A DNA stretch of 64,000 nucleotides, taken from NCBI GenBank assembly GCA_963840855.1, contig CAWJBB010000002.1:1-64000 (forward strand). Reading direction: 5' to 3'. Position numbers and translations under genes: made by a program. The notes beneath the pieces were generated by a model. That model had not been told where the DNA came from, did no database searches, and saw only the letters and a list, made by a program, of their open reading frames with translations. The stretch is from an uncultured delta proteobacterium (GTDB taxonomy: Bacteria; Desulfobacterota; Binatia; UBA9968). This document shows positions 1 through 64,000 of the stretch, piece by piece (position 1 is the first letter of the stretch; every line of letters begins with the position of its first letter).

Positions 1-887
1 GCAATCCTGCGCCACAGCGCCAGATGGCGCACGCCCCCCGAGCGCATATGGTTCAAACAGCGGCCGAAGGCGCCGCGCACCATCGGAAAGCCGGATTCGT
101 ACTGACCGACGGACACCTCGACAGCATCGATGCCTTCGTGCTCCATCGCCTTGGCGATCTTAACCAGCTCAGGCGTTTTCAAACCGGGCCGCAGCGGCAG
201 ATAATCGGACCCGTTGAGCTTGATGATCACCGGGTAGTCCTTGCCGACGCGCGCGCGCATCGCGCGATATAGATCGCGCAGGAATCGCAAGCGGTTCTCG
301 AAGGAGCCGCCGTAGTCGTCGGTGCGTTTGTTGGTGTACGGCGTGAGGAACTGATTGACCAGATAACCGTGTCCGGCGTGAATCTGCACGCCGTCGAAGC
401 CGGCCTGCTTGCAGCGGGCAGCACCGTCTGCGAACCGTTGCACGATGCGTTGGATTTCCGCCACGGTCAACGCGCGCGGCCGCGTGCCGGTCGACAAGTC
501 TTTGACGGTCGACGCGGACACCGCCTCGGGTAATCCGGCGAAACTCGGAATAACCTGGCGTCCAGAATGATTGAGCTGCGCGAAGATCTTGGTGCCGTGC
601 ACATGCATTGAATCGACTAACTGCTTGAGCGCGGGAATTTTACTGTCGTCATCTACACCCATCTGCAACGGCGTGGATTTGCCGTCAAGACTGGGATAGA
701 TATTCCCGGTAATGATGAGCGGCACGCCGCCTTTGGCCATCGGCAGGTAGAAATCAATATGCTGCTGCGTGGCAAAGCCATCGGCCGTGGCGCGCGTTTC
801 CGAGGTAGCAGTCTTGATGATCCGTCCAGTAATGGATAGCTTGCCGATGGCAAGGGGTGTAAAAAGAACGCTTTCGTTCCGTGACAT
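1..887 (-). CDS. NADH:flavin oxidoreductase / Old Yellow Enzyme family (3' end runs off window)
   Basis: Manual translation from ATG 887 (GGAGG RBS): MSRNESVLFTPLAIG...QLNHSGRQ...AGFDGVQIHAGHGYLVNQFLTPYTNKRTDDYGGSFENRLRF, the canonical OYE motifs. Not in ORF track because it is open-ended. Confidence 0.93.
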   Translation of the reverse strand, partial: MSRNESVLFTPLAIGKLSITGRIIKTATSETRATADGFATQQHIDFYLPMAKGGVPLIITGNIYPSLDGKSTPLQMGVDDDSKIPALKQLVDSMHVHGTKIFAQLNHSGRQVIPSFAGLPEAVSASTVKDLSTGTRPRALTVAEIQRIVQRFADGAARCKQAGFDGVQIHAGHGYLVNQFLTPYTNKRTDDYGGSFENRLRFLRDLYRAMRARVGKDYPVIIKLNGSDYLPLRPGLKTPELVKIAKAMEHEGIDAVEVSVGQYESGFPMVRGAFGRCLNHMRSGGVRHLALWRRI

Positions 888-1175
888 AGCGGACCTCCCA
901 AAAAAAGGGGACATCGTGCGCGTGCGCTGCACAGACTGCTAGTTCTTCTGTTGAGTACACCGGGCGCCCCAATGTTGAGCGAGCTGTTTGCGCGCGGTTA
1001 CTGCCCAAATGCAGACGGAGCAACTATGGTGCCAGTGCACATCTGGGACGAGGAAACTTCCAAAGACGGAAATTTGCGCGCAATATCGTAGTCGATCTCG
1101 ACGTGCCGGTCGGCTACCGCGGCGGACCGCAACTTTCGTTTACAGGAGGCGTATCCAATACACAAGGAGGTTGCC

Positions 1176-2234
1176 GTGAAAAAACTAGCCGTCATGATCT
1201 TGTTGGCCGTGCCGTTGAGCCTCGGGCTCCCTGCCTACGGATTTTCCCAGTCTCCCTTCTATGAAGGCAAGACCATCAATGTCGTCTATGGGGGCGGCCC
1301 CGGCGGCACCGTGGATTTGCGCTTCAGAGCCACTGCTTCGGTTCTCCAGAAACACATACCGGGAAAACCAACGCTGGTCGTTGAGTACATGCCCGGCGGC
1401 GGATCCCGAAAGGCCGGGAACCATCTCTACAGGGCGCGGCCGGATGGGCTCACCATGGGGGTTATGCTCTCAAGCTTTGTGCATGCGGCAGTGCTTGGCT
1501 CCACCGGGGTTCTCTATGACATCGATAAAGTCATCTATCTCGGATCTCCTGTCAGCGGCGAACCCTACATTTTTTTGAGCCGCAAAGAAGCCAAGCTGGA
1601 TACTTTCGACAAACTCCGCACCGCCTCGGGCGTGCGCCTCGGCGCGCAGTCCGTGGGACATCCCCTCTACGCCCTCAGCCGAATTCTCGCCTATATGACC
1701 GGTATGAAAGAGGCGAAGTTTATTACCGGATTCGCCCAGGGCATCGAAGTCAATCTGGCCTTGACGCGCGGCGAGCTCGATGCCAGGTGGACCTTGCAGC
1801 CCACTTTAGTACGAGAAGCGCGTGATTGGATCGAACAGAAACTGGTGGATTTCCATATGGTGATCGAGGTTCCGAAGGGTCGAAGACATCCCCATCCCGT
1901 CTTTGCCGGATTGCCCGATATGGAACAGTTTGTGAAATCGGAGAATGACCGAAAACTTCTTGCCCTGACTCGCGCCTTTAGCGGGGTGGGAAGCCCTTTC
2001 ATATTTCCTCCGGGAACGCCGCCCGATAAGGTTCAGATCCTCCGGGAAGCGATGCGAAAGACTTTTAATGATCCTGAATTCAACGCGGAATTTAAAAAGC
2101 TCGTCGGCGAGGAGCCCGGGCCGTTGATGCCGGAGGAACACGAGAAGGCTATCCGGGACTTGCCCCGGGACCGGGAGCTTGTCGATTTATTTAACAAGCT
2201 GTCCAGCGCGGAGGCCATGCCGCCGCGACCATAG
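1176..2234 (+). CDS. Tripartite tricarboxylate transporter substrate-binding protein (TctC/Bug family)
   Basis: Signal peptide, FYEGKTINVV..GGPGGTVD, MPGGG, PDGLTM, PPGTPPD motifs; GGAGG RBS before GTG. Confidence 0.88.
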   Translation: MKKLAVMILLAVPLSLGLPAYGFSQSPFYEGKTINVVYGGGPGGTVDLRFRATASVLQKHIPGKPTLVVEYMPGGGSRKAGNHLYRARPDGLTMGVMLSSFVHAAVLGSTGVLYDIDKVIYLGSPVSGEPYIFLSRKEAKLDTFDKLRTASGVRLGAQSVGHPLYALSRILAYMTGMKEAKFITGFAQGIEVNLALTRGELDARWTLQPTLVREARDWIEQKLVDFHMVIEVPKGRRHPHPVFAGLPDMEQFVKSENDRKLLALTRAFSGVGSPFIFPPGTPPDKVQILREAMRKTFNDPEFNAEFKKLVGEEPGPLMPEEHEKAIRDLPRDRELVDLFNKLSSAEAMPPRP

Positions 2235-2512
2235 GCTGTGTCACTTTCCCATGCTAACTTTTCGGCTGACTTTCCACTGCCTCTGCCCAACACTTGCCGC
2301 AACTCTCCTCCGGATTGTCCTACACAAGATTTTTATCTTTCGGCCTTGCGCCTCACGCTTTGCGTCAATCGCAACTGCGGCATCCGGGTTTAATCGTATC
2401 CGTCGGATCGGGCTATAAAAACGTATCTCATAAGGGCTCCGCAGCGTAATACTCAGTGTCGATTTGTGCGCCGGATATAATTTGATTCTGAACCGCCACA
2501 CACGAATTGACC

Positions 2513-3904
2513 CTAACCATCGACATAACCCACAAACTTGCCCAAAGCGCGAGCCGCGCGCGTAACCGAAGGATAAACGGGAATTCCCAACCGGTCGCAG
2601 GTTTGCTGTAATTGGAGCCCCGCCGCGAAGGCATCGATCGATCCTAACGCCCGGCAGACAACGATCATCGGTTTTTCACAATGGGGATGAAAATTTTCCA
2701 ATGTTTCGATCATCTCACTGAGGATTTTTTCTCCTTTGGGGTTGCCCAGGGTTTGATCGACACGCAGAACCACGATCAAAACATGAATCGCCGACTCGCC
2801 GGCGACAAGTTGTAGTATTCTTTGCAGCTCACGCGAGCGTCGCATGACATTGAGATCAAGTGGATTGTTGACGCTGGTTCCGGGAAGGGGTGTAAACTCG
2901 CGCAAGGCACCTTGGGTCTCTTTTTTCAGTTCGGGCACGATCAACCCGGCATGCTCCAAGTCGTCGGCCGCCTGAATCGCGTCACCGCCGCCGATTCCAA
3001 CAACGCCAACATTTCTGCCGGCGGGAGTCGTCACCGACTGGCAGGCGAGCAGCACATCCATAAGCTCTTCCATGTCAGCGACCGGCACAGCCTTGGTCTG
3101 CGCCCATACGGCTTGCCATGCTTCGCGCGCGGCCGGCGCTCCGGTGTGCGCTGCTACGGCTCTGGAACCGGCTTCACTTGTGCCGCCTTTAAGTATGACC
3201 ACCGGTTTGGAGCGGCTTACCTCGGCCAACGTCTGGTGGAAGGCATCCATGTCGAGCACGCCTTCAATAAAAGCTCCGATCACTTTCGTTTTTGGATCGC
3301 GCCCGAGAAATTGCAGCAATTCCGTTTCATTGATGTCGGCTGCATTGCCGTAGCTGACGACGGTGCTGAAACGCAATCCGCGCACGGATGCCATGCGCCC
3401 CAAATCGCTGGCATTGCCGCCACTTTGTGAAATCACGGAAACGCTTCCTGCATCCTTGGGTGAATGAGTGTTGAACGTAAGGCCGGCACTTGGGCGGTAA
3501 ATGCCCATACAGTTTGGACCGAGAACACGCAATCCGCCGCGCCGCGCGATGTCGACGACCTGCCGCTCCAGTTCGATACGCTCGGGAATCCTGGTTTCGC
3601 TAAATCCGGCGGTGTAAATGTGCAGCAGCTTGACTCCTTTCGCGACACATTCTTTAGCCAGCGCCGGAACGTCGTGCGCCGGAAGACAGCAGACGACATG
3701 GTCTACGGAACCGGGAATCTCATTCAAGCTCGAATAACACCTGTGACCGGCAACTTCTTGATACTTAGGGTTCACCGGATAGATGCTCCCACGAAACTCC
3801 GCTCTTTTTAGAAAGCGGATCGTTGAGTTGCCGCGTTTTTGTGGGGTGTTAGTCGCGCCAACGATGGCAACGCTTGCCGGTGTCAATAATGAATCGTCAA
3901 TCAC
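2513..3904 (-). CDS. CoA-binding protein, acetate/acyl-CoA ligase (ADP-forming) alpha-subunit-like
   Basis: SVAIVGA, IYPVNP, RVLGPNCMG, SQSGG, VSYGNAADI, AAHTG (phospho-His), NNPLD. Confidence 0.9.
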   Translation of the reverse strand: MIDDSLLTPASVAIVGATNTPQKRGNSTIRFLKRAEFRGSIYPVNPKYQEVAGHRCYSSLNEIPGSVDHVVCCLPAHDVPALAKECVAKGVKLLHIYTAGFSETRIPERIELERQVVDIARRGGLRVLGPNCMGIYRPSAGLTFNTHSPKDAGSVSVISQSGGNASDLGRMASVRGLRFSTVVSYGNAADINETELLQFLGRDPKTKVIGAFIEGVLDMDAFHQTLAEVSRSKPVVILKGGTSEAGSRAVAAHTGAPAAREAWQAVWAQTKAVPVADMEELMDVLLACQSVTTPAGRNVGVVGIGGGDAIQAADDLEHAGLIVPELKKETQGALREFTPLPGTSVNNPLDLNVMRRSRELQRILQLVAGESAIHVLIVVLRVDQTLGNPKGEKILSEMIETLENFHPHCEKPMIVVCRALGSIDAFAAGLQLQQTCDRLGIPVYPSVTRAARALGKFVGYVDG

Positions 3905-3921
3905 TGGGGCCTCCTCACGAG

Positions 3922-4314
3922 CTAGCCCAGCTTTTTCTCGCCAACCGGTTGCACATTAAGAAAACCATGCTCTGAAATGTCGAAATAATTACCATCCGGA
4001 TCCGAACCGCGGGTTTCCGCATAGGGCCGTCCGTTCGGGCGTGACTTGGGCAATTTGTTGGGATTAATCCTTTTCATCTTCTCGACGATGGCTTCGCCGT
4101 CTTCCACCTCAAAGCCAAAATGATACAGCCCGTTGGTCGCGTTTTGTTCGTGATTGGGGATGATGGCGAGGTTAAAATAACCATCGCTGAGGAAAATGGT
4201 TCCCCCTTCCACTTTACTCTTGTGAATCACCTTCATATCGAAGACGTCCATATAAAATGAAGCTAATTTTCCTGTGTCTTCCGTACGTATGGCCAGATGC
4301 CGAAGTTTCGCCAT
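3922..4314 (-). CDS. VOC/glyoxalase family protein
   Basis: MAKLRHLAIRT...FLSDGYFNLAI...GLYHFGFEV...DPDGNYFDISEHG; start re-called at ATG 4314 with AGGAGG RBS. Confidence 0.88.
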   Translation of the reverse strand: MAKLRHLAIRTEDTGKLASFYMDVFDMKVIHKSKVEGGTIFLSDGYFNLAIIPNHEQNATNGLYHFGFEVEDGEAIVEKMKRINPNKLPKSRPNGRPYAETRGSDPDGNYFDISEHGFLNVQPVGEKKLG

Positions 4315-4547
4315 GATCCCCTCCTTGTGGTTTCGTAAACGTTGATCTCGTGCGTCTGAAAAACTCTTTTGAACGCTATAGATCGCTTGCTGCCTTGTCA
4401 AGGTGATAACGGCGGCCCCGCATGGAACCGTAACCTTGTCAAAAAACATCCCGGCGAGGTATAGAGAAGCGGTAGACTAACAACGAAAATTTGTGCCGCT
4501 GAACAAGTATTTCGACGCCACTTTCTAAAGAGAGGCACCTTCTTAGG

Positions 4548-6797
4548 ATGGAAACACCGGACGATTTTCTCGAGATTGGAAATTCGGTCAAGCGCTTCGA
4601 CGGTCATTCCAAGGTCACCGGAGAGCAGCGTTACACGGCGGACCTCAGCTTCCCGGGAATCATATGGGGGAAGTGCCTTCGAAGCCCCATCTCGCATGGC
4701 CGGATTCTAAAACTCGATGTCTCGCGGGCGAAAAAGCTCAAAGGCGTATGCGCGGTTCTTACCGCCGCGGATACCCCTGACCGGCTCGTGGGAAGAAGAT
4801 TGAAAGACATGCCGGTGCTCGCGCGCGACCGGGTGCGATTCATCGGCGAGAGGATAGCGGTTGTCGGGGCGGAGACGCAGGAGATCGCCGACGAAGCGCT
4901 CGCCCGCATCGATGTCGAGTATGAGGAGCTCAAGGCCGTCTATAGCTCTGGTGATGCCACGGCGCCGGACGCGCCGACCCTTCATGAAAATCTGGCGAGC
5001 TACGAGAATATCAATCTGCCCTTGCCGGACCTTCCCAACGTTCATTCCCATACGCAATGGAACACCGGCGAGTGTGAAAAAGGTTTTGCGGAGTCGGATT
5101 TTATCTTCGAGCAGACTTTTACCACGCAGCGCGTTCATCACGGCTACCTGGAACCCCATGTGGTCGTAGTCCGGGTCGACCCATCCGGCCGCTTTCTGGT
5201 CTCGTCGCCGTCTAAAGGACCCTATGCCACGAGGGAACAGCTCGCAGACTGGATGGGCATAGACCAAGCGAAAATTGCTTTCCAATTGAATCCCATCGGG
5301 GGCGACTTCGGTGGCAAGGGCTCCTTGATGGACATTCCGCTCTGCTGCTACCTTGCGAAAACTACCGGGCGCCCGGCAAAAATGTTGATGTCCTACGCCG
5401 AGGAGCTGGCCGCCGCCACGCCGCGCCACCCCTCGATCATTACGATCAAAACCGGAGTGAAGAAAGGCGGCACGCTCTGGGCGAGGAAGGTGACCGCGTT
5501 CTTCAACAGCGGAGCCTACGCGGCCATCAAGAACAACGTGGCGATCACTTTGCCCGGAGCGCGCTCCGGCGCCGGAGCATACAAGATTCCGCACGTGCGC
5601 ATCGACGCTTTCTCGGTTTACACCAATTGCGTGCCCAGCGGGATCATGCGCGCTCCCGGAGAGGCACAGATGATCTTCGCCGTGGAGTCGCACATGGATC
5701 ACGTGGCCAGAGAGCTGGGCATCGATCCCTATGAATTCCGCCTCAAGAATGTTTTGGACCGCGAGCCTGGCGCCGGCGGCCTGCACGCGGCCAGCGACAA
5801 AGGCAAGGAGCTGTTGGAAAAAGTTCGAGGTGCATTTAACTGGAATCATAGAAAACCAAACAAGCGCCATATCGGCAGAGGGTTCGCCCTCTGCGTTCGC
5901 GAGGTCGGCCCGGGCGAGTCCAACGTCGAAGTCGGTATCAAAAACGACGGCAGAGTTTATATTCTGACGACGATTCCGGACACCGGGACCGGCTCGCATA
6001 CGATCTTTCGGCAGATCGTCGGCGAAGCGCTCGGCATCGCCGCCAAAAACATCGACGTGGTAATGGGAACCACCGACAGTTTCGTCACCGATCATATGAT
6101 CGGCGGGAGCCGGGTCACCTACCTGGCCGGCCAGGCGGCTCTCAGCGCGGCTTTGCGCTTGAGAGCGCGATTGAACGACATCGCCGCGGCGCGTTTCTGT
6201 TGCCCCGCCGGATCGATGCGAATATCCCGAGGGACCATCTCAGGCGCAGCAGGCAAAGTTTCTTTTGGCACACTCGCTTCGGAAGCAGCCTCACAGGGTG
6301 TGACTTTGCGGGAGAGGGGAAACTTTGCGGCCAGCGAGCGGGCCGGGGATGTCTCGTTTTTCGCTCAAGCAGTCGAGCTCGAGGTCGACGCGGAAACCGG
6401 CCAGGTAGAACTCTTGAAAATTTTATCCGCCCATCACGTCGGAACCATCATCAATCCACTCAGCCACCAGGGTCAAATCGACGGTGGCGTCGTGCAAGGA
6501 TTGGGGTTCGCGCTGCTCGAGCATCTCTTGGACGAAGAGGGAAGAATTACCACGACGAACGTGGGCGAATACAAGCTGCCTTCAGTGGCCGACATTCCGT
6601 CTCATCGGACCGTTTTCGTCTACGACCGTAAAGGGCCGGGGCCGTTTCAAAGCAAGCCTATCGGAGAGAACGGCATCGTCCCAACCGCGCCGGCTGTCGC
6701 CAATGCGGTCTACGATGCCATCGGTGTGCAGATCACCGACTTGCCGATTACCGCGGAAAAGATCTGCCTGGCTATCCGCGGAAAAAAGAATTTTTGA
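4548..6797 (+). CDS. Xanthine dehydrogenase family molybdopterin-binding (large) subunit
   Basis: KVTGEQRYTAD, GGDFGGKG, MRAPG, GQIDGGVVQGLG, KPIGENG. Confidence 0.93.
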   Translation: METPDDFLEIGNSVKRFDGHSKVTGEQRYTADLSFPGIIWGKCLRSPISHGRILKLDVSRAKKLKGVCAVLTAADTPDRLVGRRLKDMPVLARDRVRFIGERIAVVGAETQEIADEALARIDVEYEELKAVYSSGDATAPDAPTLHENLASYENINLPLPDLPNVHSHTQWNTGECEKGFAESDFIFEQTFTTQRVHHGYLEPHVVVVRVDPSGRFLVSSPSKGPYATREQLADWMGIDQAKIAFQLNPIGGDFGGKGSLMDIPLCCYLAKTTGRPAKMLMSYAEELAAATPRHPSIITIKTGVKKGGTLWARKVTAFFNSGAYAAIKNNVAITLPGARSGAGAYKIPHVRIDAFSVYTNCVPSGIMRAPGEAQMIFAVESHMDHVARELGIDPYEFRLKNVLDREPGAGGLHAASDKGKELLEKVRGAFNWNHRKPNKRHIGRGFALCVREVGPGESNVEVGIKNDGRVYILTTIPDTGTGSHTIFRQIVGEALGIAAKNIDVVMGTTDSFVTDHMIGGSRVTYLAGQAALSAALRLRARLNDIAAARFCCPAGSMRISRGTISGAAGKVSFGTLASEAASQGVTLRERGNFAASERAGDVSFFAQAVELEVDAETGQVELLKILSAHHVGTIINPLSHQGQIDGGVVQGLGFALLEHLLDEEGRITTTNVGEYKLPSVADIPSHRTVFVYDRKGPGPFQSKPIGENGIVPTAPAVANAVYDAIGVQITDLPITAEKICLAIRGKKNF

Positions 6798-6848
6798 TCC
6801 GTTTATTGTGCTTCGATCACTATGTCACGGTGTCTGTCCGAACTTTGG

Positions 6849-6878
6849 TTGACACGCTCTGTTCTTTGGAAGTATGTT
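6849..6878 (+). promoter_or_regulatory. Putative sigma70 promoter of the second XDH subunit
   Basis: TTGACA-N18-TATGTT about 40 bp upstream of ATG 6917. Confidence 0.4.
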
Positions 6879-6916
6879 GCGTGCCTCAATAGAAAAATCT
6901 CGGAAATCCGTTCCAG

Positions 6917-9178
6917 ATGACGTTGCACGAGCATTTTTCCTCAGTGGGAAGTCCGACGATCCGCTTGGATGGAAGACCTAAGGTCACAGGCGCGACACGC
7001 TATACCGCCGACCATACTCTGCCCGGCATGATCTGGGGGAAGTGTTTGCGCAGCCCCCTTCCCCATGCGCGAATCCGCCGCATCGACATACAAAGAGCAA
7101 AGAAAATAAAAGGAGTCTTCGCGATACTGACCGGGGCGGATCTTCCCACTCGGCTGACAGGAATCATACTTAAGGATATGCCGGTCCTGGCACAGGAGAG
7201 GGTTCGGTTTGTCGGCGAAAGGGTAGCGGTGGTTGGCGCGGAGTCGCCGGATGTTGCGGAGGAAGCGCTAAGTCGCATCGAGGTAGACTACGAGGCGCTT
7301 CCGGCCGTTCATGATCCGCTGGACGCCATGACCCCCGGCGCCCCCGTCATCCACGAGGCGCTGAGAAGTTACGACGGCCTTCAGCTTCCGCTTCCTGAAA
7401 TTCCAAACCTTCATGCTTATGTGGAATGGCAAAAAGGAAATCACGAGCAAGGATTTGCCGAATCTGATTTCGTATTCGAGCAGACCTTTACCACACAGAG
7501 AGTCCACCAGGGTTACCTGGAACCGCACGCCGTCGTCGTCCAGATCGATTCCTCGCAGCGAATCTTGATCTGCTCTACAGCCAAGCAAGTCTATCTCAAC
7601 AGACAACATTTCGCAGAATGGCTCGGCCTGGATCAACAAAAAATCGTGTTCCAAGTAGGCTTCGTCGGTGGTGATTTTGGCGGCAAGGGGACGCTCATGG
7701 ACCTTCCCCTTTGTTATTACCTGGCCAAAGTCACTGGCAAGCCAGTGAAGATGGTGATGAGCTACTCTGAGGAACTTAGCGCGGCCAATCCGCGACACGC
7801 GTCGGTCATCACGATCAAGACAGGAGTAAAAAAAGACGGCCGCCTATGGGCCAGGGAATTAAAAGCTGTCTTCAACGGCGGTGCCTACGCGGGGATCAAG
7901 GAAAGCAGCAACGGTAACCTTCCCGGCTCCCGTCATGGAAACGGCTCCTATTCCATTCCTCATTCCTTCATTCAATCGTGCGCAGTCTACACCAACTGCA
8001 TCCCGGGCGGCATCATGCGCGGGCCCGGCGATCTTCAAGTGAACTTCACTGTAGAATCGCATATGAACTATGTGGCGCGTCAACTCGGAATCGACTCCTA
8101 TGAGTTTCGCCGCATGAATGTCCTCAAACCCGGCGACCAGCTACTTCATGGGCCGCGTCTGAATAGCGATATGGGAGTGTGGCTATTGGACGAGGTGGCG
8201 CAGAAGCTCCGCTCGGCTCCTCGAGAAACAACGAAACCATACGTCGGAAGAGGATTTGCTCTGGCATCTCGAGATGTCAACTTTGGTGAAGCGAATATCG
8301 AGATAGCTCTCAAAGAGGATGGAAAGGCTTACATCTTGACGACCGTCCCCGAGACGGGAACCGGCGCACACACGATCTTCCGCCAAATCGTGGCGGAGGC
8401 GCTTAACATCTCCGCCGAAGATGTCGAGGTCAATCTAGGCACTACGGATACGTTTCCTACGGATGTCAGAGTTATCGCAAGCCTGGTGACCTACTTGGGA
8501 GGACAAGCGCTCCATCAAGCAGCTTTCACCCTGCGGAATCAAATCATCGAAAATGCTGCGGCCCACTTTCAGTGCTTGCCCGGCGGCAATCCAGCTGGCG
8601 CGCGGCACTGTCTTCGGGCCGCAGAAGCGAAAGTCCGCTTCTCCGAACTGGCGTCTCTGGCGTCATCGAGCAACAGGCCCTTGACGGCGAGAGGAAGTGT
8701 GAATGTTAAAGAGCGAATCGGCGCGTTCTGCTTCTTTGCCCAGGCGGCAGAGGTAGAGATGGACCCGGAGACCGGACAGGTGAAAGTTCGGAAGATTATC
8801 TCCGCTCACGATGTCGGAACTATCATCAACCCGGTCACCCATCGTGGGCAGGTAGAGGGAGGTATGGTTCAGGGTTTCGGCTTCGCTTTAACGGAAAATC
8901 TCGCGGACGAGGATGGCAAGATTCTCACCACGAATCTCGGCGAATATAAACTTCCTAACATCCGGGATATCCCCAGGCATGAAGCGCTCTATATTAGAAA
9001 TGACGACGGGCCCGGTCCATTTCAAACGAAGCCCATCGGCGAACACGGGGCGATTCCTACCGCCGCAGCTATTGCGAACGCGGTCTACGACGCCATTGGC
9101 GCTCAGATTAGGGACTTGCCGATTACCGCTGAAAAGGTCTATAGCGCGATGCGGCAAAAAGGCATTGCTAAGGCATAG
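6917..9178 (+). CDS. Xanthine dehydrogenase family molybdopterin-binding subunit (tandem paralog)
   Basis: Same motif set as 4548-6797; contains an apparent compensated frameshift pair at about 8580-8632. Confidence 0.93.
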   Translation: MTLHEHFSSVGSPTIRLDGRPKVTGATRYTADHTLPGMIWGKCLRSPLPHARIRRIDIQRAKKIKGVFAILTGADLPTRLTGIILKDMPVLAQERVRFVGERVAVVGAESPDVAEEALSRIEVDYEALPAVHDPLDAMTPGAPVIHEALRSYDGLQLPLPEIPNLHAYVEWQKGNHEQGFAESDFVFEQTFTTQRVHQGYLEPHAVVVQIDSSQRILICSTAKQVYLNRQHFAEWLGLDQQKIVFQVGFVGGDFGGKGTLMDLPLCYYLAKVTGKPVKMVMSYSEELSAANPRHASVITIKTGVKKDGRLWARELKAVFNGGAYAGIKESSNGNLPGSRHGNGSYSIPHSFIQSCAVYTNCIPGGIMRGPGDLQVNFTVESHMNYVARQLGIDSYEFRRMNVLKPGDQLLHGPRLNSDMGVWLLDEVAQKLRSAPRETTKPYVGRGFALASRDVNFGEANIEIALKEDGKAYILTTVPETGTGAHTIFRQIVAEALNISAEDVEVNLGTTDTFPTDVRVIASLVTYLGGQALHQAAFTLRNQIIENAAAHFQCLPGGNPAGARHCLRAAEAKVRFSELASLASSSNRPLTARGSVNVKERIGAFCFFAQAAEVEMDPETGQVKVRKIISAHDVGTIINPVTHRGQVEGGMVQGFGFALTENLADEDGKILTTNLGEYKLPNIRDIPRHEALYIRNDDGPGPFQTKPIGEHGAIPTAAAIANAVYDAIGAQIRDLPITAEKVYSAMRQKGIAKA

Positions 9179-9209
9179 TGCGACACAGTAGCAACCAAAA
9201 TCGGATTGT

Positions 9210-9363
9210 CTCGCGCAAAGACGCAAAGGGCGCAAAGGAAGAGCATTGTCATTTCGAACCCTTCGAGGGACTCAGGATAAACTCCGAGAGAAATCTTTCC
9301 TAGATTCCTCGCATTCGCTCGGGATGACAGGCCTTTGGCTTGTCACTTGACGCCTTTGCGCGA
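9210..9363. repeat. Nested REP-like palindromes (CGCAAAG tandem arms, TGTCAT...ATGACA stem, CCCTTCGA..CTCAGG unit)
   Basis: cgcgcaaagacgcaaagggcgcaaag ... tgtcatttcgaacccttcgagggactcaggataaactcc ... gggatgaca ... ctttgcgcg. Confidence 0.7.
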
Positions 9364-9395
9364 AGAATATACGAACCCAGATCTAGGAGGAAGAT

Positions 9396-9923
9396 ATGAA
9401 TAAAGTCGCTCGACATCCACGGCATCCGGCCGTGGTCAACATGAGTCTCGAAGAGATCGCTCAGCGCTACTCGGCGCGATTTGCCGAGATAAAACCCGAC
9501 TGGAATGTATTCGATGACGCGAAGATTGCCGGCTACCGCCGGGCGCAGTACAGATATATCGGGCAAACTCTCGGGAAGCCGGAAATAAAATACATTCCGG
9601 CCGGCGCCACTAGGCTGTCCGTCATGTATGTGCCGCCCGGTGAAGGGAATGCGCCTCACACGCATCCGGTGGAGGAGGTGTTCTTTGTTCTGCAGGGAAA
9701 TCTGATGGTCTTTTTCGAGGAAGAAGACGGTCGGCGGCTCGAGGTCAATCTCGGACCTTGGGATTGCGTTTCCTGCCCGGCCGGCGTCATTCATGGCTAT
9801 CAAAATGATGGCGTCCAGCCTGTCTTTCTGCAGGTTATGGTTGGCCAGACCGATCCGGAACCTATGGGGTATACGGATCCGGAACTTTACGCCCAGCGGG
9901 ATACTCACCATACGCGCGAGTAG
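9396..9923 (+). CDS. Cupin domain protein
   Basis: PHTHPVEEVFFVLQG and CPAGVIHGYQN cupin metal motifs. Confidence 0.9.
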   Translation: MNKVARHPRHPAVVNMSLEEIAQRYSARFAEIKPDWNVFDDAKIAGYRRAQYRYIGQTLGKPEIKYIPAGATRLSVMYVPPGEGNAPHTHPVEEVFFVLQGNLMVFFEEEDGRRLEVNLGPWDCVSCPAGVIHGYQNDGVQPVFLQVMVGQTDPEPMGYTDPELYAQRDTHHTRE

Positions 9924-10063
9924 ATGTCAAAGCTCTCATCATTCAGCGGTGCGATCACATTTTTGATGAACCGATTTTGACCGCTGCGGATAAAGTCCCC
10001 GACGAAAAAACGGTGGGGCGTTCGGCCGTAAAATTTTAGCTGTCCTTTTTTAGGGAGGTCGCT

Positions 10064-11110
10064 ATGTCTGTGGCAGTTGCGCGCCTGTTTAAATCTGTAA
10101 TCGGATTGGGATTCACATTGATCGCCGCCGTCCCTGCGTCGGGACAAGAATTCTACAAGGGGAAGACGATCGTGTTGATCGTCGGAACCGCTGCCGGGGG
10201 AGGATTTGACACCTACAGCCGTATGCTTGCGCGCCATATTGGGAAATACCTGCCTGGAAATCCCAATACCATCGTTCAGAACATGCCCGGTGCTGGGCAG
10301 CTGATAGCCGCCAATCACCTGTATAACCGGAGTCAGCCCGACGGCTTGTCCGTTGGACATTTCTCGGGTTCGGTAATCTTCCGGCATGTGTTGGGTGATC
10401 AAAGCGTCATGTTTGACGGCAGAAAGTTCGGCTGGCTGGGGACGCCGGCTCCGGAGCGGCATACTTGTGTTCTTACTGAGAAAAGCGGAATAAAAACTTT
10501 GGAGGACTGGGCGACTTCCAAACGACCCATCAAGTTTGGGTCTCTTGGACCAGGTAATTCCACATCAGCCTGGCCCCACCTGCTCAGGGCAATCCTCGGG
10601 CTTCCCGTAAGCGTTATCGAAGGGTTTAAAGGCACCTCCGAGATTCGGCTCGCAGCGGAGTCTGGAGAGGTCGAAGGCGCATGCTGGGGATGGGATTCCA
10701 TCAAGGTGACCTGGGCGAAGGGGGTTGAATCAGGATTTGTCCGGCCCGTGATACAGACAATGCTCGAGCCGCATCCAGACTTGCCAACTGTTCCGGTTGC
10801 TATCCGGCAAGCTAAGACGAAAGAAGGACAGGACTTGCTGAGGCTTGGGGCTCAGGCTTACGGTCCCGCTTCCATCGCATACTCCGTGCCGCCGGGATTG
10901 GCGAAGGAACGCTTGCTTACCCTTCAGAACGGATTCATGGCGACGATGAAAGACCCCGAGTTCTTGGCCGAGGCGAGAAAGGCCAATCTGGTAGTCAGTC
11001 CCATTGATGGTCCAACCATAGAGAAGACAGTGGCAGAGCTTTACTTGGCGGAAACGAAGCTCCTCGATAGATTTCGCGAGATCATCGAGGTTACTCCCGC
11101 GCGGCGCTGA
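10064..11110 (+). CDS. Tripartite tricarboxylate transporter substrate-binding protein (TctC/Bug family)
   Basis: QEFYKGKTIVLIVGTAAGGGFDTYSR...NMPGAG...PDGL. Confidence 0.9.
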   Translation: MSVAVARLFKSVIGLGFTLIAAVPASGQEFYKGKTIVLIVGTAAGGGFDTYSRMLARHIGKYLPGNPNTIVQNMPGAGQLIAANHLYNRSQPDGLSVGHFSGSVIFRHVLGDQSVMFDGRKFGWLGTPAPERHTCVLTEKSGIKTLEDWATSKRPIKFGSLGPGNSTSAWPHLLRAILGLPVSVIEGFKGTSEIRLAAESGEVEGACWGWDSIKVTWAKGVESGFVRPVIQTMLEPHPDLPTVPVAIRQAKTKEGQDLLRLGAQAYGPASIAYSVPPGLAKERLLTLQNGFMATMKDPEFLAEARKANLVVSPIDGPTIEKTVAELYLAETKLLDRFREIIEVTPARR

Positions 11111-11293
11111 TGAGTCGACTCCATGGGGAGAATTTAGGCGCCGTTGTTGACTGGCTGGAACAGTTGGGGAGCAAACCCTGATTTCTGCACAAGAGCGTCG
11201 TGCGATGTCTCGACCAAAACTTCAAGTACAAAAGTCAGGCTTTGACCGTTTCGATTGGTGAGCCGGGATCAGAGAGCGACAAAAACTTAGTTG

Positions 11294-11448
11294 CAGGCTG
11301 CTCAAAAAGACCTCAGAGACGAGGCGCGCGAAGATTGACGAGCGGAGGCGTACGACTGCAGTACGTTGACGCCAAGTCGGTCGAGCGCACCCTTCGACAA
11401 AAGCTCAGGGCGATCGGCAAAAGCATATGAGTCTTTTTCAGCAGCCTG
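11294..11448. mobile_element. MITE-like element with about 18-bp terminal inverted repeats
   Basis: caggctgctcaaaaagac ... gtctttttcagcagcctg; non-coding; contains a nested cccttcgacaaagctcaggg REP unit. Confidence 0.7.
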
Positions 11449-11450
11449 TC

Positions 11451-12233
11451 TCACGTCAGACCCTCTGCCTTTAAGGAACGTTCCACCTCATCGCGGATTT
11501 GCTCCGAAAGATATTCAAGCAGTTCAACCTCGCCACGGCCCGTAATGCTCCGGGGCCTGGGCAGCCGCACCGGAACGATCTCTTTAATGCGGCCGGGACG
11601 AGCGGTAAACAGCACAACCCGGTCACCGAGCAGAACCGCCTCGTCCAGGCCATGAGTCACATAGATGAATGTCCGTTTGGTCTCTTGCCAAATGCGCACG
11701 AGCTCTGCTTGCAGCACCTTGCGGGTCTGGGCATCCAGTGATGCGAGCGGTTCGTCAAAAAGCAATATGGCGGGATCGTTGGCAAGAGCGCGCGCGAGCG
11801 CAACTCTCTGGCGCATGCCGCCCGACAGTTCGTGCGGGTAGCGATGCTCAAAGCCGCGCAGATGAACTAACTCGATCAGTTTCTGAGCATTGGCTTCGCG
11901 CTGGGCTCTTGGCACGCTTCTCACTTCCGGACCAAAGACGATATTTTCGAGAACCGTGCGCCAGGGAAAGAGAGCGAATTCCTGAAACACCATCCCGGTT
12001 TGCTTCTGGCCGTCGACGGATCTGCTGACGTCGATCGTGCCGCTCCCGGGTTCCTCCAATCCCGCAATGATCTGGAGGAGGGTGGATTTGCCACAGCCCG
12101 ACGGTCCAACGAAAACCAAGAACTCGCCTTGCTCGACGTCCAAATTGATGCCGCCGAGCGCCACCACCCGTTCTTGGGTCCGCTCGATGTGCCAGACCTT
12201 GCCGATATCTTTGAGGCGGAGAATGGATGCCAT
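11451..12233 (-). CDS. ABC transporter ATP-binding protein (NitT/TauT family)
   Basis: GPSGCGKST, LSGGMRQR, LLFDEP; ATG 12233 overlaps the upstream stop. Confidence 0.93.
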   Translation of the reverse strand: MASILRLKDIGKVWHIERTQERVVALGGINLDVEQGEFLVFVGPSGCGKSTLLQIIAGLEEPGSGTIDVSRSVDGQKQTGMVFQEFALFPWRTVLENIVFGPEVRSVPRAQREANAQKLIELVHLRGFEHRYPHELSGGMRQRVALARALANDPAILLFDEPLASLDAQTRKVLQAELVRIWQETKRTFIYVTHGLDEAVLLGDRVVLFTARPGRIKEIVPVRLPRPRSITGRGEVELLEYLSEQIRDEVERSLKAEGLT

Positions 12234-12733
12234 CACCGATCCGACTTTGCCCTGAGACGCTCCGCCGCCCACAGGACGGCGGCAACAATATTTTGATAAC
12301 CCGTGCAGCGGCAGAGATTGCCGCTCAACCGCTCCCTTATTTCCTCTTCGGACGGCGATGGATTTTCACCGAGAAACTCATAGATTGTCATTAGAAAACC
12401 CGGCGTGCAAAAGCCGCATTGGAATCCCAACGTTTCGATGAATCCTTGCTGGATGGGATCAAGCGGCTCCCCATTGTCGGCCTGCGCCGCCAGTCCTTCC
12501 ACCGTAAGGATCGCGCCACCCTGCGCTTGCACGGCGAAGAGCAAGCACGAACGGACGGTCGCGCCGTTAAACAGAACCGTGCAGCTGCCGCATATTCCTT
12601 GTTCGCAGCCGAGATGGGTTCCCGTCAATCCAAGCTGGTCGCGTAGAAAATCAGCCAGCGACAGACGAGGCTCCACAAGGCCTTCATACCGTTTGCCGTT
12701 GACGGTCATCGCGATAGCGCGCTTTGCGATCAT
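12233..12733 (-). CDS. (2Fe-2S)-binding small subunit (CoxS/CutS-like)
   Basis: GCEQGICGSC, QCGFCTPG, NLCRCTGY. Confidence 0.93.
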   Translation of the reverse strand: MIAKRAIAMTVNGKRYEGLVEPRLSLADFLRDQLGLTGTHLGCEQGICGSCTVLFNGATVRSCLLFAVQAQGGAILTVEGLAAQADNGEPLDPIQQGFIETLGFQCGFCTPGFLMTIYEFLGENPSPSEEEIRERLSGNLCRCTGYQNIVAAVLWAAERLRAKSDR

Positions 12734-12788
12734 CCAATATTCCGTTCAAACAGTTCAAGCCGGTTCAAAAACAATCTGGATCCGTGCG

Positions 12789-15143
12789 TTACTTGCGCCT
12801 GATGATCTCCAGCACTCGGTGCGGACTTAGTGGAATGTCGTTGACTTGAACGGCAAATGGCAGAAGCGCATCCGCCAAGGCGTTGGCAATCGCCGCCGGA
12901 GGAGCAATCGCCCCGCCCTCGCCCAGGCCTTTGATACCCAGCGGATTGAGCGGCGACGGCGACTCGAGATGGACCGTCTTTATCTTTGGCACTTCCATGG
13001 AGCCGGGTAAGAGGTAATCCATGAAGCTGCCGCTGAGCAATTGCCCGTTGGCATCGTAACAAATCTCTTCGAAAAGCGCTGCGCCAATCCCTTGAGCAAC
13101 GCCGCCGTGGATTTGCCCTTCCACTAGCAGGGGATTGATCAGTTTCCCCGCATCGTGCGCGACGACATAGTCGAGTAGTTTGATTCTCCCCGTATCGATC
13201 TCTACCTCGATGACGGCCACGTGAGCAGCGTTGGACCAGGTCACCGTGGCGGGGACAAAATAAAAAGTCGCCTCAAGACCAGGTTCCAACCCCGCGGGCA
13301 GCTTGGAGGCCCATCCCGGCACGGCCGCGCGGGCCAACTCGCTGAACAAGACCGATCGTTGAGGCATTCCCCGGATAGAAACCTTTTCTCCACTCAACTC
13401 CAAATCGTCCGGATTGGCTTCCAGAAGATGCGCGGCCAGCCTGAGAACTTTTTCTTTTAAGCGTGCCGAGGCTTCGAACAGGGCGGAGCCAACGTTGACA
13501 CTACTGCGGCTGCCAAAGGTGCCGCAACCAAACTCGATCGCCGCGGTATCGCCTTCGACGAGGCGAACATCTTCCGGGCGCACGCTCCAGAGGTCCGCCG
13601 CGATCTGCGCGTAGACGGTTTCATGACCCTGGCCGTGTCCGGTCGCGCCGGTGGCGATGACGATCTTGCCGGAAGTGTCAATGCGCACCTTCGCCCCCTC
13701 GAACGAACCCACGCCGGTTCCCTCTACGTAACAGCCGATGCCAATGCCGACGTAGCGGCCGTGTTGGCGCAGTTCAGCTTGTTGTTTGCGCAATTCTTCG
13801 TAACCTACTGCTTTCAGCGCCTGAGCCAGAGTCTCCGGATAGTTGCCGCTGTCGTAACAAATGGACTCGCCGTCACGGTACAAAATTCCGGCATGATACG
13901 GCATCTCCTCGGGCTGAACGAAATTTCGCCGGCGCACCTCGGCAGGATCAAAACTTAACTTCGCTGCAACCAGATCCATGCAGCGCTCCATGACGAACAC
14001 GGCTTCAGGGCGTCCGGCGCCTCGATAGGGCGCGTTGGGCACTTTGTTGGTCGAAACGCAGGTGCCGGTCACCGAGAGATTGGGAATTTTGTATGGGCCT
14101 TGAAGATGGGCGGCCGTGTTGTAGGCGTCGGTAAGGCCCATCGGATTGTACGCGCCGTTGTCCAGCAGGAAGCGATCGCGTAGCCCCAGGATCCGGCCGG
14201 TCTCATCGAATGCCAGCTCGACTTCGTGGTGCTGATCGCGGCCATGGGCCGTGCTGATGAAGTGTTCGGCGCGGTCTTCGATCCATTTCACTGGGCGACC
14301 TAACTGAAGCGCCAGGAAAGGAACGAGAATTTCCTCCGGGTAGACGAATACCTTGGGGCCGAATCCTCCGCCGATATCCGGCGCAATCACGCGCACCGTT
14401 TCTTCAGGAATATCGAGCTGTGCCGCGATTTGTCGCCGCACCAAATGCGGCATCTGCGTCGAGGACCAGACGGTAAGAATATTTGTCTTGGGCTCGACCC
14501 AGGCGACGACGCCGCGGCATTCGAGAGGCGCCGCGCAATAGCGGTGATGGCGGAATCGTTCGCGCAACGTATAGGGCGCAGCGCCCAGCGCCCCATCGAC
14601 GTTGCCCTTGTTCACACTGAAGCTGAATACAACGTTATCTTTGGACTCCTCATGGACCAGGGTCGCGCTCGCTTTTAATGCGTCATGCGGGTCGACGACT
14701 ACGGGAAGGGTCTCGTAGTCGACGCCAATTTCATCTACAGCGTCTTCCGCCCGCTGGCGATCCTCGGCTACGACGATCGCCACTGGCTCACCGACATAGT
14801 GAACCTTTGCCTGTGCCAGAGCCGTCGGCCGCGGACCGCGCAGCACGGGTTTCACCCCTTCCAACCAACGAACAGGATGGATCTCGAAGCTTTCCGGAAA
14901 CGGAGATATTCGGTTTTCGATCTCCCGTCCGGTCCACACTCCAACGACAGCGTCGAGACCAAGAGCTTTTTTGACATCTACGCTGCGGATGCGGGCGTGG
15001 GCGTGAGTGCTGCGCAATAGGGCGGCATGAAGCATGTTCGGCAGGCGAACATCGCCGACGTACATGCCGTTTCCAGTAAGGAAGCGACTCGATTTATCTG
15101 GTTTGACGCTGCGGCCGATGAATCCGGTTGAAGTCGAAGGCAT
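12789..15143 (-). CDS. Molybdenum hydroxylase large subunit (form II CoxL-like, XDH family)
   Basis: GGGFGPK, PYRGAGRPE active-site loop, GQIHGGVAQG, KGLGEGG. Confidence 0.9.
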   Translation of the reverse strand: MPSTSTGFIGRSVKPDKSSRFLTGNGMYVGDVRLPNMLHAALLRSTHAHARIRSVDVKKALGLDAVVGVWTGREIENRISPFPESFEIHPVRWLEGVKPVLRGPRPTALAQAKVHYVGEPVAIVVAEDRQRAEDAVDEIGVDYETLPVVVDPHDALKASATLVHEESKDNVVFSFSVNKGNVDGALGAAPYTLRERFRHHRYCAAPLECRGVVAWVEPKTNILTVWSSTQMPHLVRRQIAAQLDIPEETVRVIAPDIGGGFGPKVFVYPEEILVPFLALQLGRPVKWIEDRAEHFISTAHGRDQHHEVELAFDETGRILGLRDRFLLDNGAYNPMGLTDAYNTAAHLQGPYKIPNLSVTGTCVSTNKVPNAPYRGAGRPEAVFVMERCMDLVAAKLSFDPAEVRRRNFVQPEEMPYHAGILYRDGESICYDSGNYPETLAQALKAVGYEELRKQQAELRQHGRYVGIGIGCYVEGTGVGSFEGAKVRIDTSGKIVIATGATGHGQGHETVYAQIAADLWSVRPEDVRLVEGDTAAIEFGCGTFGSRSSVNVGSALFEASARLKEKVLRLAAHLLEANPDDLELSGEKVSIRGMPQRSVLFSELARAAVPGWASKLPAGLEPGLEATFYFVPATVTWSNAAHVAVIEVEIDTGRIKLLDYVVAHDAGKLINPLLVEGQIHGGVAQGIGAALFEEICYDANGQLLSGSFMDYLLPGSMEVPKIKTVHLESPSPLNPLGIKGLGEGGAIAPPAAIANALADALLPFAVQVNDIPLSPHRVLEIIRRK

Positions 15144-15365
15144 TCGGGCTTACCTGCTCGTGGCGCACCGTTTTCTTTTAGCGAGCCGTCTAATAGGTGG
15201 TCAATTGAAGTCCTAAAAGACGGACGGCATCTTTATGAATGAATTTTTATTAGTGGCGCTCATTGTAGTCTCTCTGGTCATCACTTACGTGCCAATTTCG
15301 GAAGCGCCTAAAGGTGCTTGGCAAATCCCTTGATTGACACCGCACCGTTTCATCAAATTAGAGGG

Positions 15366-15457
15366 TGTCATGCTGAACGAAGTGAAGCATCTTGCCTTCG
15401 ATCGAGATTCTTCGCCGGAGTTTATCCTGAGTAAGTCGAAGGAGCTCAGAATGACAC
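15366..15457. repeat. REP-like palindrome with nested unit
   Basis: tgtcatgctgaacgaagtgaagcatct...agattcttcg[ccggagtttatcctgagtaagtcgaagg]...cagaatgaca. Confidence 0.7.
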
Positions 15458-15496
15458 CATTTCGTCAACCAACTTCAGTGACGAGACGCTGGCGAC

Positions 15497-16507
15497 TCAC
15501 AATTTGTCACCCCACAGTTTTTTGAGAAAGCCGCTTTCTCGCAGCTCCGTAAAAAAACGTGAGTCGTAGAAATCTTCCGCTCTGGCCGATCCGGCTTGCG
15601 GGACGGATTTTCCGATCAGTCCGAGAATGAGTTCGATCCCCTTCGGATCGACCTGGAGAGTTTTTTCTACAGCGGCCGCTTCGGATTCGATTGAGAAAGC
15701 GACTACCTCACGGTCCTCAACTTTGGTGTATTTGGCAACAATCTGGCCGGTACCTTCTCTGTTCGTCAGAAAATAGTGGACGGCTTCTGCGTAGGCGCGC
15801 ATGAACCTCGTTAATTCCGGCTGTTTGCGTTCGACCGTGTTGCGTGCGGAAGCCAGCACCGTCGAGGCAAAGGGAATCTTCATGGCCGTGATGTCCAGGA
15901 TAACCTTGAAGCCCAGCCGCTGGGCAAAAAGATCGTGGGGCGTGCTCGTGGTCAGGGCATCAATGGTTCCCGCTTTGAGAGCCGGGATGCCCTGGCCGAT
16001 ACTGCCAAGCTGAATGTATTGGAGATCTTTGAGCGGATCCAGATGAAACCGGGAAAGGGCGGCTTGCGTGAACATGTCCGGATTGGAGCCTACCCGGTCG
16101 ATACCAAGTCGTTTTCCCTTGAGATCCTGAACACTGGCGATTTCCTTCTTGCCAACAATCGCCCCAGTCATGCGGTTCTTGCTTTGCCCGATCATGACTA
16201 GATTTTTAGCCCCACCGGCAATCGCCCTCGTCGGAGCAAATCCGCCAATTATCCCCACATCGACTTCCCCCGATAGTATCGCGGTAGTTCCCAAGGGACC
16301 GGAAGCGATAAAGACGAGTTTGACGTCGAGGCCATGCTTCTTGAAGAAACCAGCCTCTTTGGCGATCCACATGGGCGCCATGGAAACCACCGGCGCGGTG
16401 TAAAACGCCGTGAGGCTGGAAGATTGTCCCGCGCTCTCGTGCACCGAACCGATACAAGTAGCGAGGATAATTCCGAAAAACGCCAGCGCTTTGTGGAAAT
16501 GGGTCAT
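15497..16507 (-). CDS. ABC transporter substrate-binding protein (NMT1/SsuA-like)
   Basis: Signal peptide; WIAKEAGFFKKHGLDVKLVFI; DLKGKRLG. Confidence 0.88.
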   Translation of the reverse strand: MTHFHKALAFFGIILATCIGSVHESAGQSSSLTAFYTAPVVSMAPMWIAKEAGFFKKHGLDVKLVFIASGPLGTTAILSGEVDVGIIGGFAPTRAIAGGAKNLVMIGQSKNRMTGAIVGKKEIASVQDLKGKRLGIDRVGSNPDMFTQAALSRFHLDPLKDLQYIQLGSIGQGIPALKAGTIDALTTSTPHDLFAQRLGFKVILDITAMKIPFASTVLASARNTVERKQPELTRFMRAYAEAVHYFLTNREGTGQIVAKYTKVEDREVVAFSIESEAAAVEKTLQVDPKGIELILGLIGKSVPQAGSARAEDFYDSRFFTELRESGFLKKLWGDKL

Positions 16508-16680
16508 CGTGCGCCTCCTTATAATATCATTGCGTCTTTCGGCTCGACCTCAGTCAACGGTCGAATGGTCAAGACGCCGCCTCGCCCCGAATACCTCAAC
16601 CCGCGCACGATGTCTATATTCCGCAAAATTGAGTTTCCATAGGACTAGCCCGGCAGAGCCGCAACCAAGACGGAAAATTC

Positions 16681-16731
16681 CACCACGAAGTGATCCATGA
16701 TCTTACGTTCGCCCACAGAGAATGAAAATGG
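16681..16731 (+). mobile_element. Relic IS110 left end (target + core + about 41 nt)
   Basis: caccacgaagtgatccatgatcttacgttcgcccacagagaatgaaaatgg aligns with 17936-17986 with about 5 differences. Confidence 0.85.
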
Positions 16732-16744
16732 AGAATTCCCCTTC

Positions 16745-16775
16745 GTAGCCCGGATGGAGCAAAGCGTAATCCGGG
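16745..16775. repeat. GTAG-type REP hairpin
   Basis: gtagcccggatggagcaaagcgtaatccggg. Confidence 0.7.
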
Positions 16776-16829
16776 TTTCTTCATTCACGCACGCCGTTGC
16801 CTCCTGCCACGCCCCATGCCACCTCACTG

Positions 16830-16895
16830 TTACTTGATCAATTTATCCGCCCATACCAACAAGTTCGGCGCAATCGTCACGCCGATCTCCTTGGC
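16830..16895 (-). pseudogene. C-terminal remnant of an ABC_sub_bind-type solute-binding protein
   Basis: AKEIGVTIAPNLLVWADKLIK* resembles the typical 'AKQIGLTIPPNVLARADKVIK' terminus. Confidence 0.55.
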
Positions 16896-16974
16896 AACTC
16901 TCGGAAGGCTCCGCGGCGTGTTATCCGATACAACGCCTAGATTATACGCAAGGGCTAGCGAGGTCTGGATTTGA

Positions 16975-17378
16975 TTATTGGTGCTCGCGAAAATCCACGA
17001 CTCTGTTTCTCTCATCAAACGTGATACGGAATTTTTCGAAAACGTCCATCCTTCCCAGCAGGAGCGGAACCTCTTCCGTCATTGACCAGGCCACTCTAGC
17101 AGAGATTTGCTTCGCCCGAAAATAAAAGTGAGACGCCTGACAAGATATGGAACACTTCGGCCCGCGATTCCTCTAATCCTTTTAATGCGGTCTTTGGGGG
17201 TCTGCTCGAGCCGTAATGCCTTTCCGAAGCGGTAAGGGATCATCGAGATATCCGCACCCGAGTCGATGTACAACGGCAATTCAATAACAATCTTTTTATG
17301 TTCTACAATGACGGTTGCAACGGGGCGGTATATTGTGCCGAGGTGAGAATGCTCAGGGCGATAGCGAAAACGAGTCAC
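16975..17378 (-). CDS. Retropepsin-like aspartyl protease (frameshift at about 17116)
   Basis: IDSGAD catalytic motif; adding one G to GGG continues into KQISARVAWSMTEEVPLLLGRMDVFEKFRITFDERNRVVDFREHQ*. Confidence 0.8.
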
Positions 17379-17569
17379 AAAACAAGCACCTCATCGCCTG
17401 GCACCTTGGCCACAAAGGGCACTTTGCGCGGGTAAGATTTCCGGACATTTTTCAAGATTTTCTCTATGGCTTTCCCTTTAGCGACTAGCTTTCCGTCCAC
17501 TAGGACAACGTATTGGTCTTTATACCGAGCTTTATTCAGTCGCAAATACGCTTCCAAATTCTTGCTCAT
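17375..17569 (-). CDS. Small DUF5678-like protein
   Basis: MSKNLEAYL...YKDQYVVLVDGKLVAKGK...VPFVAKVP; stop overlaps protease start (GTGA). Confidence 0.7.
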   Translation of the reverse strand: MSKNLEAYLRLNKARYKDQYVVLVDGKLVAKGKAIEKILKNVRKSYPRKVPFVAKVPGDEVLVL

Positions 17570-17989
17570 TCTTTCCCCTCTTGCGGCTCTACGTCCCATG
17601 CGTAAACTTACTTGGTTCTAAGGGTTTGGTCAAATAATCGAGGCCACGCGCCCCTGCAAGTCGGCAGTGAACTCCGCCGAAGAATCTCTATTCTGTCACG
17701 CATTGACCTGCAACCTACAATTTGAATCAATGAATTAAACCGCCGGCCCACAGTTCTTTGAGAAAAAGCGTTGCCGGCATAATCTCTGTGCCGTCGTCGG
17801 CCCGGCGCCGCATCTTCGCCGCACAGATAACGATCTTTCGCTTCAGTCGAACTTCCTGGCTTAAAGCGCTAAGTCCTTTGTAGTCGCGAGGCAACACCCG
17901 CGCCTTTGATTTCCTTCAATGCCGATCTCGTCTCCCACCACGAAGTGATTCATGATCTTACGCTCGCCCGCAGAAGATGAAAATGGGAG

Positions 17990-18180
17990 GCAGATGCGGT
18001 AAGCAGGGAGCGGCGCCCCAGCGAAGAGATCGATAAGTGAGTGGCGCGAGAGAGCCCGACACGAAGTGTGATCCGGGACATCCTTCGGCGCCTCAGATTG
18101 TCGCCTCGTCATCTGCCGACGAGAGCACGCGAAGGAGAATCGAATATGCCGTATGTCCCCTGGGTGTGCCGCAAGAAAGG
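17990..18180 (+). ncRNA. Putative IS110 bridge RNA (non-coding left end; boundaries approximate)
   Basis: 245-nt non-coding left end; CACGAAG (18060-66) equals left target + core; CGAAGGAG (18130-37) equals element right end + core; order is target then donor. Confidence 0.7.
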
Positions 18181-18190
18181 GGGAGCGTCT

Positions 18191-19465
18191 ATGAGCAAGA
18201 AGAACAGTAGCCCTGCGGGGCTGCAGGCCTTGTATGCGCGCGTGTGCGGGTTGGACCTGCACAAAAAACTGATCGTGGCGTGCGTGCGTATCCTCAATGC
18301 GAAGGATGGCACGGTGCAGAGCACGCTGCGTAAGTTCGGTACGATGACGGCCGATCTGATAGAGCTGCGCCAGTGGTTGACCGAGCAGGGGGTGACCCAC
18401 GTGGCGATGGAGTCGACGGGGATTTACTGGCAGCCGGTGTTCAACCTGCTCGAAGGCCATTTCAAGCTGTTGCTGATCAACGCCCAGCATCTGAAGAAAG
18501 TGCCTGGGCGAAAGACCGATATGAAGGACGCGGAGTGGATCGCGCAGCTTTTGCAGTGTGGGCTGTTGAGGCCGAGTTTTGTTCCCGACCGCCAGCAGCG
18601 CGAGCTGCGGGATCTGACGCGTCAACAGACCAAGCTGGTGCAGCAGCGAAATGCGGTGGACAACCGCATCCAGAAGGTGTTGGAGACAGCCAACATTAAG
18701 CTGGGCTCGGTAGCCAGTGATGTGATGGGGGCGTCGGGACGCAAGATGATCGAGGCGCTGATCGCTGGAGAGAAAGACGTTACAGTGTTGGCGGATCTGG
18801 CCCAGCGCCAGCTGCGCGGCAAGATCCCCGAATTGCAGCGCGCTTTGGAGGGAGAGCTGACCGAGCATCACCGCTTTTTGCTGCGGCAGTTGCTTGGACA
18901 ATACGACTTTCTCGAAAAGGAGATCGCCAGCGTAAGCGAGCGGTTGGGGGCGGTAGCGCCCCCTTCGTTTCGTGCCGCGGTAGAGCAGCTTGATGCGGTT
19001 GCGGGGGTGGGGGAACGTGGAGCCCAAGCGCTGTTGGCGGAAACCGGAACTGACATGAGCCGGTTTCCTACCCACAAGCACTTCGCCTCTTGGGCGGGCC
19101 AGTGTCCCGGCAATCATGAAAGCGCCGGCAAACGGCGCAGCGGCAAAACCCCCGCTGCCAACCGTCACATCGACGCGGTGCTTACCGAGATGGCGCACGC
19201 GGCGGTGCGCACCAAAAACAGCTATTTCAAAGCGCAGTACCATCGTCTGGCAGGCCGACGTGGGAAAAAGCGTGCGATCGGCGCGGTTAAACACAGCCTG
19301 TTGGTTACCGTCTATCTTATGCTCCGCGATGACAAACCCTACAAGGATCTCGGTGTTGACTACTTTGATAAACTCAACCCTCAACAGCGTATTCGTTACC
19401 ATGTCCGCAGACTCCGGGAACTCGGACAGGAGGTGGAATTGTCACCCATGGCTAAAGCAGCCTGA
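18191..19465 (+). CDS. IS110 family DEDD recombinase/transposase
   Basis: GLDLHK, AMESTG, KTDMKDA (DEDD) and ESAGK catalytic Ser; ATG 18191 with GGGGAG RBS. Confidence 0.96.
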   Translation: MSKKNSSPAGLQALYARVCGLDLHKKLIVACVRILNAKDGTVQSTLRKFGTMTADLIELRQWLTEQGVTHVAMESTGIYWQPVFNLLEGHFKLLLINAQHLKKVPGRKTDMKDAEWIAQLLQCGLLRPSFVPDRQQRELRDLTRQQTKLVQQRNAVDNRIQKVLETANIKLGSVASDVMGASGRKMIEALIAGEKDVTVLADLAQRQLRGKIPELQRALEGELTEHHRFLLRQLLGQYDFLEKEIASVSERLGAVAPPSFRAAVEQLDAVAGVGERGAQALLAETGTDMSRFPTHKHFASWAGQCPGNHESAGKRRSGKTPAANRHIDAVLTEMAHAAVRTKNSYFKAQYHRLAGRRGKKRAIGAVKHSLLVTVYLMLRDDKPYKDLGVDYFDKLNPQQRIRYHVRRLRELGQEVELSPMAKAA

Positions 19466-20233
19466 ACCCCACCCCCAACCAAATTTTCGAAGGAGTCCAC
19501 TTCGAACTGGGAGCGGCTGCGCCAATACGTAAGCTCATGATCCAGCCTATGGTAATCCAGATAGCTGCGAAGTTCTAAAATGAGATGTTCCAAGCGACCT
19601 CAAGAAATCGCGAAAAATTCTCAATGGACCGCGTTAGTCCTTCAGCGCGAATCTCCTCATGTAGATATGTGCCCACGTAGGCTTTAAGGTCTTCCTTGTA
19701 GTGAGCGGAATCAATGATCGATGGGAGACTGCCGCGATTGAGACGATCGAGCAACCTTGGACTATCCAGCTCCGCCGACACAAGTGGATGTAGGTGGCAG
19801 ACCCAAGCGCGGCCGCCTAAAAGATTAGCGGCACCCCGTTTGAGTTTTCTAGCGCTGCTCCCGGTTAGAATGACACGCAGCTTCTTGTTGCGTTCGATCA
19901 ATATTTGTCTGGCGTGGGCCAAAGAGAAATACAGACTTGTGCTTGACAGTTTCCCGGAGATTGAAGATCCGTTTATACATTTCGGCAAATATGTTGCCGA
20001 ATTTCATATAATTTGGCAAGTCTATTGCTGATCTGCATGAGCGGTATTTCTCACGGGACTCACTCCGTGACGGGATGGACTGAACGCTTCGCTGCAAGCC
20101 GACATGCAGAGAACGGTCCAATTCAGCAAGGTGAAACTGACTTTGACGTTGCCCTGGAATGGGGCGTGAGTCAGTTGACATTGCGATGCCTTATCAAATA
20201 GCTTTGGCCGCTATAGAATCGGTGCACGAACCA

Positions 20234-21169
20234 ATGAGCCGTGACACACGAGGAAATTGGCGCATCGACGTGCACCATCACGTAGTGCCGCCGCGGTTTG
20301 CCGACGACTCGATGCCGATCAAGCTTCCGGATACCGAAGCGCAACTGCGCTCCATGGACAGTTGGCATATTCGCGCGGCCATTACCTCGCTCACGCCGAG
20401 GGTGGTGTTGAAAAATATCAACCGGTTGCGCGAAGTGGCCCGTGAATGTAACGAGTTTCAAGCTCGTAGGTCGCAGGATCATCCATCGCGATTAGGCTCT
20501 TTCGCGCTTCTGCCGTTACCGGATGTCGACGGCGCGCTGGAAGAAATATCCTATGCGCTCGACATCTTGCACCTTGACGGCGTCGGTCTTTTTTCCAGCG
20601 TGAACGGCCGCTACTTGGGCGACCCGTCGTTCGATCCGGTCTTCAACGAGCTCAACCGGCGCGAAGCGGTCGTGTTTATTCACCCGACGCACTGCGAAGC
20701 ACCGGAGCACACGCAATTGCATGCGCCGCCCTTCGTCGTCGAGTATGTTTTTGACACTACGCGCGCCATTGTGAATCTGGTTTTTACCGGCACGCTCAAG
20801 CGCTGCCCCAATATTCGTTTCATCGTCGCCCACGGCGGCGGCGCGGCGCCGTTTCTCGCGCAAAGAATCGCGATGATGGAAGGCCATCGGGGCGGCAAAA
20901 ATGTCACCGCCGTGATTCCGATGCTCCGATCGCTTTACTACGAGATCGCCAGCACGACGTCGACATTCGCCCTGCGTTCGCTGCAAGAGCTCGCCGACCC
21001 GGCGCATATTCTCTGGGGGTCGGACCTGCCGTTCGTGTACGGCGCGCGGCTTAATGAGGAAGTGGATCATTGGGAACAGTATGATGGTTTTGATGCCGGC
21101 GGCCGAGCCGCCGTCGAGCACCTCAATGCGCTCAGACTTTTTCCGCGCTTTAGTCAGGGCGGCGGTTGA
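20234..21169 (+). CDS. Amidohydrolase_2 family (6-methylsalicylate decarboxylase-like)
   Basis: IDVHHH, VFIHP, FDTTRA, AHGGG, WGSDLP. Confidence 0.88.
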   Translation: MSRDTRGNWRIDVHHHVVPPRFADDSMPIKLPDTEAQLRSMDSWHIRAAITSLTPRVVLKNINRLREVARECNEFQARRSQDHPSRLGSFALLPLPDVDGALEEISYALDILHLDGVGLFSSVNGRYLGDPSFDPVFNELNRREAVVFIHPTHCEAPEHTQLHAPPFVVEYVFDTTRAIVNLVFTGTLKRCPNIRFIVAHGGGAAPFLAQRIAMMEGHRGGKNVTAVIPMLRSLYYEIASTTSTFALRSLQELADPAHILWGSDLPFVYGARLNEEVDHWEQYDGFDAGGRAAVEHLNALRLFPRFSQGGG

Positions 21170-21239
21170 ATTGGGTACCCGACCTCAATGACTCTCGCGG
21201 CCATGGTTGAAATTTCTCTGCTTCAGACGCACAGAAAGT

Positions 21240-21324
21240 CCGTCATGCCCGCGCACGCGGGCATCCAGTGTGGGGGCGGAGGAGCAAACACAAACCTGGA
21301 TTCCCGCTTGCGCGGGAAAGACGG
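21240..21324. repeat. REP-like palindrome (CGTCAT.CCCGCG...ATCCAG / CTGGATTCCCGC...GACG family)
   Basis: Long imperfect inverted repeat related to 22429, 32713, 52949. Confidence 0.75.
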
Positions 21325-21413
21325 AAGGGGAAGTTGACTTTCACTCAACGTTGTCAGGGCTCACCGGTTTCGAGCCGAAGGGTGTTCAGTTGCTTTAACG
21401 GGAGGTGACACCT

Positions 21414-22406
21414 ATGAACGTGACCAGAAGATGGCGACAAGTTCTGCTTGGCCTGATCGTATTTTCGGCAACGTTCGCAGGTTTGGCACGCGGCGCTATG
21501 AGCGCCGAAGCAACCCGTTTTCTCGTCAGCTACGGTGGCACCGCCGGCTACCAACTTCCCTTATGGGTCAATAAGGAATTGGGGTTTAGCAAGAAGCATG
21601 GCGTCGATCTGGAGATTATTTTGATCCAAGCCGGCTCGCCGAACATTCAGGCTTTGCTCGGCGGCAGCCTGCAGTTGACTCAAACGGCGGCCTCGTCGGC
21701 GGTAATCGGCGCCACTCAGGGTGCGCCGGTGGTAATCGTAGCGACTTTGGAAAATAAGCTGCCGATGCTGCTCATCTCCCGCCCTGAAATCAAAGAGCCG
21801 CAGCAGTTGCGCGGCAAGGTCATCGGCATCAATCGCTTCGGCGGCTCCAACGATGCCGCGGTTCTGATGGCGATCAAAGCGTGGAAAATGGATCCTAAGG
21901 ATATCTCCATGTTGCAGACCGGCGGGACGTCGGCGCGCATGGCAGCGCTGATGAGCAAGAAGATCGATGCGACGGTGCAGTCCTATCCGGAAATCTACCA
22001 AGCGCGCAAGCTGGGCATGAACGTCTTGGCGGACATCGGCGATTTCGGTTATTTCACGAACACATCGAACATCGTCACCCGCTCCTACCTCCAACAAAAC
22101 CGGGCGGCCCTGAAGGGTTTCATCAAGGGACAGATCGAGGGCATGCACTACGTCAAAACCAACAAAGAAGGAAGTCTAAAGATTCTCAGAAAACACCTGC
22201 AGATTACCGACACCGAAGCGGTCGAGGGAACGTATGAATTTTTCGCCAAGCGATTGCTCCGTTCGCCGCGCACGGAATTGGAAGGGATCAAAAATATCTT
22301 GGCGTCCATCGGCTCCGGTCAAAGGAACCCTGCGGAATTTATCGACATGAGCCTGATCGACGAAATTGAAAAGGAAGGATTTGTGCAAAAGCTCTACGGG
22401 CAATAA
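21414..22406 (+). CDS. ABC transporter substrate-binding protein (NMT1/SsuA-like)
   Basis: Signal peptide; LRGKVIGINRFGG; EKEGFVQKLY terminus. Confidence 0.88.
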   Translation: MNVTRRWRQVLLGLIVFSATFAGLARGAMSAEATRFLVSYGGTAGYQLPLWVNKELGFSKKHGVDLEIILIQAGSPNIQALLGGSLQLTQTAASSAVIGATQGAPVVIVATLENKLPMLLISRPEIKEPQQLRGKVIGINRFGGSNDAAVLMAIKAWKMDPKDISMLQTGGTSARMAALMSKKIDATVQSYPEIYQARKLGMNVLADIGDFGYFTNTSNIVTRSYLQQNRAALKGFIKGQIEGMHYVKTNKEGSLKILRKHLQITDTEAVEGTYEFFAKRLLRSPRTELEGIKNILASIGSGQRNPAEFIDMSLIDEIEKEGFVQKLYGQ

Positions 22407-22428
22407 ATAAGAGCTGATACTAGTTCGT

Positions 22429-22516
22429 CGTCATTCCGGGCAAGCTGGCGATAGCTAGCGCGACCCGGAATCCAGGAATCTGATTGAATCTGGATTCCGC
22501 TTCCGCGGGAATGACG
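22429..22516. repeat. REP-like palindrome, near-identical 5' half at 32713 and 52949
   Basis: cgtcattccgggcaagctggcgatagctagcgcgacccggaatccaggaa...ctggattcc...cgcgggaatgacg. Confidence 0.8.
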
Positions 22517-22607
22517 GACTTGGACTCCCAACTTCTTAAACGAACTTTAACTCCAGGACGGTAGCGATAACGTGGCGAACACCAAAGCATATTGAGGGAA
22601 ACAGAGT

Positions 22608-23630
22608 ATGGAAGCTCTCACTTTTTTGGTCAAAAAGTGTCTTTGCTTCGGAGTTGGGTTCTTCATCCTGGTCGTAACAAGCCCAACTCACGGTGCCGAC
22701 GCGCCGCAGAAGCTCCGTGTCGCCTATGCGGCGATCACCGCGGCATTCTCGATCCCCTGGGTCGCCAAAGAAGCCGGCATATTCCAACGCCATGGTTTGG
22801 ATGTCGAGTTGGTGTATATCGCCGCCGGGTCGCGGGCGATCCAGACGCTGGTCGGCGGAAGCATAGACATTGCCGCCATCGGCGGACCGGCGGGCGTCGA
22901 TGCCAAACTGGCTGGCGCGGATACCGTTTATATTGCCATTCCGGTAAACCGCGTGATCGTGTTCACGGTGGCCGCCCCGCAAATTCAGCGCGTCGAGGAG
23001 CTGCGCGGCAAGAGCATCGGCGTTACCCGCGTCGGCACCGTCACGGATTATTTTACGAGTCTTTACTTGCGCCAGAACGGACTCGTGCCCGACCGCGACG
23101 TCATGGTCAGACAGACCGGTGGTTTGCCGGAGACCGTTGCCGCGCTCAAAGCTGGGCAAGTCCACGCCGGCACCTTCGGTTTCCCGGCGGTGCTCCACGC
23201 CAAGGCCGCGGGTTTCCGCGTCCTGGTGGATTACAGCACACAGGGATTCCGTTATCCGCTTTCGGGGGTTGTGGTGACGCAAAAATTGCTGCGCAGCAAC
23301 GAGCCCGCAATCCGCCGGTTCCTCGAGGCTCACATCGAAGCGGCGCATCGATTTAAGACCGATGCGAACTTTGCGATGAGCGTCATTGGAAAATATACTC
23401 AGACTACCGACCGATCGATGTTGGAGGAAACTCAGCGGGTTTATGCCTCGGCTTTCGAGCGGGTTCCGTACCCGGACCCTGAAGACCTCAAACTTGGCGT
23501 GACTCAAGTGAGCGAGACCAATCCGCGCGCCCGGGGCGCCGATCCGCGCGACTTCGTCGACGGCCGCCTGCTGCGTGAGATCGAGGCCAGCGGCTTCGTC
23601 AAGAAACTCTACGGTGATCAGCCGAAATAG
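22608..23630 (+). CDS. ABC transporter substrate-binding protein (NMT1/SsuA-like)
   Basis: WVAKEAGIFQRHGLDVELVYI; LRGKSIGVTRVG. Confidence 0.88.
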   Translation: MEALTFLVKKCLCFGVGFFILVVTSPTHGADAPQKLRVAYAAITAAFSIPWVAKEAGIFQRHGLDVELVYIAAGSRAIQTLVGGSIDIAAIGGPAGVDAKLAGADTVYIAIPVNRVIVFTVAAPQIQRVEELRGKSIGVTRVGTVTDYFTSLYLRQNGLVPDRDVMVRQTGGLPETVAALKAGQVHAGTFGFPAVLHAKAAGFRVLVDYSTQGFRYPLSGVVVTQKLLRSNEPAIRRFLEAHIEAAHRFKTDANFAMSVIGKYTQTTDRSMLEETQRVYASAFERVPYPDPEDLKLGVTQVSETNPRARGADPRDFVDGRLLREIEASGFVKKLYGDQPK

Positions 23631-23733
23631 AGCTAGTCGTTAACCACGAAGGACCTAGCGCGGTTGTGCCGCAACCAAAGAGGAGAAGAGATTTAACCGC
23701 AAAGAGCGCAAAGGGCGCAAAGAAGAGGGGTCT

Positions 23734-23801
23734 CACCACGAAGGCACGAAGGACACGAAGGTTTCGGATATTTTTACTCTTAAACTTCGTGAACTTCGTG
23801 C
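23734..23801. repeat. CACGAAG-type REP inverted repeat; right arm split by IS110 copy 2 and continued at 25352-25361
   Basis: caccacgaaggcacgaaggacacgaag ... cttcgtgaacttcgtgc|IS|cttcgtggtg. Confidence 0.85.
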
Positions 23802-23831
23802 CTCCTTCGAAAATTTGGTTGGGGGTGGGGT

Positions 23832-25106
23832 TCAGGCTGCTTTAGCCATGGGTGACAATTCCACCTCCTGTCCGAGTTCCCGGAGTCTGCGGACATGGTA
23901 ACGAATACGCTGTTGAGGGTTGAGTTTATCAAAGTAGTCAACACCGAGATCCTTGTAGGGTTTGTCATCGCGGAGCATAAGATAGACGGTAACCAACAGG
24001 CTGTGTTTAACCGCGCCGATCGCACGCTTTTTCCCACGTCGGCCTGCCAGACGATGGTACTGCGCTTTGAAATAGCTGTTTTTGGTGCGCACCGCCGCGT
24101 GCGCCATCTCGGTAAGCACCGCGTCGATGTGACGGTTGGCAGCGGGGGTTTTGCCGCTGCGCCGTTTGCCGGCGCTTTCATGATTGCCGGGACACTGGCC
24201 CGCCCAAGAGGCGAAGTGCTTGTGGGTAGGAAACCGGCTCATGTCAGTTCCGGTTTCCGCCAACAGCGCTTGGGCTCCACGTTCCCCCACCCCCGCAACC
24301 GCATCAAGCTGCTCTACCGCGGCACGAAACGAAGGGGGCGCTACCGCCCCCAACCGCTCGCTTACGCTGGCGATCTCCTTTTCGAGAAAGTCGTATTGTC
24401 CAAGCAACTGCCGCAGCAAAAAGCGGTGATGCTCGGTCAGCTCTCCCTCCAAAGCGCGCTGCAATTCGGGGATCTTGCCGCGCAGCTGGCGCTGGGCCAG
24501 ATCCGCCAACACTGTAACGTCTTTCTCTCCAGCGATCAGCGCCTCGATCATCTTGCGTCCCGACGCCCCCATCACATCACTGGCTACCGAGCCCAGCTTA
24601 ATGTTGGCTGTCTCCAACACCTTCTGGATGCGGTTGTCCACCGCATTTCGCTGCTGCACCAGCTTGGTCTGTTGACGCGTCAGATCCCGCAGCTCGCGCT
24701 GCTGGCGGTCGGGAACAAAACTCGGCCTCAACAGCCCACACTGCAAAAGCTGCGCGATCCACTCCGCGTCCTTCATATCGGTCTTTCGCCCAGGCACTTT
24801 CTTCAGATGCTGGGCGTTGATCAGCAACAGCTTGAAATGGCCTTCGAGCAGGTTGAACACCGGCTGCCAGTAAATCCCCGTCGACTCCATCGCCACGTGG
24901 GTCACCCCCTGCTCGGTCAACCACTGGCGCAGCTCTATCAGATCGGCCGTCATCGTACCGAACTTACGCAGCGTGCTCTGCACCGTGCCATCCTTCGCAT
25001 TGAGGATACGCACGCACGCCACGATCAGTTTTTTGTGCAGGTCCAACCCGCACACGCGCGCATACAAGGCCTGCAGCCCCGCAGGGCTACTGTTCTTCTT
25101 GCTCAT
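23832..25106 (-). CDS. IS110 family DEDD recombinase/transposase
   Basis: Identical translation to 18191-19465. Confidence 0.96.
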   Translation of the reverse strand: MSKKNSSPAGLQALYARVCGLDLHKKLIVACVRILNAKDGTVQSTLRKFGTMTADLIELRQWLTEQGVTHVAMESTGIYWQPVFNLLEGHFKLLLINAQHLKKVPGRKTDMKDAEWIAQLLQCGLLRPSFVPDRQQRELRDLTRQQTKLVQQRNAVDNRIQKVLETANIKLGSVASDVMGASGRKMIEALIAGEKDVTVLADLAQRQLRGKIPELQRALEGELTEHHRFLLRQLLGQYDFLEKEIASVSERLGAVAPPSFRAAVEQLDAVAGVGERGAQALLAETGTDMSRFPTHKHFASWAGQCPGNHESAGKRRSGKTPAANRHIDAVLTEMAHAAVRTKNSYFKAQYHRLAGRRGKKRAIGAVKHSLLVTVYLMLRDDKPYKDLGVDYFDKLNPQQRIRYHVRRLRELGQEVELSPMAKAA

Positions 25107-25116
25107 AGACGCTCCC

Positions 25117-25307
25117 CCTTTCTTGCGGCACACCCAGGGGACATACGGCATATTCGATTCTCCTTCGCGTGCTCTCGTCGGCAGATGACGAGGCGACAAT
25201 CTGAGGCGCCGAAGGATGTCCCGGATCACACTTCGTGTCGGGCTCTCTCGCGCCACTCACTTATCGATCTCTTCGCTGGGGCGCCGCTCCCTGCTTACCG
25301 CATCTGC
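25117..25307 (-). ncRNA. Putative IS110 bridge RNA, copy 2
   Basis: Same left end as copy 1. Confidence 0.7.
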
Positions 25308-25380
25308 CTCCCATTTTCATCTTCTGCGGGCGAGCGTAAGATCATGAATCACTTCGTGGTGAATAGTATTCTTGGGACTC

Positions 25381-26538
25381 ATGCGTATTAATGTAATCGG
25401 CGCCGGGCCGGCCGGCCTTTTGTTCTCGTTACTCATCAAGCGCCGCTTTCCGGCGTGGCAGATTAACGTTTTCGAGCAAAACCCGCCGGACGCAACCTTC
25501 GGCTTCGGTGTGGTTTTCTCCCTGAACGCACTGGCGTTTCTCGAGCGCGACGTGGCGGATTTTCACCGGCAGCTCGCGCCGCGCCTGGAATCATGGCCGC
25601 TGCAACGCATCGTCCATCGCAACCAGCGGGTGGATATCGACGGCAATGGTTTCTCGGCCATCGGCCGCTTGGAGCTCAATCGATTTCTCCAACAGCTCTG
25701 CGCCGACACTGGCGTGCGCATCGAGTACGAACGCAATATCGCGTCCGTCCATGAACTGTCGGATCTCGCGGGCGCCGACCTGCTCGTCGGCGCCGATGGC
25801 GCCAACTCTATCGTGCGTCGCGCGCTCGAAACGGAGTTCGCGCCGAAATTCGAATGGCTCACCAACCGCTTCGCTTGGTACGGGACGGCCCAACTCTTCG
25901 ACTGCCTGAGCTTGACGTTTCGCAGCAACGAACATGGTTCGTTTGTCGCGCACCATTATCGCCACAGTCAAATGATGAGCACGTTCGTCGTCGAGTGCGA
26001 CGAAGCCACCTGGCGCAGGGCCGGCCTCGACCACATGTCGGACGAAGACAGCCGCGTATATTGCCAGGCCGTGTTTGCGCCGGACTTAAACGGCAACCCG
26101 CTCGTATCCAACAAATCGATCTGGCGCCAATTTCTTTTGCTGGCGAGCCGCCGCTGGTTCGTCGGCAACACCCTGCTGATCGGCGACGCGCTGCGCACGG
26201 TACATTTTTCCATCGGTTCGGGCACGCGCCTCGCTTTCGAGGACGCCATTGCGCTCGATCGCGCGTTTGGCGAAGCCGGGGGCGACGTGCCGCGCGCGTT
26301 GGTAGCCTTCGAACGAGACCGGCGCCCGGTGGTGGAAAAGATTATCGCCGCGGCCAACGCCAGCTCGTATTGGTATGAGCGCTTAGCGGAGAAAATGATG
26401 TTGGAACCGTGGCAACTCGCCTATGATTATATGACGCGCAGCGGGCGCATGACCGACGAGCGCTTGCGCGAGCTGTCGCCACAGTTTATGGCGCGAGTGG
26501 ACGCGGAGCGAAAACGCGTCGATTCCGTCAGAATGTAA
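25381..26538 (+). CDS. FAD-dependent monooxygenase (salicyloyl-CoA/anthraniloyl-CoA hydroxylase N-domain-like)
   Basis: GAGPAG, TFGFGVVFS, GADG, GDALRTVHFSIGSGTRLAFEDAI, YMTRS. Confidence 0.88.
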   Translation: MRINVIGAGPAGLLFSLLIKRRFPAWQINVFEQNPPDATFGFGVVFSLNALAFLERDVADFHRQLAPRLESWPLQRIVHRNQRVDIDGNGFSAIGRLELNRFLQQLCADTGVRIEYERNIASVHELSDLAGADLLVGADGANSIVRRALETEFAPKFEWLTNRFAWYGTAQLFDCLSLTFRSNEHGSFVAHHYRHSQMMSTFVVECDEATWRRAGLDHMSDEDSRVYCQAVFAPDLNGNPLVSNKSIWRQFLLLASRRWFVGNTLLIGDALRTVHFSIGSGTRLAFEDAIALDRAFGEAGGDVPRALVAFERDRRPVVEKIIAAANASSYWYERLAEKMMLEPWQLAYDYMTRSGRMTDERLRELSPQFMARVDAERKRVDSVRM

Positions 26539-26635
26539 AAAATGCCTCCTTCTTCAGGCAAAGCCCGCTGCTGGCGGTTGCGCCTCGTTATGAAGCTCGG
26601 TGCTCGCCTCGGATGCGGAGGAAAAGGAGAAGACC

Positions 26636-28823
26636 ATGGCCAAAAGAATTGAAATCGCCGGCCTCAAGATAGATGAAAGGCTCTATAGTCTGGTGCGCGA
26701 CGAAATTGCGCCGGGCACCGGCGTGAGGGCCGACGGTTTTTGGAAATCTCTGGCGGAGATTGTGCGAGATCTGGGCCCTAAGAATCGCGCGCTATTGGCA
26801 AAGCGCGACCGGCTGCAAGAACAGATCGACCAGTGGCACCGGGCGCGAACAGGTCAGCCCTTCAACCTGAAGGAATACGCCGCCTTTTTGAACGAGATTG
26901 GCTACCTCATTCCTGAAGGCAAGAATTTCAAAATAACCACAGCCAACGTCGACGCCGAGATCGCCGAGATCGCGGGGTCGCAACTGGTAGTCCCCCTCGA
27001 CAACGCCCGCTACGCTTTGAACGCTGCGAACGCGCGCTGGGGGAGTCTCTACGACGCGCTCTACGGCACCAACGTGATCCCGGAGGATGACGGCGCGGAA
27101 AAGGGCGGGGCCTACAATCCCAGACGCGGTGCCAAGGTCATCTCGTATACGGAGGAATTCTTAGACAAGGTCGTCGCTCTGAGACGCGGCAGTTTCTCCG
27201 ATGTCACCCGGTTTTTTCTCAAACGCGCCGGTCGTAAGAAACAACTGGCTGCGACCCTCAAGGACGGAAAAACTGTCGGCCTTGCGGATGGACGCAAATT
27301 TCTCGGCTATCAGGAAAAAGCCGGTGAGTTGTCGAGCATCGTGCTTACCAACAATGGCTCGCGCATCGAGATCCAAATCGATCGAAGCCATCCCATCGGC
27401 AAAGACCACCCCGCCGGGGTGAAAGACGTAGTCCTGGAGGCGGCGATCACGACCATCGAGGATTGCGAGGACGCCGTCGCCGCGGTGGACGCCGGTGATA
27501 AGGTCTACGATTTATCGCCACTGGTGCGGCCTCATGAAAGGCACGCTCGAAGCGACCTTTGAAAAGAATGGCCGCCCGCTCACCCGAAGGCTCAACCCGG
27601 ACAAGGTCTTTACTACACCGACGGGAAGGAAGCTCACCTTATCCGGACGAAGTCTGCTCCTGGTGCGCAACGTCGGCATTCACATGTATACCGACGCCGT
27701 TACTACAACGAACGGAGAAGAGATTCCCGAGGGCTTCCTGGACGGTATGGTTACGGCGCTCTCTGCCATCCATGATCTCAAGAGAAAGGGAAAATATCGC
27801 AACAGTAAAACGGGGAGCATTTATATCGTCAAGCCGAAACAGCATGGGCCGGAGGAAGTTGCAGCTACTGTGGAGCTATTTCAGCGGATCGAGGGCGCCC
27901 TGGGATTAAAGCGGAAAACTCTCAAGATCGGGATCATGGATGAGGAGCGGCGCACGACGGTCAACCTGAAGGAATGTATACGGGCGGCGAAAGATCGGGT
28001 GGTTTTCATCAACACTGGTTTCCTGGATCGGACCGGTGACGAGATCCACACCAGCATGGAACTCGGACCGATGCTGCCAAAGGAAGAGATCAAAGCGCAG
28101 CCATGGATCAAGGCCTACGAAGACTGGAACGTAGACAACGGCATCGAAACGGGATTTCGCGGGAAAGCGCAGATCGGCAAAGGGATGTGGACGATGCCGG
28201 ATGAGATGCGCGAGATGGTCAGGACGAAGATTGCTCATCCGCAAGCGGGAGCGAACACTGCCTGGGTGCCGTCGCCGACCGCGGCGACCCTCCATGCTCT
28301 ACATTATCACTACGTCAATGTCGCCAAGCGTCAGGCCGAGCTTGCGAAGAGAGCGCGCGCGAGTCTCGATCACATACTCACGCCGCCGCTCTTGTTGGAC
28401 CGGGTGTTAGAGCCTGAGGATATTCAGCGCGAACTGGACAACAATGCCCAGGGCATCCTGGGATACGTTGTACGCTGGGTTGATCAGGGAATCGGCTGTT
28501 CGAAAGTTCCGAATATCAACGACGTGGCATTGATGGAAGATCGGGCGACGCTGAGGATTTCGAGCCAACATATCGCCGACTGGCTCAAGTATGGCATCGT
28601 CACGAAGGATCGGGTGATTGAGACGTTTCGACGGATGGCGCAAGTCGTCGATCGGCAAAATTCCGGCGACCCCAACTACCGTAACATGGCGCCGGACTAC
28701 GACAGAAGCATCGCTTTTCAGGCGGCGTTGGAGCTCGTCTTAAATGGGCGCGAGGCGTCGAACGGATACACCGAGCCCGTGCTCCACTCCCGCCGCAGAG
28801 AAGTCAAAGCGGCGCGGGAATGA
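26636..28823 (+). CDS. glcB: Malate synthase G, split by a +1 frameshift at about 27502
   Basis: [29 protein letters not shown]; [39 protein letters not shown] in the second frame. Confidence 0.93.
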
Positions 28824-28844
28824 CCATCCCCATGGGCGCTTATT

Positions 28845-28963
28845 CGGTTCAAAGTTCAAGGATTCAATGTTCAACGTATTCCGATGCATTTATGAACCGC
28901 ATGCTCGGAGTCTGTAACTTTGAACCTTGACACATTGAACTTTGAACGGCACACGCAGTGTGC
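28845..28963. repeat. GTTCAAN / NTTGAAC heptamer-array inverted repeat with terminal GCA-loop hairpin
   Basis: gttcaaagttcaaggattcaatgttcaac ... tttgaaccttgacacattgaactttgaac ggcacacgcagtgtgc. Confidence 0.8.
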
Positions 28964-29040
28964 TTCTTATTAACTTGACACTCGGCCCAGGTTTGCGATA
29001 CTCACCCGCGAGTGCCGATCAAAAACCGGAGGTGGCTACG

Positions 29041-30027
29041 ATGGTTCCAATTGCGAAATCGGTTGTCAGTCTACTGATTCTCGTCACTCTCACCGGTGCC
29101 TTGGGGAGCGAGGCGGGGGCGCAGAGCAGAACCAAAATCAGATACGCTTTGGGCGACGTTATCTCGATCGACGAGCTGCCGCTCTTGATCGCCGTCGAGC
29201 GAGCCAAGGCGCGGGGCGTGGACGTCGAAGTGACAGCGTTCAAGAGCGAGGAGGTGGCGACGCAAGCCGTCATCAACGGCCAAGCCGACGTCGGCCAGGG
29301 AACACCCTATGGGGCGCTGCAGCGAGTCAGCGTGCCGATCCGCTTCTTTTACCAATTGAGCGCGTTGATGTTTTTCCCAGTCGTAAACAAGGACAGCTAC
29401 AAAAGCTGGAAGGACCTGGACGGGCAGGAGATCGCCCTGCAGGGACGCGGCTCCGGGACCGAGGCAATCATGCTACTCGCTGCCAAGCAGCATGGGATCA
29501 AGTATGGCAACCTGAGTTATGTGCCGGGTTCCCAGGTGCGCGCTCTGGCGCTCTTGAAGGGCAATATCAAGGCCACGATTTTAGATGCGCCCAACAAGAA
29601 TAGGGTCATGAAGGAAGCGCCCGACAAGTTTGTCATCCTTCCCCTCGGCAACGTGAAGGCCAGCGACGAAGCGCTCTTTGCCACAAGAGAATTTCTGGAC
29701 AAGAACCAAGCGGGCATCGCGATATTCCTGGAAGAGCTAATCAAGGTCAATCGAGCGATCAACGCCAACCCGAAATGGGTCCTCGACGAGCGCAACAAGC
29801 TCGGTTTGTTAAAGGAGCTGCCGGCAAAGATGGAGGACGAGATCCTGCCCTTTTTCCAGGAAGCCGCTCAAAACGGCGTGTTCCCAAACGACGGCGGCGG
29901 TGAGAGCGCGGCAAAAAACGATCTGGAATTCTACGGTCTTTCCGGCGCGCTGAAAGGAGACAACCTCAAGGTTGAGGACTTCTGGCACTTCGCTCCGCTC
30001 AAGGCTGCGCTCGCCAGTGTGAAGTGA
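29041..30027 (+). CDS. ABC transporter substrate-binding protein (NitT/TauT)
   Basis: Signal peptide, GGAGG RBS; heads a permease/ATPase operon. Confidence 0.85.
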   Translation: MVPIAKSVVSLLILVTLTGALGSEAGAQSRTKIRYALGDVISIDELPLLIAVERAKARGVDVEVTAFKSEEVATQAVINGQADVGQGTPYGALQRVSVPIRFFYQLSALMFFPVVNKDSYKSWKDLDGQEIALQGRGSGTEAIMLLAAKQHGIKYGNLSYVPGSQVRALALLKGNIKATILDAPNKNRVMKEAPDKFVILPLGNVKASDEALFATREFLDKNQAGIAIFLEELIKVNRAINANPKWVLDERNKLGLLKELPAKMEDEILPFFQEAAQNGVFPNDGGGESAAKNDLEFYGLSGALKGDNLKVEDFWHFAPLKAALASVK

Positions 30028-30050
30028 AAAAGCCGAATGGTGCAAAAAAA

Positions 30051-30111
30051 TGTAGGGGCGACCCTATGTGGGCGCCCGTCCGAAAGGGCAGACACACAGG
30101 TCTGCCTCTAC
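30051..30111. repeat. GTAG-type REP doublet
   Basis: tgtaggggcgaccctatgtgggcgccc...gggcagacacacaggtctgcctctaca. Confidence 0.75.
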
Positions 30112-30222
30112 ATGGACGCGTCGTTCAGATCAAATTGACCTACTAGCCTACTCTAAAGCAGAGCGATCGCGATCGAGACAACGGATAAGACTTTTTTCAA
30201 TCGCCGTTCAGCAGTTGACACC

Positions 30223-30999
30223 GTGGAGCGCAATAGCTGGATCGCGAATCCGCTATTTTGGAAGCTTACCTCCCTGGCGTTGTTCTTCGGCCTGTGGGAG
30301 TTCGCTGGGCGTTGGCCGATCAGCTACGCTTTCCCGCCATTCAGCAAAACGTTCTTCGCGTTGCTCCGCATGATCGCCGACGGCAGTCTCCCTAAAGCCT
30401 ATTTGTCGACGCTTCAGCCGCTCGTGATCGGCATCGTTCTGTGCAGTATCGCCGGCATCGGCTTCGGCATCGCCATGGGGCTTTCCCGCGCCGTGGAATG
30501 GTTTAGCCTGCCCATTTTTATCATCCTGCAAGCGGCGCCGATGGCGGCCATCATCCCGCTGCTCACCTATATGTACGGGATTGGGCTCACCGCGAAAGTG
30601 CTGGCGGTGGTTGTCTTGGCGGCGCCCGTCATCGTAATGAATTCTTATAAGGGCATCCGCAATACCAATCCATCGCTGATCCAGATGTGCCGCGCGTTTT
30701 TGGGCACAAAGAAACAGGAAGTGATGAAAATCATTCTTCCCCACGCCGGCGCCTTGATCTTTGCAGGGCTGCGGCTGGGACTGGCGATGGGATTCATCGG
30801 CATCGTGATCGCCGAGCTCTTGATCACGCCGACGGGCATCGGTGATCTCATCACCTACCACAGCTCAGTGGCGGACTATCCGGAGATGTTCGCAGCGATT
30901 GCCTCTATTATCGTGTTTGCGGCCGTGACCATCCAGGCGCTCGAGCGGCTGGAGCGCAAACTCTTCCCGCCTGAAATACGAGGCGCTGACGGTGTCTGA
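30223..30999 (+). CDS. ABC transporter permease (NitT/TauT)
   Basis: Hydrophobic helices, GLRLG...IAEL motif. Confidence 0.92.
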   Translation: MERNSWIANPLFWKLTSLALFFGLWEFAGRWPISYAFPPFSKTFFALLRMIADGSLPKAYLSTLQPLVIGIVLCSIAGIGFGIAMGLSRAVEWFSLPIFIILQAAPMAAIIPLLTYMYGIGLTAKVLAVVVLAAPVIVMNSYKGIRNTNPSLIQMCRAFLGTKKQEVMKIILPHAGALIFAGLRLGLAMGFIGIVIAELLITPTGIGDLITYHSSVADYPEMFAAIASIIVFAAVTIQALERLERKLFPPEIRGADGV

Positions 31000-31756
31000 C
31001 AACGCAATCGTCGAAGTGAAGGAAGTCGGCAAGACCTACGACGGTAGCGTCGAGGCGCTTGCGAGCGTCAGCTTGGCGCTTCCGCAAGGTAGGATTTCTA
31101 CGTTTTTGGGGCCCAGCGGTTGCGGCAAGACAACGCTTCTCAAAATCATCGCGGGACTGATTTCGCCCAGCCGCGGTGAGATTTGGGTGAAGAGCAAAAA
31201 AGTGGACGGGCCCGGGCCTGAACGGGCTTTCGTTTTCCAGGACTTCGCGCTGCTTCCCTGGGCCAACGTTTTGCGCAACGTCGCGTTCGGTCTCGAACTG
31301 CGCGGCCTTGCCGCGGAGAAGCGCCACGAAATCGCCCGCAGGCATATCGCCGAGGTCGGCCTTGAGTCTTTCGCGACGAGCTATCCACATCAACTCTCGG
31401 GCGGCATGCGGCAGCGCGTCGGCCTCGCCCGCGCCCTCGCGGTGGACGCGGACATTATTCTGATGGACGAACCATTTTCTTCGGTGGATGAACAGACTCG
31501 GCGAAAATTCCAGGAGGAGCTTTTGGATCTGCTCGAGCACAAGCAAAAGACCGTCATTTTCGTTACCCATAGCATCGAAGAGGCGGCCTATCTTTCAGAT
31601 CAGATCGTTCTTCTATCACCGCGACCCGGAACGGTTACGAACATCATCCGCCCAAACATCGATCGCAAGGGACGAAGTCCGGACGAGATCCGGCGGGACA
31701 AGAATTACCTCGACGCGGTGGATGAGATATGGCAGATCCTGAAGCACTACGTTTGA
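30992..31756 (+). CDS. ABC transporter ATP-binding protein (NitT/TauT)
   Basis: GPSGCGKTT, LSGGMRQR, LMDEPF. Confidence 0.94.
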   Translation: MSDNAIVEVKEVGKTYDGSVEALASVSLALPQGRISTFLGPSGCGKTTLLKIIAGLISPSRGEIWVKSKKVDGPGPERAFVFQDFALLPWANVLRNVAFGLELRGLAAEKRHEIARRHIAEVGLESFATSYPHQLSGGMRQRVGLARALAVDADIILMDEPFSSVDEQTRRKFQEELLDLLEHKQKTVIFVTHSIEEAAYLSDQIVLLSPRPGTVTNIIRPNIDRKGRSPDEIRRDKNYLDAVDEIWQILKHYV

Positions 31757-31881
31757 GCGGGGTCAACTTGCTACGCCATACTTTGTTCTCGGTCGTCGCC
31801 GGTCCTCAACGTACTGAATGGCGTAAGTTTCCGGACGGCTCCTCCTTCGGGCCTCGTCTGGCTTGCAGTTTGCGTCCGCTC
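31755..31881. repeat. MITE-like insert within the ABC operon, related to 11294-11448
   Basis: gagcgg...ccgctc termini; internal tcaacgtactg and gcctcgtct are reverse complements of cagtacgttga and agacgaggc in the 11294 element. Confidence 0.5.
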
Positions 31882-31901
31882 GGGCGACACAGTGACCTAA
31901 G

Positions 31902-32654
31902 ATGATACTTTTCGGCAAGAGAATTCCGATCTTTTTTTCACTCGTGATCTGGTTCGTCCTCTGGGAGATCATTGGCCAGGCCAAGCTCTCGACGATCGTT
32001 CCGCCCTTTTCCCGCGTGATAGCGGCGGGAATCACGATCCTGCCAACCGAGAAGTTCAGCGCGGCGATGTTGATCTCCTTGCGCTCATTTGCGATCGGCA
32101 TGACGCTCGCGCTTCTGGTTGGAATTTCGGTCGGTGCGATCATGGCAAGAGTGGCCGGCTTGGGCAAAATCCTGGGCATGTGGGTCAATATCTTCGTCAG
32201 CGCGCCGATCTCCGCGCTGGTGCCGATCCTCATGGCGGTCATCGGCATCGGTGAAACCACCGTGGTGGTCACGGTTTTTCTCTTTGCGGTCTTCGTGATC
32301 ATTCTGGATACGGAGGTTGGGTTTAAGCAGGCGGACAGATCGCTCGTGGAAATGGCCCGCTGCTTCGGCGCTCGGCCATTGCAAATTTACACCAAGGTAC
32401 TCTTTCTCTGTGCTCTTCCTGAGATCCTCGCCGGCGTACGTCTGGGCGTTATCCGGGGTGTAAAGGGCGTAGTTATCGGACAGCTTTTAATCGCAATTCT
32501 CGGCGTCGGAGAGTTATTCGAGCTCTATTCTCAACATTTTCTCATGGAAGAATTCTGGGCTCTCGTGATCATCGTTTTTATGTTTGCCTTCGCCGTCTCC
32601 GAGGCCGTCGCAGTAATCGAGCGGCGGCTCGAATATTACGCCAGCTCGCGGTAA
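31902..32654 (+). CDS. ABC transporter permease (NitT/TauT)
   Basis: Hydrophobic; EMARCFGA EAA-like loop. Confidence 0.92.
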   Translation: MILFGKRIPIFFSLVIWFVLWEIIGQAKLSTIVPPFSRVIAAGITILPTEKFSAAMLISLRSFAIGMTLALLVGISVGAIMARVAGLGKILGMWVNIFVSAPISALVPILMAVIGIGETTVVVTVFLFAVFVIILDTEVGFKQADRSLVEMARCFGARPLQIYTKVLFLCALPEILAGVRLGVIRGVKGVVIGQLLIAILGVGELFELYSQHFLMEEFWALVIIVFMFAFAVSEAVAVIERRLEYYASSR

Positions 32655-32712
32655 TTTCTATGGGAGCTAGCCTGAAGTTGGTGGTCTCCCAATCGCGTTA
32701 CACAATTCAATC

Positions 32713-32800
32713 GTCATTCCGGGCAAGCTGGCGACAGCTAGCGCGACCCGGAATCCAGGAAATGCAATTGCGTCTGGATGCCCTCTTCCGCGGGCATGAC
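32713..32800. repeat. REP-like palindrome (22429 family)
   Basis: gtcattccgggcaagctggcgacagctagcgcgacccggaatccagg...ctggatg...cgcgggcatgac. Confidence 0.8.
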
Positions 32801-32857
32801 CAAGAAAAGTTGTTTTGCAAATTGCAAGACTGGTCTTTGAAAAAGAAAGGTAAACTT

Positions 32858-33631
32858 ATGATTACTCCTTCGTTACGAAATGATCTCGCGCCGGCGGGAA
32901 AGCTGCGCGTCGGCATCAACTATGCCAACCCGGTACTGGCGCGGAGAGACCCGGCCAGTGGAGCGCTTCATGGCGTGGCGCCCGATCTGGGGCGGGAACT
33001 CGGCCAGCGTATCGGCGTCCCGACCGAACTTGTCGGCTTCGAGTCCGCGGGGAAGATGTTCGACGCTCTGAAAGCCGGCGCCTGGGATGTCGCGTTTCTC
33101 GCCATCGATCCGGAGCGCGCGGGTGAAATTGATTTCACCGCGCCCTATGTAGAAATCGAAGGGACCTATCTCGTGCCCACGGGGTCGCCGCTGCGCACGG
33201 TCGCGGACGTAGATCGCGAGGGAATACGCGTTGGCGCGTCGGCTGGCAGCGCGTATGATTTGTTTCTGACCCGGAATCTTCAACGCGCTCAACTGGTGCG
33301 GGCGGCGAGCCCCGACGCCGCCTTCGAGCTGATCGTCTCTGGCAAGGTCGACGTGCTTGGCGGCGTGCGGCAACATCTTGTCGCCAACGCCGCGAAGCTT
33401 CCCGGATCGCGTGTCTTCGACGACCGCTTCATGGCGATACAACAGGCGCTGGGGATTCCAAAAGGTCGCGAGCAGGGCGCAAAGTACCTGCGCGATTTCA
33501 TCGAGGACGTGAAAGCTTCGGGATTCGTCGCGCGAGCAATCGAAAACGCCGGCGTTCGCGGTGTAACCGTACCGCGCTCCCTTCTTTCTCCTTCCCCGCG
33601 TGCGGGGAAGGATGAAGGAGGAGGATCTTGA
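32858..33631 (+). CDS. Polar amino-acid-type substrate-binding domain protein (SBP_bac_3)
   Basis: LAPAGKLRVGINYAN, WDVAFLAIDPER, GSAYDLFL; start re-called at 32858. Confidence 0.88.
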   Translation: MITPSLRNDLAPAGKLRVGINYANPVLARRDPASGALHGVAPDLGRELGQRIGVPTELVGFESAGKMFDALKAGAWDVAFLAIDPERAGEIDFTAPYVEIEGTYLVPTGSPLRTVADVDREGIRVGASAGSAYDLFLTRNLQRAQLVRAASPDAAFELIVSGKVDVLGGVRQHLVANAAKLPGSRVFDDRFMAIQQALGIPKGREQGAKYLRDFIEDVKASGFVARAIENAGVRGVTVPRSLLSPSPRAGKDEGGGS

Positions 33632-33662
33632 AGCAGTTCGACGAAAAGAACGAGAGTGAACG

Positions 33663-35183
33663 TTACGCTTTCGGTTTGTAAATATAGCCGTACGTCAGGT
33701 TGCTGCGGTCAGCGCCGTTATTCTGGTAATCCTCTTTGAGCTGAGCGAAGCGGTCGTTTTCAAGCGCTGAGCGTTGCCCGGGCGTGAATTTGTAAAGCCG
33801 CGCGTTGTTTTCGCCAAGGATTGCCCGTTTGGCCGGTCCGTCCGCTGGACCTAACGGCTTGAAGCCGAACTTCTTCTGCATATCGTCGGGAATCTCTAGG
33901 CGGCGCAGTGCTTCAATTTGCCACTGCGGCGAGCCGGTCCAGACCGCGTCCGAACCCCACACCACATGATCGGCGCCAAGACCTTTCACTAGGGTCCCCA
34001 TCATGAACGCGCAAACCCGCGGATCGGCCATGGTGCTCTGGGCGAAGATCTGCCCAAGGTCGCCGTACACGTTCTTGACGCCAAATTGCTCGGGGATTTC
34101 TGCGAGATCGTTCACCCACTCCACGCGCCCGGTGCGGTTTAGCTGCTCCCAGGCCATTTCTGCCGTGCCCCCGCCCGCCCAGCGGTAGGCGGAATGATAA
34201 ATGATAAAGTTAAGCTGCGGCCAGTCTTTGGCTGCCTTGCCCACGTCGCCGACGTGACAATAGCCGACCAGATGCGGAAATTGCCGTTCCACGGACGGCG
34301 GGAACAGACCCTTGTGTATGCAAACGTTTACGACACCAGGATGGTCCTTGCTCCACTTGACGAGCCGCTCATAGAATGGGTACATGATTTTCTCATCATC
34401 AAGGCGGTATGGATGCTTGGATAAGTTCTTGTTGGTGTTATCGCCGATCGTGTAACCCTTCCATGAATCGGGCTTGAGTTTTTCCATCTCTTCATCGACT
34501 TTGTCGAGCCAGCCCGGCCAACCCGGCGTCATAATTCCGTGGGAGAACATCCGCTTGGTGCCGGCTTCCTTGTTGACTTTGGCGCGCGCGTCGAACTTCA
34601 TCTGGTTGGTGAGGAACCAATCGCGCGGCTCCTCGGATGGCGAGCCGCTGATGCACGCCACTTGCGTGTCGCTGTCGAGAAATACTTCTTTGAAGTAATT
34701 GGCAAACTTGAGGTCCTCGACGGTTTGCGGTTTACCTACAAGAGCAGGGTTCCAACCGGCCTTGCCCACTGATTCGCGCTGGCGCACGAAGCCGGTATTG
34801 CGTGTGTCGTCGCGCAAAAAATGGGTGTGCATGTCCATGACGAATTGCTTGGACAGCGTCTTCGCGCGCTCGCCCGCCATTTCCGGAATGGCGGCCTCGG
34901 CCCGGCTGACTTCGTACAGCGGACCGTGAGTATCGTTCATAGCGACAAAGGCCGCCGCCATGCCGGCCGCGGTTTTAAAGAACGCGCGCCGGCTCATGCC
35001 TTGATGACGCGCCAGCTCGCTGCCGTATGCTTTGATGCGCGCCTCAAACTCGCGCTGCTTTTCCGTCTGCGGCGCCGGCATGAACTCATCGCTGGACACC
35101 GACTGGGTGGGGATGGGTGAGGGAAAAGCCGATGTCTCCGCGGGCAACACCTGTTCTAGTTCTTCAGCGCTGAGAAATCCCAT
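33663..35183 (-). CDS. Amidohydrolase family protein with internal twin-arginine motif
   Basis: DMHTH, CIHKG, IIYHS, WGSDAVWTGSPQWQIEALRR; SRRAFFK at about residue 63. Confidence 0.88.
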   Translation of the reverse strand: MGFLSAEELEQVLPAETSAFPSPIPTQSVSSDEFMPAPQTEKQREFEARIKAYGSELARHQGMSRRAFFKTAAGMAAAFVAMNDTHGPLYEVSRAEAAIPEMAGERAKTLSKQFVMDMHTHFLRDDTRNTGFVRQRESVGKAGWNPALVGKPQTVEDLKFANYFKEVFLDSDTQVACISGSPSEEPRDWFLTNQMKFDARAKVNKEAGTKRMFSHGIMTPGWPGWLDKVDEEMEKLKPDSWKGYTIGDNTNKNLSKHPYRLDDEKIMYPFYERLVKWSKDHPGVVNVCIHKGLFPPSVERQFPHLVGYCHVGDVGKAAKDWPQLNFIIYHSAYRWAGGGTAEMAWEQLNRTGRVEWVNDLAEIPEQFGVKNVYGDLGQIFAQSTMADPRVCAFMMGTLVKGLGADHVVWGSDAVWTGSPQWQIEALRRLEIPDDMQKKFGFKPLGPADGPAKRAILGENNARLYKFTPGQRSALENDRFAQLKEDYQNNGADRSNLTYGYIYKPKA

Positions 35184-35399
35184 AAGGACCTCCTTATTAT
35201 ATGTTTGGTGGCGTACCGGAAAGACGGCCAGACAATAGGTCAACTGTGGGTCGAAGGTCAAGACGAGGCGGCAATCGTGCCCGTGCTCGGATGAACACGA
35301 ATCACCCTTCGAAATTGCCCTAGTTGCCCTCTCTCACCCCTCTCCCGCGAGCGGGACGGGGTGAGGGCTGCCAAGAGGTCAAGCGCGATAACGGCTTCA

Positions 35400-37112
35400 T
35401 CAATGCGACAGGCCGAACGCGCTGATATCGCCGCCGGAGAAAAAAGTTCCGATGATATTGCCGCGGCTGATCGGCAGATCGAGATGCGACGGGTGCGATT
35501 CATCGTGATGAACGGTGATGCGCAACGGTCGCGGGCGGCGCAAGTGGTTGCGCGCTAGCGCCTGCAAGGAATTTGCCGCCGGCTCGTCGTCCGCGCCTTT
35601 GATGCGAAGGGCGATGCGCTCCCCCGCCTGGAACAAACGCGCGGTCGCCACGATCGGAATCTTTAGCTCGTAAATTTTACCCGGCTCGAGCGGCTCCCTC
35701 GATTCATGAGCCTGAATCGGCTCCCACGGCTTGCTATCCTCGCGCAATCTGCGCTGTGAGGCGCGCAGCCAACCGCGCGTGAGTTCATGCTCTCTATTGT
35801 CGCGGTCGATTAGCAGCAAGGTCGCGAACAAGAGCGCGTCTGTGTCGGTCGTCGACAGGTACAAAGTCAGAACGCTTGGCCCCAACACTTCGGTATTTTC
35901 AACCAACGGGGGCGTTGCGTAGACGAGCGCACCATGCTCGAAGCTCGATTCGTCAAAAGAGTCCGAACCCTCGGCGGGCCAAAGCTCGTGCTCGCTGAGG
36001 ATGCCATCCTTGTGCAAATAAAAAGTCGTCCAGCGCGCCTCGGTGGGCGGCCAGTCGTCCAACGATTTCCACTTGCCCGTGGGCGGAATGAAGCAGCGGA
36101 TCGGCGGCTCGTTCATAATGCCGGTGTCGATGCCCTTGAGCCAATAGTCGAACCAGCGCAGGGATTCGTCCTGATACTGATACACCGGACGGTCAAGATA
36201 GATCGGCGGGCCGATGACCATTTTCTTCGGACCTTGCCACTCATTCCACGCGGTAAATGCGCCCGGCAGGTGCAACCCATAGTTGCCCCAGCAGGCGCCG
36301 AGAAACGCCGGAATCTTGCCATCGGAATCATTGGCGCTGCGCTCGCGCCAGAACGGTCCGTCGAAGGGCTGGAGCAACATATCGACGATCAATGCATTGG
36401 TTCCCGCGCCGGGATTTTGTAGAGCCTCGCGCAATCCCGGCACGGCCACGATCTCTTCGTCGCGCATGGCTTGGGCGATAGCTTCTTGGTAGGCCGCTTC
36501 GCCATGCTGCTCTTTGTAGAGGCTCCGATAGTTGGGACGGTGCAGGCTATTGCGCCAATGGGTGATAAAGCCATGGGCTAAAATTCCGCCGTGGTAACAG
36601 CGATGGCGGTAGTCGTCGGTGCCGGCGAAGGGCGAGAAAATTGCCTTCAACGGCTGTGCTCCCGCCGCGGCGACGGCCTTGGCGAGCCTCGCATAATAGG
36701 ACACGCCGAACATGCCGATGCCGCCATTGCTCCACGGTTGCGCTGCCAACCAGTCGATGAGATGGCAGATATCCTGGACTTCAAGGGGGCCCATAAGTTG
36801 ATAGAAGCCCTCGGACTTGCCGCTGCCCCGGGAATTGAATACGGCGTGAACGTATCCGCGGCGCGCAAAGAAAGTCGAATCGCCGCTTTCCATGTAGCCG
36901 CGCAGCGGCGTGAAGCCCACGGGACGCATGGCCGGCGACTGGAGATCCTTATTGTAGGCATGCGCGCCGAGAATCACCGGAAATCTTTCATTCGATGCGG
37001 GGCGATAAATATTACCGTCGAGCAAGGTGCCGTCCGGCATGCGGACTTTTACGTCCCGGTCAACAATGACGTCATAGTGCCGTTCCGACGTGGACCACTT
37101 GGTTGTGAACAT
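35400..37112 (-). CDS. CocE/NonD family serine hydrolase
   Basis: MPDG, RGSGKSEG, QPWSNGGIGMFGVSYY, RWFDYWLKG, RGWLRASQR. Confidence 0.93.
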   Translation of the reverse strand: MFTTKWSTSERHYDVIVDRDVKVRMPDGTLLDGNIYRPASNERFPVILGAHAYNKDLQSPAMRPVGFTPLRGYMESGDSTFFARRGYVHAVFNSRGSGKSEGFYQLMGPLEVQDICHLIDWLAAQPWSNGGIGMFGVSYYARLAKAVAAAGAQPLKAIFSPFAGTDDYRHRCYHGGILAHGFITHWRNSLHRPNYRSLYKEQHGEAAYQEAIAQAMRDEEIVAVPGLREALQNPGAGTNALIVDMLLQPFDGPFWRERSANDSDGKIPAFLGACWGNYGLHLPGAFTAWNEWQGPKKMVIGPPIYLDRPVYQYQDESLRWFDYWLKGIDTGIMNEPPIRCFIPPTGKWKSLDDWPPTEARWTTFYLHKDGILSEHELWPAEGSDSFDESSFEHGALVYATPPLVENTEVLGPSVLTLYLSTTDTDALLFATLLLIDRDNREHELTRGWLRASQRRLREDSKPWEPIQAHESREPLEPGKIYELKIPIVATARLFQAGERIALRIKGADDEPAANSLQALARNHLRRPRPLRITVHHDESHPSHLDLPISRGNIIGTFFSGGDISAFGLSH

Positions 37113-37187
37113 GTCCGCTGTTTATCCTCCGCCGATGATGACTTACTCCATGCTCGACGGAATGTCTAGCAGCCTCTTAACAACTCG

Positions 37188-37289
37188 GCGTTCAATGTTC
37201 AATGTTCAAAGTTCAAGGTGGACAGCCGAAGATGCGGACCTCCCCGCTTCTGAAATTCAGGGATCGAAAACGTTGAACGTTAAACCTTG
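37188..37289. repeat. GTTCAAN heptamer inverted repeat, right arm interrupted by IS and continued at 38398-38422
   Basis: gttcaatgttcaatgttcaaagttcaag ... gttgaacgttaaaccttg|IS|aacattgaac cggcgcacagcgccg. Confidence 0.8.
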
Positions 37290-38389
37290 GGTTCAGACAA
37301 GGAAATTTGGTTGAAAGCTAAACGGAATTTCTCCGTGTTTTTGGATACTTTGCCCGTTAATCTGTGTGTAGTTCGCGTGCATGCATTCATGGCACGCGAA
37401 CTCCTGTTGTTGCAGAGCCAAGATTTATCACTTCGGTTCTCGACGTCGTCAGTGCAGTCAGTGCAAGCGAACGTGGAGAATCCGCAAGAAACGGCGTGGC
37501 CGCAAGCCTCAGCGAGCGCGTCCTCGATCTCTGCAAGCAGTGTTTGTGGACGGACGCACACTCAAAACTCTCGCTCCACGCTATGGCCTTACCCCTCAAG
37601 GGTTGAGTTGGCGGTTTCGTCGATCTCTGCGGCAGTTCATATCGCGATCTCGAGAATTGCGCTTGCCAAGAGGACCTTTGGTTTTGATCTTGGACGGACT
37701 TTATTTCCGATTTCGAGGGAAAGATTGGGTTTTGTATGTGATGGCGCTCAAGCCGTGCCATCAAAATCGAGCCGTCTTCCTCGATCCTGTGCTCCAGCCA
37801 GGCAGAGAGAACATGCGGGGTTGGTCTCACGCATTCACAACGATTCCCCCCTCTATACACAGACGGATCCGGGCTTCGGTCTCCGACGAGATTTCCGGAA
37901 TTATAAAACTCGGCACAAGCCATGGCTGGATCGTTCAACTCTGCCATTTTCATCTCATCAGCCGATTGCAGAACTGCCGAGGCCAACGAAATCGCAGATT
38001 GCATGGCAGACCCCTGCGCGAGGCGCTCTACCAACTTACCCGCCAAGCTCTCGAACTCCCCGATGGTTCCCGGCTCCAAACCGTGCTCACTCAGCTCAAG
38101 GATCGCCTTCGCCAAGCAACACGACTGCGCGTCCTGCGCATGATTGTTCGAGAGTTTCTCAGGCGGATCGACCATTTCAGAGCCTATCGCAAATACCCAA
38201 AATTGAATCTGCCAACTACTACGGGCAGCGTAGAAGCGATGAACCGACGAATTCGTGATTTGATGCGCCAAACTCGAAGCATTAGTAGCCCCCAAACTTT
38301 ACAGCTGTGGGCAACTGCTCTGATCCGCACTCGTCCAATGGTCATATGCAATGGCAAAAAATTTTCAACCAAATAAACTTGTCTGTACC
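37290..38389 (+). mobile_element. Compact IS256-like insertion sequence (1100 bp)
   Basis: 27-bp TIR ggttcagacaaggaaatttggttgaaa / tttcaaccaaataaacttgtctgtacc (4 mismatches); 8-bp TSD AAACCTTG at 37282-89 and 38390-97. Confidence 0.92.
37381..38376 (+). CDS. DDE transposase (IS256/Mutator-like) with N-terminal Cys cluster
   Basis: LILDG, VSDE, QLCHFH, TTGSVEAMN; fills the TIR-bounded element. Confidence 0.85.
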   Translation: MHSWHANSCCCRAKIYHFGSRRRQCSQCKRTWRIRKKRRGRKPQRARPRSLQAVFVDGRTLKTLAPRYGLTPQGLSWRFRRSLRQFISRSRELRLPRGPLVLILDGLYFRFRGKDWVLYVMALKPCHQNRAVFLDPVLQPGRENMRGWSHAFTTIPPSIHRRIRASVSDEISGIIKLGTSHGWIVQLCHFHLISRLQNCRGQRNRRLHGRPLREALYQLTRQALELPDGSRLQTVLTQLKDRLRQATRLRVLRMIVREFLRRIDHFRAYRKYPKLNLPTTTGSVEAMNRRIRDLMRQTRSISSPQTLQLWATALIRTRPMVICNGKKFSTK

Positions 38390-38426
38390 AAACCTTGAAC
38401 ATTGAACCGGCGCACAGCGCCGCGCG

Positions 38427-38455
38427 TTGACTTAAAACGAGTGTTTTTGTACGCT
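38427..38455 (+). promoter_or_regulatory. Putative sigma70 promoter for SDR gene
   Basis: TTGACT-N17-TACGCT, 10 bp before ATG 38466 (near-leaderless). Confidence 0.4.
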
Positions 38456-38465
38456 CGCGCCCACG

Positions 38466-39236
38466 ATGGCAAGTGATGATCAACGACCCGCTGCGCTGGT
38501 GACCGGTGCGGCCACGGGTATTGGCCGGTGCGCCGCCGTGGCGCTGGCGAAAAATGGTTACAACGTGGTCGTCAATTTTAGCCGCAGCGAGGAGGCGGCG
38601 AAGTTCACTGCGCGCGAATGCACGAGCGCGGGCGCGCGCACGTTGCTCGTCCGCTGCGATGTCAGGGACGAAGCCTCTGTGCGCGCCATGCTGGCGGCGA
38701 CGGAAAAAGAGTTCGGCCGGCTCGATGTGCTGATCAATAACGCGGGCACCACCGTGAATGTGGAGCCGAAAAACTTGGAAGGCATGACGGTGGAAGACTG
38801 GAATCGCGTTTTTAACGTCAACGTGCTGGGTGTATTCCTGGTTAGCCGGGCGGCAGCGCCGCTGCTGAAAAAATCGCCCAACGGTTGCATCGTCAACACT
38901 TGCAGCATCGCCGGCCTGAGACCGAGCGCACAACCTCTGCCTTACGCCGCGAGCAAGGCCGCCGTGGCTAACCTGACGAAGACGCTTGCCAACGCGCTGG
39001 GACCGCAGATCCGGGTCAACGCGGTGGCGCCCGGCTGGATCGAGGGCGACTGGATGAAGCGGACCTTGGCGGAAAACTATGAAGGGCTGATGGCGCGCCG
39101 CGCAAAATATACCCCGCTCAAGCGCTGCTGCACGGAGGATGATGTCGCCGACAGCATGCTGAGTCTGATATTGCACAACCGCTTCGTCACCGGCGAGATC
39201 ATTATTATCGACGGTGGATTTTCCAGCACCACATAA
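38466..39236 (+). CDS. SDR family oxidoreductase
   Basis: TGAATGIG, NNAG, YAASK, VNAVAPG. Confidence 0.95.
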   Translation: MASDDQRPAALVTGAATGIGRCAAVALAKNGYNVVVNFSRSEEAAKFTARECTSAGARTLLVRCDVRDEASVRAMLAATEKEFGRLDVLINNAGTTVNVEPKNLEGMTVEDWNRVFNVNVLGVFLVSRAAAPLLKKSPNGCIVNTCSIAGLRPSAQPLPYAASKAAVANLTKTLANALGPQIRVNAVAPGWIEGDWMKRTLAENYEGLMARRAKYTPLKRCCTEDDVADSMLSLILHNRFVTGEIIIIDGGFSSTT

Positions 39237-39250
39237 AAAATAAAAAATAC

Positions 39251-39390
39251 CGTTCCAAATGTTCCAGTCGTTCCAGTAGTTCCAATCGTTTCCGGAGGTT
39301 CTAACGGTTAAAATGTTCGTGCTGTTTCAGATTTTATTCGGGGGTATTGAACGTTTGGAACGGTTGGAACAATTGGAGCGTCTGGAACGC
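39251..39390. repeat. GTTCCANNN nonamer-array inverted repeat
   Basis: cgttccaaatgttccagtcgttccagtagttccaatcg ... tttggaacggttggaacaattggagcgtctggaacg. Confidence 0.75.
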
Positions 39391-39414
39391 GACGAGCGCA
39401 GCGAGGAGTAAAGA

Positions 39415-41064
39415 GTGTTAGCCGGCGTTGTCCGATTTCCTCCCGAATTCGCGGCGCGTTATCGCGCCAGGGGATATTGGCAGGACCGCTCTCTCGCCGA
39501 TATCTTCGGAGAGGTCTTCGGCAAATTTGCCGGAAGGATCGCAGTCATCGACCGCGACAAGTTCGTTACCTACGGGCAACTCGACGAAGGGTCGACGCGG
39601 TTAGCGCTCAATTTGCTCGCCGAAGGACTCGAGCCGCTCGACCGCGTGGTCGTGCAGCTGCCCAACGTCGTCGAGTTCGCTTATCTATATTTCGCCCTGC
39701 AGAAAATCGGCTGTATTCCGATCATGGCGCTGCCGACCCATCGTTTCCGTGAGATCAGCCAGTTCATCGAGCTGGCCGGCGCCGTGGCCTGCGCAACGCC
39801 GGACAAGACCAAAGATTTCGATTACCGGGAGCTCGTGCGGCGTATTCGCCCGGCGAGCAAAACCTTGCGTTATGGAATTGTTTTAGGCGATGCGCCCCGG
39901 GGCTATATCTCGTTGGCCGAACTTATTGCGAGGCCAAGCAAGCGCTCGACCGAAGAGTTGCAGAAAATCAACATCGATCCTGAGGATCCCGCGGTTTTTC
40001 AGCTCTCCGGTGGCACCACCGGTGTTCCCAAGCTCATCCCGCGCACCCATAACGACTATATTTATAATTCGAAGTTGGCTGCCGCTGTGACCGGAGTAGG
40101 ACCAGAAAGAGTGCTGTTGAACGTGTTACCACTGGGGCACAATCTGCCGCTGGCCTGCCCGGGCTTGCAAGGTTACCTCCTGCATGGCGGCAAAGTCGTG
40201 CTGGGAAATTCGACTCGCAGCGAAGATATTTTCACCTTGATCGAGCGCCACGGGGTCAGTCATATAGCCGTCGTGCCCGCGCTGTTGATTCGTTTGATCA
40301 ACGAGCCATCGATCGCGAAATATGATCTTTCTTCACTCAAAGTCATCCAGAGCGGCGGCCAGCGATTGCAACCGGAGGTGCGCCGCCGCACCAAGGAGCT
40401 GATTCCGAGCGCGTTCGTGCAGGAGAACTTCGGCATGGCCGAAGGCATGCTAATGTTTATTCGTCCCGATGATCCCGAGGATGTGAGAATGGAAACGGTC
40501 GGGAGGCCGGTTAGTCCCGACGACGAAGTGCGGCTTGTCGACGATGACGACAACGAGGTGGCGCCGGGCGAGGTCGGGGAATTGCTTGCCCGCGGTCCCT
40601 ATACGCTGCGAGGCTATTATGGCGTGTCTGAGTATAACGCCAGGGCGTTTACCTTCGACGGCTTTTACCGCTCCGGCGATCTGATGCGCCGGCATCTTTC
40701 CGGCAACTACATGGTCGAAGGACGAAAAAAGGATCTTATCAACCGCGGCGGGGAAAAAATTAGCGCGGAAGAAATTGAAAATCTGATTCTCGCTCATCCC
40801 GCCGTTCAAAACGTCGCTTGCGTGCCGATGCCCGATCCGATTCTCGGTGAACGCATGTGCGCCTGCGTGATCCTGCGCCGCGGCGGCGCGTTGACCTTAG
40901 AACAACTTGCCGCCTTTCTCATGAACGAGGAAATTGCCAGGCATAAACTGCCCGAGCGCCTGGAGATCATGGATGATTTTCCGCTATCGCCGTTCGGCAA
41001 GGTTTCAAAAAAAGATCTTACCGAGCGAATTGCGCGGAAACTGAAAGAAGAAGGTAAAATCTAG
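39415..41064 (+). CDS. Aryl-acid adenylating enzyme (2,3-dihydroxybenzoate/salicylate-AMP ligase, DhbE/EntE-like)
   Basis: QLSGGTTGVPKLIPRTHNDYIY, FGMAEG, RGPYTLRGYY, GFYRSGD, INRGGEKI. Confidence 0.9.
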   Translation: MLAGVVRFPPEFAARYRARGYWQDRSLADIFGEVFGKFAGRIAVIDRDKFVTYGQLDEGSTRLALNLLAEGLEPLDRVVVQLPNVVEFAYLYFALQKIGCIPIMALPTHRFREISQFIELAGAVACATPDKTKDFDYRELVRRIRPASKTLRYGIVLGDAPRGYISLAELIARPSKRSTEELQKINIDPEDPAVFQLSGGTTGVPKLIPRTHNDYIYNSKLAAAVTGVGPERVLLNVLPLGHNLPLACPGLQGYLLHGGKVVLGNSTRSEDIFTLIERHGVSHIAVVPALLIRLINEPSIAKYDLSSLKVIQSGGQRLQPEVRRRTKELIPSAFVQENFGMAEGMLMFIRPDDPEDVRMETVGRPVSPDDEVRLVDDDDNEVAPGEVGELLARGPYTLRGYYGVSEYNARAFTFDGFYRSGDLMRRHLSGNYMVEGRKKDLINRGGEKISAEEIENLILAHPAVQNVACVPMPDPILGERMCACVILRRGGALTLEQLAAFLMNEEIARHKLPERLEIMDDFPLSPFGKVSKKDLTERIARKLKEEGKI

Positions 41065-41145
41065 TCAAATACAGAATCGAAAAAGAGATGACTTGCGCAA
41101 AGACGCAAAGAATATCCAAATTTTTTCAATGGGGAGGTCAATGCC

Positions 41146-42024
41146 ATGTCTGAAGAGATAAAAGAGCTGATCCAAGACTATCGCGACGGTAAAATAACGC
41201 GGCGAGGGTTTATGCGCCGTGTGGCAATCTTGACGGGGAGCCTCGCTGGGGCGAACTCAATGATCGCCGGCCTCATGCAAGACAGCGCGACGGCCCAGGT
41301 TGACCCGGGTGATCCGGCAATTCTCTGGCACAATATTGAATACGCCGGTAAGGCCGGCCCGGTGTTCGGCTATCTTGCTCGTCCTGCCGTGGCGGGCAAG
41401 CATCCCGGCCTGGTTTTGATTCACGCCAATCAGGGCTTGACCAGTCACGTTCGCGACGTAGCGCGACGCCTGGCCAAGGAAGGCTACGTGACGCTGGCCC
41501 CCGACTATCTTTCCCGCCGGGGCGGAACGGTTAAGGTTAATCCGAAGGGCGGAGGGTTGTCCAACATTCGCGAACTTGCGCCGTGGCAAGAGGTCGCCGA
41601 AGATACCGACGCGGGCTTCGCCTATCTCCAAATCCTATCTGATGTTCGGGGCGACCGGCGCGGCGTCATCGGATTTTGCTGGGGCGGTGAGATGACCTTC
41701 TGTGCGGCAACCCAGGTGCGCGGGCTCAGGGCGGCGGTGGTGTTCTACGGCCGCAGCCCGAAACCTATCGAGTTGGTGAAACATATCGAAGCGCCGATTA
41801 TGGCGCACTACGGCGAAAAAGATCCCGGCGTCAATCAGGACATACCTTCAACCGAAGAGGCGATGAAGAAGTTTAACAAACCGTACACCTATAAGATTTA
41901 TCCCGGGGCGCAACATGGATTCTACAACGAAGGCAATCCCGAACGTCATCATCCGGAAGCGGCCAGAGAGGCTTGGGCCAAAACGCTCGATCTCTTCAAG
42001 AACAGGCTCCAGGGTACGGTGTAG
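41146..42024 (+). CDS. Dienelactone hydrolase family protein
   Basis: TRRGF Tat-like motif, GFCWGG nucleophile, YPGAQHGF. Confidence 0.92.
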   Translation: MSEEIKELIQDYRDGKITRRGFMRRVAILTGSLAGANSMIAGLMQDSATAQVDPGDPAILWHNIEYAGKAGPVFGYLARPAVAGKHPGLVLIHANQGLTSHVRDVARRLAKEGYVTLAPDYLSRRGGTVKVNPKGGGLSNIRELAPWQEVAEDTDAGFAYLQILSDVRGDRRGVIGFCWGGEMTFCAATQVRGLRAAVVFYGRSPKPIELVKHIEAPIMAHYGEKDPGVNQDIPSTEEAMKKFNKPYTYKIYPGAQHGFYNEGNPERHHPEAAREAWAKTLDLFKNRLQGTV

Positions 42025-42230
42025 AGGCTTTCATAATAGTCTGCCGAAATTCCCTGATGAATGGTTCGACTAAGCCCGTACTTCGGCAAGCTCAGTGGAA
42101 CGGGAAGTCAAGGAGACCTTTTGGCCCAAGCATGTTCAAGATGCCGTTTTTGGAAACCAGTAGCGGCCATGTCAGGCGCAGGTTGATTCAGGCGTCAGGC
42201 CATTTGGTCATCGAACGAAAGCAGATCACC

Positions 42231-43238
42231 ATGCGCGCTTTCGCACAGAAACCAGAGGCAACTCACGAGACTAAATCCGCGAAGCCGGCGATGCTCAGAC
42301 GGGCAGGCTCAGCGCAAGGCGGCGCAGTGAACGCCATCCTTCACCTGCAACGCACAATTGGGAATCAGGCCGTCCAGCGGCGCTTACAAGCACAGGGCAA
42401 AGGCATTCGGCCCGATATTCAATTATCAAGGCTCAGAGATTTTGCAGGCAGACCCGAGCGCCAGGCTTTCCTCATAGATGATAAGGACATTGAAGCCAGC
42501 GATGAATTCAAGTCCTATATGAATTCAAGTCTCGTTTGGCAATGGCAAGACAAGATGACAAGGGAGGAAGCGTTCTTGGCTTGCAGACTTTTCATTGAAG
42601 CAATTCAGAGAGGGGAAGTCGTGAAGTGGAAAAACGATGCCCGTGGATTTATGAACAAGGCAAGAAAGTTGATCAACATCACGAAATCTCCTAAAGCAGA
42701 TTGCCCGAGTTCGAAATATAGAGCTTGTGTGAAGAGAGCGGATATTCCAGATGGATTGTCTAATCTGGCTGCAACGCCTGGAATGTTGGCTGGCTTTTTC
42801 AAAATGGAGATCGACTGGCACGAAGACGATCCCAAGTGTGCTTGCTGTTGTGGCGAATATCGCCAATTCGTAAAAGGGTTCATCAAGATTAATGGGACAA
42901 AACAAACGAAGAAACTGTTTAACGGAAAATCGTTATCAGAAACGGATTGGAATGAAGATAGTGATGCAGCGAACCATCCATACGGACATCGGGATTTGTC
43001 CGAAGCGGTGAACGACAAGTTTATCCCTGACCGGAAGAACGGATGTTTGTACCGCGGTTTCGACACCCCAGGCATTGACGATCCGGCTGTTGCAGGGAAA
43101 CATGTAGTGATGGTACTGGAATTTAAAGGTCAGACATTCGACAGGTGTCAAAAGACTGCTGGACCAGAAAAGCTTTGGAAACTGGATTTTAAGGGCGATG
43201 TTCCTGATTTAGATCAGGGCGGCGGCGTGATTGGATAA
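42231..43238 (+). CDS. Hypothetical protein with eCIS-effector-like N-terminus and Cys-rich C-terminal domain
   Basis: ILHLQRTIGNQAVQRRL leader motif; CACCCGEYRQFVKG...PYGHR...GCLYRGFDTPG; lower GC than flanks. Confidence 0.65.
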   Translation: MRAFAQKPEATHETKSAKPAMLRRAGSAQGGAVNAILHLQRTIGNQAVQRRLQAQGKGIRPDIQLSRLRDFAGRPERQAFLIDDKDIEASDEFKSYMNSSLVWQWQDKMTREEAFLACRLFIEAIQRGEVVKWKNDARGFMNKARKLINITKSPKADCPSSKYRACVKRADIPDGLSNLAATPGMLAGFFKMEIDWHEDDPKCACCCGEYRQFVKGFIKINGTKQTKKLFNGKSLSETDWNEDSDAANHPYGHRDLSEAVNDKFIPDRKNGCLYRGFDTPGIDDPAVAGKHVVMVLEFKGQTFDRCQKTAGPEKLWKLDFKGDVPDLDQGGGVIG

Positions 43239-43299
43239 TCAAATTCGCTCAATGCATCAGGCGTGTGGGCGGCTGGGTGCAGCGGGAGCGGGACGAGGG

Positions 43300-43485
43300 T
43301 GAGTGGAGTTCCATTACAAACGCGGTGTAGTAGGTCACCAATCCGCGGACTGTCCACACCTCGGTCGTGAAGAAATCCGCCGCGAGGAGCGCCGGCCAAT
43401 GCGCGAGCAGAAAGGTGCGCCACGCCATCTGCTCGGCTCCACGCCGCATCCAGATGAGGCGTTCATCGTTCAGACGATGCGCCAC
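43300..43485. pseudogene. Integrase-core (rve) transposase fragment, internally inverted
   Basis: Minus strand WRTFLLAHW...ADFFTTEVWTVRGLVTYY...ELHS; plus strand LGSTPHPDEAFIVQTMRH. Confidence 0.75.
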
Positions 43486-43950
43486 AGCGTGCCACTGAGG
43501 CCTCAACCGATGACGCGCACGCGCAGGGTGGGCCGGCGCGCATGAGTTGGGCCAGGCTGCTCAAACGAGTCTTCGACATCGACATCGAACACTGCTCGAA
43601 CTGCGGCGGCAGCTTGAAGATCATCGCCACCATCGAAGATCCGCCGTTGATTGTCAGAATCCTTATTTCATCTGGGCCTGCCGACCCGCGCCCCGCCGCA
43701 GCGATTCGATCTATTCCAGACAATCTGAGGAGCCGAAACCGGTTGCCAACGCCAGCCGACGGAGCCGCTCGCTCTGAGTTCGAGCGAGCGGCGCAATAAA
43801 AAACAAATCGCGCCTCTCCGACCGCTGCGCCGCCCAAGTCAGCCGAAGCAACACCGGGGGTTTCACTAAACGCACGTGCGCTTGACGGCTCGCGGGTTCG
43901 GCGATATAGCTCCGGGCAGAAAAAAAAGGTGATTTAAATTTCCTATACAT
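43486..43950 (+). mobile_element. IS91/ISCR-family 3' fragment with oriIS (direct repeat copy 1)
   Basis: MSWARLLKRVFDIDIEHCSNCGG; ends GATTTAAATTTCCTATAC, matching the oriIS consensus; near-identical to 47121-47577. Confidence 0.88.
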
Positions 43951-44228
43951 ATGCATAGGATTTCCTGAGCATTGAAGAAAACCAGAAGCGAGAGAACTCG
44001 AGCGAAGAAGTTCTGACGCAACTCTGGCCCAAAGCGATCAAGCTGGCCAACGAGCTTTTGCAATGGGCGGACGCACCCTAGTAGTTATAGTTGTCCAGCT
44101 ACTTTTCTTTATTGTATTCATCCCGTCCGTCCCGGCGCAGACGGGTAGCCGTTTGCTTGACAGGCTCGATTTCACGAAACAAAAGATATCGTCCAAGGGG
44201 GACAAGCCGGCTCAGGGGTGGCGCGGTC

Positions 44229-45176
44229 ATGGGTGACTTGATTAGCATTCTGATTCCCACTAAAGGGCGTATCGACGAACTTCAGCAGCTTCTCCAGAGC
44301 TTGTCCGAAATGAACGGGCGAGACTCAATTTTTCACGAGATCTTAATCATTAATAATGCAGCCGATCAAAACACCGCCGAAAGCGTAGAAGAACTCGTTC
44401 AAAGCTACATTCGGCTCGAAGGTGATCAGTGGAAGCTCGTGCGCGAACCGGTTGCCGGTAAGTCTCGGGCTCTGAATCGAGGGATCGCACTCGCGCGTGG
44501 CAACATTTTAGCATTTCTGGACGACGACGTGGTAGTTACTCCTTCCTGGCTGACTGCAACGTCTAACTTCTTCGCGCAATCTGAATTCGACGTTAAACAG
44601 GGGGCAATCCATATTCCACCTGCTTTGATCGGGAATGAGGAGTTTCTAACGCTCTTGCGGCAATATCGAACAATATTCTATCTCATGAAAGCCGATTCCG
44701 ATGGACAAAGCATCAAGAGTCTTAACGGCGCGAATCTGGCCATAAGACGCGATCTATTACAAAAGTCGGGCTATTTCGATGAGCGACTCGGTCCCGGCGC
44801 GTCGGGAACGTCCATGGACAGCGAATTCGGCGAAAGAGTCAAAAAGGTCGGCGGACGGATCGGCTACGAATCGAAGTCGGTGGTTTATCATCAGGTCGAT
44901 TGGAGGCGACTGACCGATAAGTATTTTCGCTGGCGCAATGAAGCGGAAGGCTGGAGCAATTATCTTTATAAGGACATCAGGCTCGATGCCATCCTATCTA
45001 ACCTGCTGTGCTCGACCGCCCGCTTCTGCTTCTATTCGTTATTGGGTTCGAAGCGCAAAAAATACCGTATGAAGGGACGATGCTTCCGCTATCATGTCAT
45101 GCTGAAAGCGAAGCTGCGCGACCGCGGCAACTACGCAACATCTTCTTTTAAATTGCGATTGAGGCGTCAACATTGA
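44229..45176 (+). CDS. Glycosyltransferase family 2
   Basis: ISILIPT, GKSRALNRGI, AFLDDD, GANLAIRR, FDERLG. Confidence 0.92.
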   Translation: MGDLISILIPTKGRIDELQQLLQSLSEMNGRDSIFHEILIINNAADQNTAESVEELVQSYIRLEGDQWKLVREPVAGKSRALNRGIALARGNILAFLDDDVVVTPSWLTATSNFFAQSEFDVKQGAIHIPPALIGNEEFLTLLRQYRTIFYLMKADSDGQSIKSLNGANLAIRRDLLQKSGYFDERLGPGASGTSMDSEFGERVKKVGGRIGYESKSVVYHQVDWRRLTDKYFRWRNEAEGWSNYLYKDIRLDAILSNLLCSTARFCFYSLLGSKRKKYRMKGRCFRYHVMLKAKLRDRGNYATSSFKLRLRRQH

Positions 45177-45290
45177 TGAGAAGTCTCGTCAAGTCTCGGC
45201 TGAAAGCTGTCGCCTAAAGGAAAGCCCAAGGTTTTGCTCGCGTCAAAGACGCTGAGTGATCGTTCCATACAGGTCGTGAAAGAGAGGATC

Positions 45291-46391
45291 ATGCAACCTT
45301 TCCGCGTAATGTACATCGTCAAGCAGTTTCCACAAATCTCGGAGAGCTATATCAAAACCGAGATCGAGGCGATCCAGGGAAAATGCGAAGTCAGGATCAT
45401 CACCACAAAGAAAGCATCGATGCCGGCGACGAATCACCCGCCTTTTTGCCATATCGATAAACTGGCAACGATTCGGGAAGCGATTGAAGACTTTCGGCCC
45501 CACGTCCTCCATACCCACTGGCTTCATTCCGCCCGATTGCTCGGAGAACTCTCCAAACAATGTAAAATCCCATTCACGGTCAGGACTCACTCCTTCGACT
45601 CAATCTGGGACGATACTCATGTTACGTCAGGCTGGAGGCGAATTTTCGGCCGCAGCTCCCTACCGCCTCATGTTCGTGAAGCTATTGGGTTCATTCGTAG
45701 CCACCGATGTTTGGGTATCCTCGCCTTTCCGTTCAACCGCGCTCGGTTGGAAAAGGCGGGTATCGCCGGAGATAAGATCACCGACTGCCATCCGGTGGTG
45801 AACTATCCGCTGTTCCATGACACCGGGCCCAATGGCGATGCAATCATGAACGTCGGCGCTGCCATCACAAAAAAGAAAATGGAAGATTTCATTGATCTCG
45901 GGTCGATGCTACCCGAGCGAAGCTTTAATTTGTACGCGATGGCTTATGACGTCGACAAGCTCCACAAACTCAACGAGTCCAAAGGGAAGCCGATCAACAT
46001 CGTCACCCCCATCGAGCTCGAGGACATGCCGGCGCAGTATAAAAAACACGAATGGCTTGTCTATACCGCGCGCATGGATATGGCCAGTGTCGGCTGGCCT
46101 ATGTCCGTCGCCGAAGCCCAAGCCTCGGGAGTCGGAGTTTGCGTCGCCAATATCCGTCCCGATCTAAAAGAATACGTCGGGGACGCCGGCTTCTTGTTTA
46201 ATTCCGTCGGTGAAGCCCTGGAAATCATCACCAAGCCGTTCCCGGAGGAAATGCGACAAAGGGGATTTGATCAAGCCAAGAAGTCCAATATCTTTGAGCA
46301 TCGAGCACTGCTTTTTAAACTCTGGCAAAAGGCCAGTCCGGCACATTTCCAAGACCACCAAGAAGAAATTCAAGCCGAGATCAGCACTTAA
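45291..46391 (+). CDS. Glycosyltransferase family 4 (GT-B)-like
   Basis: FPQISESYI, LHTHW, KK, GWPMSVAEAQASG. Confidence 0.85.
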   Translation: MQPFRVMYIVKQFPQISESYIKTEIEAIQGKCEVRIITTKKASMPATNHPPFCHIDKLATIREAIEDFRPHVLHTHWLHSARLLGELSKQCKIPFTVRTHSFDSIWDDTHVTSGWRRIFGRSSLPPHVREAIGFIRSHRCLGILAFPFNRARLEKAGIAGDKITDCHPVVNYPLFHDTGPNGDAIMNVGAAITKKKMEDFIDLGSMLPERSFNLYAMAYDVDKLHKLNESKGKPINIVTPIELEDMPAQYKKHEWLVYTARMDMASVGWPMSVAEAQASGVGVCVANIRPDLKEYVGDAGFLFNSVGEALEIITKPFPEEMRQRGFDQAKKSNIFEHRALLFKLWQKASPAHFQDHQEEIQAEIST

Positions 46392-46569
46392 GAAAAATTC
46401 CTTGGGGCAGGGTTCTGAGTTTGCCGATTGGAAGTCGACTCCTGTTCTCATCGTTCAGCGGAGCCAGAAGGTTTCCTTGAAAATGAAATCTTATCAGTTC
46501 GCTCTGAGCCTGGCCGAAGGGCACCGAGTCTTTACACAATCAGTTGAAGGGCGGGGCTTTGTGCAAGCT

Positions 46570-47362
46570 CAAACTATCCAAAAGCCGGGAGGGATTCTGA
46601 ACTGCGCGTGGTATCTGGGTTTCTCATCGAAGAGCAAGGCATGACCTAAGCTCGCTTTTGCCCCTGCAAGCGGCCTCGTGCACCTACCGCCTTGCGCTCG
46701 GGCCACGAGCGGGACAGAAGGTGCTGAGCTTGCAAAGCCTGCCGAGCGCAGACAAATCATCCACACCGGACCTGTGTGCCAAACTCCACGGCTTCACTCT
46801 TCATGCGGCAGTGCGCTGGGGCGCCGATCAGCGCCAACAACTGGAGCACCTGTGCCGCTATATCACCCGCCCGGCGATCGCCAATGAACGGCTCAAGCGT
46901 AACCGCGCCGGCCAAGTCGTGTTGCAACTAAAGAGTTCATACAAAGACGGCACCACCCATATCGTCATGGCGCCGCTGGAATTCATGCAGCGCCTCGCCG
47001 CCCTGGTGCCCCGTCCGCGCTTACATCTGATCCCGTTCGACAGGCTCAGGGCAGGCCGCTTCCATGGCGTGCTCGCGCCCAACGCGAAGTTGCGGGGTAA
47101 AATCATTCCTAGTCCGGCGGAGCGTGCCACTGAGGCTTCAACCGATGACGCGCACGCGCAGGGTGGGCCGGCGCGCATGAGTTGGGCCAGGCTGCTCAAA
47201 CGAGTCTTCGACATCGACATCGAACACTGCTCGAACTGCGGCGGCAGCTTGAAGATCATCGCCACCATCGAAGATCCGCCGTTGATTGTCAGAATCCTTA
47301 TTCATCTGGGCCTGCCGACCCGCGCCCCGCCGCAGCGATTCGATCTATTCCAGACAATCTGA
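46570..47362 (+). pseudogene. IS91/ISCR-family rolling-circle transposase, 5'-truncated
   Basis: GFTLHAA, LEHLCRYITRP, DGTTH, LVPRPRLHLI..RFHGVLAPN, WARLLKRVF; degenerate upstream (FLIEEQGMT). Confidence 0.9.
47033..47056 (+). repeat. REP unit inserted in frame in the transposase (PFDRLRAG)
   Basis: ccgttcgacaggctcagggcaggc splits the conserved RLHLI|RFHG motif. Confidence 0.8.
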
Positions 47363-47577
47363 GGAGCCGAAACCGGTTGCCAACGCCAGCCGACGGAGCC
47401 GCTCGCTCTGAGTTCGAGCGAGCGGCGCAATAAAAAACAAATCGCGCCTCTCCGACCGCTGCGCCGCCCAAGTCAGCCGAAGCAACACCGGGGGTTTCAC
47501 TAAACGCACGTGCGCTTGACGGCTCGCGGGTTCGGCGATATAGCTCCGGGCAGAAAAAAAGTTGTTTAAATTTCCTA
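47121..47577 (+). mobile_element. IS91/ISCR 3' end, direct repeat copy 2; oriIS interrupted by intron and resuming TACAT at 48589
   Basis: GTTTAAATTTCCTA|intron|TACAT versus ATTTAAATTTCCTATACAT in copy 1. Confidence 0.88.
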
Positions 47578-48588
47578 GGAGCGGCCAGCAGAGCCGCGAG
47601 ACTTGGAAGGTGAAAGTCCTTCTGCCGTCAATTGCTCGATTCGGACGGCTAGCATATCCACTGCTCGGCGAGGTAACGGACCGAGATAGGCGTGGACGTA
47701 AAAGCCACGGCTGCCCAGTGCAGGGAACGGCGGTGGGTCGGGGCCATGGGAATCGGACTGAGGGCCAGTGCGAAAGCGCTGGATTACCCACCGAACCCTA
47801 AAGCGGCGATACCCTGCTGGACCAATAGGCTGCGCTGAGGTGGGAACGACCTGGGTGGCGAGCAAATCCGGAGGCCTGAACATCAGAGAATGGCTGCAGC
47901 CCCGAAATTAAACCCCGGACTGAAGTCGTTGTCCGGATCTTGTGGAGTGCCGACCCAGTTAGGAAATGGGGAAGGCCGATGTCCTGTGGGAAGAAACGAG
48001 TAAGCGCACCACAGGGACCGCCGGGGTAAGGGTCCAGGCATCTGGGGAAAGATTTGAGGGTGTAACGCTGGGAAGGTGCTATGTCCAGCAGGGGCTGGTG
48101 GCAACCTGCAAAGACCTGTCGACCAAGGCTATGACCGTAGGTGGCAGGAGGGCATAGGATTGGCGCATGAGCCCGTAGGAGCGACGAAGAAGGGGTAACA
48201 CCCTTCGAGGAGACGCATCAGGTCTCCCTCTGGGTCGGTAACGCCGGCCGGAGGCGAAGGGGCTCTGGGTACTTGGTGGTCCCAGGTGGGAGGCGGTTCC
48301 GGACACAGAGCCGGGAGTTAACCGACCTTCGAAGCAGGGACTAGTTTGTGAGCAAACCAGTTGCGGCGGGGTGTACGCGTACCAGCGCTTTAGCTTCGAT
48401 GCGATCTGGGAAGGCGAACAAAGGAAAGGCCAAGATCAGAACCGGACTCGGGAAACCCGACCGTCCGGGATCGCAGGGAGGCTTGTGGAAACGTGGTGAT
48501 TATGGGAGCCGGACTGAGGCCCATCGGGAAACCGATGGATTAGCCACCGTACCCTACCATTACGCGCGCGCCACATTTCTATCCCGAC
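47578..48588 (+). ncRNA. ORF-less group II intron (IIB-like, 1011 nt)
   Basis: 5' GGAGCG; GGTGAAAGTCC, AGCCCCGAAA, DIII-like GTAGGAGCGACGAAG..GGTAAC..GCGAAGGGG; DV ccggac-tcgggaaacccga-cc-gtccgg (48442-68); DVI with bulged A 48581; 3' CCCGAC; EBS1/EBS2 match the 5' exon. Confidence 0.9.
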
Positions 48589-48985
48589 TACATTGCCGTG
48601 ACAATGACGTTCTTGGTGACGAGCGTCGCGGCGCAGAACGTGCCGTTCGTCTCATCGGCGAAAGCCCCGACGCCGCGTAGCGCTGACCCGCTGCCGTTCC
48701 GCCAATCAGCTGTCCTTTGTCCATCGAGGGATCATCATCGCCAGCTTCCGTCGCGGACGAGCAACCGACGGTGGCGAGGATGGACGTCACCAGAGTCTGG
48801 CGAGAGCCCCGAGATATGCCGAGCGCATACCGAGCCAACGAGCAAGCTGCATACCGTCACGTCGCTCCCGCGATTCCACGTGTTCGGAGGGATGAGGGGT
48901 CGATCGACTGCACGCCAGTGTGTGTGTGCAAAACCCCGGGACATTGGACATTCATGATCTCGATTCATCCGCTACTACCATCACG

Positions 48986-49333
48986 ATGATGGGTGGCCGC
49001 TCGACCGTTCTCTGTCTCGCGCTGATGATGTTCTTGGCCTTGGGATGCGACAAGCCCGTCGCGTGCGCGGGCTACGATTTCGACGGCGGAACGCGACCGA
49101 GCCTTGGCCCTACGACGCTTACAAAGCCGGTGAACAAACGGACGTGGTCGAACTGCTCCGATGGGAAGACGCGGACGGTCACGTGCACGCCGGGTCATCT
49201 GAGCCCGTGGAAATGCATGTGCTCGATCGACGGCGTCGATAAGCTCGAGACGCGTCCCGATGCCGACTTCCCGGATGAGCGCGTGGCCGCGACCGCGAGG
49301 GCGAACGAGACGTGTGATTGGCAGCTTCGATGA
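48986..49333 (+). CDS. Small Cys-rich putative lipoprotein
   Basis: Signal with LALG-C lipobox; six further Cys. Confidence 0.6.
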   Translation: MMGGRSTVLCLALMMFLALGCDKPVACAGYDFDGGTRPSLGPTTLTKPVNKRTWSNCSDGKTRTVTCTPGHLSPWKCMCSIDGVDKLETRPDADFPDERVAATARANETCDWQLR

Positions 49334-49599
49334 AATAGTGCCCTTTTTCGCCGCAGGCTCGAGGGCGAGTCTTCGAACGACACTCGAGCCGAGAACAACA
49401 GAAGAGTTCGTCGGATCAGATCGAACGTTTTGACTCCGTCGTCTCGAACCGGTGCAGCTCACTAAAGTTTCTCACGCAGAAATGTCGTGAGATCGTCCCA
49501 CCAGTACCTCAAAAGTCACATCATTGGGGTCAAATCTTTATCTTTGACATTGGCAGCTGTGATACTTTCGCGAGAACTCAGAACTGTTTAAATTCTAAA

Positions 49600-49720
49600 A
49601 GTTAAGATTTGCTACGAGAAATTGCCGGCGTCGATCTGAGTCATCGTCCGTGTTGCCACAACGGAAACATGATCGTTGTCGGGGATCTGGCCGGTATGCC
49701 GACTGCTCATTCTGACTAAG
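49600..49720 (+). pseudogene. Possible C-terminal remnant of a second IS91-family transposase
   Basis: IAGVDLSHRPCCHNGNMIVVGDL resembles the 'GxDLxxCPxCxxGxM' IS91 terminus. Confidence 0.35.
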
Positions 49721-50081
49721 AGAGCGGTATTCCGCACCGCTAGTCTGAATTAACGAAAGGGCAATTTATTTCCTTTATTGACATGGCGCTCGCCGGATGG
49801 CTCAGAAACGCCAAAAATGAGGGGGAAATATTTCGCTTCCAGGGGCTCGATAACGCACGATCGGCCATTGGTTAATGGCATAGATCACCCTGAGATTTCA
49901 TAGATTGGGGTTTTCCCTGGAGCATCCGACGTCAAAATGTGAACCCTATGCAAATGAGGTGAAAAAAATGTCACGAAGGAGCATAGCATGTTTTTGCGAT
50001 TGCGCTCTGCGGCGCGCAGGCGTTTTCAGGTGATCAGCGAATTGACAGAAGACTCCGGCATCGGATAAGAAAACTGAGTCC

Positions 50082-50924
50082 ATGAGAATCATCGACCTGC
50101 ACTGCTATCCCAACACGGAGCCGTGGATCAAATCCCAGGGGCCGTATGTCGAAGCGCTGGCGAAATATTGGAACCGCGCCTGGACGTGGAAGAGCGAAGC
50201 GGAGGTCATCGAAGAGTTCAAGAAATTTTCCGTCGAGGCGGTGCTCGTCGCTTTCGACATCGAAAGCGTCACGGGCTCACCGCCCTGCGCCAACGAATAC
50301 GTTGCCGGGATGCGCGATCGTAACCGCGGCGTTATACTGCAGGCCTGGGCAGCGGTGGATCCGTTGAAAGGCGTCGCCGCAATGGAAGAAGCGAAGAAAG
50401 CGATCGTGAAGCTAGAGATGCTCGGGTTTCATTTTCATCCGATCATGGGTCATTTCTCCGTCGACGACCGCAAACTTTATCCGTTATGGGAGACGATCAA
50501 CGAATTAAAAGTTCCCGTGATGATCGACGTCGGCACCACCGGCATGGGCGCCGGCATGCCTGGCGGGTTAGGCGCGGTCATCAGACACGCGCATCCTGCG
50601 GCCATCGATCAATTGGCCGCCGACTTTCCAAATTTGAATATCGTTGCGGCGCACCCCGGCTGGCCGTGGAACGAAGAGATGATCGCGGTGGCGCTACACA
50701 AAGGCAACGTCTCGTGGGAGCTGTCAGGCTGGGCGCCCAAATATTTTCCCGATGCGCTCAAGCGCGACATCAAAGGCCGGCTCAAAGACAAGATCATGTT
50801 CGGCAGCGATTATCCGAGCATCCCTTATGATCGTATTTTTAAGGAATGGAACGAGCTTGGTTACGCCGACGAGTTGATGGAAAAAATCTTCCACGGTAAT
50901 GCTGAGCGGATTCTCGGACTCTAG
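50082..50924 (+). CDS. Amidohydrolase_2 family protein
   Basis: IDLHCY, AAHPGWPW, ELSGWAPKY, FGSDYP. Confidence 0.9.
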   Translation: MRIIDLHCYPNTEPWIKSQGPYVEALAKYWNRAWTWKSEAEVIEEFKKFSVEAVLVAFDIESVTGSPPCANEYVAGMRDRNRGVILQAWAAVDPLKGVAAMEEAKKAIVKLEMLGFHFHPIMGHFSVDDRKLYPLWETINELKVPVMIDVGTTGMGAGMPGGLGAVIRHAHPAAIDQLAADFPNLNIVAAHPGWPWNEEMIAVALHKGNVSWELSGWAPKYFPDALKRDIKGRLKDKIMFGSDYPSIPYDRIFKEWNELGYADELMEKIFHGNAERILGL

Positions 50925-50927
50925 GAC

Positions 50928-51031
50928 CGTTCAAGGTTCAGGGTTTAAAGTTCAACGTTCAAAGTAGGGGAACCGGAATGATAATTCGAACCTTCAGAAC
51001 CAACCTTGAACGTTGAACGACTTTGAACCGT
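50928..51031. repeat. GTTCAAN heptamer inverted repeat
   Basis: gttcaaggttcagggtttaaagttcaacgttcaaag ... ccttgaacgttgaacgactttgaac. Confidence 0.8.
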
Positions 51032-51051
51032 TTTGCGTAAGGAGCAAAACC

Positions 51052-52035
51052 ATGAACATCGATTTTCACGCCCATATCTATCCCGAAGAATATTTAAAGA
51101 AGCTCGAAGCCTCGAAAGGAGACGTGAGAATCGAACCCAATGCGAAGGGCGAGAAGTTTATTCTGAGCATGGGCGCCAAGGCGGGACCGGTAACGCCGGA
51201 CTTTTTCGACATCGACGTCAGAGTCGACCGCATCAAAGAAAACCGCGTCGACATGCAGATCCTCTCCTCGCCGCATCCGGGCGTGGATCGTTTTTCCCCG
51301 GAAGAAAGCGCCGACATGAGCCGGATCATCAACGACGGCATCGCCCAGGCCGTGCGCAAATACCCGAAGCAGTTTCAGGGCGTCGCCATGTTGCCGCTGA
51401 TCGATACCAAACTGGCGCTGAAGGAACTCGACCGGGCGATTTTAGACCTCGGCCTCAAGGGCCTGTGCATGCTCACCAACGTGGCGGGGAAAACTTCGGA
51501 CTCGGATTTTCTCTTGCCCGTCTACGAGCGCGCGCAAGAGCTTGGCGTGCCGATCTTCATCCACCCCACGACGCCTCTAGGCGCGCAGGTGATGCAGGAG
51601 TGGCGGCTGGCGATCATTCTTGGATTTGAGTTCGATATCGTGCTATCGGCAACGCGGCTCGCCTATTCCGGCGTGCTCGACCGCTTTCCGGAGTTGAACT
51701 TCGTCGTCTCACATTTGGGCGCCGGCATTCCATTTCTAGCGGGTCGAATCGACCGGGGCTATCACGATCCGACCTGCGGTATCAAAACCAAGAAACCCAC
51801 CTCCGATTATCTCCGCGATCTCTATTGCGACACGGTTTCTTTTTACCAGCCGGCCTTGGCGATGGCTTACGAGTTCTACGGCGCGGAAAGAATGGTTCTC
51901 GGCAGTGATTTTCCACTGATTATCGGCGATTTGCCGGGGGCGGTGCCGAGCATCGAGGCGATGCCCATCCCGCAGCGTGAGAAAGAAAAAATTCTTGGCG
52001 AGAACGTCGTGCGGTTACTAAAACTGAATATCTAG
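51052..52035 (+). CDS. Amidohydrolase_2 family (ACMSD-like decarboxylase)
   Basis: IDFHAH, IFIHP, SHLG, GSDFP. Confidence 0.9.
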   Translation: MNIDFHAHIYPEEYLKKLEASKGDVRIEPNAKGEKFILSMGAKAGPVTPDFFDIDVRVDRIKENRVDMQILSSPHPGVDRFSPEESADMSRIINDGIAQAVRKYPKQFQGVAMLPLIDTKLALKELDRAILDLGLKGLCMLTNVAGKTSDSDFLLPVYERAQELGVPIFIHPTTPLGAQVMQEWRLAIILGFEFDIVLSATRLAYSGVLDRFPELNFVVSHLGAGIPFLAGRIDRGYHDPTCGIKTKKPTSDYLRDLYCDTVSFYQPALAMAYEFYGAERMVLGSDFPLIIGDLPGAVPSIEAMPIPQREKEKILGENVVRLLKLNI

Positions 52036-52045
52036 CAGGCTGCGT

Positions 52046-52558
52046 TCATCCCGAGGATCTATTTTTATCGCTTTCCTGAGCGCGGCCGCCAATGAACTTC
52101 GCCGCCTCGGATGCGTTCCAGCCAAACTCGACATTGCCGCGCATGCACGAACCGGCAGCGACCGTCAATGTTGCCGCCTTTAAATCGCCGATCAGCTGCC
52201 CCGATTCCAGTAGCCTGACGTGTGAACTGGCCACGATATTGCCTTCGATCTCGCCGGCAATGGTGACGCTCGCGGCGTTAATATTCGCTGCGATGTGCGC
52301 GCCCTTTTCGATACTTAAATCCCCTTTGATCTGTATATCCCCTATGAATTTTCCGGCGATGCGCAGATCCGCGTCCCCTTCGATTGTCCCTTCTATGGTA
52401 ACTCCGGAGCCAAATATCGATTCACGATGAGCTTTCGGCGCGCTTTCCTTCACCACTGGCGCCGGAACAGGAGCCAGAACCGCGTGAGCTGTGGTCGATG
52501 GTTCTACACGTGGAGTTTCTTCTTGCCTCTCTTGTGCCGGCTGGTTCCAAACTACCAT
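52046..52558 (-). CDS. Bactofilin (polymer-forming cytoskeletal protein)
   Basis: SIFGSGVTIEGTIEG..LRIAG..GDI...IAGEIEGNI...GDL beta-helix repeats. Confidence 0.9.
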   Translation of the reverse strand: MVVWNQPAQERQEETPRVEPSTTAHAVLAPVPAPVVKESAPKAHRESIFGSGVTIEGTIEGDADLRIAGKFIGDIQIKGDLSIEKGAHIAANINAASVTIAGEIEGNIVASSHVRLLESGQLIGDLKAATLTVAAGSCMRGNVEFGWNASEAAKFIGGRAQESDKNRSSG

Positions 52559-52948
52559 CGAAACCTCCTATCGTTTCGATAAATTGTCAACTTTTAATAG
52601 TTGTTAAAAATCTCTTATCAGAATCGGCGTAAATATCGCAAGACAAATGCCACCGACGGATCTCGAACGGCCAGGCGGTTTGAGTGCATCGACTCGAGGT
52701 AACGGAAACAATGGAATAAAAGCACTTTGTGAATTGTTAATCAGGTCACTTACTGTCTTATGTTGGCGGGAAAGAGTCACGCGAAATCAAACTATTATTG
52801 TAGACTGTCGGACCTGAGCTACACTGACAGCGAAGGAAAATTCCCTACATCGAACTCCTCGAATCCTCCCGCTCATGTGGCCTGAGGAGTTCGAGTGGTT
52901 TAGTTCACTAACTTGTATCCTGCACCGAAGTCCGTTGAATAGATGCGA

Positions 52949-53038
52949 CGTCATTCCGGGCAAGCTGGCGATAGCTAGCGCGACCCGGAATCCAGGAAAT
53001 CAAGATACTTCTGGATACCCGCTTTCGCGGGTATGACG
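52949..53038. repeat. REP-like palindrome (22429 family)
   Basis: cgtcattccgggcaagctggcgatagctagcgcgacccggaatccaggaa...ctggataccc...cgcgggtatgacg. Confidence 0.8.
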
Positions 53039-53100
53039 TTAGAGAGGGTGGTTTTTATTCTGCGCAATTCAGTTCCATGCCACCGGCGGAGGCTGAGATT

Positions 53101-53418
53101 GTACATCCATTTCGGCCAGCGTCACACCGTTGGCGGCATCGTGGTTTGGCTCTGCCAGACCGTTGGTCCGAATGGTAGTCCGGCCCCGGCGCCGGTCGAT
53201 CCCATTGCAATCACACCGCTATGCCCTGCGGAAGGCACCGTCACCGGAACCATCACCCCGGGTGAGGTGCTCGCCCAAACCGCACAGGGGATCGCTGCCG
53301 GAGAGTTCGAAGAAGTCGTCCGCGCGCTCCGCTCTGGCGCGGCGTACGCCAACGTTCACTCGAGCTTATTTGGCGCGGCGAAATCCGCGGCCAGATCCGC
53401 GACTCCCACAGACATTGA
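53101..53418 (+). pseudogene. CHRD-domain protein remnant (N-terminus missing, frameshift near 53372)
   Basis: YIHFGQ..GGIVVWLC...AYANVHS..F then GEIRGQI in another frame. Confidence 0.75.
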
Positions 53419-53579
53419 GACTAAGATTAAGCACTTTCGCTCGCGGCTAGATTCTTCAATTTTGATCAGCGAGCGAAATCTACGGAGTATATGGGGAGCC
53501 TGGCGTTCGCGCGACGCCGGGCTCTTTCGTTTCTAAGATCTAAGAAACCGACGGGTTTGGCCGCTGCCACGGCGCACCT

Positions 53580-54528
53580 TCACTTCTGCCCCAGTTCGGC
53601 CATCACTTCATTGACAAATCGCAGATCCATGTATTCGACAGGTTTGCGTTTGGGTTTCGTGTTCAACGCGATGGCCTGCCACTGCGCCATTAACTCCACG
53701 CCCTTTTCCGTCGGCACCGGCACCAGCGCTTCCCGGATCATCTGATAGGCGTCCTGGGCGGCGTCGCGCTGGAGGCCGAGACGCTTCATCGTCACTTGCA
53801 ACGCGTCTTCAGGATTATCGCGGGTATGAATGACAGACCTGGCGATGGCGCGGACCATCTTTTTTACCATTTGGGGATTCTCTTTGATGGTCTTAGCGGT
53901 CGCAGCCAGTCCTGTGAAGGCCGTGTCCTTGAAGATGTCCGCCAGGCTGACCAGCCGCTTCATGCCTGACTTCATCGCCAGATAATCGGCCGGCGGCGCC
54001 AGCAAGGCGCCGGCGATAATGCCTTGCTTCAAGCGCCGCGATCTTGGGTTCATTGCCCGGCAGACTGATGTATTCTACGTCCTTGTCCGGATTGATCTTG
54101 TTCAATTCCAACAAAGCTTTCGTCCCTGCCGCCGTCGAGCCGCCAAAGGTCACCCCCAGTTTTTTGCCCTTGAGATCGGAAATTTTCTGGATATCCGGCG
54201 TAACCACGAGGGAAAAAGTCGGCCGCCCAACTTGCTGGGCCAAAAGCATGATGTCGTTGCCTTCCCAGACCGCCGGCATCTGCGGGCCGATGGAAAAAAT
54301 AAACTGAATCTGATTGGCAAGCAGCGCCTGCACTGCGGTGGTGGCACCGCGCACGAATACCAGCTCCAACTCCAGCCCTTCGCGCTTGTAGAATCCTCTT
54401 TCCGCGGCGACCATCATCGGCAGTATTTGTATGCTCGGTGAGGGAAACGCGCCGCGCACCTGCTGGGCGCCAACTTGACCGGCCATCAGGATAAAGCCCA
54501 ACGCCGAAAGGATTACGGTTTGTCGCAT
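53580..54528 (-). CDS. ABC substrate-binding protein (NMT1-like), frameshift at about 54031
   Basis: MRQTVIL...DLKGKKLG...EPKIAA|LKQGIIAGALL...DLRFVNEV; one extra base joins the two ORFs. Confidence 0.85.
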
Positions 54529-54688
54529 CGAATGCTCCTTTGCCGCCTTGATCACAGCTCCCATAGAACGATTAACCTTTGGGGTCAAGAGTAATTTGAA
54601 AGGTGCCGGGGACTTGGAATTCGTTACGACGATTGACTTGCTCACTCCAACTGCGCTAACTGTCATCGCCAGTAGTCGGAGGTGGAAC

Positions 54689-55777
54689 TTGAAAATCACG
54701 GATATCAGAGCGACGTTGCATCGAGTCCCGGTTGAAGTGCCGCTGCTTAAGGAAAAGATCGTGACGGCAGTGCTATTTGTCGCGGTGGAAACCGATGAGG
54801 GCATCACCGGCAATGGCCTAACGCGCGGCTCAGCGCGCTTCGGCATGAAGGAATTCATCAACCGCGAGGTCGCGCCATTTTTAAAAGGCAAAAATCCGCT
54901 CGAAACCGAGCGAGTGTGGCAGTCGTTGCTCAAGCAATTCAACCCGCGCTCGCAGACCGGCATGTGGAGCTCGGCGGTCAGCGCCATCGATATCGCGCTC
55001 TGGGATATCAAGGGAAAGCATTACCGAGAACCGGTGTGGCGGCTCCTCGGCGGCGCGCAGAATCCCGTGCAGGCCTACGTCACTTTCGGCCTCAAGCAAT
55101 ATTCCAAAGAACAACTGATAGAGGTGGCCCAGCAGTTGGTAAAGCAAGGCGAGACACGCCTTAAGATGGTCGTCGCCGTCGATCCGGAAAATCCCAAGGT
55201 AGACGCGGCGCGCGTCGCCGCGGTACGAGAAGCGGTGGGCGACGATGTCGAACTGATGATCGACGCAAATTATCTGTTCTCGTTCAATCGGGCGCTGGAG
55301 CTGTGCAAGCTCGTCGAGCCTTATCACATCACCTGGTTCGAAGAACCCGTCTACCAAAACGACGCGGCACTGCTGGCCGACCTGCGCCGCCACACTTGCA
55401 TCCCGCTCGCCGCTGGACAAAACGAAGGACATCGTTTTCGCCACCGCGAGCTGATCGCTAACCACGCCGTTGACATCGCGCAACCCAACGTCTGTTCGGT
55501 GGGGGGGTACACCGAGGCTGTGAAAGTCGCGGCGCTGGCCCAAGCATTCAATTTGCCCATTGCCAACGGCGGCGGCTGGCCGCACCACAATATGCACCTG
55601 CAAGCAGCCATGGCCAACGGCTGGCGCGTCGAGTTTCACTTCGAGATGTGGGGCGTGGGCGACAAGATTTACAAGGAACCGCCGGCGCCGGATCGCGGCT
55701 GGGTGACGCTTCCGGAAACGCCGGGGTTAGGATTGCAGCCGCGCATGGACGCACTTGAAGAGTATGAGGAGAAGTGA
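54689..55777 (+). CDS. Mandelate racemase/muconate lactonizing enzyme family
   Basis: TTG start with GGAGG; SAIDIALWDIKGK, LMIDAN, WFEEP, AGQN. Confidence 0.92.
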   Translation: MKITDIRATLHRVPVEVPLLKEKIVTAVLFVAVETDEGITGNGLTRGSARFGMKEFINREVAPFLKGKNPLETERVWQSLLKQFNPRSQTGMWSSAVSAIDIALWDIKGKHYREPVWRLLGGAQNPVQAYVTFGLKQYSKEQLIEVAQQLVKQGETRLKMVVAVDPENPKVDAARVAAVREAVGDDVELMIDANYLFSFNRALELCKLVEPYHITWFEEPVYQNDAALLADLRRHTCIPLAAGQNEGHRFRHRELIANHAVDIAQPNVCSVGGYTEAVKVAALAQAFNLPIANGGGWPHHNMHLQAAMANGWRVEFHFEMWGVGDKIYKEPPAPDRGWVTLPETPGLGLQPRMDALEEYEEK

Positions 55778-55843
55778 ACTGGCGAACCGTAGATATAGCA
55801 AGAAAGGAAGAATATATTAGCCGCGAGCGGGCGAGACAATCCT

Positions 55844-56863
55844 ATGAAATTCGGCGCACATATGCTCCCGACTTATGCACCCGAACTCGACGGGCCCGTG
55901 CCGGATTATTACGGGCGCTTGTTCGAGCAAATTATTGAATTTGAAAAACTCGGTTTCGACCAAGCTTGGGTTACCGAACATCATTTCGGTGGCTACGGCG
56001 GCATCCTGCCGCACCCGCCGACTTTCCTCTCGGCGGCCGCCGCTAAGACGTCGCGCATTCGCCTCGGCGTCGCCATTGCCGTCTTGCCGTTGCATAATCC
56101 ACTGGATCTGGCGGAGTCCTATGCTATGGCGGATATCGTTTCCGGCGGGCGGTTGGATTTCGGCATCGGCAAAGGCAGTGAGCCGGTGGAGTACCGGAAA
56201 TTCGGCGCGGACCGCGATGAGGCTACCCGGCGTTTCAAAGAAAGCAGCGAAATTATTCGCCAAGCATGGTCCGACGAGCCGGTGAATTTCCGCGGCGAGT
56301 TCTTCAACTATGAGAATGTAAATATTCTACCCAAGCCGGTGCAACGCCCGCATCCGCGTATCTGGGTCGGCGCGACGCGCACTGAGGAGACGTTTCGCGA
56401 CGCGGGTAAAAACGGCTACGACCTAATGACGGTGCCCTTCGTTCATCCATCCACGGATGCTATGCGCGATCTCGTCAAGCTGTACCGCGACGAGCTTTCA
56501 CGGGCGGGCCATGACTTCGTCGGGCGCGAAGTTTTGGGCAAGTTTCATATATATGTATCGGATAGCTATGAACGGGGCGTCCGCGAAGCGGGTCCGTACA
56601 TGAAAAACTACAGCGACATCCACGCCGCCGTGGACCCCAATCGCAGACTGACCAGCCGCGATATCGGTTCCGACATGGCACGCGGCTTCATCATCGTCGG
56701 CGATCCCGAACGCTGCAGCGAGACGATTCGGCGCTGGCACGAAGAGGCCGGCATCACGACTTTTTCCGGCACCTTTCATTTCGGTGGCATGCCGCAGGAA
56801 ATGGCGCTCAAGAATATGCGGCTGTTCGCCGAGCGGGTGAAGCCGGCTCTCGAAGGATTGTGA
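55844..56863 (+). CDS. LLM class flavin-dependent oxidoreductase
   Basis: [26 protein letters not shown]. Confidence 0.93.
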
Positions 56864-56882
56864 GCGCGGAGGACGAGGACAT

Positions 56883-58535
56883 ATGGCGATTCACCCTCTG
56901 GCGGGAAAACCGGCGCCTGACGACATATTGATCGACGTCACTGAGATCGAGAAAGCCTACTATGAGCGCGGGCCCAACGTCGAAGATCCGCAACAGTTAG
57001 TCAGTTTCGGTACCAGCGGCCACCGCGGCAGCCCCCTGGATGCCACCTTCAATGAAGCGCATGTTCTGGCCATCACCCAGGCGATCTGCGACTATCGCGC
57101 CGGCCAAAACATATCCGGGCGACTGTTCATGGGCAAAGACACCCATGCCGCCTCCGGCCCCGCGCAGCGGAGCGCGTTGGAAGTTCTCGCCGCCAATGGC
57201 GTTGAAACCGTCATTCAGCGCGACGACGGTTTCACCCCCACGCCGGCTATTTCGCGGGCCATATTGGTTCACAACCGGGGCAAAAAAGAAGCTCTTGCCG
57301 ACGGCATCGTCGTGACGCCGTCCCACAACCCGCCGGCCGACGGTGGCTTCAAATATAATCCACCTGAGGGCGGTCCGGCCGATACCGATGTTACGGAATG
57401 GATTCAAGAGCGCGCCAACGCGCTGCTGCGGGAAGGCAACCGAAACGTCAAGCGACTTGCTTATGATGCCGCCATCAGAGTGCCAACGACGCATCAAGCG
57501 GAAATGGCCGGTCCCTACGTCGACGATCTCGCCAAGGTGATCGACATGGCGGTGATCCGCTCCGCAAAGGTGAGGATCGGCGTCGATCCGCTCGGCGGCA
57601 GCGCCCTTGGGTATTGGCAGAAAATTGCCGAGCGCTACCGATTCGATATGACCATCGTGAATTCACGGGTCGACCCGACTTTCAAATTTATGACCCTGGA
57701 TCACGACGGCAAGATTCGCATGGATTGCTCCAGTCCTTACGCAATGGCCGGCTTGGTGAATCTGAAAGACCGCTATCAAGTCGCCTTTGGTAACGACGCC
57801 GACGCAGACCGCCACGGCATCGTCACGCCGTCGATGGGATTGATGAATCCCAATCACTATCTCGCCGTGGCGATTCACTATCTGCTGACCCACCGGCCCG
57901 GTTGGTCTAAAGATACTGCAGTCGGCAAGACTCTCGTGAGCAGCTCCCTCATCGATCGAGTAGTCGAGCGGCATGGACGGAAGCTTTACGAAGTGCCCGT
58001 CGGTTTCAAATGGTTTTCACCGGGCCTGTTCGATGGGTCGATCTGCTTCGGCGGCGAGGAGAGCGCGGGAGCGAGCTTTCTCCGTAGCGATGGAACGGTC
58101 TGGACCACGGACAAAGACGGCATCATTCTTTGTTTGTTGGCGGCGGAGATCATCGCCACCACCGGACGGGATCCGGCGCGCTGGTACGTTGACTTGACCA
58201 ACAAGTTGGGACGACCTTGCTATTCGCGCACTGATGTGCCGGCCAACGCGGCGCAGAAGAAGGCTCTCAAGGCGCTTCGTGCCGAGGCCCTAGCGGCAAA
58301 TCAACTTGCCGGCGAGCCGATTACCGCCAAGCTAACCCATGCGCCGGGCAACGGCGCCGAAATCGGCGGGCTGAAAGTCTCCGCGGCCAATGGTTGGTTC
58401 GCCGTGCGTCCTTCTGGCACCGAAGATTTGTGCAAGATTTATGCGGAGAGCCTCAAGTCGGAGGAGCATTTGAAACTCATTCAAGAAGAGGCTTGGCAAA
58501 TCGTGCAGTCGGTGTTTGCCGCGAGCGGCCAGTAA
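56883..58535 (+). CDS. pgm: Phosphoglucomutase (alpha-D-glucose-1,6-bisphosphate dependent)
   Basis: [36 protein letters not shown]. Confidence 0.96.
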
Positions 58536-58687
58536 CGACCAGCTAGAGGGCTTCATTGCATCTTGACAGCTTATCGAAGCATCCCGTATTTTACAGGGCA
58601 TTTAGGGCCCGGCCTGGATTGCCACGCCGATTGCTTGCCGCGAAGACGAGAATTGTTGCAATTGAGTTCGTATTGAGGAGGCGATAC

Positions 58688-59374
58688 ATGATGCGCGGAA
58701 TAGGGAGGCGAGCAGCGGTATCGATCACCTTCGCAACCCTGTTGGGGTTTTGGATGGTGTCTTGCGTTGCCACGCAAAGCGACCAAGAGGGCGCGAAGCA
58801 ACAATCTGCTAAAGCAGCAGAAAAGCAATCGGTAAGCGAGGTGTCGCTAGTTCTCGGCGCCCAAAAAGTGGCTCCGCCTCCGCCTAAGCCAAAGCCCGCC
58901 GTCTCTCCCCCACCAAAGCACACGACCCCGGCCTCCTACTATGAGCCCGTGGGCCCCTTCTTTTTCTATGTGGAAACCTTAACGAGCAACGGGCCGAGCA
59001 GGTACGGTGTCACGTCAACAGTCCCCTGCGTTCAGAGCGGCGTATTCAAGCGCGGCATGAGGCTTGTCTTTCGCTACGAGATCCTCGACACCTCGACGGG
59101 CAAGCGCGTCACGGATAAAGATGGCGCAACAACTAAAGTCAGATTGCAGCATGGTGAAGAAATCCCGGCGCGCTGGGCGATCCGCGGGAGTGTAAACGCC
59201 CTGCCGGACTCGGCTTGGATGTGGGATGTCGCTTGGGACATTCCGCCGGATTATCCGGTAGGTTCCTTGGACTATACCCTAGTGGTGAGCACTAAGGATG
59301 GCCGCACGGGAACATTTACTCCCCCGATTCAGAAAACTCCGACCTCGGATACCCGTGTGAGAATCATCGACTAA
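58688..59374 (+). CDS. Hypothetical exported (lipo)protein with Pro-rich linker and beta-rich domain
   Basis: MVSC lipobox-like, PPPPKPKP, CVQSGVFKRG...WDIPPDYPVG. Confidence 0.75.
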   Translation: MMRGIGRRAAVSITFATLLGFWMVSCVATQSDQEGAKQQSAKAAEKQSVSEVSLVLGAQKVAPPPPKPKPAVSPPPKHTTPASYYEPVGPFFFYVETLTSNGPSRYGVTSTVPCVQSGVFKRGMRLVFRYEILDTSTGKRVTDKDGATTKVRLQHGEEIPARWAIRGSVNALPDSAWMWDVAWDIPPDYPVGSLDYTLVVSTKDGRTGTFTPPIQKTPTSDTRVRIID

Positions 59375-59386
59375 CGGGGGTGTAAT

Positions 59387-60982
59387 ATGGGAAGCGTTAC
59401 GAGTCCTGTCAGGCGAGGGCTGCAAATTGCATTGATAGCGTTCGCGCTTCTGATTCTGCTTGGATTGCTCGCGGCCTCTGGCTATGGCCTACGGCCCGAC
59501 TCCACGGCAATCGCAGCAAGTACAAATTCACCCGTCGTCGCTCAAGCCACCAAGCCAAAGGCAATACCGGCGCCGCTCAAGCTGCTCAAGGTCGACCCGG
59601 TTAAAGGCTATGTCGGAGACTCTTTTACGGTCAAGGGGGAGGGGCTGGCGTTAGGCAAGAACGTCGAGTTTTTCTGGGCCACCGCCGACGCCGCTTATTT
59701 GACCAAGGTGCTGGCTGACAACGTCGAGTACCACGAGCGCAAGTACGAAGAAAAACGCGTGCGCATAGGTAGCGCACCGGTCGATGCCCAGGGCAGAGTC
59801 AGCGTGATTTTCACTGCACCGGAGGACTTTGGCGAGGTACATGATCTGTACGCTGTCGTAGAAGGGCAGGATGTGGCCCGCGGCGGTTTCCGCATTCTCC
59901 GCAGCGCGATGATCACCCCTACTGAAGGCCCTGTGGGAACACCGATCACCGTGGCCGTTAAGGGGCTCAGCTGGAGAGGATTCGAGCAATTCATGGCGCT
60001 GCGCTACGACAACAAATACACCGGCGAAATGTCGGCAGTGACAACTAAGGGGAGCGCTGTCTTTCAAATCCGTGCCGCAGGACCTCCCGGCAAGCACATC
60101 ATTCAGCTCAATAACAGCACCGCCTATGCGCCCGGAGCCTATCTCAACACCCAGCAATCGCCGCAGGATTACATTTACGCTCACCTCGACAACAAACAAG
60201 AGTTTCGTTTTGCCTTCAACGTCACCAAGGATGCCGGTCCCCCGCCCGACCTTCTTCAGTGGCCGGACAGCGAGCGCGTCGCTCGACTTAACAGCCATGC
60301 GCCGCGGACGACCATCAGCATGAAAGCGCCGTCCTCCGGTTCTGCGACATTAAATCCCGCTTCGGGACCCGTTCTCTCACAAACTACTTTGCGAGCCATC
60401 GGTCTCCCTCCTAATGCGGAAGTCGGTCTATTCTTTGTTACCGCCCGGGGGAACCGCATGACACCAAGCGGTTGGAACCTGCAAAGCATGCCGCTTTCGA
60501 CGAAAACAACCAAGCCGGACGGCTCGCTGACTGCCACCATTCAGATTCCGGATGATTTGGGCGGCTGGCACGCGGTGAAACTGGTGGCGCGCGATCAGGT
60601 GTTGATGGAGATTCCGTATTATGTCGAGCACAGCCTCGTGACTGTAAACCCGAAGCGCGTGAAGGTCGGCGAGACCTTCACCGTGCAGATCAAGGGCGTC
60701 GGTTGGACCGAACTGGACAACACCGTCGCCGTGACGTACGACAACGCCGCCATGGGCTATGCCTGCGGTTTTAACAGCAACGGCGATGTCACCATCAACC
60801 TCGTAGCCACGGGCCATCCAGGGACCCATTTAATCGATATGTATCCGGCTATCTACAAAGGCAGGGACCGAGTGCCGTGGAATTACCAGACGCCGTTTCT
60901 AACCTTCAGCCGCGATTTTCCCGCCTTGTCTCTGGGCTACCGTCTACCGGCGTATCGCCTGGCAGTTGAGGTTATTGAATAG
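59387..60982 (+). CDS. Hypothetical membrane-anchored protein with repeated Ig/IPT-like domains
   Basis: N-terminal TM; repeats 'P.KG.VG..FTV.G.G', 'PEDFGEVH/PDDLGGWH', 'YDN', 'G.PG.H.I'. Confidence 0.8.
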   Translation: MGSVTSPVRRGLQIALIAFALLILLGLLAASGYGLRPDSTAIAASTNSPVVAQATKPKAIPAPLKLLKVDPVKGYVGDSFTVKGEGLALGKNVEFFWATADAAYLTKVLADNVEYHERKYEEKRVRIGSAPVDAQGRVSVIFTAPEDFGEVHDLYAVVEGQDVARGGFRILRSAMITPTEGPVGTPITVAVKGLSWRGFEQFMALRYDNKYTGEMSAVTTKGSAVFQIRAAGPPGKHIIQLNNSTAYAPGAYLNTQQSPQDYIYAHLDNKQEFRFAFNVTKDAGPPPDLLQWPDSERVARLNSHAPRTTISMKAPSSGSATLNPASGPVLSQTTLRAIGLPPNAEVGLFFVTARGNRMTPSGWNLQSMPLSTKTTKPDGSLTATIQIPDDLGGWHAVKLVARDQVLMEIPYYVEHSLVTVNPKRVKVGETFTVQIKGVGWTELDNTVAVTYDNAAMGYACGFNSNGDVTINLVATGHPGTHLIDMYPAIYKGRDRVPWNYQTPFLTFSRDFPALSLGYRLPAYRLAVEVIE

Positions 60983-61170
60983 CGCCGTAAGTTCAGACGG
61001 CCAAGCGAAAACCGCCGGATTGCAGTTAAACTCAGGTATCGGCCCACCAAAACAGGACCGTCATGGACTGCGGTGCGGGAGAATGAACGATCAAATTTTT
61101 CGGACTGGCCACGAAAATATGACACGGCTGAAATCAAATTCTCGCGCTGCTAAAAGGAAAGATTTTCACA

Positions 61171-62034
61171 ATGAAAAAAGTCGTGGTCACGGGCGGGAGC
61201 GGCAGACTTGGACAGTTCGTCATCCGCGAGCTGCTCGCGCACGGATATCAAGTTCTTAGCCTCGACAGAGTTCCGCCGCGGGAAAAGTTGTGTCCGAGCT
61301 GGATTGCCGATCTGCGTAATCCAGGCGATCTCTTCGAGTCGCTCAAGGAGGCGCACGGCATCATTCATCTGGGCGCTTATCAGGCGCCCAATCTCGCGGC
61401 GGATGCGGAAACCTTCGGCAACAACGTGACGTCAACCTATAATGTGTTGCGCGCCGCCGCCGATTCAAGGGTGAAAAAGGTCGTCGTCGCCTCGAGCACC
61501 GCGGCATTCGGTTTCATCTATGCGAAAAATCTCTGGGCGCCCGACTATTTGCCGCTCGATGAAAATCATCCTTCGAAACCTCGGGACTCCTACGGTCTTT
61601 CCAAAGTCGTCGGCGAGCAGATTGCCGATTCCATAGTGACGGTCCAAAAAGCGATGACCATCGCCAGCCTGCGCTTTCCCGGAGTCAACTTCGATCTTTC
61701 CTATGAGAGCTTTAGAGATCGCTGGCGCAACCCGGCGACGCGGGCGAGCGGCTTCTGGACCTATATCGATGCCCGCGATGCGGCGGAGACCTGCCGGCTG
61801 GCGCTGGAGGCGAAGTTTCACGGGCATGAAGTGTTTATCGCGTCGGCGCCATTGAATTGCATGATCCAACCGACCCGCGAGCTGGTCGGAAAGTACTTGC
61901 CCAGAGGCGCAAAAATAAGAAAAGTTTCGGGCACCCACTGGAGTTGCGTGGACTCCGCGAAAGCGCGCCGCGTGCTTGGTTTCAAGCCGAAGCATATCTG
62001 GCAAGATTATCTGAAAGAAAATATTGGACAGTGA
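61171..62034 (+). CDS. NAD-dependent epimerase/dehydratase
   Basis: TGGSGRLG, YGLSK, YIDARD. Confidence 0.92.
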   Translation: MKKVVVTGGSGRLGQFVIRELLAHGYQVLSLDRVPPREKLCPSWIADLRNPGDLFESLKEAHGIIHLGAYQAPNLAADAETFGNNVTSTYNVLRAAADSRVKKVVVASSTAAFGFIYAKNLWAPDYLPLDENHPSKPRDSYGLSKVVGEQIADSIVTVQKAMTIASLRFPGVNFDLSYESFRDRWRNPATRASGFWTYIDARDAAETCRLALEAKFHGHEVFIASAPLNCMIQPTRELVGKYLPRGAKIRKVSGTHWSCVDSAKARRVLGFKPKHIWQDYLKENIGQ

Positions 62035-62044
62035 GGCTTGGGTT

Positions 62045-63064
62045 ATGCTGACCATCGATGCCGATTCGCACGTGATCGAAAACGAATCAACTTGGGATTT
62101 CATGCTCGAGTCGGAGCGGCCGTTCAAACCAAAAATCGTCGGGTCGAACAATCCCAGTGACACTTTCGACTTTTGGCTCGTCGATGGCCGGGTCATTCCG
62201 CGCAACAACGTCGGGAGAGATCTCCCCGTGGCGGCGCGCGAGATGAGCGATCTCAGCGTGCGCATCAAACATATGAATGAATTGGGCATCGATTGCCAGG
62301 TTATCTATCCCACGTTTTTTATTACGCCGGTCAGCCGCCGCCCTGATATCGATCTGGCGGTATCGCGCAGCTACAACCGCTGGATGGCGGCAATCGTCAA
62401 AACGGAACCTGACCGCTTCCGCTGGGTGGTCGTGCCGCCGCTACAAAGCTTGGAGCACCTCGCCGAAGAATTGAAGTTCGGCAAGGAAAACGGCGCCTGC
62501 GGCGTCTACATGCGCGGGTTAGAGGTCGAACGCATGCTCAGCGATCCCTATTTTTATCCATTGTATGAGCAGGCGAGCGCGTTGGATTTGCCGATCTGCG
62601 TGCATTCGGCCAACGGCGCGTTCACGACCTACGATTTTTTCGCCGACGATCCCGGATTCTCCAAGTTCAAGCTCGCGGTGATCGGCGCGTTTCACTCTTT
62701 CGTGTTCCATGGCGTGCCACAGCGTTTCCCGAAGCTGCGCATCGGGATCATCGAAGTGAGCGCGCAGTGGATTCCTTATGCCGTTCATGATCTCGCGCGG
62801 CGGTTTGCCAGGCGTGGCAGACCTTTTCCGAAGAATGTCCTGAAAGAAAACAGAATTTACGTAACTTGCCAGACCGACGATGATCTCGATCACGTCCTTG
62901 GCTACGCCGGAGATGACAACCTGGTAATCGGCACGGATTACGGCCACGCGGACAACGCGGTGGAAATCGAAGCGCTGCGAAAGCTGCGCACGGACGGGAA
63001 AATCAATGGCCGGGTGATCGACAAGATTTTGCAGGACAATCCATCCGCGTTCTACGGGCTGTAG
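62045..63064 (+). CDS. Amidohydrolase_2 family protein
   Basis: IDADSH, ICVH, GTDYGHAD. Confidence 0.9.
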   Translation: MLTIDADSHVIENESTWDFMLESERPFKPKIVGSNNPSDTFDFWLVDGRVIPRNNVGRDLPVAAREMSDLSVRIKHMNELGIDCQVIYPTFFITPVSRRPDIDLAVSRSYNRWMAAIVKTEPDRFRWVVVPPLQSLEHLAEELKFGKENGACGVYMRGLEVERMLSDPYFYPLYEQASALDLPICVHSANGAFTTYDFFADDPGFSKFKLAVIGAFHSFVFHGVPQRFPKLRIGIIEVSAQWIPYAVHDLARRFARRGRPFPKNVLKENRIYVTCQTDDDLDHVLGYAGDDNLVIGTDYGHADNAVEIEALRKLRTDGKINGRVIDKILQDNPSAFYGL

Positions 63065-63065
63065 C

Positions 63066-63184
63066 GCACGCTGCGTGTGCGGTTCAAAGTTTGACGTTCA
63101 AGGTTCAAAGTTAGGAATGGGGATCGATAGGGGCTAACACAAGGTCCGAAACGACGTTGAACATTGAACCTTGAACTTTGAACT
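63066..63184. repeat. GTTCAAN heptamer inverted repeat with terminal hairpin
   Basis: gcacgctgcgtgtgc ggttcaaagtttgacgttcaaggttcaaag ... gttgaacattgaaccttgaactttgaac. Confidence 0.8.
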
Positions 63185-63245
63185 GGTAATCCAAGCTCGG
63201 AAGGACGCTCGCTAGATTGGAAGTGGATCACTTGGGAGGACTATC

Positions 63246-64000
63246 GTGTTGAGTATTGACGCCGACGCGCATGTCATCGAATGCGAAAAGACTTGGGATT
63301 ACCTGGAAGGCGGCGACAAGCGCTACCGGCCCGTGGCGATTGCCGTCGATATGCCGTCCGGCAAGACGCAAAATTTTTGGATCATCGGTGGGCGCCTGAT
63401 CGGCGGGCGCGATAACATCGGCCAGGACACATCCAGAGAGTCGCGCGAGATGGCCAACATCGATTCGCGCTTGAAGCATATGGACCAGATCGGCACGGGA
63501 ATCCAAGTTCTTTACCCGACGCTGTTTCTCCGGCCGGTGACTGATAATCCACGTATCGAGCTGGCGCTCTGCCGTTCTTACAATCGCTGGATGGCCGATA
63601 TCTGGTCGAAAGAAAAAAAACGCCTTCGTTGGGCGGTGCAATTACCGCTGCTGAGTATGGATGAGGCGCTGGACGAGCTGCGCTGGTCGAAGGGCAACGG
63701 CGCCTGCGCAGTGTTCATGCGCGGCGTCGAAACCCATCACACGCTGCACGATCCATACTTCTTCCCGCTCTACGAAGAAGCCAGCCGGCTCAATATGCCC
63801 ATCGGCATTCATTCCGGCATCGGCAACTTCACCATCAACGAAATGCTCGGCGGCGAACCCTTCCGCGTCGCAAAACTGATCGTCATCGGCGGCTTTCATT
63901 CGATGATTCTAAACGGCATTCCGGAAAAATTTCCAAAATTGCGCATCGGCGCCATCGAAGTGGCTGCGCAGTGGGTTCCCTATATAGTCCACGATTTGAA
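63246..64000 (+). CDS. Amidohydrolase_2 family protein (partial, paralog of 62045)
   Basis: GTG start with GGAGG; LSIDADAHVIE...QVLYPTLF...SYNRWMA...IGIH; open at window end. Confidence 0.9.
   Translation, partial: MLSIDADAHVIECEKTWDYLEGGDKRYRPVAIAVDMPSGKTQNFWIIGGRLIGGRDNIGQDTSRESREMANIDSRLKHMDQIGTGIQVLYPTLFLRPVTDNPRIELALCRSYNRWMADIWSKEKKRLRWAVQLPLLSMDEALDELRWSKGNGACAVFMRGVETHHTLHDPYFFPLYEEASRLNMPIGIHSGIGNFTINEMLGGEPFRVAKLIVIGGFHSMILNGIPEKFPKLRIGAIEVAAQWVPYIVHDL

What the first reader, a model, noticed from the sequence alone, without database searches (positions are those of the whole stretch)
17936..19500. IS110 with readable bridge-RNA guides aimed at the host's CACGAAG REP repeats
Seen: all three left junctions (16681, 17936, and 25361 on the minus strand) are CACCACGA-AG, and AG is repeated at the right junction. 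The non-coding left end contains GACACGAAG (18058-66), matching target + core and identical to a REP unit at 23752-60. It is followed by CGAAGGAG (18130-37), matching the element's own right end + core. GCGCCT (18088-93) is a candidate right-target guide with one mismatch to AGGCAC. A right-donor guide is not obvious. Established: IS110-group elements encode a bridge RNA with target- and donor-binding loops in this order. Inference: a recently active, reprogrammable recombinase with an AG core (IS621 uses CT) that targets a lineage-specific REP family.
Basis: partly seen in the sequence, partly recalled or inferred. Interest (0 to 1): 0.8.

Follow-up and report, generated by a model that had tools for sequence, protein, structure and literature searches.

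The report
Bridge-RNA insertion sequence targeting host repeats
This is a recently active IS110-family jumping gene whose guide RNA has two readable segments that match, and change together with, the host repeat it inserts into and its own right end; the mechanism is known, but the RNA layout is the mirror image of the textbook example.

Summary
Window 17946-19494 is an intact 1549-bp IS110-family element (Pfam DEDD_Tnp_IS110 + Transposase_20). A second identical copy lies at 23803-25351(-) and two more elsewhere in the genome.

- **Guides confirmed.** ACACGAAG (18059-66) matches the DNA left of the insertion point plus AG. CGAAGGAG (18130-37) matches the element's right end plus AG. Both co-vary with those DNAs across 61 independent insertions of relatives (0 of 10000 permutations as good).
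- **RNA fold.** Both guides sit in a conserved two-loop RNA fold, with 29 of 40 pairs compensated in distant relatives.
- **Target.** It is the outer unit of a REPIN-like host repeat (arms of CACGAAG units), found patchily within one bacterial family.

Corrections:
- The third 'left junction' (16681) belongs to a ~206-nt MITE that shares the IS ends.
- AG is simply CT, the IS621 core, read on the other strand.
- Both guides lie on the 3' strand of their loops, the reverse of IS621.
- The proposed right-target guide GCGCCT is invariant, lies in the donor loop and does not track the target.
- No guide for the right half-sites was found, and the right target flank carries almost no information.

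Closest known system: ISPpu9/MITEPpu9.

The parts
17936..17945 (+). Left target half-site plus crossover dinucleotide (CACCACGA + AG) of copy A
   Evidence: The same 10-mer precedes copy B, the copy on contig C17 and the MITE copies. In relatives, positions -9 to -1 carry 1.45-2.0 bits each.
17946..19494 (+). IS110-family insertion sequence, copy A (1549 bp)
   Evidence: copies; domains. The flanks differ immediately outside these ends.
17946..17990 (+). Left-end module shared with MITEs: right-donor half-site TGATTCA..., subterminal segment 17965-17976, invariant ATGAAAAT 17977-17984
   Evidence: ATGAAAAT is nearly invariant: 7 of its 8 positions are invariant in all 55 relatives, and it recurs in Dehalococcoidia and Paenibacillus relatives.
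18012..18170 (+). Structured core of the predicted bridge RNA. Stems: P1 18012-15/18167-70, P2 18017-19/18162-64, P3 18028-32/18069-73, P4 18042-47/18054-58, P5 18075-83/18151-59, P6 18087-89/18148-50, P8 18099-110/18118-29
   Evidence: In the 55 close relatives 99.0% of cells are paired against 32-44% when the partners are slid. In distant relatives 29 of 40 pairs are compensated. The transcript ends are not known.
18059..18066 (+).
18067..18068 (+). UG after the target guide; it equals the first two bases of the element (handshake-like)
   Evidence: The match runs 2 nt into the element in the window, L047, L034, L037, L023 and L028/L030, with the dinucleotides TG, TT, AT and AC.
18088..18098 (+).
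   Evidence: The copy is exact, and different, in several distant lineages. It is imperfect (one indel) in this element. Its function is unknown.
18130..18137 (+).
18191..19465 (+). Recombinase gene, 424 aa (an in-frame ATG at 18146 would give 439 aa)
   Evidence: The ATG at 18146 reads AAG in several relatives.
19482..19494 (+). Right end: ATTTTC hexamer (19482-87) abutting the left-donor half-site + AG (19487-94)
19495..19506 (+). Right flank of copy A (TCCACTTCGAAC), unrelated to the repeat; lies inside a decayed ATPase gene
23803..25351 (-). IS copy B, identical to copy A; left half-site at 25361-25352, right flank GCACGAAGTTCACGAAG from 23802 downward
23734..23760 (+). Unoccupied arm of the host inverted repeat (CACCACGAAG GCACGAAG GACACGAAG), facing the arm that holds copy B
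16691..16824 (+). Truncated copy of MITE-A, preceded by CACCACGAAG at 16681-16690

Best explanation
The element is an intact, recently mobile IS110-family insertion sequence. Its 245-nt left non-coding end most likely encodes a bridge RNA on the same strand as the recombinase gene.

The RNA folds into two adjacent internal-loop domains enclosed by outer stems. In the first loop, ACACGAAG (plus UG) has the sequence of the host DNA just left of the insertion point, the AG crossover and the first two bases of the element. It would therefore pair with the opposite strand there. In the second loop, CGAAGGAG has the sequence of the element's right end plus AG.

The recombinase-RNA complex would bring the circularised element (right end joined to left end at AG) to a site ending CACGA-AG and exchange strands at AG. 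The preferred site is the outermost CACGAAG unit of a REPIN-like host repeat.

Only the left half of the target, and the right-end half of the donor, are detectably RNA-specified. Occupied sites therefore stay targets, and any CACCACGAAG can be hit. A family of ~206-nt MITEs with the same ends rides on the system.

Shown here: domains, copies, junctions, fold covariation, guide-flank covariation. Inferred: transcription, RNA-protein binding, circle formation, strand exchange at AG.
For: - **Protein.** PF01548 E 5e-29 and PF02371 E 2.9e-18, both matched end to end. There are 8000 or more relatives; the best 120 are at least 85% identical.
- **Copies.** Two identical copies, one at 99-100%, and one rearranged.
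- **Empty site.** The joined flanks of copy B are a sequence that exists unoccupied in the genome.
- **Target guide.** 51 of 61 perfect over 7 nt; 23 of 23 variant guides fit their own flank best; 0 of 10000 permutations. The top mutual-information hits are the in-register identity columns.
- **Donor guide.** 37 of 55 perfect. CAAAGGAG (4 loci) and CCAAGGAG (5 loci) pair with the same change in the right end; 0 of 10000. L113 has CGAAAGAG in both.
- **Fold.** 99.0% of cells paired against 32-44% slid, with 7 compensated pairs. A covariance model found the RNA upstream of the gene, on the same strand, in 11 of 53 distant loci. There, 92.4% were paired against 34-44% slid, and 29 of 40 pairs were compensated (that alignment is fitted to the model).
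- **Strand.** G.U pairs are conserved in all 55 sequences at three positions, which would be C.A on the other strand.
- **Distant relatives.** Guide columns give 8 of 8 matches in the element's own left flank in 6 of 11 loci and at its own right end in 8 of 11. Cross-locus controls gave 0 of 104 each; contiguous lengths are.
- **Left-only targeting.** Right-flank positions +1 to +6 carry at most 0.38 bit, against 1.45-2.0 bits at -9 to -1. In 7 of 31 cases the right flank is another element's left end. Copy A sits in a gene with a perfect left half-site and an unrelated right flank.
- **Host match.** Relative G021 has CRCAGAG arrays and an element with guide ACACAGAG.
- **Mechanism rules.** Taken from passages of PMC11208160 and PMC11208158.
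Against: - No transcript start or end is known. Single-sequence folds are no better than shuffles (z -0.76 and -0.27).
- No sigma-70-like promoter passed the scan, and no Rfam family matched.
- Soil metatranscriptome contigs hold the left end, but they run on into flanking DNA, so they do not show an RNA of its own.
- No guide was found for the right target or for the right-donor half-site next to the core, although the IS621 mechanism uses four guides.
- Both guides lie 3' of their loop's hairpin, unlike IS621.
- 18 of 55 elements tolerate a mismatch at position -7 of the donor guide.
- 4 of 61 insertions have two or more target mismatches.
- The protein is only distantly related to the two solved recombinases (E about 1e-11, C-terminal part only).
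Confidence: 0.85

Rival explanations
1. One reading: an IS621-like layout with left-target guide, then right-target guide GCGCCT (18088-93), then the donor guides, i.e. four-guide recognition of CACCACGA-AG-GCAC.
For: GCGCCT is complementary to AGGCAC at 5 of 6 positions, and GCAC is the commonest right flank in this genome.
Against: GCGCCT is invariant in 54 of 55 relatives while the right flank varies. Its mean complementarity of 3.38 of 6 equals the shuffled 3.37, and it shows no mutual-information signal. It lies within stem P6 and the donor-loop 5' strand, a domain closed by the well-compensated stem P5. Copy A has a right flank of TCCAC.
Confidence: 0.05
2. All four half-sites are RNA-read, as in IS621, but the right-side guides are too short (core plus 1-3 nt), discontinuous or too conserved to be seen by covariation in this data set.
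For: In IS621 the natural right-target pairing is only 4 nt, and the right-donor pairing is discontinuous (PMC11208160 and PMC11208158 passages). GAAUC after the donor guide is complementary to GATTC of the left end, with a mean of 4.15 of 6. The 5' strands of both loops are 9 nt long and could hold guides.
Against: The right-donor bases 3-5 vary (TGATTCA, TGTTTCA, TGTGTCA, TGGGCCA) with no compensating change. The target-loop 5' strand shows no relation to the right flank within 60 nt: observed 5.59 against shuffled 5.45, with 7 of 200 shuffles as high. In the Dehalococcoidia relative that strand appeared to shrink to about 1 nt, though this rests on my own by-eye reading of the sequence and the covariance-model alignment places stem P3 differently. 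Re-insertion at occupied sites occurred in 7 of 31 cases.
Confidence: 0.3
3. The guide-like strings act as DNA or mRNA features, not as RNA guides. Examples: copies of the ends bound by the protein, or GAAGGAG serving as the ribosome-binding site of the ATG at 18146.
For: GAAGGAG lies 8 nt before an in-frame ATG, and some databases-aa proteins from that ATG.
Against: That ATG reads AAG or is otherwise absent in several relatives, while GAAGGAG is kept. The string co-varies with the right end. Both strings sit in single-stranded positions of a fold with compensated stems and strand-specific G.U pairs. The same rule holds in relatives with unrelated guide sequences.
Confidence: 0.05

Closest known systems
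ISPpu9 with MITEPpu9 (Pseudomonas putida KT2440; PMC12288879, passages seen)
   Same: IS110 group. Non-coding region upstream of the gene. Recombination at an AG present at both junctions. Inserts into host REP sequences. A long left box (43 bp) and a short right box (16 bp) are shared with a small non-autonomous element found both beside the IS and alone. Here the shared parts are about 45 nt on the left and about 19 nt on the right, and there are 11 MITE-A copies.
   Different: Different host phylum and a different repeat (arrays of CACGAAG units rather than a 35-bp REP). Protein relatedness to ISPpu9 was not tested. The passages I read gave no guide positions for ISPpu9. Whether the MITE here encodes a small RNA is unknown.
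IS621 bridge RNA system (PMC11208160, PMC11208158; passages seen)
   Same: DEDD/RuvC-like plus Tnp domains. RNA upstream of the gene. Two internal loops, each with a hairpin, one reading the target and one the element's joined ends. [quoted passage not shown] REP target. A two-base extension after the target guide resembles the handshake guide.
   Different: The protein is 424 aa against 326-aa-class proteins and is only weakly similar (E 3e-11). The covarying guides are 3' of the loop hairpins, not 5'. Read in the gene's direction the core is AG, not CT. Right-side guides were not found. An outer stem encloses both loops.
ISPpu10 (bioRxiv 10.64898/2026.03.19.712850; abstract and passages seen)
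   Same: A bridge-RNA IS110 element whose natural targets are REP copies, often in convergent pairs. It can mobilise ends-only cargo in trans.
   Different: ISPpu10 has a CT core and a stringent right-target guide, and a target stem-loop adds specificity. Here the right flank carries almost no information.
IS1111-type seekRNA elements such as ISEc11 (PMC11187229; passages and section 6 seen)
   Same: The guide order is reversed relative to IS110-type ISEc21. Subterminal inverted repeats are present: here the inverted hexamers GAAAAT and ATTTTC, extending to 9 nt in the Paenibacillus relative.
   Different: In IS1111 types the non-coding region is usually downstream of the gene and the proteins are 330-350 aa. 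Here it is upstream and the protein is 424 aa, the size class of the IS110-proper subgroup (395-455 aa).

Membership tests
IS110 family (transposase definition) | N-terminal DEDD/RuvC-like domain (PF01548) | tested here: met
   E 5e-29, profile positions 1-153 of 155. The motifs GLDLH, AMESTG and KTDMKDA are visible in the translation; assigning them to the catalytic residues is from recall.
IS110 family (transposase definition) | C-terminal Tnp domain (PF02371) with the conserved Ser | tested here: met
   E 2.9e-18, profile positions 3-87 of 87. HESAG aligns with YESGS of ISCro4. Here the residue after Ser is A rather than G.
IS110 family (element definition) | No terminal inverted repeats, site-specific insertion, no duplication beyond the shared core | tested here: met
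   The ends are TGATTCA... and ...GAAGGAG, and only AG is shared. The empty site exists in the genome.
IS110 family (element definition) | Circular intermediate with abutted ends | not testable with these tools
   Right end-left end abutments are seen in contigs (e.g. L114, L125, L132). They cannot be told apart from tandem copies.
Bridge RNA system (IS621 paradigm) | Structured non-coding RNA with two internal loops beside the recombinase gene | tested here: met
Bridge RNA system (IS621 paradigm) | A loop segment that co-varies with the left target + core | tested here: met
Bridge RNA system (IS621 paradigm) | A loop segment that co-varies with the left donor (right end) + core | tested here: met
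Bridge RNA system (IS621 paradigm) | Segments complementary to the right target and the right donor | tested here: inconclusive
   None was found by mutual information, complementarity scans or flank comparison. Short or invariant guides cannot be excluded.
Bridge RNA system (IS621 paradigm) | Order within each loop: stem, left guide, hairpin, right guide | tested here: not met
   Both covarying guides follow the hairpin (P4 then guide; P8 then guide). The IS621 order is from PMC11208158. Read in mirror image (core CT) they occupy the right-guide positions.
Bridge RNA system (IS621 paradigm) | The RNA is made and binds the recombinase | not testable with these tools
   RNA-library contigs hold the left end but give no ends or strand.
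IS1111 group | Subterminal inverted repeats of sufficient length; non-coding region downstream of the gene | tested here: not met
   Only a 6-nt inverted hexamer is present here. The non-coding region is upstream. Criteria are from PMC11187229 section 6.
ISPpu9/MITEPpu9-like system | AG crossover, REP target, end boxes shared with a MITE | tested here: met
   Criteria are from PMC12288879. Protein kinship was not tested.

The most novel reading that the evidence does not exclude
A large, widespread clade of long-recombinase IS110 elements runs a mirror-image bridge RNA. It was seen here in relatives labelled Binatia, Planctomycetota, Chloroflexota and Bacillota.

- The only core-adjacent guides are the two 3'-strand segments (8 nt, plus a 2-nt handshake extension on the target side).
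- The element therefore needs only one half-site on the target and one on the donor.
- It can re-enter occupied sites, and can even retarget to the right ends of sibling elements.
- The 5' strand of the donor loop is a third guide. It reads a subterminal left-end segment about 20 nt inside the element, beside a subterminal inverted hexamer.

This would be a mode of donor recognition not described for IS621.
Probability: 0.3. Interest if true: 0.65.

Novelty: new variant of a known kind. Interest (0 to 1): 0.45.

Why it matters
Bridge-RNA recombinases are being developed as programmable genome-writing tools, and almost all mechanistic knowledge comes from the short IS621-like proteins. This element belongs to a distant, long-protein branch with thousands of close metagenomic relatives. 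In that branch, nature has already rewritten the target guide many times: 11 variants were seen, each sitting beside a matching flank. That gives a ready-made specificity table.

If recognition really rests on one half-site per partner, in a layout mirrored relative to IS621, two things follow. It would bear on how direction and fidelity are set in this enzyme class. It would also explain tandem pile-ups and hitch-hiking MITEs. For the host genome, it shows an active element that mostly lands in harmless repeats but can hit any CACCACGAAG, as copy A did inside a gene.

Tried and rejected
- **Single-sequence folding** of the left end was no better than shuffles.
- **Rfam** at E up to 1 gave nothing.
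- **Sigma-70 promoter scan** found none.
- **Right-side guide searches** gave no signal:
  - mutual information between every RNA column and right-flank or left-end positions;
  - windowed complementarity against shuffled pairings;
  - target-loop 5' strand against 60 nt of right flank, in both senses.
- **RNA evidence.** 24 runs were listed, and four soil or rhizosphere metatranscriptome runs were laid. Contigs of relatives cover the left end and MITE copies, but they run on into flanks. This gives no verdict on a transcript.
- **Rejected readings:**
  - 16681 as a solo IS fragment; it is a MITE.
  - The IS inserted inside a host repeat; the ~45-nt left module travels with every IS copy, and the right flanks are unrelated.
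  - CGAAG/CTTCG (18062-66/18083-87) as an RNA stem; it breaks in CACAGAG-guide relatives.
  - CCCG/CGGG as a hairpin around the guide; the G-to-A change in L018 and L162 is compensated in P5 instead.
  - RNAalifold's 3-bp pairing of CUC with the GAG of the donor guide; I left it out of the tested structure.
Full report
**What is there.** Window 17946-19494 holds a 1549-bp element with one long gene. Its product carries both domains that define IS110-family recombinases, each matched end to end: PF01548 at E 5e-29 and PF02371 at E 2.9e-18. The likely coding region is 18191-19465 (424 aa). An earlier in-frame ATG at 18146 is not kept in relatives.

The window's genome holds several copies:
- an identical copy at 23803-25351 on the minus strand;
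- a third copy on contig C3 at 99-100% identity;
- a fourth on contig C17, whose interior has been replaced by MITE sequence.

The protein has at least 8000 database relatives. The best 120 are at least 85% identical, and one is named an IS110 family transposase of a Binatia MAG. It is only remotely similar to the two solved bridge recombinases, IS621 and ISCro4 (E about 1e-11, C-terminal part only).

**Checking the observation.** The left flanks of the full copies read CACCACGAAG (TACCACGAAG on C3). The sequence outside that differs between copies, and both copies in the window end in CGAAGGAG.

Joining the flanks of copy B gives a sequence that exists unoccupied many times in the genome. The 18-mer CACCACGAAGGCACGAAG occurs 42 times, and its backwards control 0 times. 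The element therefore sits between CACCACGA-AG and GCACGAAG with one AG at each junction.

**The third 'junction' is a MITE.** The first ~45 nt of the element recur at about 90% identity at a dozen other places. Aligning these shows a ~206-nt non-autonomous element. It has the IS left end, an unrelated interior with a long inverted repeat, and an IS-like right end (...ATTTTCAAAGGAG, decayed in several copies). It lies in the same site, CACCACGAAG ^ GCACGAAG.

I counted 11 copies of this type, including the truncated one at 16691-16824, and 2-3 copies of a second type. This mirrors ISPpu9 and MITEPpu9 of Pseudomonas putida. Those share a 43-bp left box and a 16-bp right box, recombine at AG and insert into REP sequences (PMC12288879, passages).

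**Do the guide-like strings behave as guides?** I fetched 79 loci from species genomes and 80 from metagenome contigs. Of 93 close-relative entries examined, 63 had a complete left end; the others ended at a contig edge or lacked my anchor motifs and were dropped. They represent 61 different insertions.

Target guide (the segment aligned with 18059-66):
- It equals the 7 nt before the junction in 51 of 61 insertions, differs by one in 6, and by two or more in 4.
- Eleven guide variants occur: ACACGAAG, CCACGAAG, ACACAGAG, CCACAGAG, CCGCAGAG, ACGCAGAG, CCACAAAG, ACGCAAAG, ACACGGAG, CAAAGGAG and CGAAGGAG.
- All 23 elements with a non-majority guide lie beside a flank closer to their own guide than to the majority guide.
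- Shuffling guides among loci never matched the observed fit (0 of 10000).

Donor guide (the segment aligned with 18130-37):
- It equals the last 8 nt of the right end in 37 of 55 loci and differs at one position (-7) in 18 of 55.
- The variants CAAAGGAG (4 loci) and CCAAGGAG (5 loci) occur only with the same change in the right end (0 of 10000).
- Locus L113, outside that set, has CGAAAGAG in both places.

In an unbiased scan, the strongest mutual-information signals for the left flank and the right end are exactly these columns, in register and with identity rather than complementarity. Both segments have the sense of the gene strand. By the published rule (PMC11208160 passages) they would pair with the opposite strand.

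**The RNA fold.** RNAalifold on 55 distinct left ends gives this arrangement:
- outer stems P1 and P2;
- a first domain: P3, a 9-nt strand, hairpin P4, then the target guide;
- a second domain: P5/P6, a 9-nt strand, hairpin P8, then the donor guide.

On that alignment 99.0% of cells pair, against 32-44% when the partners are slid. Seven pairs show changes on both sides, and no shuffle reached the observed values on four of the five measures. G.U pairs kept in all 55 sequences at three positions argue for the gene strand as the RNA strand.

A covariance model of the core found full-length matches in 11 of 53 distant loci at 33-55% protein identity. All were upstream of the gene and on its strand. 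The records were labelled Planctomycetota, Chloroflexota, Bacillota and others. On that alignment 92.4% of cells pair against 34-44% slid, and 29 of 40 pairs are compensated against 11-13 slid. That alignment is fitted to the model, which favours the structure.

In these distant elements the columns of the two guides hold quite different sequences. Even so, they match their own left flank 8 of 8 in 6 of 11 loci, and their own right end 8 of 8 in 8 of 11. Cross-locus controls gave 0 of 104 in each case. The right-end match always follows a conserved ATTTTC.

**How it differs from IS621.** In IS621 each loop reads stem, left guide, hairpin, right guide (PMC11208158). Here both covarying guides come after the hairpin.

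AG is the reverse complement of CT, the IS621 core. Read in mirror image, the element has a CT core and the two guides occupy the right-guide positions. In keeping with that, the target guide is followed by two bases that equal the first two bases of the element, like a handshake guide. These are different dinucleotides in different lineages: TG, TT, AT and AC.

The seekRNA study reports a reversed guide order for IS1111-type elements, whose non-coding region is downstream (PMC11187229). This element has the region upstream, and its protein falls in the size class of the IS110-proper subgroup. I did not find this combination described in the papers I read.

**The right halves.** I found no segment that tracks the right target flank or the left-end bases next to the core.

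Among 31 insertions with the CACGAAG guide:
- positions -9 to -1 carry 1.45-2.0 bits each, whereas +1 to +6 carry at most 0.38 bit;
- 7 right flanks are the left end of another IS or MITE, meaning the element re-entered an occupied site, whose left half is untouched by the first insertion.

Copy A lies in the tail of a decayed AAA_14-type ATPase gene, at a perfect CACCACGAAG with an unrelated right flank. Ten of the 61 insertions carry guides CAAAGGAG or CGAAGGAG and sit directly after the right end of a sibling element. Published 2026 preprints report half-match recombination for IS110 elements (abstracts; passages), which fits this picture.

**An unexplained third relation.** The 5' strand of the donor loop (18088-98) is a same-sense near-copy of 17965-76, the segment just before the invariant ATGAAAAT. 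In this element the copy is imperfect, with one indel. In distant relatives it is exact and lineage-specific, with 8-10-mers such as CACAGGCTAT, CACAACGTAG and GCACCACGTA. At least 9 of 10 positions match in 6 of 17 loci, against 1.3% of 232 cross-locus controls. Its polarity fits neither the IS621 rule nor its mirror image. It may be a displaced right-donor guide or a regulatory feature. GAAAAT in the left end and ATTTTC in the right end form a conserved inverted hexamer across the clade.

**The target repeat.**
- CACCACGAAG occurs 112 times against 16 expected from base composition.
- 79 arrays hold two or three CACGAAG units, and 26 of them form facing pairs within 150 nt, like REPINs.
- The empty-site 18-mer occurs in 12 of 61 related genomes, all in the same family (11 of 36 others) and in none of 24 from two sister families.
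- The RNA region occurs in 6 of 61 genomes.
- Relative G021 lacks the CACGAAG site but has 17 CRCAGAG arrays, and its element has the guide ACACAGAG.

**Verdict.** The finding is real, and its two central assignments are right and now well supported by covariation. The mechanism is the known bridge-RNA mechanism, and the closest described system is ISPpu9/MITEPpu9. What is unusual is the mirrored guide layout, the apparent half-site recognition and the third same-sense segment. These are clade-wide features that deserve a bench test.

Noticed in passing
window 16691-16824; G000 contigs C4, C7, C30, C32, C45, C50, C67, C79, C81, C2:131266-131421: MITE-A is a ~206-nt non-autonomous element with the IS left module, a long internal inverted repeat (GTAGCCCGGATGGAGC... 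facing ...GCTCCATCCAGGCTAC) and an IS-like right end. Copies are about 90-96% alike, so they are older than the IS copies. Whether it makes an RNA is unknown.
   Followed up: partly
G000 contig C17:23340-24506 (locus L004): In this IS copy, positions 1054-1504 are replaced by the interior of MITE-A. The joins fall at short shared strings (CCCCTTCGT; GGCTA), which suggests recombination between the IS and the MITE or a common origin.
   Followed up: partly
window 19578-20003 (-) and 17864-17944 (-): Copy A interrupts the 3' part of a decayed ATPase gene (AAA_14 domain, E 1.8e-6). The reading frame continues across the insertion point on the other side of the element.
   Followed up: partly
window 17082-17617 (-): Two small adjacent ORFs lie just left of copy A: DUF5678 (E 2.8e-11) and a weak aspartyl-protease-like match (E 4e-4, below the Pfam cut-off).
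   Followed up: no
loci L018, L125, L130, L131, L132, L149, L151, L152, L162, L169/L173: These relatives have target guides (CAAAGGAG or CGAAGGAG) that equal the right end of sibling IS or MITE copies, and they lie directly after such an end. The elements have retargeted to other copies, which builds tandem arrays.
   Followed up: partly
genomes G021, G034, G027, G001: A sister repeat family built of CRCAGAG units occurs in arrays of three, in 9 to 28 arrays per genome. Only one such array is present in the window's genome.
   Followed up: partly
locus L034 (Maioricimonas record): A relative in a planctomycete, 49% identical in protein, inserts at CACGG-AG-ACACGGAGG. That is also an array of heptamer units with an AG crossover.
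   Followed up: no
G000 C81:29600-29698 and more than 50 other places: The 3' ends of a large paralogous gene family (73-85% DNA identity) lie next to several repeat or MITE sites. The family was not identified.
   Followed up: no

Follow-up and report, generated by a model that had tools for sequence, protein, structure and literature searches.

An ORF-less intron of the group II type, with guides directed at the oriIS core in an element of the IS91/ISCR family, was identified in a contig of an uncultured delta proteobacterium (Binatia; UBA9968), and this identification is supported by the evidence described below. The stretch of DNA analyzed, referred to as the window, comprises positions 1–64,000 of contig CAWJBB010000002.1 (assembly GCA_963840855.1; 64,000 nt). 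The intron is present on the forward strand as an insert of 1011 nt (47578–48588), which begins with 5' GGAGC, ends with 3' ...CUAUCCCGAC, and splits the oriIS core between TTCCTA and TAC (Table 1). The best overall explanation, which we consider probable, is that a non-autonomous group II-type intron retrohomed into this core by means of its guides, with an RT acting in trans. An earlier note, made from the sequence alone, had described the insert as such an intron, and all of its coordinates were correct (TTTCCTA, 47571–47577; TAGGAAA, 47960–47966; GTTTAA, 47564–47569; TTAAAC, 47908–47913).

Table 1. Coordinates of the intron, its guides and domains, and the two IS ends in the window.
Feature	Position	Strand	Basis
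Second, uninvaded IS end (3' end of transposase gene and intact oriIS)	43465–43950	+	98.7% identity to 47121–47577 over 460 nt; runs on into TACAT
5'-truncated ISCR/IS91-like element: transposase remnant (ORF 46658–47362) and oriIS end to TTCCTA	46648–47577	+	Pfam Y2_Tnp
IBS2, GTTTAA	47564–47569	+	Exact complement of EBS2 (47908–47913)
IBS1, TTTCCTA, last 7 bases of the 5' exon, within the oriIS core	47571–47577	+	Exact complement of EBS1 (47960–47966)
ORF-less group II-type intron	47578–48588	+	Sub-threshold colinear Rfam matches and family-conserved ends
Lineage-specific domain I insertion, with a 51-nt module (47748–47798) repeating the distal DVI module	47720–47835	+	
EBS2, UUAAAC	47908–47913	+	Complement of IBS2; family covariation
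EBS1, UAGGAAA, loop of a CCCA/UGGG hairpin	47960–47966	+	Loop position in the D1D4-6 alignment; family covariation
EBS3, A, partner of 3'-exon base +1	48029	+	Alignment-column complementarity
Multi-hairpin domain resembling domain III, closing helix GAGCCC/GGGCUC (tentative)	48169–48265	+	RNAalifold consensus, 22 diverse members
Domain IV without ORF	48268–48438	+	
Domain V (DV), 34 nt, 2-nt bulge CC, AAC replacing the AGC triad	48439–48472	+	
Domain VI (DVI), long, bulged A at 48581 (position -8), distal module 48504–48554	48476–48585	+	
3' exon: IBS3 (T48589) and remaining IS end TACAT	48589–48593	+	TAC after TTCCTA: 18/24 genome sites, ISCR1, ISVsa3, third IS91-family element

Excision of 47578–48588 in silico yields GTTTAAATTTCCTA followed directly by TACAT. 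According to the earlier note, the junction restored in this way is the same as the intact IS end at 43932–43950 (ATTTAAATTTCCTATACAT), which was found to be true for 18 of the 19 bases, and not for all 19. In the organism's own genome, 24 sites lie within one mismatch of TTTAAATTTCCTA; TAC follows in 18 of them and GGAGC in one (the window copy), and five are without IS context. Homology between the invaded copy and further IS copies in the genome ends exactly at 47577, and for the intact copy it extends to 43948–43953; the insert lies 3–4 bases from the IS terminus.

The target element has an HUH Y2 transposase and, downstream of the transposase gene, a conserved oriIS end, as expected of the IS91/ISCR family. 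The transposase remnant in the window matches Pfam Y2_Tnp with 65.7 bits, over profile positions 85–177 only. The genome has 13 Y2_Tnp places, and the sequence that the window element shares with its other IS copies spans 46648 to exactly 47577, indicating a 5'-truncated copy. As a complete protein, encoded by a sister copy, the transposase shows 45–47% identity to its counterparts in ISCR1 and ISVsa3. The end of the window copy reads AAAAAAAGTTGTTTAAATTTCCTA, the intron and TACAT, and that of the sister copies AAAAAGGTGGTTTAAATTTCCTATAC; the ends compared from other elements are AAAAAGGTGGTTTATACTTCCTATACCC (ISCR1), GGGCGTTTATTCTTCCTATACG (ISVsa3) and GGTGCTTTATACTTCCTATAC (a third IS91-family element). 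The target core, GTTTAnnnTTCCTATAC, also lies 3' of the transposase gene on plasmids in ISCR1, in ISVsa3/ISCR2 (about 220 nt away in ISCR1 and ISVsa3) and in the third IS91-family element, which bears out the claim that the split site is the conserved IS91/ISCR origin. According to PMC13181058, the right end of IS91-type elements, downstream of tnpA, is the oriIS, transposition of IS91 requires the last 82 bp and the adjacent tetranucleotide, and IS91 elements go through single-stranded circles.

As in group II introns, the domain I guides EBS1, EBS2 and EBS3 pair with IBS1, IBS2 and IBS3 at the splice sites, with 14 complementary positions in the window (7 + 6 + 1, respectively). The EBS1/IBS1 and EBS2/IBS2 pairings put forward in the earlier note held up both as exact complements in the window and as family-wide covariation, which was computed over 26 distinct target classes of the ORF-less intron family. 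EBS1 pairs with all of the last six exon bases in 23 of the 26 classes and with five of six in the other three, as compared to 47 of 650 cross pairings at 6/6; this pairing is far above chance. At the EBS2 site, five or more of six pairs are formed in 14 of the 26 own pairings versus 89 of the 650 cross pairings. EBS3 (A48029) was newly mapped, in addition to the two guides of the earlier note; among 32 elements, its alignment column is Watson–Crick complementary to the 3'-exon base +1 in 31, and no other column exceeds 21.

All six group II domains were found in the window intron, and its 5' end, like that of the family, reads GGAGC(R)GCC and not GUGYG. The Infernal/Rfam check that had been proposed for the insert produced two colinear matches, to D1D4-4 at 47604–47732 (39.9 bits; E-value, 4.9e-7) and to D1D4-6 at 47863–48036 (21.9 bits), both below the gathering score of the Rfam D1–D4 models (49). 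No match was obtained in the window at gathering scores, and one family member (L028) attains the gathering score of D1D4-4 (49.9 vs. 49). The DV model, RF00029, gave no match on 47300–48900 up to E = 10. This model does match canonical relatives having the same long DVI, and it misses the window intron because the 5' end is not GUGYG and the DV is without the AGC triad.

The domain I insertion belongs to intron positions 143–255, which are absent from most family members, and one DNA contig skips 47720–47835; the 51-nt module within the insertion is identical to the distal DVI module at 41 of 51 bases. No RT/maturase gene is present in domain IV, and the three ORFs of at least 100 aa overlapping the insert had no match in Pfam. 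Judging from similarity, domain IV sequence such as CGGACACAGAGCCGG (48300–48314) may resemble the 5' end of the coding sequence in intron RT genes, the RT products compared being those of the outer intron of L018 and of a canonical intron on contig C87 of the same assembly (...PRTQSR / RRTQSR).

In the DV, the hairpin, the 2-nt bulge and the spacing are present and covarying, and the triad is not AGC or CGC: it is AAC opposite G-GA-U in 124 of 124 family DVs retrieved with a pattern that fixed AAC, and AAC also in five of five relatives found by overall similarity. An identical 32-nt core occurs in 118 of the 124 DVs, and the window core is one base off (a variant seen once); the closing pair 1–34 covaries (G-C / C-G), and the upper helix has compensatory changes. 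The basal and middle helices of the DVI are paired in 20–25 of 25 sequences, with up to six pair types per position. A bulged A at position -8, within the 7–8 nt from the 3' end expected of a branch point, and a penultimate A are found in 25 of 25, and the final nucleotide is C in 24 sequences and U in one, in line with a 3' end AY. The near-invariant DV core in elements only about 70% alike overall, together with the compensatory changes in DV and DVI, indicates purifying selection on the RNA. Thus, DV, DVI and the 3' AC, which the earlier note called recognizable, are all present, although the DV carries AAC rather than AGC and the 5' end is GGAGC rather than GUGYG. A 5'-truncated intron was considered as well, as L028 and L041 read GUGCGGGAR just 5' of GGAGC, and rejected, this sequence being the 5' half of a host-intron DV that is paired as exon by the guides. 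Catalytic activity of the predicted ribozyme is not assured, because GUGYG and the AGC triad are missing and RF00029 has no match.

The family to which the window intron belongs numbers at least 120 stretches, which come from species-representative genomes across many phyla. Among the aligned copies, nearly all are contiguous, 850–1011 nt long and without an ORF, which agrees with the claim that domain IV holds no RT ORF and speaks against the option, offered in the same place, of an ORF lost after insertion, as the whole family is ORF-less. Many members lie within the DV loop of an ordinary group II intron, near RT genes, and these RT genes belong to the host introns; none of the nine ORFs tested upstream of partial family copies places an RT inside a family copy, and the RT+GIIM ORF of L094, a candidate for a family RT, was likewise assigned to the host intron. 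A tblastn search for Y2 transposase near the 120 genome-contig loci and the earlier relatives gave no match at E 1e-5; therefore, none of these is in an IS91 context. As the family shows, censuses based on DV models undercount bacterial ORF-less introns.

The sub-lineage of the window intron recurs at the same position in the ISCR-like oriIS ends of five metagenome contigs, with 86–95% identity to the window copy over 880–1011 nt, or 98% in L204, where 112 nt of the intron are present. In L168, a Y2_Tnp ORF (108 bits) ends about 230 nt upstream of the intron, and transposase C-termini and oriIS lie upstream of it in L204 and L234. Identity to the window is higher for the introns than for the IS flanks, 95.2% vs. 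85.7% in L234 and 85.6% vs. 75.7% in L168. The 3' flank of L196 is 95% identical to C85:53647–53706 of the window's own genome, which adjoins an empty site; judging from this flank, the two sites are orthologous and differ in occupancy.

The 5' flanks of homologs, whose tabulation had been suggested as a check, are not confined to oriIS. Beside these five copies, 10 of the 15 metagenome copies with the same EBS1, all retrieved with a pattern that required AAWTTCCTA beside the intron start and that does not give the share of the sub-lineage elsewhere, are inserted at sites that have only a motif of about 14 nt in common, the flanks being otherwise unrelated. The 3' exons of these 10 copies, where known, are TCCGTT or ATCCTG and not TAC, and no Y2 transposase was found in the 1.5–3.6 kb of upstream DNA of the five testable copies among them; therefore, the guides read a short motif and not the IS as such. 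The motif GGTTGAATTTCCTAT ('group B' sites) was absent from all of the 401 genomes of the phylum sample. A class-wide DNA search with the 5' junction gave matches in two of 401 genomes, the window's own and G711, where the match is partial and the 5' exon is a different one. Among 72,556 plasmid records, four match part of the intron, none of them in an ISCR end.

Perfect 14-nt sites are found seven times in the genome of the window, one occupied and six empty. The genome search for an RT/maturase-encoding intron, as proposed in the earlier note, turned up no such gene intact: there was no GIIM match in the assembly, and the only RVT_1 match is in a frameshifted RT gene inside the canonical intron on C87. 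An RT gene could have been missed, because completeness of the assembly is 94% and contamination 8%. The window copy is probably stranded in this genome, as no intact intron RT was found in the assembly and the six other perfect sites are empty. In public RNA libraries, no contig had a TTCCTA–TAC joint across the intron; contigs of three libraries cover parts of the intron, the lack of cover elsewhere carrying no meaning, and these contigs come from relatives, not from the window locus, and may derive from DNA. One RNA-library contig has the uninterrupted oriIS of another copy, which is indistinguishable from an empty site.

In the best explanation, the insert is a non-autonomous intron from a widespread lineage in which the 5' end (GGAGC) and the DV (AAC) are altered, and retrohoming is its most likely route of arrival. 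The RNA would have recognized the top strand of the oriIS core through EBS2 (GTTTAA), EBS1 (TTTCCTA) and EBS3 (T), reverse splicing would have occurred between TTCCTA and TAC, and the DNA copy would have been made by an RT supplied in trans from an ordinary group II intron. As diverged ISCR-like elements carry the sub-lineage, with these guides, at this same position, the oriIS core appears to be its homing site. At the DNA level, the insertion moves the last IS bases 1 kb away from the subterminal oriIS sequences, and the origin function of the window IS copy should be disabled. The earlier suggestion that the intron cripples the origin and freezes the cargo may hold in this sense; the IS copy is also 5'-truncated.

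A route other than retrohoming, in which recombination or the IS transposase attached a 1-kb piece at the oriIS nick site and the guides match the site by coincidence, is very improbable. HUH transposases nick near this end, and the insert is 3–4 bases from the IS terminus, but the 14 complementary positions fall at three structurally expected guide sites, and both insert ends are those conserved across the family at unrelated targets; the guide covariation (IBS1, EBS3) brings this route close to refutation. It is also unlikely that the element and its family are decayed, non-catalytic and passively multiplied, with the guide match recording one old insertion. The AAC in place of AGC, the lack of a 5' GUGYG and of an RF00029 match, the absence of an ORF and of an intact RT in the genome, and the six empty perfect sites would all suit such a relic, whereas the DV core shared by 118 of 124 elements that are about 70% alike, the compensatory changes in DV/DVI, the match of each of at least 26 target classes to its own guides, and the difference in occupancy at an orthologous site argue against it.

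We further regard as improbable a protein-independent, RNA-guided ribozyme, the rewired core of which would be that of a hydrolytic HYER-like nuclease or integrase cutting or invading single-stranded oriIS DNA and the DV loops of rival introns; its use as an interference weapon between mobile elements, with splicing not required, is a part of the same proposal to which we give a similarly small chance. The examined family copies are all ORF-less, the targets are cis sites of other mobile elements, and, according to the literature, IS91 forms single-stranded circles (PMC13181058) and ORF-less group IIC introns cleave DNA (PMC12990946). However, the conserved bulged A of the DVI and the full set of EBS1/2/3 point to branching and reverse splicing, fixing RNA into DNA still requires an RT, and many copies are located inside RT-encoding introns.

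Among the closest known systems are the ORF-less group II introns of Thermosynechococcus, Trichodesmium and Methanosarcina, which, according to PMC4424553 and PMC12584367, are mobilized in trans and nested in other introns. The window family shares with them the lack of an intron-encoded protein, the presumed reliance on a related RT/maturase, and homing into group II introns. The known cases, however, derive closely from introns of their own genome that encode an RT, and their DV is canonical, whereas the window family occurs in many phyla, has GGAGC and AAC for GUGYG and AGC, and includes one lineage aimed at a transposon origin. RmInt1 homes into ISRm2011-2. Similarly, the E.c.I4 intron homes into IS3-family transposase genes, according to PMC3522654. 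The natural homing site is in another mobile element in these cases too, but E.c.I4 and RmInt1 are autonomous and target transposase coding sequence, while the window intron is non-autonomous and is inserted in a non-coding, cis-acting origin.

Class C introns recognize a DNA hairpin and short IBS1/IBS3, and are not known to have an EBS2. Within this class, group IIC-attC introns are described in PMC8876359 as targeting the cis-acting recombination site of integrons. As in the window, the target is a cis-acting site of another genetic element; the window intron differs in using EBS1, EBS2 and EBS3, in being far larger and in being without an RT. HYER1, according to PMC12990946, is an ORF-less class IIC element of 637 nt with a 6-nt target recognition site, and elements of the HYER type resemble the window family in being multi-copy, ORF-less group II derivatives that recognize nucleic acid targets by base pairing. 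The window intron does not have the class IIC architecture, the size of about 640 nt or the single 6-nt target site of HYER: it is 1011 nt long (family, about 850–1011 nt), has EBS2 and EBS3, and has a long DVI with a bulged A. Literature searches yielded no account of this family or of introns aimed at oriIS; such elements might be listed in the supplementary tables that accompany PMC8919778 or the HYER paper.

It is possible, although we put the chance at somewhat less than even, that the family constitutes a previously unrecognized, all-ORF-less class of group II-derived ribozyme retroelements, with a rewired core (AAC opposite GA for AGC/GU; GGAGC for GUGYG), hyperparasitic on the most conserved cis sites of other mobile elements: the DV loop in introns that encode an RT, and the oriIS core in elements of the ISCR1/ISCR2 type. 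If so, the class would have escaped DV-based censuses, and the oriIS lineage would be a natural RNA-programmed inactivator of rolling-circle transposons. Many clusters of resistance genes are assembled and moved by ISCR elements, and the window IS, ISCR1 and ISCR2 have the core TTCCTATAC in common. For ribozyme biology, the wider family weighs more, being large, spread over many phyla and ORF-less, with an invariant DV from which the canonical triad is missing: either such a rewiring is tolerated in the active site of group II introns, or the RNAs of this family spread by an undescribed route.

The region 5' of the insert is repeated at 43486–43926 as a second copy of the IS end in the window, and this uninvaded copy continues uninterrupted (...TTTAAATTTCCTATACAT). 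The exon and guide segments, the hairpin loop and the 3' TACAT proposed in the earlier note were all found in the sequence at the proposed positions. Removal of the insert does restore the same IS end, although the restored 19-mer differs from the intact copy by one base (G versus A at the first position). BLASTN against the organism's own genome revealed some thirty IS fragments homologous to the window region; in the invaded copy the IS homology breaks off precisely at 47577, in the intact one at 43948–43953. The boundaries of the insert are not shiftable, because the flanking bases on the two sides differ. In total, 24 sites of the own genome match TTTAAATTTCCTA with at most one mismatch; TAC follows in 18 and GGAGC in one (the window copy), while five have no IS context. 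The insert itself is single-copy in the 7.1-Mb, 93-contig assembly.

Features of the window intron, its target and the compared loci (L-numbers; C87 is a contig of the own genome)
Feature	Position or locus	Details
Y2_Tnp transposase remnant ORF	46658–47362	Pfam Y2_Tnp, profile positions 85–177 only
IBS2	47564–47569	GTTTAA
IBS1	47571–47577	TTTCCTA
Insert	47578–48588	TACAT next on the 3' side
Rfam D1D4-4 match	47604–47732	39.9 bits, E-value 4.9e-7
Rfam D1D4-6 match	47863–48036	21.9 bits
EBS2	47908–47913	TTAAAC
EBS1	47960–47966	TAGGAAA, in the loop of a CCCA/TGGG hairpin
Domain V	48439–48472	34-nt hairpin, 2-nt bulge
Domain VI	48476–48585	long
Canonical group II intron	C87:46408–49611 (L162)	D1D4-6 182.6 bits, RF00029 41.1 bits
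Domain V-loop members in RT-encoding introns	L041 (M. riyadhense plasmid NZ_OY970457.1), L094, L058, L111, L125, L139, L159 and others	GAGCCGTGTGCGGGAG / element / AACCGCATGCACGG
Other metagenome copies with the same EBS1	L172, L176, L183, L189, L191, L205, L226, L230, L236, L238	after (G)GTTGAATTTCCTA or GGTTAAAATTCCTA

The earlier note took the target for the rolling-circle origin (oriIS) of an IS91/ISCR element, and both the transposase remnant and the end motif bear this out. The Y2_Tnp match is partial and IS homology starts at 46648, thus the window IS copy is 5'-truncated. Y2_Tnp was found at 13 places in the own genome; the conserved end follows the match, in the same orientation, after about 500 nt. 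The transposase of a sister copy (359 aa) shares 45–47% identity with plasmid-borne transposases of the ISCR1 and ISVsa3 (ISCR2) families. In the annotated ISCR1, AAAAAGGTGGTTTATACTTCCTATACCC is located about 220 nt past the transposase stop codon; the motif also lies past the transposase gene in ISVsa3, reading GGGCGTTTATTCTTCCTATACG, and in a third annotated IS91-family element, where GGTGCTTTATACTTCCTATAC occurs twice. Since the motif is common to these three elements, the intron interrupts a stretch of the origin that these ISCR/IS91 lineages conserve, 3–4 bases from the IS end. For IS91, oriIS is the right end, downstream of tnpA, and transposition requires the last 82 bp of this end plus the adjacent tetranucleotide (PMC13181058).

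The window regions 43465–43950 and 46648–47577 are ends of one ISCR-like element in direct orientation, with 98.7% identity over 460 nt; they bracket two glycosyltransferase genes (44091–45176, 45234–46391), and neither copy contains a complete transposase gene. In an E. coli plasmid (NZ_LT985250.1, locus 1–2600; L245), an IS91-family transposase gene is preceded, about 670 nt upstream, by the end of ltrA, which codes for a group II intron RT/maturase, and the IS91-family element carries the oriIS motif twice, 62 nt apart.

The insert, a group II-type intron, lacks two hallmarks, the 5' GUGYG (GGAGC instead) and the domain V (DV) triad AGC. Rfam searches at gathering scores gave no match in the window. 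At E-value thresholds, two domain I–IV models match the insert in colinear order, and TAGGAAA falls in a hairpin loop of the D1D4-6 model, whereas RF00029 (DV/DVI) does not match the window intron even at these thresholds. The DV recognised in the earlier note is present as a hairpin, with five pairs from bulge to triad position as in a canonical DV, but its triad is AAC and the facing strand is one base longer (G-GA-U). DVI and the 3' AC stand: among 25 sequences, the bulged A (−8) and the penultimate A are invariant, the final base is C in 24, and the basal and middle helices are paired in 20–25, single positions showing up to six pair types. In a consensus fold of 22 diverse members (RNAalifold), the domains follow in the usual order; the assignment of domains II–IV from it is tentative. 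As proposed, domain IV has no RT ORF, and Pfam gave no match for any of the three ORFs of 100 aa or more that overlap the insert. Domain IV of the window intron has retained a stretch similar to the 5' ends of intron RT genes, so that the lineage probably descended from an RT-encoding intron.

A 51-nt module (GGG..CGGACUGAGG-hairpin with a GAAA loop-GAUUA..CCACCG..CCC) is present twice in the intron, in a lineage-specific domain I insertion (47748–47798) and in distal DVI (48504–48554). The copies are identical at 41 of 51 bases, the stem differences are compensatory, and the DVI copy is also found in canonical RT-encoding introns of related genomes.

Relatives about 70% identical occur both in related genomes and on plasmids, the latter from Niallia, Mycobacterium riyadhense and Cupriavidus. 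A scan with the DV sequence retrieved at least 120 stretches from species-representative genomes; among the matches listed, record titles name Bacillota, Actinomycetota, Acidobacteriota, Desulfobacterota, Planctomycetota, Chlamydiae and Proteobacteria, plus two archaeal MAGs. In an nhmmer comparison of the window intron with 85 loci, nearly all were contiguous, with no room for an ORF, and nearly all lacked window-intron positions 143–255. The family ends are conserved (5' GGAGCAGCCGACAAGGCUGC, 3' GCGCGCGCC...UUCUAUCCCGAC). Among 124 family DVs, retrieved with a pattern that fixed AAC and therefore biased in frequency, 118 share an identical 32-nt core, from which the window DV is one base off (a variant that occurs only once in the set); the two bases of the closing pair change together (77 G-type 5' contexts against 80 C-type 3' contexts, and 36 against 36 for the opposite combination), and the upper helix has compensatory changes at free positions. 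AAC is also present in five relatives retrieved by overall similarity. Canonical RT-encoding introns from genomes of the same order have the long DVI in common with the family, including the distal module and the GGCGCGCC stretch, and an ordinary AGC DV recognised by RF00029. The closest named relative, on Cupriavidus sp. KK10 plasmid p1 (L040, 3228–4224), is 83% identical over the last 224 nt; its 5' side is cut off, with a 239-aa opposite-strand ORF there, and its 3' exon starts CACAT.

The guide roles proposed for EBS1 and EBS2 are borne out by covariation in the family. In 68 elements forming 26 distinct target classes (kin loci are not independent), the own EBS1 loop pairs with all of the last six exon bases in 23 classes and with five in the remaining three, compared with 6/6 in 47 of 650 cross pairings. 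At the EBS2 site, scored in a fixed window that misses variable spacing, at least five of six pairs were found in 14/26 own versus 89/650 cross pairings. In 31 of 32 elements, the base in the column at window position 48029 can pair with the base that opens the 3' exon (next best column, 21/32), which makes this column EBS3. In the window intron, all 14 guide positions match the target.

Many family copies are inserted in the terminal loop of DV of ordinary group II introns (5' exon ...GAGCCGTGTGCGGGAG, 3' exon AACCGCATGCACGG...). This accounts for the maturase ORF that directly precedes the copy in M. riyadhense and for the RT+GIIM ORF of L094. A host intron invaded in this way should be blocked as long as the parasite has not been removed. 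Another copy (L039) lies inside domain I of another intron, and two loci (L120, L102) hold head-to-tail copies, the 3' end of one directly abutting GGAGCAGCC of the next. No RT gene was present in any of the copies examined.

Metagenomes were scanned for AAWTTCCTA directly followed by the family 5' end, a fixed junction that biases the frequencies; of the 78 stretches obtained, 15 continue as a window-type intron and 63 as unrelated sequence. Homologues with the same EBS1 do also sit in oriIS, as the earlier note had suggested checking: five of the 15 lie at ISCR-like ends, and ten at other sites. In L168, a 432-aa ORF with Y2_Tnp (108 bits) ends about 230 nt upstream of the intron; transposase C-termini and oriIS lie upstream in L204 and L234, and L181 has the 3' exon of L234. 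In L196, oriIS sequence precedes the intron, and the 60-nt 3' flank is 95% identical to own-genome C85:53647–53706, which follows an empty oriIS; therefore, the orthologous site is occupied in a relative and empty in the own genome. Where known, the five 3' exons start TAC. Introns are more alike than IS flanks (95.2% versus 85.7% in L234, 85.6% versus 75.7% in L168, and 94.5% versus 82.9%, over 41 nt only, in L196). This difference fits movement of the intron between diverged IS copies, but could also result from stronger selection on the RNA.

The remaining ten copies have (G)GTTGAATTTCCTA or GGTTAAAATTCCTA in common and otherwise unrelated flanks, with known 3' exons TCCGTT (two) and ATCCTG (one). 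No Y2 transposase was found upstream in the five with 1.5–3.6 kb of upstream DNA; IstB occurs in one of these five and a serine recombinase in another, on the opposite strand. A search of 401 genomes sampled from the phylum gave no occurrence of the motif GGTTGAATTTCCTAT. The ten sites show that what the guides read is a short motif.

A search of the own genome for an RT-encoding intron did find a canonical one, on C87, holding the only RVT_1 match, but pieces of its RT/maturase gene fall in at least four reading frames; no other intron RT remnant was found in the assembly, and GIIM has no match in this genome. With an assembly completeness of 94% and a contamination of 8%, an RT gene may still lie on DNA that was not assembled. 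Of seven exact 14-nt IBS2–IBS1 sites, six continue with T and are empty. On these grounds, the window intron looks stranded in its own genome. Twenty listed public runs contain words of the stretch, and none of these runs has half of the words. Contigs were compared from one DNA run and from three RNA libraries (three studies). Those from RNA cover long parts of the intron at 93–100% identity; one is identical over 269 nt and extends beyond the 3' end by 2 nt, into a different exon. None of the contigs carries an exon–exon joint, and contigs cannot show splicing. Since RNA libraries can hold DNA, this is a weak hint that relatives are transcribed.

RmInt1, which reportedly homes into an IS transposase gene, is among the closest cases. 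Others are ORF-less introns that depend on and home into related RT-encoding introns (PMC4424553, PMC12584367), introns homing into IS transposase genes (PMC3522654), IIC-attC introns (PMC8876359) and HYER ribozymes (PMC12990946). The 2022 census included only introns with an RF00029 match (PMC8919778), which the ORF-less family lacks. Searches of the open literature turned up neither the family nor an intron aimed at oriIS, and there is a fair chance that the whole family is an unrecognised class.

We infer the following course throughout, the steps from maturase binding to DNA copying by analogy with mobile group II introns. Lying on the transposase gene's strand, the intron would be co-transcribed with the transposase, and the excised RNA would be bound in trans by the RT/maturase of an ordinary intron. 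EBS2, EBS1 and EBS3 would pair with GTTTAA-(A)-TTTCCTA/T, and the RNA would reverse-splice into the paired strand and then be copied into DNA. The oriIS core would be a good homing site, because it is multi-copy and conserved, and because IS91 elements go through a single-stranded circular form (PMC13181058). The 1-kb split of the IS end should abolish origin function; this inactivation, the ribozyme activity and the RT in trans are putative for the window intron. The freezing of cargo put forward in the earlier note is conjectural, since the window IS copy is truncated in any case. With its sites in other mobile elements and no RT gene in the copies examined, the family behaves as a non-autonomous parasite of them.
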